This document shows, piece after piece, positions 1-64,000 of a stretch of DNA of 64,000 bases; positions within the stretch are counted from its first letter, which is position 1, and each line of letters starts with the position of its first letter. The translations under genes were made by a program, and so were the position numbers. The stretch is from Octopus vulgaris (Eukaryota): contig OX597816.1 of NCBI GenBank assembly GCA_951406725.2, positions 147,870,001 through 147,934,000 on the forward strand, in the 5' to 3' direction. The notes beneath the pieces were generated by a model. That model made no database searches, was not told the DNA's origin, and saw only the letters and a list, made by a program, of their open reading frames with translations.

Positions 1-570
1 AGCTGGGGTGAGATTTAAGGAAAATTTGGCTATTATCTCAAGCATGTCAAGCTTACATGTAATATTGTTGAATGATTTATTTGAATAAATACCGCTTCCT
101 TAGATTATTGATCGATTGACTATTGAAAAGAAATCAATATTGCATTTCAACAATAGGAATACAGTTCTGGTCTCTGATGTGAGAACTGGATCAATTGAAA
201 ACTGTTCTTAACGTCCTCTTTTATTAAACAGAGCATCTATCTCGCATTGAACGTAAAGGCAATTCCTCCCATTATGACAAAAAGGAATCCATAATGCTAT
301 GAGAATTTCTTAGAAATTTGGGAAGATTACTTCTTAAAAAATGAATTCCTCGTGGTTTATACAATTTTAATATTCTCATTCAGATTTATTATCTACTCCG
401 CAGTTAGGAACTATATCAAAAAGCGAAATAAATCGTTACTCGAAAATCACTTTTTTCAGCGCATTTAGTTCAAAGCAACCGAGGTGCTGTATGTTTGAAG
501 CTTAGGTAGATCATGCGTGTTGCAAATGTGAATATATAATATACACGAACATGCTCAAAGTGACGTCACA

Positions 571-606
<36 letters not shown>

Positions 607-609
607 ATT

Positions 610-1050
610 CACTTTAGCAATGCGCCTGTGGTCATCCTGGAGCACCACCATTATTTTGTATTTTCACATTCTTTTCTGGGTTGATTTCTCAGGGTGGTGC
701 GATTTCATATCACCATTTCTGTGTGTGATTTGCCAGAGGTTGTTGACCCATTTGGTATATGAGGGTGTTTAAAACTACTCTCTTCATCTGTACCTCATGC
801 TAGGTCGTTGGTTTATCCGGTATTGTGCAGAGGAGAATGTCCAGTTCCTTACTGGAGACATCTTTGTCTACATTCTGTAAGTTTTAATTTGTTTGGTAGG
901 GGATTGAAGCAACGTGGGCCTTAGAACCCTAAGCTTTCGCAGTACTTGGTCTTGCCTTTAGATGGGGTGGTGATATCTTTAGTACAATACAATGACGTAC
1001 AGCTCGAACAATCGTATAACACTCAATGCCAAAATTAGGTACCAACCCTT
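610..1050 (-). mobile_element. Decayed 3' end of a CR1/L2-group LINE (ORF2 C-terminus plus tail)
   Basis: Minus-strand translation across frameshifts gives KTKYCESLGF*GPRCFNPLP...DILLCTIPDKPTT*HEVQMKRVVLNTLIYQM, resembling a CR1-group ORF2 C-terminus. The tail tggtggtgctccaggatgaccacagg matches the SINE-A 3' tail. A homologous copy lies at 29795-30020. Confidence 0.65.
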
Positions 1051-1079
1051 CCGGAATTTTCAATCTGTAAATATTTACA

Positions 1080-1270
1080 TACAGGAGGGGCAGAGAGGGC
1101 GGACGATTTTGAAAATTTCAGAAGATCATTAAATATAGCTGCAAATAAATTTTATTGACATCGGTGTGTTCGTATTGCATTAGCATTTGTAAAAAGCAAG
1201 GGTGGAACTCAACATCCATCATGTGGTGTCTGTTTTCATTGATGCACTTCTGAAGGCTTCCAGTCTACTG
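1080..1270 (-). mobile_element. Tc1/mariner-superfamily 3' terminal fragment
   Basis: TA-cagg-type terminus at ~1080. Minus-strand LQKCINENRHHMMDVEFH resembles an ITm transposase C-terminus. Confidence 0.35.
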
Positions 1271-1764
1271 TCTACAAAATAAATTGCTAGATACACTTAC
1301 CTGGAGTCCACTGTTTAGTAATGAGCTTGTTTATCTTTAGGGTTCCACTGTGTACATGTGTGGACGGACGACGAGTGTGTACAAGCGGCGGTGGGATTTT
1401 AACATGTTTAACATTGGAATAGAAAATTATGTGGTTTGCCTGTCGTGCGTCGAGCACATCTAATCATACGTTATATGTGTGAATAATGTATGTATGTATG
1501 TATTTATGTATTATGTATGTATATATCTATATATGTATTTATATATGCATGCTGGCATCTTTGAAAGTATAAGCATACCTGTATTAATTTTATATAACTG
1601 TAAAGATACATAAATGGCACAAGTGAGTGTGTACGTATGCGTGTATGCGTGAGTGTATATGTGTGCCTGTTTCTGCGTTTGAGTGCGTCTGTATGTGTCC
1701 ATCTGTTCTTCTATTTTACCGATACGAAGCATCTGCCTTTTACACTAAATAATCATGAGATTTA

Positions 1765-2130
1765 TAAGCTTGCTTCCCAATCACATGGTTCTGGGTCCAG
1801 TCCTAATGTATGGCACCTTTGGCAGGTGTCTTGTACTATAGCATCGGACCGACCAAAGCCTTGTGTGTAGATTTTCTACCTTCTACCAAATATAGCCCGT
1901 GTATATATATATGGTGGACGCGCGTGCGTGTGTATGTTTGGCCCAACAGAATCACCACCGCTTGGCAATCGGGATAATTTGCATCCCCGTAACAAAGGTG
2001 TTCGGCAAAAGGCGCCAATATAAGTACCAGACTTTAAAAAGAAGTACTGGGGCCGACTCATTCAATCGACTGAATATTCAAGGCGGTGCCCTAGCATGGC
2101 CGCGGCCTAATGACAGAAACAAATAAAAGA
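1765..2130 (+). mobile_element. tRNA-derived SINE family A, diverged copy
   Basis: Colinear with the 23280-23690 copy: B-box remnant, ggcacctttggcaggtgtctt core, and ggcggtgccctagcatggccgc tail. Confidence 0.8.
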
Positions 2131-2514
2131 GAAGATAATACTGGGTTATGGATTTCTGTGGGGTACTTTTAATTTTCAATAATTTTTGTATTGCACAGTT
2201 GTTAGTAAATATAGGATTCTGGGAACGTTGTGAGCTGCAGTTATTAAGCTGGCTCTTCTGTTTTTTCGCATCGATTCAGAGGTCACAAACATCATGCATT
2301 AGAGGAATAACTCGTGGAAACATGGTGAATTGTGAATAATCTTGAGTACAACTATGTTATATGCAGACAGATAATGAACTGTATTCTTAAACACTTCTGC
2401 ACAATTGGCTGATTATTTCCTTTCCTAGACAAATGTTGGCATATTATACATGTTATATTCAGCCCCTAGTCTTGTATGCAGTATTGGTAAGAAGCAACTG
2501 ATGGTGCAACTTAC

Positions 2515-2566
2515 CGCAGATATTTAATTAAATATAAATGGTTTAAGATGTGATATTAAAATGCAG
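2515..2566 (-). CDS. Candidate terminal coding exon of the host gene (S-CILISHLKPFIFN*)
   Basis: Acceptor tgtcttgaatttccag and donor gtaagt. Phase is compatible with the 4282-4478 exon. The stop lies 9 nt before the donor. Confidence 0.35.
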
Positions 2567-2707
2567 CTGGAAATTCAAGACATAAACAGAAATAATTATA
2601 GATCATCTTTTGTCAGTTTACCCAGAATACATGTCCTCTTCTGTTGCAATATGTAATGTATAATCAAATATGTTTACACAAAGACATACAAATATATATA
2701 TCATATA

Positions 2708-3092
2708 GGCGCAGGAGTGGCTGTGTGGTAAGTAGCTTGCTTACCAACCACATGGTTCCGAGTTCAGTCCCACTGCGTGGCACCTTGGGCAAGTGTTTTC
2801 TACTATGGCCTCGGGCCGACCAAATCCTTGTGAGTAGATTTGGTAGACGGAAACTGAAAGAAGTCCGTCGTATATATGTATATATATATGTGTGTGTGTA
2901 TATGTTTGTGTGTCTGTGCTTGTCACTCCGACATCGCTTGGCAACCGATGCTGGTGTGTTCACGTCCCCGTAACTTAACGGTTCGGCAATACGAGACCGA
3001 TAGAATAAGTACTAGGCTTACAAAGAATAAGTCCTGGGGTCGATTTTTCCCTACTAAAGGCGGTGCTCCAGCATGAATATAACAAGTAAAAG
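2708..3092 (+). mobile_element. tRNA-derived SINE family A
   Basis: Head ggcgcaggagtggctgtgtgg (A box), agttcagtccc (B box), CORE-like ccttgggcaagtg, internal (TA)/(TG) tract, and aacaagtaaaaga tail. Confidence 0.9.
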
Positions 3093-4281
3093 AAGAATAT
3101 ATGATATCAGCTGATGAAGCACAACTAGACCTCATTAGGCACACAAACAGTTGCATAATCAAATACCTGTATCTTTGGAGAACTACGTTGCGTGGAAACA
3201 TTTGTAGTGATTAAAATAACTGTCCAAACATACACCTTCTTCTTGTCTCCAATTTCTTCAACATATATATATGTTTGTGTGCATATATATATTAATGTAA
3301 ATTTTCTCAAACATTTTATCACAGCTAGAGGATGAAAGAATTTCATGTTGCCACTATTGCAGCAAGAAAAATACATTTAAACATATATACACACACACTC
3401 TTACATACTTCCGTACGTACATACGTCCATACATATATATACATACACATGCATTATACATACAATCACACATACATACATAATACATACATACTATAAA
3501 AGGGGTGAATTATCACAATTCCAATTGTTTAAATGAATTAATGAAATATTCGGTCATCGACATCGTGGAATCTTTTTTTTCGCAAATTAATCATCAATGT
3601 TAGTAAAGAAACTGAATTAATTGATTCATTCGATATTTTAGTTGTCTTTTGTTTCTATCAAATTTGAATCTTCAAGAATATTGTCCTCCTTTACAATGGG
3701 TAGCCGCATATAGCCTTCTGTCTATATGTTAATTTAAATGGATAAATAATAGAACCAAACTGCTGGTTAATGCATATAAATTGGAGCTCATGGTAAAGGA
3801 TTCTTCAAAAAATGTTTACTTTTACTACCCTGCGGATAACTGGAATGAAAGGATTTGCAAGTATTTTCGCAAGTAATTAACATCTATTGAATGATCCAAG
3901 ATGATGAAGAACATTATACGAATGCATAATGGCTTAATAACCCTCTGAGACACAATGCATATATGTGTGTGTGTTTATGTATGTAGGTGTATATACATTT
4001 CTATTTACGTATGTATATATGTATGTATGCTTGTATGTATGCATATATGTATGATTATATTTATGTATACATGTATGTACACATCCATAATAATTGTTGA
4101 TTTGTGATTTGCAGTATCAAGGCATAAGTTTAAAACTATAATTATATGTCAGAGTTTATACGCAATTCTTCGTTGAATGCCTCGCAGAAAATGTTGACAT
4201 GTAAGCAAAATTATCATTACATTGTGAACAACAATCATTCATGAAATTCCATATATTTACATAATTGACACTGTGTTTTAC

Positions 4282-4478
4282 CTTTCTTCTTTTCTAAATT
4301 CAACATTCAATTCTTTGATTTCTACTTTTGGTCCTGAACCTAATGTCAACGAACAGGCCAATTGCTTTTGACGGCGTAAACCAGGTGAAACCATGTGATG
4401 CAAAAGGATGTTTTGGACTCCATAAGATAGATCAGATATTAATGATTGGATTTTCTCGACTTGCTTCTTTATATTTTC
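4282..4478 (-). CDS. Internal coding exon of an unidentified host gene (ENIKKQVEKIQSLISDLSYGVQNILLHHMVSPGLRRQKQLACSLTLGSGPKVEIKELNVEFRKEE)
   Basis: 197-nt open, non-repetitive frame bounded by the acceptor ctttccatttgtcag and the donor aag|gtaaaa. Phase 0 to phase 2. Confidence 0.65.
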
Positions 4479-4642
4479 CTGACAAATGGAAAGTTAACTG
4501 AAAAATTTCCAATGTTTTCATTTGATATGTTCTGTGTCAGACCATAAATTATAGAATTATGTAAAATACTGTGAATATAGAATTTACAAACAGCGGTTGT
4601 TGCAGTGCGCATTTTCATCTATTTTATGTTACTTGAATTTGC

Positions 4643-4810
4643 CTTTACAACTGTCAGACATGAAAATTTGTAGACGACTTTAGTACCCAAATTTGTACCA
4701 GCCAGCAAATAACTCATCATGCATTCGCTATTTTCAGGAGCATGTAACACTTTAATGTCCATTCGTTTAGATGTCAGGCATGAAAATGGAAAGAAAACAA
4801 AATTGTTAAC
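4643..4810 (-). CDS. Internal coding exon of the same host gene (VNNFVFFPFSCLTSKRMDIKVLHAPENSECMMSYLLAGTNLGTKVVYKFSCLTVVK)
   Basis: Strong polypyrimidine acceptor ccttctctttcatacattatgcag and an open frame. The in-phase donor is either aag|gcaaat (GC) or gtt|gtaaag. About 165 nt of intron separates it from the next exon. Confidence 0.55.
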
Positions 4811-7599
4811 CTGCATAATGTATGAAAGAGAAGGCAATAAAATAAAAGTTTATTAAATAATCGTTCGCAATAAATAACTGAATATTACTGTTGTTCTTGA
4901 TATTTGATCAGAAACACAATTTAAAAAGTATTATCATTGATTAAATATTGTCTAAGTTAGAAAACGTTACAATTACAGCATCGTAATTTTTTCTTTCGCG
5001 ACCGAATAATATATAATTCCATTTTAATGTACTCTTCAGATACACCATTAACACTTACAGACGATCTCCGAGACTAGCAATGCAAAATAAATGTCTAAGC
5101 ATTAGACATCTGCTTAAAATATAGATCAAAACTGTTTACAATCTTTAAATTATGTATCAAATTCAACGTAACCAGAAAAGATAGTAATCACTAAGGCTAG
5201 AAAAAGAATATGATGGGCCATTCCCTTCACACGTAAATATTCTCAATAGTCACCAATGAAAGATTTTTTAAAAAGTACTCCAATGGAGTCACTAAAAAAT
5301 ACTCTCATTGTTAAAACAATCAGCGTAGACAGGAAGATAAAGTAATGCTATATCATAATTGAATATCGTGGAATAGTTATGCTATATAATATGCGAAGAC
5401 ATAATTATCAATTAAGAGGTATTAGACACCAGGTTGTTGAATGACCCTTGGTTTAAGAGTTAAGAAAGGTGACGTTTCACTTTAATATGAGGGACTGTTT
5501 TATTCTGCCAAATTTTGATATTCACATAGAGATTTCTATTCCTAATTTCTTCTCCAACAGGTATTTTCTCAAAAACATTATTTGAAACTAGTTGGTGGCG
5601 TTAAATTCTTTACATATGATGACTGAATATCGCAAACATTATTGTAAGAAACTGAGAAACATCCCTTCTGTTTTACAAATTCAAAAATGTTATTAATGTA
5701 TGGTGGAAGGGTGTGCTTAAAGCAAAACTGTTGCTTTTCTTCTACTTTATTTCAGTCAAAAATATAATCATAGCAAATGTGTTTTGTAAATGAATTAACT
5801 CTGGCCTAAAGAGAAAGATGATGATTGATAATATCAAGCCGAATATAATTGAATATATTAAATGTAATGTTACATATTGTCAATGGACCTGTTTTCCCCT
5901 TTTTACTACTTTTATAAATTGTCAAAATTTATCCACTTGGCAACTTTATAATAAAACCTCATTGATTGGAGAAACACGTCAAAACCTTGCTTGCCATTTA
6001 TGTAATACATATGCATACTATGCCAAGGAGGGTTATTTCGAAACTGACTGTTTCGTTTCAAAGTAATATTTTTGAGGCTCAATTTTCATAGAGTGGTATG
6101 TAGAGTAAGAAGTTAGCCATCGAAAGCTATTTCAACTTCCGGTTAAATTTATTGCTCGTAACTTATTTGCCACAAATAGTTTCAGGAAAGATACAAGTTT
6201 TAGAATCTCTCATTAGCAGTCATTTTGAAACTCACGTTGCAAATACAATGACAATAAATTGTGTTCAACTTCTTTTAATTTAGTATCTTTAGAAATCAAT
6301 ATTTACAATTCACAGAAAGTCACACTATAAAACAAATGTTCATTACTCAATTTATAGTAATTCCCTAGCAAACTTTTCTACATCTCATTTTTTTTTAATG
6401 AAATTATATTGTTTCAATTTAATTAAATATTATTTCAATAAATTTTGTTTTGTTTACATACATTTTGTAAATTTTTTACCTTTGCTAAAATAAAAAGATT
6501 AGCTGATCATTAAATTTAATTGAAATGATTTTAATAAAATAGGAAAAAGTAATAAAATTATTTACTAAAAACAGAAAAGTCTAGCAGTTTAGTCACAGGT
6601 CAGACAACATTTTTTATAAACAATCTAATTCCTTCCAGTCAAAGAGGAACGATTCAAGGAACTACACCTACCATTCAAAATCCCACATTTACTGAAATGT
6701 CTAAGAAATCTTGTCTTTACTAGCATTGCTCTACAGTGAAAACATTGGACGTATCTGTTATGTTTTCTATAGATCCTGTCTCTAATATACAGATACCATC
6801 AGCCTGATAATGAACGAGTGTACTATTTGTTTCAATTGTAATAAATGTACATTCTCACAGTTTTCAACAGTTCATGATATTATAAAGTATCAAATTGTAT
6901 AACAACGCCATTACTGTGACAAAATATATAACCATGTGACATGCAGAGAATGATATGTTAATTTACTGATATGGAAAACTTATTAAGCGAAAAACAAGTA
7001 GGCGATAACTTACCCATACACATACATGCACACACACACATACACATAGAATAGAGTGCGGATTGATAGCATGTACGATACGCTCGTAAAATGATCTAGG
7101 TAACTAAGTTTTTTTGGGAACTACTATGCGAAGCTTGGAACAACATGAATGTATGTATATTTCTCAATGCACAGTGGAGGAATAGAACATTGAATTTTCT
7201 GATCGTGACTCCAACAAGATATCCAAAAGTCGACGCGCTTTCACACATAAATGCACACACATATCTCCTGACTTCAGGTTTATCTATGTATCTATGTATG
7301 TATGTATATATATATGTATGTATGTATCTATCTGTCTATCTATTTATTTATCTATGTATGTATAGATAGTTTGCTGTTCTGTTCAGGTAAAATCAACAAA
7401 GAACTACACCAGTCAGTGATAGGCAAATTTCCCTGTACTAAAATACACTGCTGCTAATAGCTTCTTGCGATTAAGAGACGCGGTTAGGGATCATATAAAA
7501 AACTGCCCAATCACATGTGTTAATGGCATGAAACTATTAGTTATACTTATTTTATACAACATACATTAAATGTTATATATAGATAACGAAAAGTGCAAA

Positions 7600-7876
7600 A
7601 ACTCCCTTCGGTCATGAATGCCTATGGCATTGCACCTAGAAAGTTCAATTCCTAGGCACAAGTCCGACCAAGGTATTTATGGAAAACCAGCAGTCGACCA
7701 TGCATACTGCCCTCTTCTTTCCACGCCACCGATGTTATCTTAGGGAAAGTCAACGGCAGGTACAGCTTGGTACCACTGACGTTGAAACTCACTTTTGCAG
7801 CTGAATGAAATGGAGCAACGTGAAATAAAGACTGTTGCTCAAGAACACGTCACACAGCTCAGTCTGGGAATCAAGC

Positions 7877-7879
<3 letters not shown>
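7600..7879 (-). mobile_element. tRNA-derived SINE family C (5'-clipped)
   Basis: Minus strand reads gggcttgattccc (B-box-like), then gtgttcttgagcaacagtctttatttcacgttgctcca, a SINE central-domain-like segment. Confidence 0.6.

Positions 7880-7970
<91 letters not shown>
7880..7970. repeat. (TA)n(TG)n microsatellite
   Basis: Direct inspection. Confidence 0.97.
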
Positions 7971-9027
7971 CATATACAAGAAAATGAGATGGCAAAGGAA
8001 TAAAGGACTATCTTACGAACTTCATTAGCTTACAACTGTTTCTGCTATGAGATGCAGTAGAATCATAGTTGTGTCCGGAGTGAGTAAGGGTGTGTGTGTG
8101 TGTGTGTGTGTGCGTGTATGTGTGTGTGTGAGTTTGTGTGTGTATGTGTGAGTGAGTGAATGTGTTTATATATGTGTGCGCTCGTGCGCTAGAGAGAGCA
8201 GTAATCCGCTCCAGCTGGTAATATATAGAAAAATAAGTGACAACCAGTCACTAATCTTGCAACAGAGCAAAGTAGCTAGTCCAAAAATATCCACAAGAGA
8301 TGAAAGTAGTTACTGAGAAGTAATGTTTATCGCCACTTCAATACGACTGTTCTGTAGGAACCATCGTTTCTACCGTTTTTAACCCCAAATAGAGCACACT
8401 CCTGCTGCTTATCGATGCAGTTTGCGCGAGATATATATGGCAGTCAGTGGATGGAACCCCTACCATCTTCTAGAGATGGCAATGGGACCATCAGCGTCGC
8501 TAGTAAATGTATCACGTCTTTTAACAAGTTGGTGTAATTATAATTCGTAATTTTTTCTTTGCAATTTAATTAAATTTTTAATCAATTAAAACTTGTGTAA
8601 TGTTCTTTTTGATTTTATTCAATTCCTCATTAATAAGCAATGATTATTTTATCGCTTCTATATATCTTATTATTTTTATTAAGCAAACCTAATGCTATCC
8701 TTGCCTTTTTTATATATAATTCCAATTATATTTTCGGGTTCCAGGCAGTTTAAATGAATTAAAATTTGTTTATGCTTTTGTTGCTTTCGAAATGTATATT
8801 TAGTTTCTTTTGTAAATTCTGTTTTATCACAAGTACCTATGTATTATTTATTTTTGTCTTGTAATTGGCAAACAGTGTTTAAATATTTTTGACGTTGTCA
8901 ACGCCGCCGGATTGATCGGTACTATTAGGTGTCAAAACCGTTATTATGCCAATACAGTAATTATAACGTGATGTCTATGCCAATTTAGATCAAAATTATT
9001 GTTGTGATATACATGAGGTTGCTTATA

Positions 9028-9360
9028 TTTACCCTGCGCGCGTAATTGAAAGCAAGGTATTGTAGTCGTTCGTTTTTCTGTGTGTGTTTGCAAAATTACT
9101 GGAAAACGGCTGAACAGATTTTCACCAATTTTTTTTTTTTTTTTTGACAGAAATACTCATTGGGTCAGTGCCTCGAACTTATTCAATTTTGGTTCGGTGA
9201 ATCAAAACGGTTTTTTCTTTGTTACATATGCATAAACGATAGGCAGAAAATATAACACTTGATGTCATTTTGTTGAAATATGAAATCGTCTGAGATTAAA
9301 TTAAATTTTATTTTATCCTTTTTTGCGCGCAGTGTATGCATCGCTACCCTGACCCTTTTG
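9028..9360 (+). mobile_element. Helentron-associated non-autonomous element (HINE/DINE-1-like), copy 1
   Basis: 5' tttaccctgcgcgc with inverted subterminal gcgcgcagtgta at 9325-9336, a 5' partial inverted repeat (gcaaggta), a short TG tract, a DINE-1-like core aaaacggctgaacagattttcaccaattt, and T-rich ends. Confidence 0.7.
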
Positions 9361-9367
9361 TTTTTCA

Positions 9368-9672
9368 TTACCCTGCGCGCGTAAAGGAGAGCAAGGTATT
9401 ATAGTCGTTCGTTTTAGTCTGTTTGTGTTTGCAAAATTACTCACCTAATTTGGCAGAATTACGTATTGGGGGAGTGGCTCGAGCTCATTAAAATTTGGTT
9501 CGGTGAATCAAAATGTATTTTTTTCTTTGTTACATATGCTTAAAGGATAAGTAGGGAAATAACACTTGATGTCATTTTGTTGAAATATGAAATTGTCTGA
9601 GATTATTTATTTAGATTATATCTTATCCCTGTGTATGCGCAAAGTTTGCATCGCTACTCCGATACCTTTTTT
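9368..9672 (+). mobile_element. HINE/DINE-1-like element, tandem copy 2
   Basis: Head-to-tail diverged duplicate of 9028-9360 with an internal deletion. Confidence 0.7.
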
Positions 9673-10239
9673 CATTTCCTTCTGTGGTTCTTACTCATAA
9701 TCTTTGTATTATTATTTGTTCTCCTGGTCATTAAGGATTTTCCTTACGGTTCCTATTAGATGGGGTTTAGTGTTACTGTTTCTGTTATCAGCTCATCATT
9801 CTGTATTAAAGGTTTATTAGATTCTTAAATTTAATCGCATCAAGACGGAAGTTTCAATAAGTGCTCGTCATATTAAATTAAGAAATTAGCGGCATTGCAA
9901 TTATAGATATTATCTGTTAATTACATTATAGCGAACTTGCGACACACCAACACGCACTCACGCGCGCACACACAGAGACGCACATGCACATGCACACACA
10001 CACACTTACACACACACACACACAAACATTTACAGACGCACACAGGTACACAGACACACACACGTATTAACTGTATCTGGTTATGGAAGTAAGAAAGAAG
10101 GAATATAAGGTAGGTGATAGATACCAAAACACGGAAAAATGAAGGTGGATGACCATTGGATATATCCTACGTATAGAGGAATAGCTGCAAAGGGAGCAAA
10201 CGATATGTAGACAGGTATGTAGTTAGTTCTATCTGTTTG

Positions 10240-10745
10240 TATGTATGTATGTATGTATGTATGTATGTATGTATGTATGTATGTATGTATGTATGTATGA
10301 GTGTATGTATGTATTTATATATTTATGCATGTATGTATGTATGTATGTACGTATGTATTGAATGATGGATGGTTGGGTGGATTGATGGATGGATGGTTAC
10401 AGGTATGTATGTACGAATGTATGTATGTGGGTAAGCGAGTAGATAGCTAGGTAGATGTTAGGTTGGTTGACAGGTAGGTAGGTAGGTTGTAGGTAGCTAG
10501 GTAGGTTGGTAGGTAGGTTGGTAGGTAGGTAGGTAGGTAGGTAGGTAGGTAGGTAGGTAGGTAGGTAGGTAAATAGGTAGGTAGGTAGGTAGGTAGATAG
10601 GTAGGTAGGTAGGTAGGTTGGTAGGTAGGTAGGTAGGTAGGTAGGTAGGTAGGTAGGTAGGTAGGTAGGTAGGTAGGTAGGTAGGTAGGTAGGTAGGTAG
10701 GGAGATATGGAGGTAGGTAGGTATATATGGAGGTAGGTAGGTACG
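10240..10745. repeat. Compound (ATGT)n / (GGAT)n / (AGGT)n microsatellite block
   Basis: Direct inspection. It is the source of the PTYL-repeat ORFs. Confidence 0.97.
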
Positions 10746-11949
10746 TACGTATGTACGTAAGTCATTAGGTAGGTATATTAGAGCGGGTTCTAAAAATGTG
10801 TCAAATTCCGAAATAGTTGATAAAAGCAGGAAATAAGGGAAAAGAATGGGAAGAGAATAAAATGACTTGTCTAGAAAGATCAATGTAGAAGATAGATGCA
10901 AAAGAGAATGAGAAACTTCACAACGTAAACTTACACAAAGAAAGCGACTAAACAGCAGATAATACAGTATGAAACTAAAACAAGAAAAATAGAGATAGCA
11001 ACGGTTTCTGAAATCGATAAAGGATTGAAATAAAAGGAAACAGGGATAAATAAAGAACTGTTGTAAAGGAGTGATAGAGAAATGGCTAGTTTAAAAATTG
11101 AAGTGAAATAAATATATAAATTTATAAATAGCTTGATAACAAAATAGCAGAGTGACAGGACCGAAGTAGAATTTAAAAGAGAAAAATGGAGTAAACTTGG
11201 GGAAATAAAGTTTTATAAACACAGGAGAGTTACAGCAATATTAGTCTTTAAAGGTTAGTCAAAGATGAAGAGCAGTGCATATGACGTTTTCGGATCAAGG
11301 TCATGATTTTGGCCAGCTCTGCCAGACGTGTGTGATTAATTGCTTTGCGTTCAGTTAGAAAATTGTTTAAATTAATGTTTGGAGGGGAAAAAAGAGCATG
11401 AGTGTGAGGATATTCCTCGGGGTTGCATTGTTGGTCAGTAACGTCCAGACGAATTTCTAACTTCGTTTTGTGAGGAGATTAAAAATAATGAATGGGACAC
11501 ATTTGTATGTATGTGTGTTATATGAATGTATTTATATTGTATGTATGCATATTGTATGTACGTGTGTATGTATGTACGCATGCATGTACGTATGTATGTA
11601 TACATGTATGTATGAGCCTACGTATATTTATGTATATATGTGTGTATGTATATATGTATGTATTTATGTATGTGTGCATGCATGCATATGTACGTAAGCT
11701 AATGGAAGTTTACCAAAGCTCCTAACACATGGGTGTGTTAACTAGATTATCCGTATTTTTTCTAATTAGCTGAGGTATTTTTTACAATAAGCATAGACTG
11801 CACTCAACCTCGGCGAAACAAAGATATTGGGCCTTTTATGTTTTCACTTGATAGAAGTTTTGGTAAGAATTTTTCACCAACATTCCTTATGTTCGTATTT
11901 GTGTATGTATTCAATAACAATGGGATTCTCTTTCTTTTTATCTCAGGAC

Positions 11950-13930
11950 AGTAGTTTTCTGGCTTATTGTATATTGTTTTAGCGACTTAATATTGCATTA
12001 GGAGGAAAGAAATTGATGAAAAGGTTTTCTCCAGCTACTGGTCGCAGGTGCGACATCTTTCATGAATATGGGAAATAATTCACAATTCCGGTTGCACCTT
12101 GCGACTCCAATCGCTCCACTGTTTCTTTCTTACGTTAGATATTTAGCAGCATTCTACAGCACTAGGATTACATATGCATAGTCTTTGAATTGTGATGCGA
12201 TATATTGGTAGCGATTCTAAGAAATCCTGCACGTTATGTTGATATTACTGTCATTTTTGAGTCTTCGAGAAATATACACCTGCTTGGTTTTTATTTATTC
12301 ATTTATTAGTATATTTTTGATATGCTGAGAGTTTTACATCTAAGTTTCTTTAAGGTATCTAGTTCAACTCTTTTGGGCTGTGTGGGTGGTCATCAAGAAG
12401 AGAGCAGTTCCTATGGAACTCAATACTCACCTGTCGGATGTAGTTCACTTTGCTTTTCAAATCTAGGCTTATATACTCATTTTTGCAACGGTAATTTAGC
12501 AGGTGCAGTCTTTAAAATACTATACAACATTAAAAACTAATCTTCTACTCCATTCGTTTCGTTTTAGGTGATGCCTGTCGACATCAATGTTCGTATGAAA
12601 GTCTCATTGATGACAGCATTTTGCAGCTCTAATGACCATACAATGGAGTTGTTTTGCAAACTAGTTAAATCTCCCAGATACTGGTATTAAGACTATTGCT
12701 GGAAATGCATTGTGGAATATTATATTGTTGAAAGGGAAGAGCTCTCACTGCCATACATTTTTCAGATCAGTTTAATAATCTCGTTTACCTTTTTATTAAT
12801 TGTTTTACATATGTTCACGGCACTTTCGTAAAATATATTATCATCAATGACGAATGATTTTAGCCCTCTTATTGCGGAATAGCAGAGCTAGAGAGGGCTT
12901 TGTAGCAAGTGTATTCGGTATGAAGAACTGATTTCGCTGGGTCAAATACCAACATTTCATTTCGCCAAATTTCATTCCTATGTCAGCTGACAATATTATT
13001 AACTCCATCTGTGTTTTTGGTATTTTACCCACATTTTGCATAGATATTCAGGTCTTCCACAAAGTATGGGTTAAATCTTCTTCGGAATATCACAAAACAC
13101 ACACATAAAACTATAAATAATAAGTATGGATTACATTGATATTTGAAGCAGTTGACGACCCTAACAAGCAGCCATTGGACATTTGTAACGGAAATGATAA
13201 TGAATTTAGTAGCAAAATAAACAGAATTGTAGAAAAAAATTATCTCTTTAGAATATTACTTAGGAACTATTTATAATGCTGGGTATGATTGATCCGCTTC
13301 CACTTGTAAGTATAAGGATTATTATCCTGGTGCTTGTGAGCCTTTCAGTGGCACCAACTAACGCAGCAGGTACTTTTGTCAGGTGCAAAAGCTTGAGTGG
13401 TGAACATAGCTTTCATATAAATAAGCTATACTATCTCAAGGTTATTTTTTGGCGTTTTCTTAATTCGAAGAACAGAGTTTTCTTCAACATTTGTTCGGCA
13501 CATCCCCACATTCCATTTTTACACCTACCTCAAAGTAATCCAAGTGGAATTTATTGAGAACAACTAGTAAATCTGCGCATAAATTTTAGTTATGAAATGA
13601 ACCTATAAATTTCTGCCAACATGATTCGTCTGTAATATAACAAGCTAGATAGATATTTCAATCTGGCCTTCCATAATTCTTTTGAGCATACACATTCTTT
13701 TGAGTATACACCGGTATCCAACTATTGTCTCCCAATAGGTAGTTTGACGACAGCTACGATGAAATATGCAGGGTCGTTTGTGTGTACTTTAATTTCCTCG
13801 CTGTATTCATTCATCTACAAGGCATTCTCTTTGAGATTTCTCTTTTTGCTGCAGATCTTAGACTATAGGGATTTAAGTTCTTGTGAAGGAGCTTGCTTAA
13901 CGGCAAAATTTATTTCTTCTTTTCGTTTTA
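11950..13930 (-). mobile_element. Highly decayed RLE-type (R4-like) LINE
   Basis: Minus-strand remnants YFVEDLNIYAK (RT YxDD region) at ~13040-13075, SADIGMKFGEMKC at ~12955-12990, and CRTC at ~12050. Boundaries are approximate. Confidence 0.55.
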
Positions 13931-14101
13931 ATGCTCATCGATTCGAAGCAAACTTTGATTTATACTGACTCGCTGGAAATACTTTCTTCTATAATATATA
14001 TATATATGTATGTTTTATATATCAAGCCCAAGCGTGTTTATTTGTTTATTTGCTCAATTATATCCATACCTGCTCACCTGGCTTCCTTTGGTTATGCACA
14101 T

Positions 14102-14163
<62 letters not shown>

Positions 14164-14165
<2 letters not shown>

Positions 14166-14304
14166 TAGAGAAGAACCACTATGTAGCAATTCAACAATGA
14201 TATACTTAAATCATACCATATAGAAAAACATTAAAGATACGATAAAATATTTACCTATTTAAGTATACCATTGTTGAATTGCTACATGGTGGTTCTTCTC
14301 TAAT
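14164..14304. repeat. Fold-back inverted repeat (48-bp arms, 45-bp spacer) beside (TA)n
   Basis: 14164-14211 is the reverse complement of 14257-14304 with 2 mismatches. The arm resembles 52628-52675. Confidence 0.9.
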
Positions 14305-14399
14305 TAATATACATATACTACATATTGTGAAATTTGGTTTAGTACAACTAAATTTAATTTATTCCCTGTAAGTTTGGAATCATATTCCCTATTATTATT

Positions 14400-14860
14400 A
14401 TTGAGTGAGCGAGCAGAGCATGCCATCAAAGTGACACTGGGGTAAAATATACGAAGCCCAGTATACCCATCATGACTACCCGTCTGATAAGGGTACACCA
14501 GGCACATGCATCACAACCATATGTGCGCGACATGGTGATCTCATATCAAGATAAACAGCACATGACCTTGCAGGTGGAGCCCAGTTAGAATTTTCTTCAG
14601 ATCGAGTAACCCATCCCGCTCAAAAGGTCCTTGAATAAGGGTTGTTTAAGGACGTTGAACGAAACACCCATGTTTCCAGAGTTGAATTATTCAAACCCCA
14701 AAGAATCCTTCTCAACACATGGCTATGATATGCACATATCGTCAGCCCCTAAGGGACATGCTCAACTGGTTAAGGTCAAACAACTGACAAGCAAATCTGT
14801 GGTATTGAGCAGAATATTAATATTATTATTATTATTATTATTATTGAGTGAGAGAGCAGT
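14400..14860. mobile_element. ~420-bp (TAA)n-associated interspersed repeat with a truncated second tandem start
   Basis: Relatively GC-rich block between (TTA)n tracts. The start ttgagtgagcgagcag recurs at 14843 as ttgagtgagagagcag. Confidence 0.55.
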
Positions 14861-14873
14861 TCAATCATCATCA

Positions 14874-14961
<88 letters not shown>

Positions 14962-14989
14962 CATTATTATTATTATTATTATTATGTTT

Positions 14990-15250
14990 TTTCCTTCTTT
15001 CTTCAAATTTTTTCAAATTTTTTTCCGTTTCTCGCCAAGTGTTTTCCATACACCTAGGGCAGAAAAGCTCATTGTATGCATTCCAAGATTACACGCAAAT
15101 TCACAGATAAAATATGTATTTAACAATTAATAAATAAATAAATTCATGAATGGATGTTGTTTTCACAGCGATAATGCTCTTCTCAGTACATGAGTTCTAG
15201 TTAATACGATTTTTTGCACTTCCTACAGGAAGTGCAAAAAAGTGCAAAAA
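14990..15250 (-). mobile_element. 3' end of an R4/Dong-type LINE in (TAA)n
   Basis: Minus strand KKIVLTRTHVLRRALSL* followed by a 3' UTR paralogous to 15265-15590. Confidence 0.75.
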
Positions 15251-15264
15251 AATTATTATTATTA

Positions 15265-15590
15265 TTTTTTTTTTCTTTCAAATTTGCTTCCATTTCTTGC
15301 CGAGTGTCTTCCCGACTCCTAGGGCAAAGAAACTCATAGTATACATTGGTAGGCCATTAAACCAAACTCAATAGTTCGTTCATTAAAAAATTTTTTTTTA
15401 TTTTTAAGTTAAATTAAAATACATGAGCAGCAACAGTTCTCACATCGACAATGCTCTTCTCAATACGTGTGATGTACCAGTTAAGGCAATCTTTTGCACT
15501 TCTTGCAGGGATGGTAAGCCAGGGATCATTCTCATATAATTTTCGGTTCCCTTCTTGATCATTCCTAGTGCTCCTACGATCACTGGTATT
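15265..15590 (-). mobile_element. 3' end of an R4/Dong-type LINE in (TAA)n
   Basis: IPVIVGALGMIKKGTENYMRMIPGLPSLQEVQKIALTGTSHVLRRALSM* is an RLE-LINE C-terminus. Near-identical copy at 31070-31415. Confidence 0.85.
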
Positions 15591-15613
15591 ATTTTTATTA
15601 TTAATATTGTAAT

Positions 15614-15652
<39 letters not shown>

Positions 15653-15786
15653 GATTATGATTATATACATATATGTATTTGTTTATTTATTTATTTATGT
15701 ACTTATGTATGTATATATGTGTGTATGTATGTATGTATGTATGTATGTATGTATGTATGTATGTATGTATGTATGTATGTATGTAT

Positions 15787-16335
15787 GGTCACTTTCGAGT
15801 GCTACTGGTAACATGTAACCCCGCACATCCTGCTGCATGGTCGGGTCGTCGGCGACTAAACCGGCAACCCCACCAAGCTTGCTTAGTGAGGAGGGTGTTT
15901 ATTGCACACCCTGCGGGATGAAAAACAAAAGCCATCAAAGGGCGGAAGAACTCTTGAGAGTCAACGGCCATCCAATAAATATCTTAAGGCTGTATCATGC
16001 ACGGGGACATAGAAATAATCGGACTGAATACCCGATCGCGCGGTTAAACTATTGGGAGTGAAGGATTCCCGGCCTTTGTTAGGGCATCCTTCTAGGAGAA
16101 GGTAACTCAGGTAACAGGGTTAACTTCGACATAAAACCTGCGGCTCAGTGGTTACCGATGATATTGACTTGTTCTTCTTTTCGGATTATGGCTGCTGTTG
16201 CTTAGTGAGTGGGATTGACTCAGTGCACAGCCTTTCCTCACTTTAAAAAAAATCTTCTTGCACAGGCATTGAACGATAACGACATTAATTAAACTTCGTG
16301 CAATGGCCATACTCGATAACGATGGGGCAGCCACC
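15787..16335 (+). mobile_element. Non-autonomous RTE-derived bipartite element (5' UTR plus 3' end)
   Basis: RTE 5'-UTR-like motifs agggcatccttctaggagaaggtaactc and cagtgcacagcctttcctcactttaaaa. No RT. Flanked by (ATGT)n. Confidence 0.6.
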
Positions 16336-16354
16336 ATGTATGTATATATGTATG

Positions 16355-16521
16355 TAGAGACGATGGTCTTACACGTAGTTTCCGTCTACCAAGTTCGCAC
16401 TCGAGGCATTCCTCATCCCTGATCTATAGTAGAAGAGACAGTTACCCGAGGCAAGTGAAACTGGACCTGAAGTTACGTGCTTACAAAACGAGATTGTTAC
16501 AGACAACGCCATGCCTGTGCC
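16355..16521 (-). mobile_element. SINE family A head, decayed
   Basis: agtttccgtctaccaag ... ctatagtagaaga ... gccatgcctgtgcc is the reverse complement of the SINE-A head. Confidence 0.65.
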
Positions 16522-18119
16522 TGTCCACTATCATTGAACAGGTCATGAATGATTTAACGTTTCCATATTTGCATGACTCCATTCGTAGAAATTTATCCAC
16601 CCGTCTAGTACACTGTGAGGTTAGGTGCATAAGCCAGACAGCTGAAGGTTTTAATGAGTGCAATGAATAAGAGTGTTTTGTTTTGCGATAGTTTATATAT
16701 CGATACTTAATTACCATACTTTAGGTACTTTAATTAACACAACAGCAAACGACGGGTAATGAATTTCTATGTGAATTAGTTAGATGAGGAATAAATCTAA
16801 TAACAGAAAAAAACCTGAAGAAAGAAATATTCACCATAACCGCCATGAACATCAATAATAAGTTTATCAAACGTTTCAGCAACATAATTAATGACATGAT
16901 CAACAACAAGTATAACAACATCATTTTACTTCATCAGTATTAGCAGCAACAGTATTAAATCCATCACGTTGTTACCATCACCAGTAGCAACGACACAAAC
17001 AACAATTACAACTAAGTGAAGCTAAGATACACCCCTTCACACAATGACACCTTGTAGATTGTTATTATTCTCTTCACTAATTCAGTTACCTATTTAAAAT
17101 TCACCGTTCTAAACAATACTGACTTAATATGACCAAATACGTAGAAATTAATTAATTTTATAAAGAAAACACACACATATTTCTTCCCTATTTAATTTGA
17201 TAAATCCATTTGTACGATATCTGTCACCTTAATGAAAAGAAATATTATTTCTATTATTGTAAATTCCATTTAATGTTATATTATATTATTTTATTTTGCA
17301 GTTTCCAACTTCTCTGTCAAGAAACAAGAGTAATATAGTTTGGAAATTAATCACAATATAAGACTTCTAGTTACGTGTTTTATCTTTACCTCTATTACGT
17401 GGAATGGCTTCCAAAATAGTTATCTGCAAATTACTTCCTCGAATCATACTGATTTGTATATATTTATTTTTATTGTTAAACTTTGCTTTTGCAGTGTTAT
17501 CTTTTTCTTACCTCTAATGCTACTAATATGATTGCTGCAACTAATATTTATGTTGCTTCTACTTAAACTAATATTATTACTCTTAGAAATACTTTGACTT
17601 CTACAGCATGTATTCTCATAGCTTACAGCGTTGATGACGTTGACATATCAGTATGACAGTAAGTATTTATGTGCGTGTCTGTGTGTGTGTGTTTGTGTAT
17701 GTGTGTGAGTGAGTGTGTGTGTGTGTGTGTCTGTGTATGTGTCTGTGCTTGTGTGTATTAACTATAAACCATGCATATACATGTATGTATGTATGTATGT
17801 ATATGTTTACACACACGCACACACACGCGCGCACGCAGACATACAGACAAATAGACACACACACGCACACACACAAACACACACACATATACACACGCAC
17901 ACACACACCCACACACAGATATATATATATATTCAATTATGCAATAGAAGCATCTATAGATTAAGGTCTTTATCTATAACAATATACTTAACGTATGTGT
18001 GTCATTGAAATGCCAGAAGCTGGAATGTTTCCTTCGGGGAAAATGCGGTTTTAGGCGTATTGTGCTAAAAAACAGAGCTGGTTTAAACGAAATCGCCCAG
18101 GAATCGACCAAGAAAACAA

Positions 18120-18410
18120 AGGATTTTGTAGAAGGAAACTGAAAGAATCCCGTCGTATATATGTATATATGTATATATGTGTGTGTGTATGTATGTATGT
18201 GTGTCTGTGTTTGCCCCCCCCCCCCGCCCAACATCGCTTGACAACCGATGCTGGTGTGTTTACGCCCCCGTAAATTAGAGGTTCGGCAAAAGAGACCGAT
18301 GTAGTAAGTACTAGGCTTAGAAAGAATAAGTCCTGGGGTCGATTTGCTCGACTAAAGGCGGTGCTCCCACATGGCCAAAGTCAAATGACTGAAACAAGTA
18401 AAAGAGTAAA
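18120..18410 (+). mobile_element. SINE family A, 5'-truncated
   Basis: Runs from ggaaactgaaagaa through gactgaaacaagtaaaagag, colinear with 23400-23690. Confidence 0.88.
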
Positions 18411-19179
18411 AGTGACTAAATGCTGCAGCCTCTGGCTTTTCGACGACGCACGTTAAGAATATGGCATAGATAAATCTGTGAGTATGTGTGTTTATACGAA
18501 ACACCTTTTCAGAATATTGCAAATATCCTGAAATATTCTCCCGATATAGCATATGTCTGTGTGGCCTCAGTAAACAACCAGGAAGAAATGCGCTAGTGCC
18601 AGAAAGACGATGCCATAAAATTTTTGAGCCTCCTCTTATTTTATTCTATTATCAATAATTCCCACTTTCCTAAACAGCGCATCCAGTGTGCAAACATCTG
18701 TTGTAGGATTCTATGAAATATGCAGCGAACAATTCTGGACTGTTATTCGTAGGTTAGACCGTATAGGGCTCATATTGTACCCTAAGAACAACCATTTCTT
18801 CTTCCCTGGATTCATTCAAGACGTGATCATTAATAAAATCAATCATCCAACAAGAAATGTTAGCAAAATACCCTGACATAGGCTCAACCGTCTAAAGAAA
18901 ATAGAATATATAGATTAGCGAAATTATTGCTACTCTAGGTAAATATGTAGTCATGACAGTCCCTGGTGAAGCAACATTGATGATAAGTCTGTTCAAACAT
19001 TTATAAACTGAAGTTGATCAACAATGATTACTACCTGCCCTATTGATTCCATGTGTTAACAGACTTAAACCGCTCTTCAACATAATATAATTATTGTCTA
19101 ACTCGACCTTTCGGGTCCCTGACGCGTAACAGCTGTAGCCAACTACAAATGCTACTATACCATTCTCACAATATATATT

Positions 19180-19370
19180 GGTTTCAAATTTTGGTTCAGG
19201 GGCAGAAATTTCGGGAATGGTAAGTCGATTACATCAACCTCAGTACTCAAATTATTTTATCGACTCCGAAACGATGAAAGGCAAAGTGAACCTAGATGGA
19301 ATTTGGGCTCAAACATAAACACGGACGAAACCCTGCTAAGCTTTTCGCCTAGCTCGGTGTCTTTGTCAAT
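19180..19370 (-). mobile_element. tRNA-derived SINE family B, diverged
   Basis: ttttatcgactccgaaacgatgaaaggcaaagtg matches the family-B core at 34230-34280. Confidence 0.75.
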
Positions 19371-21346
19371 TTATGTGTATATATATATATATATTGATAG
19401 AAGAAAAATATCTACTTGACTTCATGACTGGGTGCTAAGTCTAATTCCAAACTTGTATACGTGGACAATCCAGGAGATAATTTATATAATTTCGTACGTA
19501 CCTGAGTAATTTTGTAAACATTTTGCACTCCGTCCATCTATCTACTATTAAACATTCAGAGCGTAGATCTAATGTCAATCCAGTCCAACTCAGTACTAAT
19601 TATATGGAACATTTTCAGTAACGTTTCCAGACGACGGAAACAGTTCCCCACAGACACAACTGTGGTATTAATTTTTGCAGGGCTACAAGAACACAGACCC
19701 ACCTTCTGGCTCCAGAAGGATTGAGTTTGAAATCTCGAACTAGATTTTCTAGAATGAACCTAATAAAAGCCTGGACCAAGGCAAAACCTCCTGCTCTTCC
19801 GGTAAGAAGAGAAGTTCATGTAGCTCGATAATCCTGCTCTCGTTCATGGAGGATATATTATGCAGAATATTCTAACGTTGTCTAGTAAGTGTCCTTGCTC
19901 CCACCTTTATTCTATATGTATTTGCAATTGTTTATATAATAACGTCTCACATTAGGCCATACTGATAATGTTTTGTTTTTGTTCTTGGTTTTCTTTTATA
20001 TATAGGAACCAGGCCATGAATCTTACATTTAAGGATGCGTCACTACTCCAATGATACTAATTATATCTATGCCAGAAAGATGAAAGGCAATACAAGATCA
20101 GTATGGATTTGAATGCAGAACACAACACGGTATAATTAAGTAACGAAAGGTATTTTGCCCCGACGCTCTGCTAATTGAAAAAATAAATTGAAATATCTTT
20201 TAAAAACAACAGTATAATTATACAAAATGTAACACACCATGCTCATCAATCATTCATGTATTTTGAATAGAACGTTATGAAATATTTGTATCTCACCTAA
20301 CAATGGTGTTATAACATATTCTAATTGAACAAGAATTTTATTGACACTGCGCAATTCAATACACAAAATCAACGAATAACAAAATGAGAAAGTTGGCGAT
20401 AGCGTCATATAAACCTTTCGTGATTGTGTTGACTAAATATTTCTTTAACAACAAGACTCAATTCTCTCTGATTCGCTGCATGTTGTCTCGTTATTGTAGC
20501 AATTTTGTATGACGTACGCGCTGCATTGGCGTGAGAAACAATGTTTTATTTGGCTGATTTGTAATATTTTGGGATTTTTAACAAAAGGAATGTATTTCAA
20601 TCCAGGCCAATGTAATTCATAATACGTTTCATGTTTTGTTTCAGGCGTGTATTATTTTTCCTTGAATTTACTGAATACTGATACCAGGTACTCAAACAGA
20701 ATATTTGATTATATTTTCAATGATCTGAATTATTATTATTATTGAGGTGTTGTGTGTGATCCCTAGAAATTTAAGCCTTTGTTTATCAGAATGTTGTTTT
20801 AGTTAAGTATGATATCATGACGTTCTCTAATAATGTATGTTTAATTATAAATTTGTTAAGCATTGCATTGCCTTTGTAACAATACATTGACGTTAATTTA
20901 TAAATGAAATTTCCTTTCCAATTTCTATGCTGCAGAGTTTGAGACACATCAGATGCATTAGAATGCATTTTCTTGGGAATATGATAACGAGTATTCATTC
21001 AATCCCGTTTATATACATGCTAAAGATAATATCTTGTAATTTGGAAGGGATCTAGACTTCGAGGTGGGACTACAATGATAAGAATCGAAACCAGTCAAAA
21101 CCAGGCGTCATGATCGAGGATTATAGATGGGTTATCTATGCATTTATACTTTCGGTTCTATAGGAGATGTTTACCGATGTATAGCTGTTATCACCTTCGT
21201 TGTGTAGTCTACGCAAGCACTGTTTCTAAAAACCAGTGTGCTAAGTAGAGCTGTCATTTTATTCACTTCGAGAGCGATCGTCCATTTTTATTTTCTTCTG
21301 ACAGACTGCTTTAAGCATTATATTCTTCAACGGGCTTATGTGTATA

Positions 21347-21412
<66 letters not shown>

Positions 21413-21473
21413 AACACGCATCAACATATTTATATACATATATATGTATTATATATATATATATATATATATG

Positions 21474-22464
21474 TTATAATAAAGCGTTAATTGCAACAAG
21501 TTGCTCAAAACCACATACCGAAAATATTAGAAATGGCAGCCAAATAGATTACCATTTCTCCTACTAGTAAAAAAGTCTCCATAAACAATCAGAATTTGCA
21601 ACCCGTATATGGAAAAGAGAAAGAAAATAACGAAATCACAGTCTGTTTGGATTAATTGTAGACGAAATTCCGTTTCTGGATTAGAACCAAAGGTTCATTT
21701 CCTTGTCAATATAATATTTCCTATAAATCTAGAAATGCTAGGGGGAAAACGACTTACCCACCATACCGGCTCGATCAGGCGACACCGAACGATATGATGG
21801 TCTACCAGCATCCCTACATTTATATACAGACAGGCGAAATCGTATCTCCCTCCAAAATTACCACGTGAGTTGCAAAAACATTATCAACGAAACGAAGTTT
21901 CGCAGATTTATTGTATGGGAGTAATAGCGCACAATATACAAAAATGGTGAAATATAATTAATTTAATAAAATTAGTGGTAATTTTGTAGGGAGATACGAT
22001 TTCGCCTGTCTGTATATAAATGTAGGGATGCTGGTAGACCATCATATCGTTCGGTGTCGCCTGATCGAGCCGGTATGGTGGATAAGTCTTTTTTTCCCCT
22101 AGCATTTCTAGATTTATAGGAAATATTATATTGACAAGGAAATGAACCTCTGGTTCTAATCCAGAAACTGAATTTCGTCTATAATTAATCCAAACAGACT
22201 GTGATTTCATTATTTTCTTTCTCTTTGCCATATACGGGTTGCAAATTCTGATGGTTTGTGGAGACTTTTTTACTAGTAGGAGAAATGGTAACCTATTTGG
22301 CTGCCATTTCTAATATTTTCGGTATGTGGTTTTGAGCAACTTGTTGCAATTAACGCTTTTTTATAATTAATATAATCCTTACTAAATATTGTCTTTTCCA
22401 TACCGATAAAACTACTAGGTGAAATTTATTAATTTTATTAAATTAATTATATTTCACCCTTTTT

Positions 22465-22470
<6 letters not shown>
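21474..22470. mobile_element. Fold-back insertion of a ~565-bp hammerhead-bearing monomer between (TA)n tracts
   Basis: Arms 21474-21864 and 21975-22366 are inverted copies. 22430-22458 is the reverse complement of 21946-21974. Confidence 0.85.
22125..22185 (+). ncRNA. Type-I minimal hammerhead ribozyme-like motif (U3-A8 core variant); mirror copy at 21655-21715 on the minus strand
   Basis: attata-UUGACAA-gga..gaacc/ggttc..tcc-a-GAAA-c(t/g)gaatttc-GUC-tataat. Stems I, II and III and the GUC triplet are all present. Confidence 0.6.
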
Positions 22471-22495
<25 letters not shown>

Positions 22496-22599
22496 CCTCT
22501 CTTCTTCCCCTCCCCTTCTCCCCCCTCTTCTCCCCCTCCCCCTCTTCTTCTCACTACACCACACGACTTTACACATCACATCATATATGATGTGCCATA

Positions 22600-22930
22600 C
22601 TAATACATACACCAACTAATACATACTAATACGTACTAATACATACTAATACATACACCAACCCTATACATACACACGTCCAGACCCCTCATACGCACTT
22701 ATACTCTCTCATACACACACACACACACTTATACATACTAATACGTACTAATACATACTAATACATACTAATACATACACCAACCCCATACATACGCCTG
22801 TCCAGACCTATCCCACGCACTAATACTCTCTCATACACACACACACACACACCCTTATACATACTAATACATACTAATACATACACCAACCCTATACATA
22901 CACACGTCCAGACCCCTCCTACGCACTAAT
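22600..22930. repeat. Minisatellite-like tandem repeat (~110-130-bp units built on tactaataca)
   Basis: catacaccaaccctatacatacacacgtccagaccc recurs three times. Confidence 0.85.
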
Positions 22931-23234
22931 AGGTGGTCATTCAACCCTATTATCAACCCTATTATCTCCCCTTATTTCGCTCTCGCGTCTCATGTTTGAT
23001 CTTTGACTTCTGGCCGAAATCAGATCGCCATGTTGATTCGTTAGTTACTGCACGCATTTTTTTTCTCTCCTTCTTTCTGTGTTTTTTTCTCTCTGTGTAT
23101 CTTTCTGTTGAAGAGCGTAGGCTCGAAACGTTAAAGACTTGTTTTATTTATATTTCCTGAGCGCCATACTAATACAATTGTTTGTTTGTTTTCCACCTGC
23201 CTTCGTCTTTTGTCTATTTTCATAAAGCTTCCCG

Positions 23235-23236
<2 letters not shown>
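22930..23236 (+). mobile_element. Penelope-like terminal fragment with a minimal hammerhead motif (23100-23137)
   Basis: tcttt-CUGUUGA-a-gagc gtag gctc-GAAAC-GUU-aaaga. Ends in (TA)n. Confidence 0.6.
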
Positions 23237-23279
<43 letters not shown>

Positions 23280-23281
<2 letters not shown>

Positions 23282-23690
23282 CGCAGGAGTGGCTGTTTGG
23301 TAAGTAGCTTGCTAACCAACCACATGGTTCCGGGTTCAGTCCCACTGCGTGGCATCTTGGGCAAGTGTCTTCTGCTATAGCCCCGGGCCGACCAATGCCT
23401 TGTGAGTGGATTTGGTAGACGGAAACTGAAAGAAGCCTGTCGTATATATGTATATATATATGTATGTGTGTGTGTGTTTGTGTGTGTTTGTCCCCCTAGC
23501 ATTGATTGACAACCGATGCTGGTGTGTTTACGTCCCCGTAACTTAGCGGTTCGGCAAAAGACACCGATAGAATAAGTACTGGGCTTACAAAGAATAAGTC
23601 CCGGGGTCGATTTGCTCGACTAAAGGCGGTGCTCCAGCATGGCCGCAGTCAACTGACTGAAACAAGTAAAAAGAGTAAAAAGAGAAAGAA
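23280..23690 (+). mobile_element. tRNA-derived SINE family A, full length
   Basis: A box tggctgtttgg, B box ggttcagtccc, CORE-like segment, internal microsatellite, and (gtaaaaga) tail. Confidence 0.92.
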
Positions 23691-23713
23691 AGAGTATATA
23701 GATAGATAGATAA

Positions 23714-23796
<83 letters not shown>

Positions 23797-23870
23797 GATA
23801 CTCACTCACAAACACATATCCACTTATTTATATACATACTTGCATAAATACATATATATATATATATATA

Positions 23871-24809
23871 TAGTAAAGAAAAAATAAGATGGCTAGCAGC
23901 AGGCTGTTTCGCCTCATACCGAAGGAATTAGAAATGGCAATCAAAGACCGTTTTTCCATTTTCTATAAGTGGAGATTCCAAAAAACGAAGGCCCTTACGG
24001 CTCACATACACAAAACCGGAGTGGCAAATATACGAAATCAGTCACTTACCGTTAATAGCGAACACGTGTTTCTGGATCGCAAACATAGAAAAAATTAGTT
24101 TGAATTCCGTCATCGGCGCTATATTCGATAGCTTTACCAAATGCCACTAGCCCTCACTTCTGACCCAGCGACATCAGATAGTGGGGGGAAGAGCGCAGAT
24201 GTTAAAACTAAGTAGCGACTGGGATAGTAAATTTTCCCTCCAAAATTCTGCCATGCGCGCTTTCTGGGTAATCGTAATGGAATGAGGAATCCACATGGTA
24301 ATGCAATAAAAATGGTAAATAATTTTCCTGTGGTTTTTCGTGTAACCAACAATTATTTACCGGTAAATTTCGGTATGTAAATACGACAAATTAATTGTCA
24401 GGACCTTTGTAAGGTTCAGTATATAGTAAAGAAAAAATAAGATGGCTAGCAGCAGGCTGTTTCGCCTCATACCGAAGGAATTAGAAATGGCAGTCAAAGA
24501 CCGTTTTTCCATTTTCTATAAGTGGAGATTCCAAAAACGAAGGCCCTTACGGCTCACCCGTAAGGGCCTTCGTTTTTGGAATCTCCACTTATAGAAAATG
24601 GAAAAACGGTCTTTGACTGCCATTTCTAATTCCTTCGGTATGAGTAGAAACAGCCTGCTGCTAGCCATCTTATTTTTTCTTTACTATATACTGAACCTTA
24701 CAAAGGTCCTGACAATTAATTTGTCGTATTTACATACCGAAATTTACCGGTAAATAATTGTTGGTTACACGAAAAACCACAGGAAAATTATTTACCATTT
24801 TTATTGCAT
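23871..24809. mobile_element. Tandem plus hairpin insertion of a 553-bp hammerhead-bearing monomer
   Basis: 23871 repeats at 24424. Palindrome arms 24301-24552 and 24558-24809 enclose a 5-nt loop. The host flank is duplicated on both sides. Confidence 0.88.
24055..24122 (-). ncRNA. Type-I minimal hammerhead ribozyme-like motif (CCGAUGA core variant)
   Basis: atagcg-CCGAUGA-c-gga..caaac/gtttg..tcc-a-GAAA-cacgt-GUU-cgctat. Stem I is 6 bp and stem III is palindromic. Confidence 0.55.
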
Positions 24810-24815
24810 ATAGAT

Positions 24816-24906
<91 letters not shown>

Positions 24907-27900
24907 TAGATATAGATATATAGATATATAGATATATACTCACTCACAAACACATATCCACTTATATATATACATACTTGCATAAATACATAGATATAGC
25001 AACTGAAATGAAATATTCTTTCCGCCAGTTCACGCAACGCTATTTTTGTAATACATACAAAGATAAGTACATACACTAATGCATACATGTATACATACAC
25101 GCACGCACACACAAACGCACACACGCCGCGCACGCACTTAATACAGACATACGTATATTAATACTTACATACATACTGATACACATACATACATACATAC
25201 ATATATACTTACATACATACATAATACATATAGACGTACAAACAGACATATTTGTGGATACATGTATTATGAGTGAGAGATGAAGATTTGTGCTAGAAAG
25301 ATACATTGGTGAACTCAAGGATTAGAGTCTCTTGGATATTTTAGCGTAACTTGTCTCGTAATCTTAAGAAATAGAGTTCCATCTGTCAACATTCTGACTA
25401 CAAATCTGAATTAATCTATCGCGTTTAACTTCAAATCATCTGGGTGCGGCGAAATACATGTCAAAACTATAGTGTTTTCTGTTTGATTGACTACATTCCT
25501 CACTATATTTTGTATCAAAGGAAGCTATCAGTTTTATCGACCTTGCAAAGCATAGGAAATAATAACATCAACAGTTGACATTTGAAATCTCACAACCGGG
25601 TGATGCTTTAAAGTATTTAGCCTAACTGCTCTTTCAGCCAGGAACTATGGCGCTATTTTTATCGAATATTTGAAATGTAATCCACTATCCGTTGATATTA
25701 ATTCAAATTTCAGCATAGATATTATATTTCATTTTCGATTCACGTTGCTTTAATAGTTTATTACCCTTTCGAACTCACAATACAAATATTCTTTATTTTA
25801 TATTTTATTCTTGGAATCCACTTTTAATTAACTTTATTAATTAAATATTACGGTGTTATAAAATACATTTTTATTCTTGTTATTCATTTTTCATTTTTTA
25901 CTGGTCCTGTTCTTTTCCTTTATTTCATGATGTAATTTGCTTCATTGATAATTTGCATTATTGATTAGCCTTACTATTGTAAGGTCTTTCAATTTTCGAA
26001 ATTTCAAATACTGTTTGCTTTTTTCACCTTTGTGTTTGCATTTTTCTTGCAAAGGTTACTTTTATTGTATAAGAGTTGGCAGCAACTGAGTGCAAAACTG
26101 TGAACTGCTAAATCTAGTGCAGTTTCAGATCTAGGTTTAGTTCATTTTATGTTACACGTTCTCCTAGTATTCCTGGATGAGACAGGAGAACAAGTAATTA
26201 CCATTTTGCCCACTTCAAACACATCGTCATTGTTGTTAAACAAAAATGCAAAATGTAAAGTAAAAGGAACATTTAAAGTTTACTTTTTTCAACGGCCGAA
26301 TGTTATATTTCTTACAGTGGAGAAAAAAGAATTAAAGAAAATCCGTCTGAGCTGATTTCAAATTATTTGATTATTTCAAGCACAATTTTATCAATATAAT
26401 TTATTTTTTTATCTTTATTTTACACTTTATATTTATTTTAATTTTATTTTGTTTATTTATTTGTTTTTTTTAGGAAAGGCTTGAGCAGAACAACTTTCTC
26501 AATGCTTAAAATATCCGGGTTTAAGGTCCAAATAATGAAATTCATTTTTTGTTTCTGCTATATATACCGTGCAAATTTTATATTTTACTAATTTGTCATG
26601 CCTCTAGCTGGTATCATTCGATGTAACGAAAATACAATCTAGTCAAGCCCAAATATATGCGTTGATACATATACAAAGCTCATTAGTATAACACAGTTAA
26701 ACAATACGCGTGCTATATGTCAAGTGATTACAATCTCCATATTATTCCACCATTCATACTTAAAGATATTTATGGGAATTGTAGTTGCTTGACTTGATAA
26801 TGTGTTGAAATAGGAAACTGATCTTCGGTTAGGTTGACGTAAAGTGTCATCTAAAATTCTTTTGTTCATGACAGGAAAATGGGTGATTTGGTTTATCTAA
26901 CTATAAACACTGCATCTCATTGATATTTTGTTCTATGCAGCTTAGTAGCCATGGATTATTATTAATTTGTATGCTTGTAGCATTGTTTCTTTCTAAGAAC
27001 AAGCATTAAACATGTTAGAAATATTTGCACTTATGTCTTAGTCTGACTAATTCTATGATAATAATGAGTTTATTAGAAATATTCTTTCACCAATCGAACT
27101 ATTAGTAATCATATTCTAATTACATCTAAGGTTAATAAATAAATAAATAAATAAATAACAGGCATGTACATGATTAGATTCTATCAACTAGATGACTTTC
27201 CAGTTAGCGTGTGATCTCTCTTTGATAGTGAAAGGAGAGCGAATGGAGAAATAAAGTGTGCATGCGTGCGTATGCATGTGTGTGTGTACGTGTGTGTGCG
27301 TGCGTGTGTGTGCGTGCTTGTGTGTGTATGTGTGTGCGTGTGAAAGAGTGAGAGAGAGTAAAGATGTGTGCCTGTTGGAGTCTATGTGCGGACATGTTTT
27401 AGCGTGTCCGGAAAACACGGAAAACAGGAAATATGGCAGGGAAAGACAGTAATGAAAGAGCAAGTCAGTTTAATTGGAACTGTCACATTATAATAATCCA
27501 CTTTCTTATTCTCATTTAAACCATTCTGAAGAATATAAATTGGTTACATTCGCGTAGCACCATGCGTCACATTTATGTATCAGTATCAAAATATAATATA
27601 CAGGAATACATTTATATAGGTGTCAAACGATGGGTATGAGTGTGTACGTATGTTTGTGTCTTTATCTATGCGTTCATGTTTCTACGAAAGTGAAATGAAG
27701 ATCTAAAAATAGGAAAAACCATGTGATAAATAGTCAAAAATATGTTTCACGCGTTTTTAAAAACAAAAACATCAAAAGAAATAGACATTCTGTGTGTAGA
27801 CAAACTTGACATTCAATTCATAACAGCTCACATGGAGATATAGACACAGGCACATGATTTCTAACATATATCTGATGGTTCGGTTTCAAAAAAGTTTAGG

Positions 27901-28348
27901 AATTATTCAGAAATTTCAATATATACGATTTGTTTATTTGCAGCAGTCGCAGCTTGCTTTCCCAGTTTAATGCTGATCAAACAGAACTATACCCAAACAC
28001 ACTCTTTCAGTCATAATCCGATACAGATAGCGTTCATTCTTAGACATAACTAATGTTATACAATGCGTTACTATGTTTTAAAAGAAGGCATACTATCGAT
28101 TCGAGGGTGGTTTAACTGCTGTTTTTACCCAGTCGGACAAGCACGGAAAAGTCTCCTCGTAAACTCGAGTTTTCTATTTTACGTATATGTAGAGACTAAT
28201 CAAATACAATTGACAATTATACGCGATGCTAGATCAAACTCTCTTGAGGAAAGTAAGTTGCCAAAAATATTCCAATACGTAAGTCTAGAAAATAGATTGC
28301 ATATTATTTATAAATATACAGCATATATATATATATATATATATATAA

Positions 28349-28386
<38 letters not shown>

Positions 28387-28521
28387 ATGTAGTGTGTATG
28401 AATACACACGTTCATACACATATATATTTGTATATAAATGTATATGTGTGTGTGAGTGTGTGTGTATATATATGTATATATGTGTATATATGTATGTATA
28501 TATATGAATATGTGTATATAA

Positions 28522-28573
<52 letters not shown>

Positions 28574-28654
28574 TAAGGATGGTATTTGGGAGGTTAGGTA
28601 AACGAGGTTTAATTTTGGTCACTCCAGCTTTTTTCTTGTGTTTTAGAGTCAATC

Positions 28655-29047
28655 TGGCCGCTACACTGGCAATGTTTACCGGAGAACAATAGATCGGTGA
28701 CCCGATTTGTCTCCTCTGAAAGCCTGTCAGAGGGTGAAAGCTATCGCATAATTTAAGTAGAGAGCGGGATTGTCTTCCCCCGCGTGGTATGTTCAAGAAT
28801 GTATCGAGAACATTAAAACTAGCCGGATAAGCGTGAAGCACGAAGAGAAGGGAGGACGTCCCTCAACATCTGTCACTGAGGTAAAGATTTGATAAGCTTG
28901 AAAGACGGTTCTGGTGAACCGACTAGTGACCAATGATGAGCTGCTATATTCTCTGCAAATTAGTCATGGATCTGAATGAGATTATCCTCGATATTCTTAC
29001 CTTCCATAGAGTCTATCGTAGATGGGTTCCAAAAGAAATGACTGAAA
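28655..29047 (+). mobile_element. Mariner transposase N-terminal fragment (pseudogene)
   Basis: Frameshifted ...SVKHEEKGGRPSTSVTEVKI...LVNRLVTNDELLYSLQISHGS...ILTFHRVYRRWVPKEMTE contains the GRP and WVPHEL-type motifs. Confidence 0.85.
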
Positions 29048-29061
29048 TATGTATATATACA

Positions 29062-29140
<79 letters not shown>

Positions 29141-29265
29141 GGGGATAGATAGATTGATAGATAGATAGATAGATATACATATATATATATATATGTGTGT
29201 GTGTGTGTATCTCACTTTCCAAGTGTTAAACTAATACATGTTTGTTGTTTACACACCCGTCTTCA

Positions 29266-29314
<49 letters not shown>

Positions 29315-29368
29315 CATACATGTACATAAACATATATACACATACACAAGCATGTATCTATCTATCTA

Positions 29369-29415
<47 letters not shown>

Positions 29416-29418
29416 GCA

Positions 29419-29451
<33 letters not shown>

Positions 29452-29794
29452 ATATCCATACTGCATGCCCAATGAACATAATTAAAAGCTGAAGATTAAT
29501 AAGTTTAGTAAAAATATTCTTTCTTTTATTCTTTTGTTCTCATATTATTCTGATCTGTAATATTCAGTCTAGACAGCTTAGCAACGACGCCACAGATTTG
29601 ACTCACTGTGCTCGGTAAACTATAAACAGACGTCATTTTTATTATCTCCAAATATTTGGTAGCTTGTTTCTCAGTCTTCTTGTATTTACCTTACTACCAA
29701 ACTAAACGCTCTTCTTTAGCACAACGTAATGATTACTGAAGCAAATTGTTTCTAAGCTAACTTCATTTCTATTGCCTACAAAAGTTCATATTCT

Positions 29795-30020
29795 CTTTTA
29801 CTCTTTTAGTAATATCAGCATGAGAGCTGCGGTCATAGTGGGGAATCGTCGCTGGCGTTGCTACACTTTCAGTACTTTAATTCACCTGATATATGACATT
29901 TGGCGAATGAAGATGTTTGATGTTCCTGCTCTCACATGTATCTTCTGGGACGAGGTAGGTTTATCGGGAACTCTTGACAGGATGAGACTTAGTTTTGCTC
30001 CAACCCACTTGGACAAGTAT
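29795..30020 (-). mobile_element. Decayed 3' end of a CR1/L2-group LINE
   Basis: AKLSLILSRVPDKPTSSQKIHVRAGTSNIFIRQM followed by a tail ending ctaaaagagtaaaagag. Homologous to 610-1050. Confidence 0.65.
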
Positions 30021-30139
30021 ATGAAACTCGACTAACTGTAAAGCCACCACCCAAAATGCAAACATACACATTTACAACGTCATTATAAATTTGGCTGTAT
30101 GTCTGCATCTGTTAGCGTTAGGATTAGGGCTAGAACTGC

Positions 30140-30620
30140 CAGTCAATAGATAAGTGCTTTGCGCGTGGGTACGAGTTGCTTTGATTTTTTTATTTCTAGC
30201 CATGCTGCTGCTGACGTTCTCCTTAGTCAATTGAGTGACGGTTGTACTTACACCTTTTATTTTTAGATTTCGACTAGCTACCTTAATAATTTACTATTTT
30301 CACTGTACCATTTTACTGAACCAGCCACTGATTCCTATGATATTTTCTATAAACTGACAAGACTAGTTCAGCTTAGCCCGGGGCAACGGAATGTTACTGA
30401 TGAGGGTTAATTCGATCCGAAATCATCGACGAATTGACACTCTCACTTGCTGTAGGGAGGTTGTCTCCCTTATCACTCAATAGATAAATGCTTTGCCCGT
30501 TGGTAAGAGTTGTTTTGGCTCTTATTTCTAGCAATGCTAGTGCTGATTTGCACCCTTTGTCACTTTGGCAACGATTGTACTTTTGCTTTTGGAGTTTTTA
30601 ATTGGGACTAGCCACCGGAA
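30140..30620 (+). mobile_element. ~335-bp partial tandem repeat with a hammerhead-like motif (30388-30444)
   Basis: 30142-30260 is repeated at 30475-30590. Motif: ggaatgtta-CUGAUGA-gggtt aattc gatcc-GAAA-tc atcgac ga-AU-tgacactct. Confidence 0.6.
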
Positions 30621-30622
30621 TA

Positions 30623-31613
<991 letters not shown>

Positions 31614-31733
31614 CATCATTATTGCCTTTGTACAGCTTCTAACGCTTGAGATGTACTACGGTGTCAGCTTTTCATCCTCATCGTCATTATCATTATTATT
31701 ATTATTATCATATATATTTTATTGCGTGTGCTT

Positions 31734-31778
<45 letters not shown>

Positions 31779-33174
31779 TGTCTGTCTGTCTGTGTGTCTC
31801 TGTGATAGGACCAGCAAAAAATGTACTCAATTAGTGATATATGTCATCGAATGAATACATAAGTTTTATGTGAACTACGTGTAGTTTCATGCTCAGATAA
31901 TGTAGTAATGAGACAGGCTTTTATTGCGTGCCGTGCAGAGTACGACAATCCTACAGGTTCAAAAGACATGACTATCTTACAAGGAAATGCCACGGAAGAA
32001 AATTTCAGAAAAATTATTACCAAAAACCAGAAGAAATCGTAAAGTATTTTTTTTAAAGAGAAGGGTGATAAAGTTTATGGTACTGAATTGTTAATGAATT
32101 GTTATATCTAAGATAAATAAGCCTGGTAGGGGCGGTCGCATGGAGGACACATAGAAATATGTAAGCTCGTTTTTAGGCGTAAATATATTAAGCAGTTTTA
32201 ATGCAATGTTCCGTGCAAGTAAGTACAACGTTCGCTTAGGCAAATTGGTGGAGCTGCTGTAACTCGTATCATTTCTCACATAATCAATGTGAAGCCAACA
32301 TAAAGTCAGAGTCTAACAGTGCTGGATTGGATGCTTTCCTCTATTTCTTCAGGTTTTCTGCACTCGGAACTGAAACCTCATCGAGGCCAACTTTCATAGC
32401 CTTACGGCTTGATAACTCTCTCTATATATATCTCTCTTTCTATCTATCTCTTTATCTCTTTCTCTGTCTCCATCTATCTTTCGCTCTCTTTCTCTCTTTC
32501 TCCATCTCTCGCTTTCTATCTCTCTTTCTCCATCCTTCGCTCTCTATCTCTCTGTCTTATTCAGCTACATTGAAGTAACCGAGAGAGATGAGTTCATAGC
32601 CGCTCATATCGGTTCATATCACTGCACTTGCAATGCTTTCACCACCTCTCTTTGGACACATATACAAAGATAATATCCTTGCTTACATAAAAAAAAAACG
32701 TTAAGTTCTAATTCGGTCATTAAAAAACATATATATCTGCCGTAGGCGATGTATGTTTCTCATATTTTTATATATGTATAACGAGACGAATACATATCAA
32801 CAGAAAAGTCCTATGCACTAAAATACCTTTATCATTGTCCTGCAGGTGTACTCATTTACATTACATTCATTCTGCACGTAGGTTAATTAATGAATAATAA
32901 TATTGAGGACCTCACAAATTTGCTGGAACTACAATTGTAGGAATAAGTTTCCTGGCTTTAAACTTTATATGTATCTACTAATTGGGTATATTTAGGTTTA
33001 TTGTAACTGACTTTTGAGTTTAATTGCATAATTATATTCTCGTTCTTGTAATGGAAACTTCAGGACATTTCCTATCAAGATTCATCTGAAAAGTTAGTTA
33101 CTGGTTTAATAAAAAAAAATGTATATATAATGGTTCTGTGTGTGTGTTTATGTGTGTGGGTGTGCACGTGCATA

Positions 33175-33292
33175 TGTCGTTATTTAGTTTTATTTCAAGA
33201 TTTCATACCAATAGAGAGAAAGAGTAGGTTTCTAACCTAGATCCAAGACTCCTTCATTGGAATTTCAACATCTACAGCGTATTGTTGTATTT
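33175..33292 (-). mobile_element. 3' UTR end of a (CATA)n-associated RLE LINE
   Basis: The reverse complement matches 54790-54903 (ttggatctaggttagaaacc...aaataaaact). Confidence 0.6.
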
Positions 33293-33709
33293 ATGTATGT
33301 ATGTATGTATGTATGTATGTATGTATGTATGTATGTATGTATGTACGTACGTACGTATGTATGTGTGTATGTATGTATGTATGTATGTATGTATGTACGT
33401 ACGTACGTATGTATGTATGTATATATATGTATGTATGTATATATGTATGTATGCATGTGTGTGTGTTTGTATGTATACACGCATGCATGTATACATAGTT
33501 CTGTTAGTATCGTCGTGGTGTGTTGTGCGTTGATCCTGGATTTGTTAGATATTCCATTACTCCTGGCTTTTCTAGTGTTCATATGTTTGCCGCGTTTTGA
33601 ATCGTTTTTCCGCCAGATAAATGGCACGCATATTACGTATGTATTTATGTGTTAAACATCTACATACTTGCACACACACACACTCTCTCTCTATCTTTCT
33701 CTCTCTCTA

Positions 33710-33765
<56 letters not shown>

Positions 33766-33924
33766 GTACACGCATACACACACATGTATGTATGTAACAG
33801 TGTATATATATATATATATATATATATGTATTGGTGATTACGTATAATCCACAAAACTTGCACACATGTTTTACGTTTAAACATTCTTAAATATAGTGAT
33901 ATTCGTGACATCATGAATCATATT

Positions 33925-34123
33925 CTTTTCTACTCTGAGCACAAGGCTCGAAATTTTGAGGGGAGGTGGGGGGTCAGTCGATTAGATCGACCCAAGTACG
34001 CAACTGGTACTTATTTTATCGACCCCGAAAGAATGAATGGTAAATCGACTTCGGCGGAATTTGAACTTAGGATGTAAAGACAGACGAATTAACGCTACGT
34101 ATTTCGCCCGGTGTGCTAACGTT
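33925..34123 (-). mobile_element. tRNA-derived SINE family B (tail type 1)
   Basis: Minus-strand B box agttcaaattcc, core cattcattctttcggggtcgataaaataagtaccag, and tail gagccttgtgctcagagta. Confidence 0.85.
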
Positions 34124-34360
34124 TATTATTTCTTTATTGCCCACTAGGGGCTAAATTTAGAGGGGACAAACAAGGACAGACAAACGGATTAAGTCGAGTA
34201 ATTCGACCCCAGTGTGTAACTGGTCTTTAATTTACCGACCTCGAAAGGATGAAAGGCAAAGTCGACCTCGGCGGAATTTGAACCCTGAACGTAACGGCAC
34301 GAAATACCTCTAAGCATTTCGCCCGGCGCGCTAACGTTCCTGGCAGCTCGGAGCCTTAAG
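34124..34360 (-). mobile_element. tRNA-derived SINE family B (tail type 2)
   Basis: Head taaggctccgagctgccaggaacgttagc, B box ggttcaaattcc, core gcctttcatcctttcgaggtcggtaaa, and tail gtctgtccttgtttgtcccctct...gggcaataaagaaa. Confidence 0.88.
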
Positions 34361-34742
34361 ATTATGAATCATATTCATGTTGTGCATGGAATGTTTTGTA
34401 ATAGCTCTATATATTTCATTCACTATTGCAACCAATGATGAATGATACTTTTTACATAACCCTAATAGTCTTTCTCTTATAAATACCTAAGAAAACTTTA
34501 AGAATATCAAATTGTTCACACATTATCTGTCCACGCAAACAAAACGCCTTCCTTTATAGTTCAGAGGTATTCTCAATTAAAATACAAACGATTCTGCTTC
34601 GTTCCGAACCTGCGTTTAAAACCTGAAAGGATTTCATCCCCTCGGCGTTGAAAAATGAAGAACCAGTCTTAGGTCAGGATTTCATCTTCAATTTCATCTT
34701 CATTATCATCTTTATCGTTATCGTCATCATCAGCATCATGGG

Positions 34743-34779
<37 letters not shown>

Positions 34780-35464
34780 GCCACCACCACCAGCATCGTC
34801 GTTGAAGCCGTTGTCGTCAATATATTTGCACTTTCTTTTCCTCCTATTTCGTCTTCTTTCTCTCCAAAAAATCGTATTTGTTGACGTTGGAGAAGGATTG
34901 GTCGTACCAATTTTAGAACTTCAAGATATGCTACTCTCAGTCATACAGTTCTTTCTTTGTAGCTTGTGTTGAGGTGCCGAGGAAAGTTCATTCTTAATTA
35001 ATTATTGCCTGGCGTTGTCAAAGCACGTATAGTTATGCATATTAGCAGTGCCAGCTTAGTAATACCAACGTTTGTGTACACTATCAAAACCGATAATCTT
35101 ATTAGGAGAAAATAATTTTATTTCCGTTGATGGTCTAAGAAGACTGCAAACTAGTTTCATTAAATTCCCTTTTTCTCTTGAATGAAGAGATACTGGTTTC
35201 AATTTTCAACACAAGGTCAACAGTTTTAGGGGAGTGGAATAATCAATTACACAACCCCAGTATTTAGCGGGTAGCGGGTATTTATATATTCCCAAAGGAT
35301 AAAAGTCAAATTCGATTTCGGCGGAATTTTCGTAAATGAAGAGATATTAATCTGTGGCTTATCTCTTTCTATAATTTTTTGCACCGAGGTCAAAAATCTA
35401 AGTTTATCACAAGGTTTATCTGACATTACATTTCGAAATATCAAAAAAGCAGTTAATGATTTAT

Positions 35465-36485
35465 TGGGACACGATATGTCGTTATGTAACCATAATATAC
35501 TATAAAATATTAAACGTTTTTATGAGTACCGTGTTCCACTATGTTAGCAGTGCTGTTACATCACTTGTTAAAGTTATTTCTCTCTAAATGGTTCGCCAGA
35601 CGTAACGCCCTTTTTTGATTTAATACCTTTTATAATATATAAATGTTTATTCAGCAATTTTTTATTGAACGCATATTTATTGCATTACTTAAAGAAACGA
35701 ATAATAAACTAATGAAACAAACCGCAGAAGTTTTAGGAAATAAAAACGAAACTCCATTAGAAACTAGAAAACTCAGATACAAAAGGGCGTTACTTCTGCC
35801 GCACAATATATTTTCTGTAAAAAATATAGCCAGCATTGATTTTGTTATAGCGTTTCATATCCGAGACGACTGACGTAAACAAGAACGCGGTCGAAGTTGA
35901 AGAAAGGGTAATGAGCGTTTATGACACATTTGAGTAGTTGTTGCCCTTCATCAGCATCCATCCAATCCATTACTCAAACATGAACTTAAATAACCACTAA
36001 ATATAGCGGTGTTACATTATTGGATGTCCCAATTTTATTTATTAAATATATTCCTGGAAGCCGGTAGATATTTATCACTTGTAGAGACATGGTATTTCGC
36101 TATGCAACCATAGCATACAACAAACGTTTTTCTAAGTGTTCTACTGTGTTAGCAGTGCTATTACTTCACTTGTTAAGATTATCTCCACGGATTTTCTATA
36201 GAAATTACAACCAGCACTGATTTTCTTACGAATGTGTTTAATATGTAAAATTGGTATATCCAATAACGTTCCACCGCTATATTTAGTGGTTCTTCAAGCA
36301 AAGAGTTCGTGGATGATTTATGGATTGGCTGAGTGCTGATGAAGGAGCAAAAATTCTTGGAATATGTTATATATGCCCATTACCCATTTTGCAACTTCGA
36401 TCTCGTTGTTTGCAATCCGTACTGGTTATAATTTCTATAGAAAATCTATAGACATAACTTTAACAAGCAGCAGTGCAGTAACATT
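35465..36485. mobile_element. Old tandem plus fold-back repeat (~410-bp monomer) with a decayed hammerhead
   Basis: 35465-35585 is similar to 36083-36185 (direct). 36246-36485 is an inverted copy of monomer segments. CUGAUGA occurs at 36336 (+) and ~35950 (-). Confidence 0.65.
35597..35798. mobile_element. ~200-bp MITE-like insertion
   Basis: Terminal inverted repeats cagacgtaacgccctttt / aaaagggcgttacttctg. The segment is absent from the second monomer. Confidence 0.55.
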
Positions 36486-37477
36486 ACAAATTAATTATAC
36501 ACAGAGAATGTGTATATGTTTGTGTGTGTCTGTGGGCGAATTTTAGTTTTAATATGTCTCTTACCATAGTATCGAGTTGGTACAAGCCTTCTAAATAAAA
36601 CTCATAAACGAAAAATGTTTAGAAGTATGTGGTATGGCAGCACACGTGACTGAAACTACAAAACATAGTCATATACTATCATTATGATTCCCCCAAACAA
36701 TTACGTTAAATACACGTGTTTGCTAAATTATCAACCAATAACATTCTAATTTAATGAGTAGGTTCTTCAGTAATCTGACACTTGGAACACTTGTAGTCGG
36801 AGGTCTACTACTTGTGTGTGTGCATGTCGTCTGTGTCTGTGCGAGAAAGTAACTTTATCTCTGTGTGTGTGTGTGTGTCAGTATATATACTTCTCACGTG
36901 TGTATTTGCGTCTCTGTATATCCTTAAAACTATAACATACTAAGCTTTTTGTAGAGAACGTTGATTATTATGTTATTAGTACGTACGTGTCAACCCCATA
37001 AAGCCTGTAATACTTCTATAGAATTATTATTGCATTCTGAATATTGGTGAAAACGGAAAATACCAGCTAAGATGGTGCTGTAATTTATCGTGATTTTGCT
37101 TTTGTAACAAATCCTACAATAGCTACATGCTGGGAACTTTTTTTTAATATATATTATTTTTTGAAGATTGCTAAGTAGTAAGAATCTTAGAATGGTAAAC
37201 GAAATGTATAGGAATACTTATATAAGACTCTTTATTTTAGCATTGGCTATTTTTCGTCGTTTCGCAGCTTGTAGCTTCTCAAATATAATTGGTTGTATGC
37301 GCAATAGGATACGTAATTCCCGATATTTAATATTGAAATTATAAAGCGATATAATCTATAGCTCCAAAGAGACTCTGAACCGCCCAGCGAAATTCGTTTT
37401 AAATTTATATATTTATATATATAAATATATATATATATATATACACACAATACACTGTTTTAATTTGATATTGCTAG

Positions 37478-38933
37478 TGTTAACCGTGGATGTGCGCTAC
37501 GCGACAGAGGGGGGGGGGCAATTAAACACGCAACACAGGTAATAAGATCGGAGGAGTGGGTACTTTTGCCTTGTACTACGGCAAAGGTGTGGCCAGAGTG
37601 CGAGTAGGCCAACTACCCCCAGAACTAGAAGAAGCATGGCTGATGACAGCCATAATGTTCAATATGAAGGATGGGGCCAAGATACTGAAGGCCACAAGAA
37701 CTAATAAACTTAAATTACTGGGGATATGGGATCAAACTCGCTATCCAGGCAACAGCAGAGGATTTGAATGGGATTGCTGAAGAGAGAGTACTACCAGACG
37801 CCTCGAGATTAAGAATGATGGTAGAGGGCATGCCGCCTGTAATTTTAAATGTGGAGAGAATGGCCACATAAAGGCATGATGCACCCAGAGAAAGCAAGAA
37901 GCAGAGCAGGTGAAGAGACAAGAGAGCATGGACCAGGTAGAACAGGTCGAGACAAAGGAAAAAGAAACAGCGGATGATTTTACAGTGGTAAAAAAAAAGA
38001 GCGGAGGGGTGGGTTATCCGCCAGAGAAACAGAAAAAGAAGAGAGAAGATATGAGAAAAGAAACTGTGAAGGAGGTCAACAGAAAGGAAGATAAAAGGGT
38101 GACAGAAAAAAGAAAGAGGAGTTACAAGTAAAGATACCAGTTGTTCCGATGGAAAAGGATTCGGATATTCAATTAACCGAAGAGGAGATGGAGAGACTAT
38201 TTAGAGTGGAGGAGGAAAATAGAGAACAAAGAGTTCAAACTAAGAGAAAGAAAATACAAGGAGGAAATGGAGTTTGGTATTATGTGACATACCCAAAGAA
38301 TGTAGAAACGGAGAAGAAGATAGTCAAGATTAATCAAATATTAAGAGTGAAAGTACCATCATACATATATGCAGAGGATATGAAGGCGATAGTGACCGAA
38401 AAGGAAAATTGCAAGAAACTGGAAGAAATGCGTGGAGATAGTATTGAACCACCAGGAGTAAGGGTGGAATTCAAAGAATTGCCACCAGTAGTGGACTTAA
38501 TAGAAATTGAACCATTGATGAAGTACTATTAAAAAGAAAATAAGTATGTTAAATTGACAGGAAAAAACTAAAGAAAAACGAAAATGGAAAAAGATGAAAA
38601 TGGAGGAAAAAACAAAGAAAGAGTAAAGTGTTTTATGCTATGTTTTAAAAATATTGAAAAATAGAACAATTGTAGAGAATGTATATAACGGTTCAATTAC
38701 TTGCAATGGTAGGTAACACGATAATTAATTGTTATGAAAATACATAAAAATGGGCTGTAAAAAAAGATTAATGGTACTGCATGTGATGAGGGACGCATGC
38801 AGCCATTCATAACCTCATTGTTATATAATCATCTCATTCATATTCGTTTTATGTTTTGTCCCCTCTGTGGTGTCGTGTCTGTTCTTGTCTGTCCCCCTCT
38901 ATTCTGGGCCCTTGTGGCTAATAAGGAAACAAG
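37478..38933 (+). mobile_element. ORF1-only (HAL1-like) non-LTR element, 5'-truncated and frameshifted; gag-type CCHC knuckle
   Basis: Joined frames give VARVRVGQLPPE...RLRMMVEGMPPVxFKCGENGHIKA*C, then a K/E-rich region to the stop at 38532. A ~400-bp UTR and a SINE-B-like tail follow. No ORF2. Confidence 0.7.
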
Positions 38934-40049
38934 TTGTATAATTGTATTTCTGTATTTGTTTTTTCTGTATAGTATGAAAACATCCTTGTGAGATGTCCGT
39001 TTTAAAAATATGAAAAATATATCGTATTACTTGGCATGTCTCTGGATGGAATTTTTTAATTTTTGCATTATTTTCCTATATATATTGGTTGGTTATATTC
39101 GGTTAAGAACGTAGTAGAGTACAGTATAAAGGTCGTCCACCTTTAGATTTCACCCATTGCTAACCAACAGTAGTATGATACCTACAACCAGATTGGCGTT
39201 GGCATTCTCTAGTGTGTACAAGAAGTACAGAGGAACATTTATTTGTAATCACTAGAATTGTTTACACGCAACACATTTTTCCAGGTTCGTAGGTATTTGG
39301 TTATGTAGCCGTTTCCCTGCATTATTGTGGCTATGCGAGGAAGTAGTAACAACTCAGTATTCCAAAATGTATGATATGGTTGAAAGCTTGTTGATGAAAC
39401 TGCTTTAAATGTATAGGGAGGATGGTTATGCTGTAGATGGTAATTATTGAGGTTCATATTAAAGGGATCGCCAGTCTGTTTCTTTGTACTGTTAAGTTAT
39501 TCTTCATGGTTGATTACGCTTGTAATTTCCATTAGTTGACTTCAAGAATTCACCGGTCATTCAGTTGACGAACTTATATCTACATATACATTAGTCTATA
39601 TAGATCTACGTATATAGATACCCTTATATACACATACATGCTCTCATCTATAAATACATGCATACGTACCTGAATATAGGCCCCAAAACTTTACAAACAT
39701 ACGCTCATGTACGTACACATACAAATTTATATATACATACGCATACACACATATACATCTATATCCATATTCCTGATCATACTGCAGCGAAACGGTTACA
39801 TAACTAAATACCTGCGAATTTGGAGAATTACATTCCGTGGAGACAATGGTAAGGATTACAAATAAATGTTCCTCTGAACTATTTTGTGTTGACTCCAACG
39901 TATTCAGTTATATATATATCATGAGCCAAATGATATATATATCATTGCTAGCCAAAACTTCGTCCTGATATATTTATAGAAGGATAATAACTCTGCAAAT
40001 TTGCGAAACATTCGTGAAATTTAAAGTGAAGGCAATGATTAGAGTGAAT

Positions 40050-40215
40050 TCCTTCAATCCAAATGCAAATATCTCAGCTCGTTTAACGAGGAGTTTTAGG
40101 AATTAAATATCTTGGGCCTGGGTAAAGTGTATTTCTGGTGACAAGATAAACTGCCAAATTGGGAACCTGGTTTCTATTAATCCATTCGTTCGTTAGCTGA
40201 CTGTCTAACAAAGTA
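40050..40215 (+). mobile_element. Possible Copia RNase H C-terminal remnant
   Basis: ttagctgactgtctaacaaag translates to LADCLTK. Little else is recognisable. Confidence 0.3.
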
Positions 40216-41679
40216 AGTCTACCTCTAATCTACAATAAATTGTTTTATAGAAACAAAGTTGTAAAAATGTGAACGAAATATAAAGAAAATAAAATATCAA
40301 TTACTAACAGTTGTGTGAACAGATTTAATCAGTTTCTAGAGTCACATAATTTGGACGAGGCTACAAATACTTTACTTCTTCTCTAAGCAATTAGAGATAA
40401 AGAAAAGAGGAAAGTCACATTCCGAAAAATACGTGAAAGGATATTATTAAAGGAAATAAAATAATCTGTCGATGATAATGAATATAATTGAAGCATTGTA
40501 CAAACAGTTTTTACAGTCGAATTGAAGACTATCGTTAATCATTTGTTTCCGAAATTGTGGTAAAATGATCAAGAAATGATTACAATCTTGAAAAACTGAA
40601 ATAGATGTTAAAATAAAGAAAAAAATGAAAACTGATTATTATGGAAAATAATAAATGTAATTGTGAAAATATGGAGTGAGCGCCATGGATTCTGCAAAGC
40701 TACTTTAATATTCAGCTGAAGCAAATTTGCTTCATGTGATAATGTCTTTCATAAGAAAGACACTACTCATATTTTGTAACACTCTATTTATCGTTTATGT
40801 CTATTCAAGGTGAAAGCTATATCATTAAGCATAAAGCAATATTAAGTTTAAATTAGAGTTTCATGCCAATTAATGGTATACTGTAAATGTTCTTACGTCA
40901 TTAAGGAATAATATATTATATAGTCTCTCCCAAAAGATGCATACATAACATTAATTTCTAATCAAACTAATCATTTTTTTTAGAATGTGTGCACTTCTTG
41001 GTAAGGTACTTAATTTTGATTCTAATTCGAAGCTACGCTATTTTATACCCCAAATGTCTTTAGGAATGACTGTGTCTCTGGATCTTTTATTTTATGCGAT
41101 GAAACTCAACGAGAAAAAATTCACTGTACTCCTTGACTCATACTGGTGAGCACTGCAGAGCAAAGGATAATTTTCGTTATCTGGATTCCATATTACTAAA
41201 TTTAATGGAACCCAAAGTTATAACATATGTATTACATATAATATAACGGTTAGTAACAGAAAGCAATTAACGAGTCAACAGTTGTGGACTGAACTGTTGT
41301 GCAAGAAATAGCTGCTAAATCATTCTCACGAAACGCTATTACAATCTGTGAAAAATTAACAACTCTATAAATAGAAATCCATTTTTACCGAACAGAAAGT
41401 CTGATCGGGATTGAAATACCGTTGAACATACTTTTTTTCTGATAAGAATTTATCTTGGATTTAAATTGGCACAATAACAACTGACATTTTAGCCCCTACT
41501 CCAAAAATAAACACAAAATTGTGCCAAAATATTTATATGTATAAATGTAAGACATATCCGTAGCCATACTCATCTATGTTAGCTCTCTGAAGTCGATATC
41601 AATGCCAATGATATATCAATTATCAGTATATTGACAGGGCACATTTCTGAAAGATGATTGTTATTATGACATTGCATCT

Positions 41680-41900
41680 TAAGGCGGCGAGCTGGTAAAA
41701 TCGTTAGCACAACGGCAAAACATTTAGTGGCATCTAGTCCGTCCTTATTATGTGAGTTCAAATTCCACCGAGGTTGCTTTGCTTTTCATCCTTTCGAGTT
41801 CGATAAAAAAATGTACCATTTGAGTACTAGGGTCGATGTAATTGACTATTCTCTTCTCCTAAATATTTCAAGCCTTGTGCCTATAGTAGAAAGGATTATG
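41680..41900 (+). mobile_element. tRNA-derived SINE family B (tail type 1)
   Basis: taaggcggcgagctggtaaaatcgttagc ... gagttcaaattcc ... ttttcatcctttcgagttcgataaa ... gccttgtgcctatagtagaaaggattat. Confidence 0.85.
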
Positions 41901-42483
41901 GAATTACGGCTTCTCAGAGGACGAGAGAAATTACAGACAAACCGCTACTCGTTTTATTATGTTTAGTTTAACCCGCTCTTCTAGTGTGAAGGTTCACATA
42001 TTTGCAATAAGGGTTGATTGAGTAAGCATAATCAGTACTATGATTTTTTTAACATGGGTCACAAATATACCTCTCACTATTTCACAGATAATTTACTGAT
42101 ACTGGTAAAAGAGCACAATCAATTGCAGAAAATTTGAACACAAAACAGAAGGGGACTTCGCTACATGCTTGCAAGGTATCTTGTCTCCCACTCAACTGAA
42201 TCCGAGAACTATTGCTGTATATCTTTAAAATATTGAGGTCTATTGAAGCAGCTGTATGTATCTCGCTACAGGAAATAACATTTATATGAAGTTAATGTAT
42301 ATTTCTATTATAACGAGTAACTAGAAACGCAGAACATAAAACTATCATCAACATAGAAATACCATTCTGATACACAATACTTTAACATAAAATGGAAAGG
42401 AAAAGAGAAGCGAAAAATAAGTATTGTGAGGAAATGATTTCTGAACAATAAAATACCATTCAAATACCTTTCATCCTTCTGTG

Positions 42484-42600
<117 letters not shown>

Positions 42601-44367
42601 CATATGGACAAGGCGTGATACTAGTTCTAAACATTTTACCTCATAAAGTTGAAAGTATATGGCAATATATTAAAGTACATGCCAGAAGTATAGAATACAT
42701 TTTTTTAATATTAAAGAAGTAAAATTGATATACTTTCTGATGAAAAGCTAAACCCTTTACATTCTGAATAGGAATTCCACTAAGATAGACGTTGTTTTTC
42801 TCAATACACGAACCCTCCCCAATAACACTGAATAAATATTAGAAGTCATATTGTGAAGTCAATTCTATTGAATTTACGCTTTCTTTGCATATTTCTATTA
42901 TTTGCTAAAATCTAAATACAAGTTTATGTATTTTAGCATGCTTAAGTTTTAATTAGAAATAAATACGTGATGGGGTTACACCTTTAGCTCAATGACTAAT
43001 ATTATTTTAAGCATTTCGGCAAATACAAGTAACCGCTCTGGACAGGTTTTGGTGTCCTTCGTAAAACTACGTTTTCACCCTACTAAGTCAAGAAGTGATA
43101 GGACACACATTATGTTACATGTGAGTCTGAAGAAAAATATGCCAGTTAAATGACTCAACAAATCATTGCGAATAATTATTCTGACATCTATTTGCATGAA
43201 AAACAATAGCTTTTTATGTTCTGTGATAATACTTTTGAGATGTTGGTTTTTAGAAATCCATTATTGCTTCACTGAATTTTCAATTGCGAGAATATCAATA
43301 TGTATTTGTGTACTTGAACTTTGTAAGTGGGTATCTCCTCAGCTTTTAAGCCAATGCTCGGAAGTTTGTGCAGAATGTTTGTAAAGTTGTGCAGAAAACT
43401 TATGACGGTTCACCAACCTCTAATGAGTTGTTGTGAGGCCATGTCAAATGATAATTGGAATATATAATAATAGAATATATGATAATTTGTGGTGAAATTA
43501 ATATAGGCTACGGATTGTTTAAATTCTGTAGGAAACTACCGTAATAAAAACATATCTACCGTGTAATAAGTTGAAAGTGAGTTTGTTTTGATTTTGCTTT
43601 TTTTGTTTTTTGTTTCACTGTGTCAATTCCATCATCTACAATAACTCTAAGAGTTATCATCAAATCTGTAGTGAATTGGTTGACTATGCATTGTGATGTA
43701 TTTGTCTAAAATTGTTAGACTTATTCCATATTGGATCGAATTCAGTTTTCATAAATACTGACCCTTCGTTCAATCGTTTCAATATTAGTGGCCATTTTTA
43801 TAGCACTCCTAGCGTTTGTGGAACTGAATTATATAGAGTGGTGTACATCCTTATGTGAACAACTTTAAGCATTGAGAGCGTGCGTCTTCAAAGTGCGGAA
43901 TTCAGTGAATTGTTTTAATCGTGTATTTAAATATTTATGGAATGTCGAAATAGTTGAGCACCGTACAAAAAATACCATTCAGCATTTGGTTATCCCCTAA
44001 TAAATTCCAACTTGTTTTCTCTTTCACAGAAAAACTTTCTTACCCTCTCTTTGCTTTTTCTTATTCTAGCAGCTGCTCGCACATACTCTATATAGATTGT
44101 AGTTTGTTGCTACTTTCGTAGTTTTGCAACATAACTTCACATATTTTTACTAGTAGGTAACCTCCTTTTGATCGAAATATATATCCAATGAATTCATATT
44201 CTTGATTATATAATATGCATATACGCACGAACACGTATAGCTATACATCCGTGCATGAATTTATGAATTCATACATGCTATGCATACTCATGCATACACA
44301 CACATATGCTATATATATATGTATGTATGTATATGTATGCATGTGTATATATGTGTGTATGATGTAC

Positions 44368-44411
<44 letters not shown>

Positions 44412-44519
44412 TTCATATACTCTATATATGTTGTATACATTCATTTATATATTCATATATGTATATATGTGTTTATATATATATATATATATATCATACA
44501 CATTATATATATTGTACAT

Positions 44520-44551
<32 letters not shown>

Positions 44552-46389
44552 CTGCATATATGTGTGCATGTGTGTGTGTATTTATATACATATATGTACC
44601 TACATATATATACCTACATGTATGTATTTATGTATAGTTCTGTTTATCCCTTCATTTAAGACTATATTCATGAAATAACCGATAAATGATTGCTGCTCAT
44701 ATAATAGAAGCACTTAAATATATTACCGCCTAAATATTTCAGATTGAAGATAATGAAGCAAGGCTAATTTTATCCTAAGTGTATGTCTTTAAGTTTTACA
44801 TGAATTTAAGCAGACCTAATTCGATTCCCCCCATCTCCTACACTTGAGAAACCAACAATTTCCTAATGCTAACAATTTAAATAAATTTAAGGGCTTACTT
44901 TACAAAACAGCTATTACTCTATTCAATTGATATACATTTTCCTCATAACGGTAAAATACATTGAACGTGATTGTAGCTGGTGGTTTCTAATGTTTTCATT
45001 TTTTTATTCTGATAACTTTCTGTGAAAATATGCCATGTCCAGGATAATTACACAGGATTTATCATCTTTTATTCATTTCCTAAACTGTGGCATACTATTT
45101 ATCTTCAGGAACATTCCTACTGTGAATTACGAGACGACGAGCAGCAAAAGCATCGGTAATGTAAAAATGCTGAAATAAAACCGTCTCCACGGTCTCTTTC
45201 TCTCCCTCATTCCATCACTCCTTATTCCTCTGCCTCTCTCTCTCTTTCTTCCTCTCTTCCTCCTTGTAAGCTTATTCGACAAATACATATTGTTGATAAT
45301 CAGAGACAGTTTTATGGTTGACAATACGATTTTAATTGGGGTGAAAATAACAGGAATTTCAACTTGCAAGATAACCAACTGATTCACTATCTATATGCAT
45401 TGGCGTCCTCATTATACGTAAATAACAATTCCGATTTTCCCCAGCATTATAGGAACACACGCGCGCATTCTTCCTTTGCTTCTCTCTCTCTCTCTCTCTC
45501 TCTCCCTCTCTGATCATAGTGACAATTCAGGAAATATCTCCATATTACTAGAATATGCATGTATGATACGACAGTGACGAATCTGGAGAATAATATCTGG
45601 TTACAGATATCTGAACTGATAAAGGTAGTCCAACGAATTAAGGTAACAGGCCTATGAGCTGAATCCAATGTAGGAATCTAAAGTATAGAGCGGTAAAGAA
45701 TGTTTCCCACAATGTTCAGTGAAGATCAGTGATAATTTGCTTTGTATTAACCTCCTCATCAGAGATCTGTATTTATTGTTTCGCTCTGCCCAGTAGTTAT
45801 TATTGGCACGTAGACTTATTACATTTTGGAATGCATACAAAAATGATTTATCGTTAATAGCTCTTCAACTAACATGAGGAAGCGATGTTTAAGTAATTCG
45901 ATAGCTTTCATCACAAAAGTAAACGAAAAGTAATCATGGATGTAGTCTGTTTGAGGTATAACTTTACTCGATGATACGGAACAAAATTTAGTTTTTTTCG
46001 GGTTCAGTTCAAAATCTTAAATCTATGTTTATATCTTTTATTCATAGCGCATAAAACTTTAAGAAAATAGTAACAAAACCTATGTAGACTGGATCATTAC
46101 TCGTAATTCTTGATCTGTTCTTCTACAATTTATTTATTTCCTTGAAAAATGTAGGATTTCTGGTGACATGAAATGCAAATTGTTTGTTGGAAGGTTTTGA
46201 TATTCTGCCTTCAATTACCGGTTTAAGGGAGAGACATGATTATAAAAAGTGACCGACACTTTGATAAGTTTACTAAGATGACTGTCTGAACATATATTTG
46301 ATAATAGTAATGATTACATACCAACTAATTCATAAGTTATGTGAGCAAGATAAAGTTTTATATATATATATATACACACACACACAATA

Positions 46390-46770
46390 GCGCAGGAGTG
46401 GCTGTGTAGTAAGTAGCTTGCTTATCAGCGACATGGTTCCGGGTTCAGTCCCACTGCGTGGCACCCAGGACAAGTGTCTGTAGCCTCAGGCCGACCAATG
46501 CCTTGTGAGTGGATCTGGTAGACGGAAACTGAAAGAAGGACGTCGTAAATATGTGTGTGTACATGTGTGTGTATGTGTTTGTGTGCGTGTATGTTTGTGT
46601 GCCTGTGTTTGTCCCCCAACATCGCTTGACAACCGATGCCGGTGTGTTTACGTCCCCTGTAACAGCGGTTCGACAAAACAAGCCAATAGAATAAATACTA
46701 CGCTTACAAAAAATAAGTCCTGGTGTCGATTTGTTCGAATAAAGGCGGTGCTCCAGCATGACTGAAACAA

Positions 46771-46771
<1 letters not shown>
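46390..46771 (+). mobile_element. tRNA-derived SINE family A
   Basis: Colinear with 23280-23690. Confidence 0.9.
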
Positions 46772-46828
<57 letters not shown>

Positions 46829-47949
46829 TATGTTCATGGATTAAATAACTGTCACAGCGATTTACAATCGTAAATAAGTTTCAGATATTCATGATGAAAT
46901 TTTAATCTTTGATGCACAACTAAAGCAATGATTTTCGCAGTAATGGTTTTACGCTGAAACAACGCCAGTTTTATATAGGAGAATGGGATTGATATTAATT
47001 GGTCTACTAGTATTGTAACTGTTTTATCGATTCCCGTGGACTAATAAATAACTGGGTAAATTACTCTAATTCAGTTTCTATTTTGTTTGTATATTTTGTT
47101 TTGTGGGTGTTTTTAATAAAGAAAATAAACATATTGTAATTTGTATCGTTTTAATCGCCCATTCTGAGACAGAAAAATGGTTTGACACTTTAAAGACTTG
47201 AACTCAGAGACGAGGCAGATTAGACTATAATTTTATAGAATGTTGTTAATCAATCTCTTACCTGACCTCTCATGCACTACTCTGCTGATCCAAAACGAAG
47301 AGCAATACTGTTTGGAAATTGCGTTTTATTTTTAGTTCTCTTCCTAATGTGTTTCATATCTCGTAAATATGTTTCGCTTTCTTATCTGACATGATTATTG
47401 CGTGCTTCTTAATTATTATCTATTCAATTAGTACATGATCTTAGCACATATTACATTTTACTAAGACAATGAAAATAAACCGCTCACATTCAAATATACC
47501 AATAGCAACCAATAATCAGCATTTTGACATTTTCCTATCGTACTGTTAATGTTTTTCTGAGTGATAAAACTTTTATCGCAGTGTATGTTCTCTTTTGTAT
47601 GTCTTCTTCTGAATATTAACGTCAACGCATTGCAAAGATAATGTTGCCATTTACGAACTATAACATGGATGGCGAACCTATATATTAATATGTGAAGACT
47701 GCACGGATTTTGGTATAATAAAACATGGCTGTATTTGTTTGTAAAATGCAATTATTGTTACTAAAGAAAGATAAAATCATGAACTTATAATTACTTAATT
47801 ATATAACAAAATTTAATGGATAGATATAACATTATACATTCTTATTTTAAACGTTACTCAAACATGCGACGAGTTTTATTTGCCTAAAATTTGGAAATTT
47901 CAGTTTTCGAAGTACCAAGGTAAAAGTGGCCGGTATTATATTTTTCTTT

Positions 47950-50450
47950 TTTTTATCGGATTGCGATTGGTTGACAGCTTTCAGTTAAACTTTGCAATCA
48001 TGATCTGGTGGAGTTTATTGATACTTTAAAGCTTTAATCTTTCAGATGCCATCCCGATTCTTGTCGATGTAAGAGGGAATCTAACTGATAGAGTCGTGCT
48101 TGTTGAACAAGATTTCTGATAATGCGAAAGGGGCATTCATCGACAGAATTGTAGCAAACAAAGAACTTGCTCAGGAATTTTTTTCAATATGTTTGATAGA
48201 ATTTTCTGTGAATTTTGTCTTCCAGATGACGACGTGTGTACAGCTGAGTTTTGAGTATGTAATGCTTGCATATCGTTAAGTAGCATCAATCGTTTTAGCT
48301 TCTTCGAGCTAGAGTTCATATTTAATGCAGACGTTAAGCAAAACGAATCCAAAGAGCTGTCCCATTATGAGTGGCGATTAAGCTCAGTACTTGTTCATAA
48401 AGCTTAGAATGAGTTGAGATGCATTAGAGAGACATAATGGTGTGACGCGAAGCGTTAAAATATCACTCCGTTGATTTTCTGTAGCTTTCATGAACTCAAT
48501 GTGAATACTATAGTTTCTCAAGGCATGTATGAGAATTCTTGTCATCAGTGAATTGACCCTGAAACATTAAACAGGAAATATGTATTCTGAAGACAACGAA
48601 TAGTCGCACGCAAACGCAACGAGCATTTTATTTATTCATACTTACAAACATTAAATAAAAGTATGGGATCTTTCAAATCGACATTGAGACGTTCAAATTG
48701 TTGTGCAGGCTTGATAAATTTGGCATGGAGCGAGTCGTAGACTGGTTGATTCATTTTCAAGTAAGTGTTGGAATCGTAGAATGATTTGTCTTTTAGATTG
48801 CACAAGTTCTTATTATATATGACTGTCCCAAAATTGAGTTATTGTCGGATGACACAAAAACGTATGTAAATTTATGATTCCAAGAAATATTATAAAATTT
48901 ATCTTGTTATAGCATCAGCGGCTGTGTTATATTCGCCAGGTCATAATTTTTTGACAGATAATTCAATAAGGTTATGAAATTTTATCATTTTTCGTTTTTC
49001 TTATTGAAAAGTGTGTAATGCAGTATTGCCTCACACTAAACAGATTTGCCATTTCATAACATTTTGTAGGATAGACTTAACACACGTTTTAATTGGTGAG
49101 AAATGTTACTCAAAATTAGATAAGTTCTGGAAAACAAAGCGGAATGTTTAATGTACTGAGAATGGCATTTCGAATGTTAATTCCAGAAGCATTAGTTCAA
49201 AAAGTAGAGGAACATCGGATAAGATAGTTGGACGAAAGGAGCTTTCTGCTGAGGTTTTTAGTAGACACCTTTGTGCTGTGGAAAAGTAAGATGTAGTAGG
49301 GTCTTGACTTAGTTCTGATAAAGAAAATACAAATTTGGTGCAGTTATATAGTATTGGCCGGTATCAGATAATCAGCAAGACGTATCAGTTTTCCCAACCT
49401 TTTCAGTGAACTGGTTTGTATTGTGTATTCTGAGTAACAAATGGATGTCTGACCGAGAAGACATTTGTCATTGTTTATATAATATTGGAGTTGTTCAGTA
49501 CTGAAATAGACCGAAGTTTCCATCATGCTCTTCAATCATTTCACCAATGACCATAAAATTCTCGTGATTTGTGTGAACTCCCTTGATATTGTTGGTGATT
49601 ATATCATCAATCATTCTTTCAGAAGCACTTACGACATTAGTCATGCAAAAGTGTAAATTTGTAAACTGGAAAAAAGGTTCCAAGAGCTTGAAAACCAGTG
49701 TATTGCTATTATGGAGTGGAATATGAACTAATGCTGCTTTCAAATATAGTTCTTGCATGAAATAGAATGCATGAAATTGTCTATGTTGGGAGTGCATGGG
49801 TGTCAGTAGCAGTTAATTGCATGTAAATAGTTGGTATAAAAAAGAGTATTGTTATCACTGTTTTTCTAACTGCTACCGCTTGTGCTGGCCATGGATAGAC
49901 TGAGGACTCAAAAGTACTATTATAAAAAAAGTTGTTTTAATCATTTAACAAACATTTCATCAGGTGAGATTTATTGGCAATTGATTTCAAATCGCTATAC
50001 AGATGTGACAAAATACGAGATGCCTGTGACATGAAAGCAAATACTTAAATGATGTCCCGAGATCAAATATAATAATGTTGTGTTAAGAAAGTTGCATCCC
50101 AGAATTTCAGAGCATTACTCGTTCGACAAAACATTTAAATGGATCGTGTCTTACAAATATACATATATGAAGATTCTGAACTAAAGATGAACAAAGCTCT
50201 TTCACGTAGGTGAATTACAAAATTATAATTTTCCCCAGTTTCATCAAATGGACATTTGTAATCTGATGTCTGGGACTTAGCAAACCCTTGTGAAAGAGCA
50301 GAGGCGTTCAAACCTGCATGATCTGATAGTGCAATTTGTGTGCATATAATCCCACTGGATCTACCTCTAGGTCCACCTTTGCGGCATTCAATACAAGTTT
50401 AATCAATACAAAATAAATGTTAGAATGATATAAGCGTACAACACACATGA
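47950..50450 (-). mobile_element. Highly decayed Ty3/Gypsy LTR-retrotransposon pol (RT-RNase H-integrase)
   Basis: Motifs in Gypsy order: LYLKAALVHIPL and FQFTNLHFCMTN...ERMID...IGEMIEEHDGNF (RT), KNDKI..IELS..PGEYNTAADAITR (RNase H end), LHTFLCHP and FIKPAQQFERLNVDLKDP (integrase). No LTR pair found. Confidence 0.75.
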
Positions 50451-52558
50451 AATAGAGGGAAATTTCACGCTTCGTAATGGTTGCAGAGGATAACATCGAA
50501 AAATTGGAAGATAACCTACAAAAGTCTCTGAACTAAAATCCAACCAAGGAATACAGATAAAAAATAAGAATACGATGTCGCCTTTTTCCAGATACTCGGA
50601 TAGAAAACAACGGATATATCACTTCCGTTTTACATCAAATAAACATATATATTCTACACTTATAAAGAAACAGTGGAGTTCCACAGAAATACAGTCAACA
50701 ACAAAAATGCACTACTTTGAAGGTTAGTGAGATTTCCCCCTCTATAAACGGAACTATGGATAAAAGAATCCACAGAGTGTAATACACACTAAACAACAGC
50801 AGGTCGTCTAACAAATTGATGTACCAAATGCAAGATACATAAATATAATGCATCAACTACTTCAGATACTATCTGCATCAAAATTATACTGGCTAAGCAA
50901 AATATAACAGGAAAATAGATCAACACTACAAAAACCCTTATAAATACAAAATCGATCATACGAAACCATAAAACAATAACATATTACAAAGACACTAAGA
51001 GTTTGAAATTGTGCAATAAAGCACAGCCATGTAGACTTCCAATGAAACAACAGCCAATGTGTGTAATGCATCTGATTGTAAACATGAGGGTGTAAAAATT
51101 ATGACTACAGTTGTTACAATGCTCACACAGTTATGATACTCTACCACTCGCAAACCATATACTGACAAGGAACGAACGCAAGGAACTATACTACATAAAT
51201 ATAAGCTAGAGCGCAAAGCATCAGCTTAAAATGTATCTATACTGTGCAGAATTCTTCATGCATTCAGAATATTAACGATAAAACTAATTCTCATATGGCA
51301 ATATAATATTAAAATATATATTTTCGGAAGCATTACACTAGTCAAAATTAAATGCAAAAACCCCAACATGCAATGATAGTGAAATTCCAATAGTAATACC
51401 TACATCAATCACATTGAGCTTATTAACATTTAAACAGATAGTAGCGTGAAGCATCATCAATTCTTACTTGAAATGAGATTGTGAAAGTATTGAAACGTTG
51501 GTTATTGATTTAGAAACTTTATAATTTCAAAGAAACTACCAGGAATTAATACAAAAAAATATCAGAAAAACAATTATTGTAAACAAAAAAATATAGTCGT
51601 GTTTTAAAATGCAAGTCTAACGGAAATGTTTTTCCATATACTCAAATATATGTGTGTTAGTGCGCATGCGTGTACAATAATCGTTATTATTATTATTACT
51701 TCAACTATTACTACTACTACTACTATAGTTTCATAGAAACGTATTCACACTATTGGTACTTAAATACGAAAAAACTTCCTTAAACATATGCTCAAGCACT
51801 GTCAGAAAATCACTAACACTGCTATCAATCACCACATCACGAATATTATATGGACATAAATGATTTCATATATTTCTGTGAATATGCGTTTTATTTTGCT
51901 TGAATCTGAAATAAATTTTTAACATTTTTTCTTTAATTTTATTTTTAATTTTCCAGACACAAAAACACATTTCATTTAAAGATGTTATAATCTTGTCATA
52001 TCTTGAGAACATTTTCATAATATTAAAATTCAATTTTCAACATTTTTTTGAGGACTTTATAACGACCTAATGCATAAAATTTTTTGTATTATATCCTCTA
52101 TATCCTTCCTTTTTAACACCCTATATCACACACTTATGAGGAAAAAAAATCTTTTAGATTTCTCTTCCATCTAAAATAACGAGAAAGTACTTGACACATT
52201 TTATCGCTTCAATTTTATGATAAAAATCACAACTATTGCATTAGCCGATCGATTTTACATTCACTCTAATTCCATATAGTTATACGTTCTGTGAAGAACT
52301 AAAGACAAGAATAATTGATAGATATTTTCATTCAGTCCGTCACTCTTTTCTTTTTTCGTCATTTATCATCTGAGAAAACTTTGTGGTTGCAAACATTTTC
52401 CTACACTTAACAATGAACTTAGTCGCACACACACACATATACATATGCACATTCATGTATTTATACATAGAGATATATGTAGACATCTATATATATACAT
52501 ATATCTATATGCATATATATCTATACACATACACATGCACATTCATATGTGTGCATGA

Positions 52559-52616
<58 letters not shown>

Positions 52617-52620
<4 letters not shown>

Positions 52621-52850
52621 ATATTAAATTAGAGATAAAACCACTATTAGGCAAATCATACAATGAAAAACTTAAGCCAATACATAAGATTAATTAATTT
52701 ATATTATTTTAAATATATATCAAAATTATTAAAAAAAGATAATTAGTATAACACTACGATCGTTTCATGGCTGTCCAATTCGTAAAAATTCGAGTTACAG
52801 TCATTCTTCAGGTGATTGAAATATTTAACTTAGCGAGGCTTAATTAATAT
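52617..52850 (-). mobile_element. Penelope-like terminal (pLTR-like) fragment between microsatellites
   Basis: Contains the hammerhead at 52752-52814. Flanked by (TA)n and (GATA)n. Confidence 0.6.
52752..52814 (-). ncRNA. Type-I minimal hammerhead ribozyme
   Basis: cac-CUGAAGA-atgactgt...acagccat-GAAA-c gatc-GUA-gtg. Canonical core, palindromic stem III and GUA triplet. Confidence 0.75.
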
Positions 52851-52858
52851 ATATATAT

Positions 52859-52949
<91 letters not shown>

Positions 52950-53079
52950 TAGATATAGATATATATCACATAATCACGTGACCGACCAGGCTATCAGATA
53001 TTGCTACACGTCGCTGGTCACAATGCGCTTCGCATTGTTTAACCTTCAAATGACGCCACCCCGCTGGCTAAGCGAGCAG

Positions 53080-53158
<79 letters not shown>

Positions 53159-53478
53159 ATATGAATAAATACGGTTATATTTCGGTATGATCATTTTTTT
53201 TTTTTTGCCAAATAAACATACTATATATTCGCTCTAAAGTATTGTTCTTATTTTATGTGTTTTGTCAGGAAATCTTTGGTTATTGACAGTAGACCAATCA
53301 GAACGGGTGGATACTTGTGAGAGTCGCTGAAGGTGTCACAGTATGTGCGACAAAAGATTGGAGAATGAATATATAGTGCGTGTGTATATATGGCAAACAA
53401 AAATGACCATCCAGAAATATAACAAGATGTTACAACACGATTTCACATCAGGGATCTTAAAGAACAAATGCATAAAGG

Positions 53479-53510
<32 letters not shown>

Positions 53511-53686
53511 TGTATGTATGTATGTATGTATGTATGTATGTATGTATGTATGAATGTATGTATGTATGTATGATTGATTGATTGATTGATTGATTCTAGT
53601 TTCAGCTCATGAGCTGTGGCCATGCTGTATGTATGTATGTATGTATGTATGTATGTATGTATGTATGTATGCATGTATGTATGTAA

Positions 53687-53734
<48 letters not shown>

Positions 53735-53809
53735 GTATGTATATATATATACATATATAAATACACACACAGGTACACACTCAAACAAACACACACACTT
53801 AAATATATT

Positions 53810-54210
53810 CTTTTATTCTTGTATATGTTTGTTATTTGACTGCAACCATGCTGGAGCACTACTTTTAGTCGAACAAATCGACCCCAGGACTTATTGTTTG
53901 TATGCATAGTACTTATTCTATCTGTCGCTTTTGCCGAATCGGTAGCTAACGGAGAGATAAACACCGCAACATCGCCTGCCGAGCGATGGTAGGAGGACAG
54001 ACAGACACACAAACACACATATACACACACACACACACACACGTGTATATATATATATATATATGTATAACGGGCTTCTTTCAGTTTCCGTCTACCAAGT
54101 CTTTGGTCGCTTGAAGCTATAGTAGAAGACACTTGCCTAAGGTGCCACGAAATGGGATTGAACCCGGAACCATGTGGTTGGTACGCACGCTACTTACCAC
54201 ACACCCACTC
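53810..54210 (-). mobile_element. tRNA-derived SINE family A
   Basis: The reverse complement is colinear with the family-A copies. B box ggttcaatccc. Confidence 0.88.
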
Positions 54211-54559
54211 TATATACATATACTACTATTTACAAGAAAAATGTATTACAGGGACTTGGAAGTTACTCTATATGTACTAACCCAAATTGTATTGAGTTTG
54301 AATTTGGTTTAATGTTGAATTGCTTTTCCATATAACTTGACATAATACCATTCATTAATAATAACAGACAGTAGAGTGTGGTAAAGGAGCCTGCCTTTCA
54401 ATAACTTATTTTGGAACTTAGATCTACTCCACGGCACCTATTATTGTTCCAAGCTAATCAATGCTTCGGTAGTGAAATCGGTAAGCGGAAATCGTGTGGA
54501 AGCACATCGTATACATACATACATACATACATACATACATACATACATACATACATACA

Positions 54560-54903
54560 TAAGTGTGGTAGAAGCCGTAGCCACTCATAATAAAAAAGGG
54601 AGTACTGTTGGAAAGACCCAGTGAAGACCTTAATAAAATGTAAGCAAAACAAACCTGGTATAATGATTTGGGATACAGATGTGAAAATCAGCTGCCCAAC
54701 GGACGTTAACATAAAGCTGAAGTTCAGTGAAAAAGAGAACACCTACATTGAACTATTGAGAAATCTGCAGTTACTCTATCGGCATACATACATACAAATA
54801 ATACCCTGTTGTTGATGAAATCCTATGAAATACCCTTGGATCTAGGTTAGAAACCGACTGTTTCTCTGTTGGCAAGAAATCTTTATATAAAACTGAACAA
54901 TGT
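54560..54903 (+). mobile_element. Internally deleted RLE LINE remnant next to (CATA)n
   Basis: VKTLIKCKQNKPGIMIWD..ISCPTDVNIKLKFSEKENTYIELLRNLQLLY (RLE region), then a 3' UTR shared with 33175-33292. Confidence 0.65.
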
Positions 54904-54904
54904 T

Positions 54905-55040
54905 TATATTCGACCGATATTTGTCCTCATCTTGTTTGTTGTTAATACAACATTTCGGCTGATATTTCTCAAGACTTCATAAGGTGTCTTGAGGAAATTT
55001 CAAAACTGGATTTTCATTCCTAAGGTATTTTTTGATAGTA

Positions 55041-55045
<5 letters not shown>
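54905..55045 (-). mobile_element. Body of a tRNA-headed, hammerhead-bearing repeat, split from its head by the LINE
   Basis: Homologous to 58440-58515. Decayed hammerhead gacac-CUUAUGA-a...cagcc-GAAAUGUU-gtatt. Confidence 0.6.
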
Positions 55046-55108
<63 letters not shown>

Positions 55109-55109
55109 T

Positions 55110-58777
<3,668 letters not shown>

Positions 58778-59544
58778 ATTTGTTTTTGTTTTCGCATTGC
58801 TTATTCTATATCTGTATTTTGTATTGTATGTAAATATATTCATTAAGCCTACTTGTGTTCATCTGCCTTCTCTACTTAAATATGAGTATATTTCTATACG
58901 GCATACTTCTACAAAATATGAATCACAATCTCTAAGTCGACATAAGGCAAGAGCAGAAATTAATTGCATAAGATGCAATGCATTGTATTCCGTTCCAGAA
59001 CTACGTGGTTACAACATAGCCACCATGTCTTCATCCATTCCTGGTTTCAAATTACCACAGTGCTACTGTTTTCCACAAAAGAAGAAAATAATAAAAGAAA
59101 ATTATAGTGTAGCATCCATCTTCCTATTTCTCTACCTTTTGTCCAAAACATAAAATTTCGTGTTTCTTTTGTTTGGCAGAGGTCAGTCAGCACTGATGAA
59201 TGAGGCCTATGGTCTAACGTCTTCCAGACTTGACATCTTCATTCCTCATTTCAATGTTTCCTTCTTTGCAACCAGATACGGAGGAAATATATTCTCTTTC
59301 GCTGTTATTTCTCGTAGATTGCTGAAGCAAGTAAGCTTTGCAATAGGCCTGGATTTCAGTTAAAATCATAAAGTGGCTAATATTCTTTGTTTCACACAAA
59401 CTTTCATTTCTTTGATGGTTGATATATATCACACACAGAAATACATATGTGCCTGACTTTGAGAGGGTGTGTATGTGTGTGAGTGTGTGTGTGTGTGCGT
59501 GCGTGTGTGTGTATGTGTGTATGTGTGTGTGTGCGTGTATGTGA

Positions 59545-59584
<40 letters not shown>

Positions 59585-60325
59585 CATGACTATCCCACTT
59601 TTTAATCAGCTGTACCTTTTTCCGATTGAGTCACTATAGAAATAAATGAAAAAAGCATTTCACATTCATGAAAATAGACTATAATTCTTCATAGAATGAA
59701 CCGCCGCAAATAATTCCTATATAGAGTCTAATTAAATAAACACTTTTTCCCCTCGTTTGTTTTTATGTATTGCAGCAATACGTTATGTACGAGCGACCAT
59801 TTTTAAGAATGGGAAAGTCTTTTTCCCTTTTATATTTAGATATTTATTTTTATTTTAAGCATTCGTATGCCTTTTAGAGAGCAATTGAATTAAGAAAAGA
59901 TAAATCGTAGCCTTTATTTTATTATTGTTCCTCACATTGTTCTCACCGCAAATTTGATATATTGAAAACGCCATACACATTTACACTAAAAAGTCTGAGA
60001 AATGTATTGCTTTTCTAGTGAGATTCTTATTGCTGTTGATAATTTTTAGGGTTTTCTTTGGATTTTCTTTTCAGAGTAAAGTCAATAAAGTGTATATTGA
60101 CAAGAAAAAGCATTATAACAAAACAGTAGCAAAAATAAGTTTTAGAATATACTTTGAAAAATCTGGCACAGAAATTGCAAATTATCACGAGAACTGAGAA
60201 TTTAAAGTAAAATAGGGTTCATGATACTCGAATGAAACTTAAAATTTTGCTTATACAGGCATTTCCACGAACACACAAACACGCAGAACTATAACTTAAC
60301 TATCTGCCTATTTATCTATCTATCT

Positions 60326-60390
<65 letters not shown>

Positions 60391-60467
60391 CATATATATA
60401 TATATGTATGTCACTGAAACCCATATTAATTTCGTGGGTTGATATGTGTACATACATATATATACAT

Positions 60468-60536
<69 letters not shown>

Positions 60537-60613
60537 AAATAAATAAGGTTTTCTATGACACCAAGACAAAAACTTGAACAAACCTGAGAGTAATAATTCA
60601 AAAATTAAGGAAA

Positions 60614-60653
<40 letters not shown>

Positions 60654-60889
60654 GCTGAGAATAAAATAGAAACAAATGATATTAATGATAAAATTTCAAT
60701 GACAATAAATAAAATATGATAAAAACCGAAATGGAATCCGAAAACAGAAAACTTTCAAATGCATTTCGATAAGAAAACATATCCAATAAGGAACAAATGT
60801 TTACATAAAAGGATTCTTATCATGATAAAATCTGTATATAAATGTATATCTCTCCTTCACTCAATACATTTCTAACTCACTCTCTCAGA

Positions 60890-60944
<55 letters not shown>

Positions 60945-61667
60945 TTTATGTATGTCTGTTTGTTTGTGTGTATAGATATATAAATACACACACGTGTGTA
61001 TATGTGTATGTATGCACGTGCGCGCGCGTGTGCGTGTTTCATTTTAAAATAGTCTAACACTCAGAATGACATTTGAACACAGTATTGAAATACATCTGGT
61101 TTTCAAATGTCATTTGTAATTAGAAGATCTAGAGGTCATATGAATCCCCGATGTTAGGTCAGCCAGAACTGTTCTTTGTCTTTCGGAGAAGTATAACAAT
61201 TTTGAACTAAAGAATACTAACTACGTGATGCGCATCCAAAATCTTTATATTTTGTTGTTTGATTATAGCTTCATTATATATTTTCGAGTTGCTTTTCTTA
61301 TGATACTTCAATGATAAACATAAAACTCAAAATAGCTACTGAAGAGCCCTCAACTTTTGATAAAATGCACAAACTCTATGTATAGTGTAATTTTCCGTCA
61401 TTTCAAAAGATAAGTCTTTATCAGCGTCTATATATGATTATGAGTCCGAGCATATGGATATGACGTTTAAAAAAAAAATATTAGTGCGATCTCTTCCTCC
61501 GATTTCATATCTGCAGCTGACGCTAATGCTCTAGAACGTCTCTTAAAAATTTCAGGCCAGATATACTTTAGGCTTTTAAACACATGTTGAGTATGCCTCT
61601 GAATGGAGAGTTCATAAGTTAATATCTCAATACCAGACGCAACTGAACTTCATACGTTCCAAGAATA

Positions 61668-61830
61668 TATTGGGTTGTCCGGTAAGTTCGTACCGATTTT
61701 TAAAGAAAAGAAAAAGGTCAATAAATACTTGCCATTACATTTTTAATCAACCAAATATGAACCATTTTGTTGCACAATGCTTCTCCATCTTTCCCTTAAC
61801 TTGAAAATACCCTCTTCCTATAATTGAGGC
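61668..61830 (-). mobile_element. Mariner 3' end with TIR
   Basis: TA plus the TIR ttgggttgtccggtaagttcgtaccgattt. Minus-strand EEGIFKLRERWRSIVQQNGSYLVD* is a mariner transposase C-terminus. Confidence 0.85.
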
Positions 61831-62164
61831 CGAATGCTAGAAATCCTCAAAGAAAAGAAAATGAAAAATTTCACTCCCGATAATTTGCTAACAGCTTACC
61901 CGGCTTCAATAAAACTCGCCTTTGCGTGCAGACCATTTCAGTGTCACATACCAACTTGATGAGAGCTTGGAATTTGACACTGATAGTATCTGGGAAAGTA
62001 CCTTTCCTCAATCCTCTCAGCATCCACTACCACGCAGCCTCTTCCAACAATGCAAATAGACAAATGAAAACTTCCTGACCCGACTTCTTCAAGATGGAGA
62101 GTGGGGTTATCCCCATGTTGGACTTCGCCGATAACTAGATTCCACCTACACAAAACAATAGCTC

Positions 62165-62510
62165 TTCAGCATAACTCCACAATGACAATGTGGCAAGAAT
62201 GATCCATTGGGAGCTGTGGAAATCACGGCCTACAAAGAGCAAAGGCATGGTATGAGAAAACCCCAGAAGTCACCAAAAGGAGAACTACCAAATCCCGTGG
62301 GATGTAATGATCCAGTGCGATCTCCTGACTAAACATAGGAAACTGGACATTGTTGTGGCGAATAAAAAAGAAAGAATATGTATGATAATTGACGTCGCAT
62401 GCCCCGGTGACAACAGGATCAATGTGAAAGAAGAAACTATAAGCAACTATGACGATATAAAGTGGGAAACATGAAGGCTGTGGTCAATGGAAACAGTAGA
62501 CGTGATACCA
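62165..62510 (+). mobile_element. RLE-domain fragment of another R4-like LINE
   Basis: DNVARMIHWEL...WYEKTPE...PWDVMIQCDLLTKHRKLDIVVANKKERICMIIDVACPGDNRI...RLWSMETVDVIP. Confidence 0.8.
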
Positions 62511-62512
62511 AC

Positions 62513-64000
62513 TTACAGACGAATATTCAGAGTAGACCTATTCACATAAGCCATTTTCGCAACATTCACCCACCTTTCAACAAAATTACTGGTGGGGAGC
62601 AGTACCTCCCTCGCTACCCTCACTTTCCTTTTCAAGTGGAACTTGAAAAAGTCGATGAGGGCTCGACCGAAGAGGAATGTGTCTGCCTTGAGTCGTTTCA
62701 GACTCGGCTAATAACTAAATCCGTCCTACACCTGACAACAGCTCCTTAGGTCAGTAATGCAAGGATACTGGACGAATGCATGCAGGACTGTTCCAACGGC
62801 CTGCGCACACCTCAAAGAGGTCTGTCTGACAGCACTTCTGTGTCTGCAGAGCTTCTCTCGGATCGGTAGAGTTCCCCGGTAGCACTGTCAGGCCTGAGAT
62901 TTCTAGAAGTTATCCATAGGCTGTGGCCCGAAAGCCCTCCGGGAAACACCAGTTAGCTGATCACTCTTGACGCCCAGAGTTTCTCCGACTAAGTCGTCAC
63001 TCATTCTCTCCCCTGATCCTCTATAAAAGTCTATGGTGGAACTTCCACCGACTGCGTTTCCCGACAGGCGGAAGACCGTGCGGGCTTGCCGACATTCAAA
63101 GTACCAGGCACCTTTTTTGGTCTAGGTTTGACCCAGGACTGTAACTTCATCCATGAGAGGAGCTGTGGAAAATCCTGTTTGAGGAACGGTGACATACCTG
63201 CTCACTTTGAGGAAACGGTGGTAGACTCGTAGCCTCAGTGCATGTCTGCGCATCATTACCCAAGGCATCCTCAGTCTTCCAATCAGCGAATGTTGACAAC
63301 AGATAGAAAGTGGAAGAACAAGCTTATTTTGCAGTGTTTATGTTCGATGTGCTGGGGGTTTCTGTTTACAGGTGTTGCTGTAGATTCGTCAGCCTTCTTT
63401 TTCCTTTGTCTTTTACGTCTTTTGCACTGTTAAGTTCTTCATCTTCTCTATGGGGTGAGGATGGACTACTGTCTGTAGGATCTGTTTCTGGGAGTGTGAG
63501 AGTATCTGTGGTAGTGTGAGCGTGTTGGTGTGAGTGTATTCTTGCGAGAGAAGGTGATGGGGCTTGTTTGACAGATACTCTGGGTGGTTTTCTCCATTCT
63601 GTGGGGTTCACATGCCTCTGTTGTTATCGGAAAGGAGGCTACCGTTTTATTAAAAGGTCTCTGTTGTTGCCGTTGTTAGAAGTGCGCTGTAGGCTGCATC
63701 TGTGGTCGCGTACCACCCAACAGTTTGCGGCAGAAGGCTCTAAGATGGTTGTAGCCCCACAGCTGTCACATCTGGGCTTCCTGCCTTCCAACAAAACCCG
63801 CAGTTCCATCCCGTTGGGCGGCTGGATCAGGTCCGGGATCTTCTCAATATTTTCTGGCTTCACATACATTAATATTTTCGAGTTGATCCCGCACCAGTTT
63901 TCCCTCCTGCTTCTTTTTGCCTCCAGGAGTGACTCTGGGCCATGCAGCGCACATGCGGCAATTTACTGGACATTTACGCCCGCCATTTACCCTAATTCTG
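62513..64000 (-). mobile_element. Tx1/L1-clade LINE with an internal deletion (ORF1 joined to the ORF2 C-terminal part)
   Basis: ORF1: RVLLEGRKPRCDSCGAT/NHLRAFC (CCHC, 1-nt shift). ORF2 tail: SICCQHSLIGRLRMPWVMMRRHALRL...QCYRGTLPIREKL...LHAFVQ...FFKFHLKRKVRV...ERWVNVAKM..L*. No EN or RT between them. Confidence 0.8.

Follow-up and report, generated by a model that had tools for sequence, protein, structure and literature searches.

The 64-kb window analysed here (64,000 nt of Octopus vulgaris contig OX597816.1) contains two elements, A (21474–22473) and B (23871–24809), each beside host (TA)n and each consisting of one arm followed by a second arm in inverted orientation. What are these elements, and how could insertion generate such a structure? 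Their features, numbered from the first base of the window, are as follows.

21474..21974, minus strand: left arm of A, monomer positions 1–501; start site 1 abuts host (TA)n
21655..21715, minus strand: predicted type I hammerhead in the left arm of A, with U3-A8, nothing at 10.1, A at 11.1, GUC and one stem I mismatch; predicted cut between 21661 and 21660
21975..22473, plus strand: right (inverted) arm of A, positions 391 to 1, across the junction, then 564 to 461; ends at start site 2 (the tail end) by (TA)n
22125..22185, plus strand: predicted type I hammerhead in the right arm of A, with a 6-bp stem I and the core as in the left arm; predicted cut after 22179
22318..22407, plus strand: terminal helix of A, in RNA sense, 22318–22326 pairing with 22399–22407; encloses start site 1 at 22366/22367
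22419..22458, plus strand: tail hairpin of A, ~15 nt ahead of start site 2
23683..23860, no strand assigned: left copy of a direct repeat flanking B, 178 nt, 92% identical to 24822–24998
23871..24557, minus strand: left arm of B, a complete 553-nt monomer plus positions 1–135 of a second; start site 1 by (TA)n
24055..24122, minus strand: predicted type I hammerhead in B, with C3-G8, C at position 4, C.A at 10.1.11.1, a palindromic loop III, GUU and a 6-bp stem I; predicted cut between 24061 and 24060
24369..24476, minus strand: terminal helix of B, 24468–24476 pairing with 24369–24377; encloses the monomer junction and is repeated on the right arm at 24634–24741
24558..24809, plus strand: right (inverted) arm of B, positions 130 to 1, across the junction, then 553 to 431; ends at start site 2
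24822..24998, no strand assigned: right copy of the direct repeat flanking B

In both elements the forward and inverted arms cross the monomer junction exactly as the initial annotation described, and we infer that the RNA sense of the A left arm is the minus strand. Neither element contains an ATG-initiated ORF longer than 107 amino acids, in agreement with the lack of coding capacity that it reported. Of the two monomer sizes it gave, the 553 bp of B repeats within the window (the period is ~549 nt in other tandem copies), but the 564 bp of A is a composite assembled from the two arms, and intact genomic A monomers are 554–561 nt long.

A and B barely align, as had been noted: the only similarity that BLAST finds between them in the window is a 34-nt block (E ~1e-4) around the terminal motif CATACCGA, which is located at 21514 in A and 23915 in B, 40 and 44 nt from the junction with host (TA)n and thus at the spacing of 40–45 bp first described. 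Global alignment of one A monomer to one B monomer scores 252, compared to 165 ± 11 in 60 shuffles, and intermediate families bridge the two, so A and B are homologous. The common terminal motif has 4,595 exact matches, compared to none in a control. Copies of both elements proved to be dispersed: first-look searches listed 1,074 and 1,439 candidates, of which 40 in each case were scored, giving 146 and 76 matches. A and B are members of a dispersed radiation of ~530–565-nt non-coding repeats with a low GC content (35–40%), in which many subfamilies share the same closed layout of 530–565 nt.

To describe the insertions we dropped duplicates, which left 25 B and 28 A loci (53 independent loci); these are top-scoring matches, so long copies are over-represented among them. 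There is (TA)n on at least one side of 25/25 B and 26/28 A loci (51/53). The monomer junction is crossed in 23/25 B and 22/28 A loci, and inverted arms are present in 18/25 B and 13/28 A loci (31/53). Multi-unit tandems, with at least two full units, are less common (4/25 B and 1/28 A loci), reaching three full units in B and more than three in a related family. Two fixed start sites lie ~100–125 nt apart, and 74 of 84 start ends coincide with one or the other (38/43 in B, 36/41 in A), whereas the opposite ends are variable. Within a B locus, divergence is 0.9% between arms and 0.75% between tandem units, compared to 3.5% between loci; the inverted and tandem arms of one locus were copied from a single sequence variant. 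Long target duplications were seen at only 2 of the 53 loci, one clear (the window's B) and one consisting mostly of TA, and hence are not a trait of the family; the 178-nt direct repeat around B could be either a long target duplication or a local duplication. Separately, four sets of assembled contigs were compared with B. Three of these, presumed to derive from RNA, overlap portions of the element, but the single contig reading through the monomer junction opens in host (TA)n and thus resembles an insertion in the genome, so the comparison is uninformative about expression or circles.

Because inverted arms with fixed outer ends recur in 31 of the 53 independent loci, it is unlikely that the inversions are chimeras of the assembly. 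The initial annotation called the integrated form a fold-back, but in its simple form this is wrong: the right arm of A carries monomer positions 502–564, which are missing from the left arm. Near-symmetric junctions, moreover, account for only 2 of the 31 inverted loci, and we rejected simple self-primed fold-back. Two cDNAs that were primed on opposite strands and ran towards each other would explain the inversion better.

The opposite-strand hammerhead that had been placed ~140 bp from the motif was found as a fold in both elements; in A and B alike, 146 nt separate the motif from the predicted cut. Covariation in this fold, which the initial annotation had left to be checked, is present in stem I and in the pair between positions 3 and 8. 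The pairing score of stem I is 0.795, compared to 0.545 ± 0.041 in 2,000 partner shuffles of 22 distinct stems (3 of the 61 rows had no stem I parse), and positions 3 and 8 are C-G in 31 of 58 sequences, U-A in 24, U-G in 2 and C-A in 1. Judged by these comparisons, the type I hammerhead fold of the A and B families is real. Stem I, the 3-8 pair, G12-A13-A14, A15.1-U16.1 and H17 all have canonical type I features, and the NUH cleavage triplet is kept (GUH in 57/58).

The core is a variant one. Position 11.1 is A in 30/30 B and 29/32 A monomers and the G10.1-C11.1 pair is absent; it is kept only in a sister subfamily (9/83 rows). The A at 11.1 sits between helix II and G12, facing C, A or nothing. 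Position 4 is U in 30/32 A monomers but C in the window's B and in 24/30 B monomers, and none of the 30 B monomers has CUGAUGA together with GUC. We examined whether the A at 11.1 could be an artefact of the search pattern by varying the pattern and comparing matches with controls. With A, there were 1,298 matches and 21 in the control; with other bases, 83 and 45; and with no insert, 95 and 94, although this last control is poor because the pattern is nearly its own mirror. Rfam searches of positions 20000–26000 at E-values up to 10 gave no hammerhead, only sub-threshold hairpin and microsatellite matches, nor did Rfam report a hammerhead in a B copy that has CUGAUGA (L022). One of two canonical sisters matched Rfam Hammerhead_1 from end to end, below the gathering score (15.9 bits, E = 0.29). 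Circular folding of the hammerhead strand gave z-scores of –4.5 to –8.3 for A, C and B2 monomers, and modest values of –1.7 and –1.8 for two B monomers (12 shuffles each). The hammerhead would be slow, or would need a dimer or a protein.

An inverted copy of the motif had been reported ~40–45 bp past the junction. It was found 33–50 nt beyond, on the other side, and forms a 9-bp helix with the first copy. This helix is paired in 134 of 135 cells (15 sequences), with only one compensatory position, and 27 of 500 shuffles reach its score. One-sided changes that preserve it comprise four G-U pairs on the hammerhead strand, compared to one A-C. RNAalifold recovered only the 9-bp helix of the terminal domain, because MAFFT misaligned the hairpins.

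We consider A and B to be related non-coding repeats in TA microsatellites with a variant hammerhead fold, and probably (about 80%) non-autonomous Penelope-like elements (PLEs) of the non-LTR retrozyme type, whose minus-strand RNA would be bound by a PLE reverse transcriptase (RT)/GIY-YIG protein and copied into cut (TA)n. The PLE protein would recognise the conserved terminal RNA domain (the 9-bp helix at start site 1 and the hairpin before start site 2) and cut both target strands; each nick would prime one cDNA at one or the other start site, with a short stretch of UA-rich base pairing to the target as an aid. These cDNAs would run towards each other, stop at variable points and be joined, often via an overlap of 1–7 nt, giving the inverted form. 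Their template would be longer than one unit and mostly intact at the hammerhead site, either a multimeric transcript that escaped cutting or a circle formed by re-ligation; the initial annotation took the junction crossing to imply a circular or concatemeric template, and a linear uncut multimer accounts for it equally well as a circle does. In published work on PLEs, the tail is explained by two internal sites at which the RT can start, and each target strand undergoes cutting and extension (PMC11167929); truncated copies in inverted orientation, a tail, a preference for (TA)n and multicopy units that are non-autonomous are on record (PMC8557442), and pseudo-LTRs (pLTRs) are sufficient in trans (PMC3846280). 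The earlier interpretation stands as regards non-autonomous, dispersed, hammerhead-bearing elements with a covarying hammerhead and PLE-type microsatellite insertion, but its fold-back is better replaced by two opposite-strand-primed cDNAs.

The genome also holds a decayed PLE family containing RT and GIY-YIG segments, which has the same variant core (A at 11.1 in 25/27 rows), two start sites ~140 nt apart (27/29 pieces), a long tail similar to that of A and B, TA-rich flanks and two-arm inversions. Its copies are ~20% diverged from each other, an age at which it could not have moved the young B copies. As for a PLE sharing the actual termini, which the initial annotation had envisaged, we found no autonomous PLE with A/B-type termini among the 3′ regions of four families: three had no useful similarity and the fourth only an internal passenger fragment. 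Candidates rejected as partner include a young 781-aa PLE (P0001; RVT_1 and GIY-YIG), whose copies also terminate in (TA)n and show inverted arms, although the terminal motifs are absent, and an 806-aa PLE family with no match in its 3′ 1.9 kb. A young 5.2-kb family has a fragment of the superfamily terminus in its 3′ UTR, but its best 40 copies (a sample biased to long copies) run at least 1 kb beyond it, so we treated the fragment as a passenger. The Pfam RVT_1 model gave no match on the second PLE type.

Non-LTR retrozymes have already been described as non-autonomous PLEs; what seems to be new here is the core variant and these families. The initial annotation did not recognise the family as described, and our literature search found no paper on these families or on the core variant, but the class itself is described in PMC7229834, bioRxiv 10.64898/2026.07.22.740005 and PMC8557442. 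The animal non-LTR retrozymes of the first two sources (Cervera and de la Peña 2020; Li, Clavereau and Pollet 2026) resemble A and B: their units carry a type I hammerhead and no coding sequence, are dispersed singly or in short tandems, are GC-poor and share the genome with autonomous PLEs. Units of 549–564 nt exceed the ~150–450 bp of the 2020 definition and fall within the preprint's range of 51–972 bp; they are larger than the 170–400 nt retrozyme circles seen by northern blot. They differ further in lacking G10.1-C11.1, and the parts of these two sources that were consulted mention, for retrozymes, neither a strict restriction to (TA)n nor a pair of fixed start sites nor frequent inversion of the arms.

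EN+ PLEs and non-autonomous Chlamys units such as MRC1 (PMC8557442; PMC3846280; PMC11167929) share with A and B the variable 5′ truncation, partial tandems and a truncated copy attached in inverted orientation at the 5′ side, all of which are seen among A/B copies, as well as an optional two-start-site tail, an AT-rich or (TA)n target and a terminal-repeat hammerhead. In contrast to EN+ PLEs, A and B have no ORF, have a tail of 100–125 nt rather than 30–40, and do not match the 3′ end of the four autonomous families examined. The minimal hammerheads of PLEs (Cervera and de la Peña 2014, PMC4209133) are similar in their long helix II, short palindromic helix III, U3-A8 covariation and opposite-strand motif pairs 100–700 bp apart, but they retain G10.1-C11.1 with one extra nucleotide 5′ of the pair, where A and B have an A before G12.

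At stake are how PLEs make inverted and tailed insertions and whether their hammerheads must cut (PMC8557442; PMC11167929). The radiation offers thousands of young short insertions with starts defined to a single base, a covarying candidate RT-binding domain and, in one genome, a natural series of cores (G-C, A.C, A.A or C.A, and bulged A), which make both questions directly testable. That the variant is missed by standard descriptors and Rfam suggests that retrozyme counts are too low, and an RNA end that targets TA microsatellites could serve RT-based gene insertion.

On the question of cutting, a narrower form of our preferred reading is a serious possibility at slightly under even odds: a classical retrozyme cycle, in which dimers of the variant hammerhead cleave efficiently, ligation closes the monomers into ~550-nt circles and a PLE RT rolls round them. 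It would suit the multi-unit arrays, which in B diverge internally by less than 1%, the palindromic loop III, which favours dimer cleavage (PMC4209133), and the strong circular folding of the A, C and B2 monomers; in addition, of the 37 variable ends located no more than 70 nt from the predicted cut, 8 are at –4 to +6 (2.9 expected), a weak hint given that this interval was picked post hoc. Against efficient cutting are the missing G10.1-C11.1 pair and the frequent C at position 4 of B, where CUGAUGA and GUC never coincide. Uncut RNA is also the main substrate of a PLE reconstituted in vitro (PMC11167929), and 8 of 9 predicted Xenopus retrozymes failed to cleave (bioRxiv 10.64898/2026.07.22.740005).

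It is rather unlikely that the hammerhead is a dead relic kept merely as a protein-binding or folding module, with the RNA never cut. The conserved 10.1-11.1 pair has indeed been lost in many families, and in 54 of 112 cases the variable end is past the predicted cut, but the C3-G8/U3-A8 covariation, the GAAA box and the NUH triplet persist across families that are 55–60% identical, which fits continued selection on a catalytic fold, and active ribozymes with natural mismatches at 10.1-11.1 and U4C exist (PMC3088659; PMC7229834). More speculatively, and in our judgement unlikely, the hammerhead with A at 11.1 may be a gated ribozyme, inactive alone, switched on by a dimer or by the PLE protein, and selected in an autonomous PLE lineage as well as its parasites; ~550-nt circles would then carry a small, transferable RNA domain sufficient by itself to direct insertion specifically into microsatellites, on both strands and with two start sites.

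We regard it as improbable that the units are solo or tandem pLTRs shed by truncated copies of an unseen autonomous PLE rather than independently amplifying. Most PLE insertions are 5′-truncated and pLTR tandems do form (PMC8557442), and the autonomous 3′ regions examined were only four, but the monomers lie head to tail with no ORF between units, 0 of the 53 A and B loci run on into recurrent family-specific sequence (a few unresolved flanks aside), and the closed layout is retained in many subfamilies. Finally, an element that moves at the DNA level (of Helitron or recombinase type), or else a satellite, with the short inverted motif as a DNA-binding site, was already disfavoured and is very improbable: it would account for the 9-bp inverted repeat around the junction and the tandem arrays, but not for one variable end with two fixed starts, the excess of helix-preserving G-U changes on the hammerhead strand, or an RT-encoding element with the same anatomy.

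Two non-coding elements of the window, A and B, each consist of a left arm and an inverted right arm built from monomers (repeat units) of 564 and 553 nt, respectively:

21474-21974: A left arm, monomer positions 1-501
21975-22473: A inverted right arm, monomer positions 391 to 1, over the junction, then 564 to 461
23871-24557: B left arm, monomer positions 1-553 and 1-135
24558-24809: B inverted right arm, monomer positions 130 to 1, then 553 to 431
23683-23860 and 24822-24998: direct repeat of 178 nt around B, 92% identity

The initial annotation described five features common to A and B (monomer size, a terminal motif, its inverted copy, an opposite-strand hammerhead and an inverted layout crossing the monomer junction), and all five are present in the window sequence. 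Both elements adjoin TA-rich repeats, and a search inside them for ATG ORFs longer than 107 aa found none. By BLAST they share a single block of 34 nt (E about 1e-4), and aligning a monomer of A globally with one of B gives a score of 252, compared with 165 +/- 11 for 60 shuffles. Further families bridge them over the monomer length.

As the annotation had anticipated, there are dispersed copies: a first look at the 2.8-Gb assembly, which includes the window, gave more than 1,000 candidates for each element, of which we scored 40 per element. A motif common to A and B has 686 exact matches genome-wide (control 0) and a related terminal motif has 4,595 (control 0), these being counts of motif occurrences rather than element copies. 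Several more subfamilies among the retrieved loci have a unit of about 530-565 nt and share this layout. Judging by named homologues in Argonauta hians, the host is probably an octopod. We found no description of such families in the literature, and they may already be in repeat libraries under another label. In a repeat annotation of Octopus from 2026, 31 families of Penelope-like elements (PLEs) are listed as recently active, and ribozymes go unmentioned in the available portion of its main text (PMC13282606).

We examined insertion anatomy in 25 B and 28 A loci, a set from which same-place repeats were removed and in which long copies are over-represented. (TA)n lies on at least one flank of 51 of the 53 loci. 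Among 84 start-type outer ends, 74 lie either at position 1 of the monomer or 100-125 nt beyond it, at a second site; the remaining ends are scattered. Inverted arms occur at 31 of the 53 loci; their inner ends are unequal at 29 and overlap by 1-7 nt at 16, some short overlaps being chance BLAST extension. In B, divergence within a locus is 0.9% between arms and 0.75% between tandem units, compared with 3.5% between loci; for A the values are 4-5% within and about 7% between loci. Both arms therefore trace back to a single sequence variant and a single event. The inverted layout described in the annotation stands, but fold-back of a single cDNA is ruled out for A in the window, because its right arm contains positions 502-564, which are absent from the left arm. 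Every case can be explained by a pair of cDNAs whose priming took place on opposite strands. This reading agrees with the PLE reconstituted in vitro, which, in the available text of PMC11167929, cuts and extends both strands, the tail being set by two internal start sites. The layout likewise agrees with the partial tandem, inverted truncated copy, tail and (TA)n bias of PLEs described in the accessible parts of PMC8557442 and PMC3846280. The 178-nt direct repeat flanking B, the sole clear case in the 53 loci, represents either a local duplication or a target duplication of unusual length.

Alongside what is directly observed (dispersal, target, two starts, variable ends, arms and tandems from the same template, and covarying folds), we consider it likely, with a probability of about 0.8, that a PLE protein would hold the minus-strand RNA through its terminal domain and nick both strands of (TA)n, with two cDNAs then running toward each other. 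That the template is a circle, as opposed to an uncut multimer, is a tentative and somewhat doubtful proposition. The families function like non-autonomous PLEs, and all the anatomical tests that we ran agree with this. Non-LTR retrozymes have already been proposed to be non-autonomous PLE sequences, according to the text seen of bioRxiv 10.64898/2026.07.22.740005. A and B resemble them, with cleavage and circles as predictions, but their unit exceeds the 2020 definition of a non-LTR retrozyme and their core departs from that of a canonical type I hammerhead.

The hammerhead fold and the terminal motif are on opposite strands. In B, stem I is followed by CCGAUGA or CUGAUGA and then C; next come a long helix II, A and GAAAC, a palindromic loop, and GUU or GUC. 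In A the order is UUGACAA, helix II, A, GAAAC and GUC. The covariation that the annotation called for is present. Over all retrieved loci (22 distinct stem I pairs), 79.5% of stem I positions pair, compared with 54.5 +/- 4.1% when partners are shuffled, a kind of test that kinship among rows inflates. Position 3/8 covaries (C-G in 31, U-A in 24, other in 3; n = 58), and the triplet at the predicted cut is GUH in 57 of 58. U3-A8, a long helix II and a palindromic helix III are shared with known PLE hammerheads, as set out in the available text of PMC4209133.

Unusually, an A precedes G12 in 30/30 B and 29/32 A monomers retrieved by BLAST. A pattern for this variant core has 1,298 matches (control 21), compared with 95 without the insert and 83 with another base. 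Many of the 95 come from another repeat family, whose core is canonical (CUGAUGA-G...C-GAAAC) and whose helix II is long. Nine of the 83 form a sister subfamily with the canonical G10.1-C11.1 pair next to the core, which identifies the "extra A" as position 11.1; many of the remainder have A.C. One canonical sister, with a 6-bp stem I, aligns end to end to Hammerhead_1 (E 0.29, under the gathering score). Judged from sequence, the 10.1-11.1 pair is lost in A and B. Dimeric PLE hammerheads were reportedly the subject of a 2017 paper. Our literature search found no report of A at 11.1; that paper and the supplementary alignments of PMC4209133 may hold one. Natural U.U mismatches where helix II begins at its base, and U4C, are reported for working ribozymes in the parts consulted of PMC3088659 and PMC7229834. 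Variable ends fall within -4 to +6 of the predicted cut in 8 of 37 near-cut cases (2.9 expected), an interval picked post hoc with full-length ends excluded; 54 of 112 variable ends lie beyond the cut.

Fifteen terminal-domain sequences, each standing for one motif variant and together covering 15 of 17 variant groups, contain a 9-bp helix paired in 134 of 135 cells. G-C changes to A-U in 4 cells, and 4 cells hold G-U as read on the hammerhead strand; the score is reached in 27 of 500 shuffles. When single sequences from four families are folded, a hairpin lies 5' of this helix, start site 1 (position 1) lies within the loop that it closes, and a second hairpin lies 10-16 nt ahead of start site 2 (the tail end); an anchored search finds the latter retained with altered sequence in 10 of 15 rows. 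We infer that the domain binds the RT and fixes the two starts.

The genome has several EN+ PLE families, among them those of the following retrieved loci:

L102-L121 (for example, L104 1467-6394): young family, 781-aa ORF intact in many copies
L218 1041-1275 and L219 503-738: superfamily-terminus fragment in the 3' UTR of a 5.2-kb PLE

The young family of L102-L121 combines an intact 781-aa RT/GIY-YIG ORF with a (TA)n end and inverted arms; the A/B terminal motifs, which we looked for in it, are absent. At about 70 nt from the end of this family, visual inspection shows a hammerhead-like motif that has a paired helix II base. A decayed PLE family, reached via a match to the variant-hammerhead pattern (L135), encodes RT-thumb and GIY-YIG segments upstream; its relatives are proteins of 700-806 aa, several with PF26215 and one named GIY-YIG endonuclease. 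This clade may be Nematis-like. The hammerhead of the decayed family runs on the ORF strand; of 27 rows (2 of them duplicates), 25 have A at 11.1, mostly with C opposite, and the other 2 have it deleted. The family also has two start sites about 140 nt apart (27/29 pieces), TA-rich flanks and two-arm inversions. Since its divergence is about 20% and it has no terminal sequence in common with A/B, it is a design relative and not a proven mover. In its copies (L162-L186) a long insert rich in Asn/Thr separates RT from endonuclease, resembling the N-rich inserts that Penelope families of rotifers have in the available text of PMC3846280. The young 5.2-kb family, whose protein is of this type too, has a two-arm fragment of superfamily termini inside its microsatellite-rich 3' UTR, probably as a nested insertion, and has spread it to at least 40 places.

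Other repeats in the window are:

23280-23690: dispersed repeat of about 400 nt between A and B, beside (TA)n, which we take to resemble a tRNA-derived SINE
2709-3088, 18121-18411, 46390-46773 and 53847-54210: other copies of this repeat
22596-22945: tandem repeat between A and B, three units of 106-122 nt
9029-9679: two units of about 340 nt joined head to tail, 74% identity
15252-15664 and 31058-31485: two copies of a 430-nt repeat, 90% identity, within (ATT)n microsatellites
55328-56899, minus strand: open frame of 524 aa carrying RT-like motifs

A tblastn search with three PLE proteins gave no match to the 524-aa frame, which is probably a LINE fragment.
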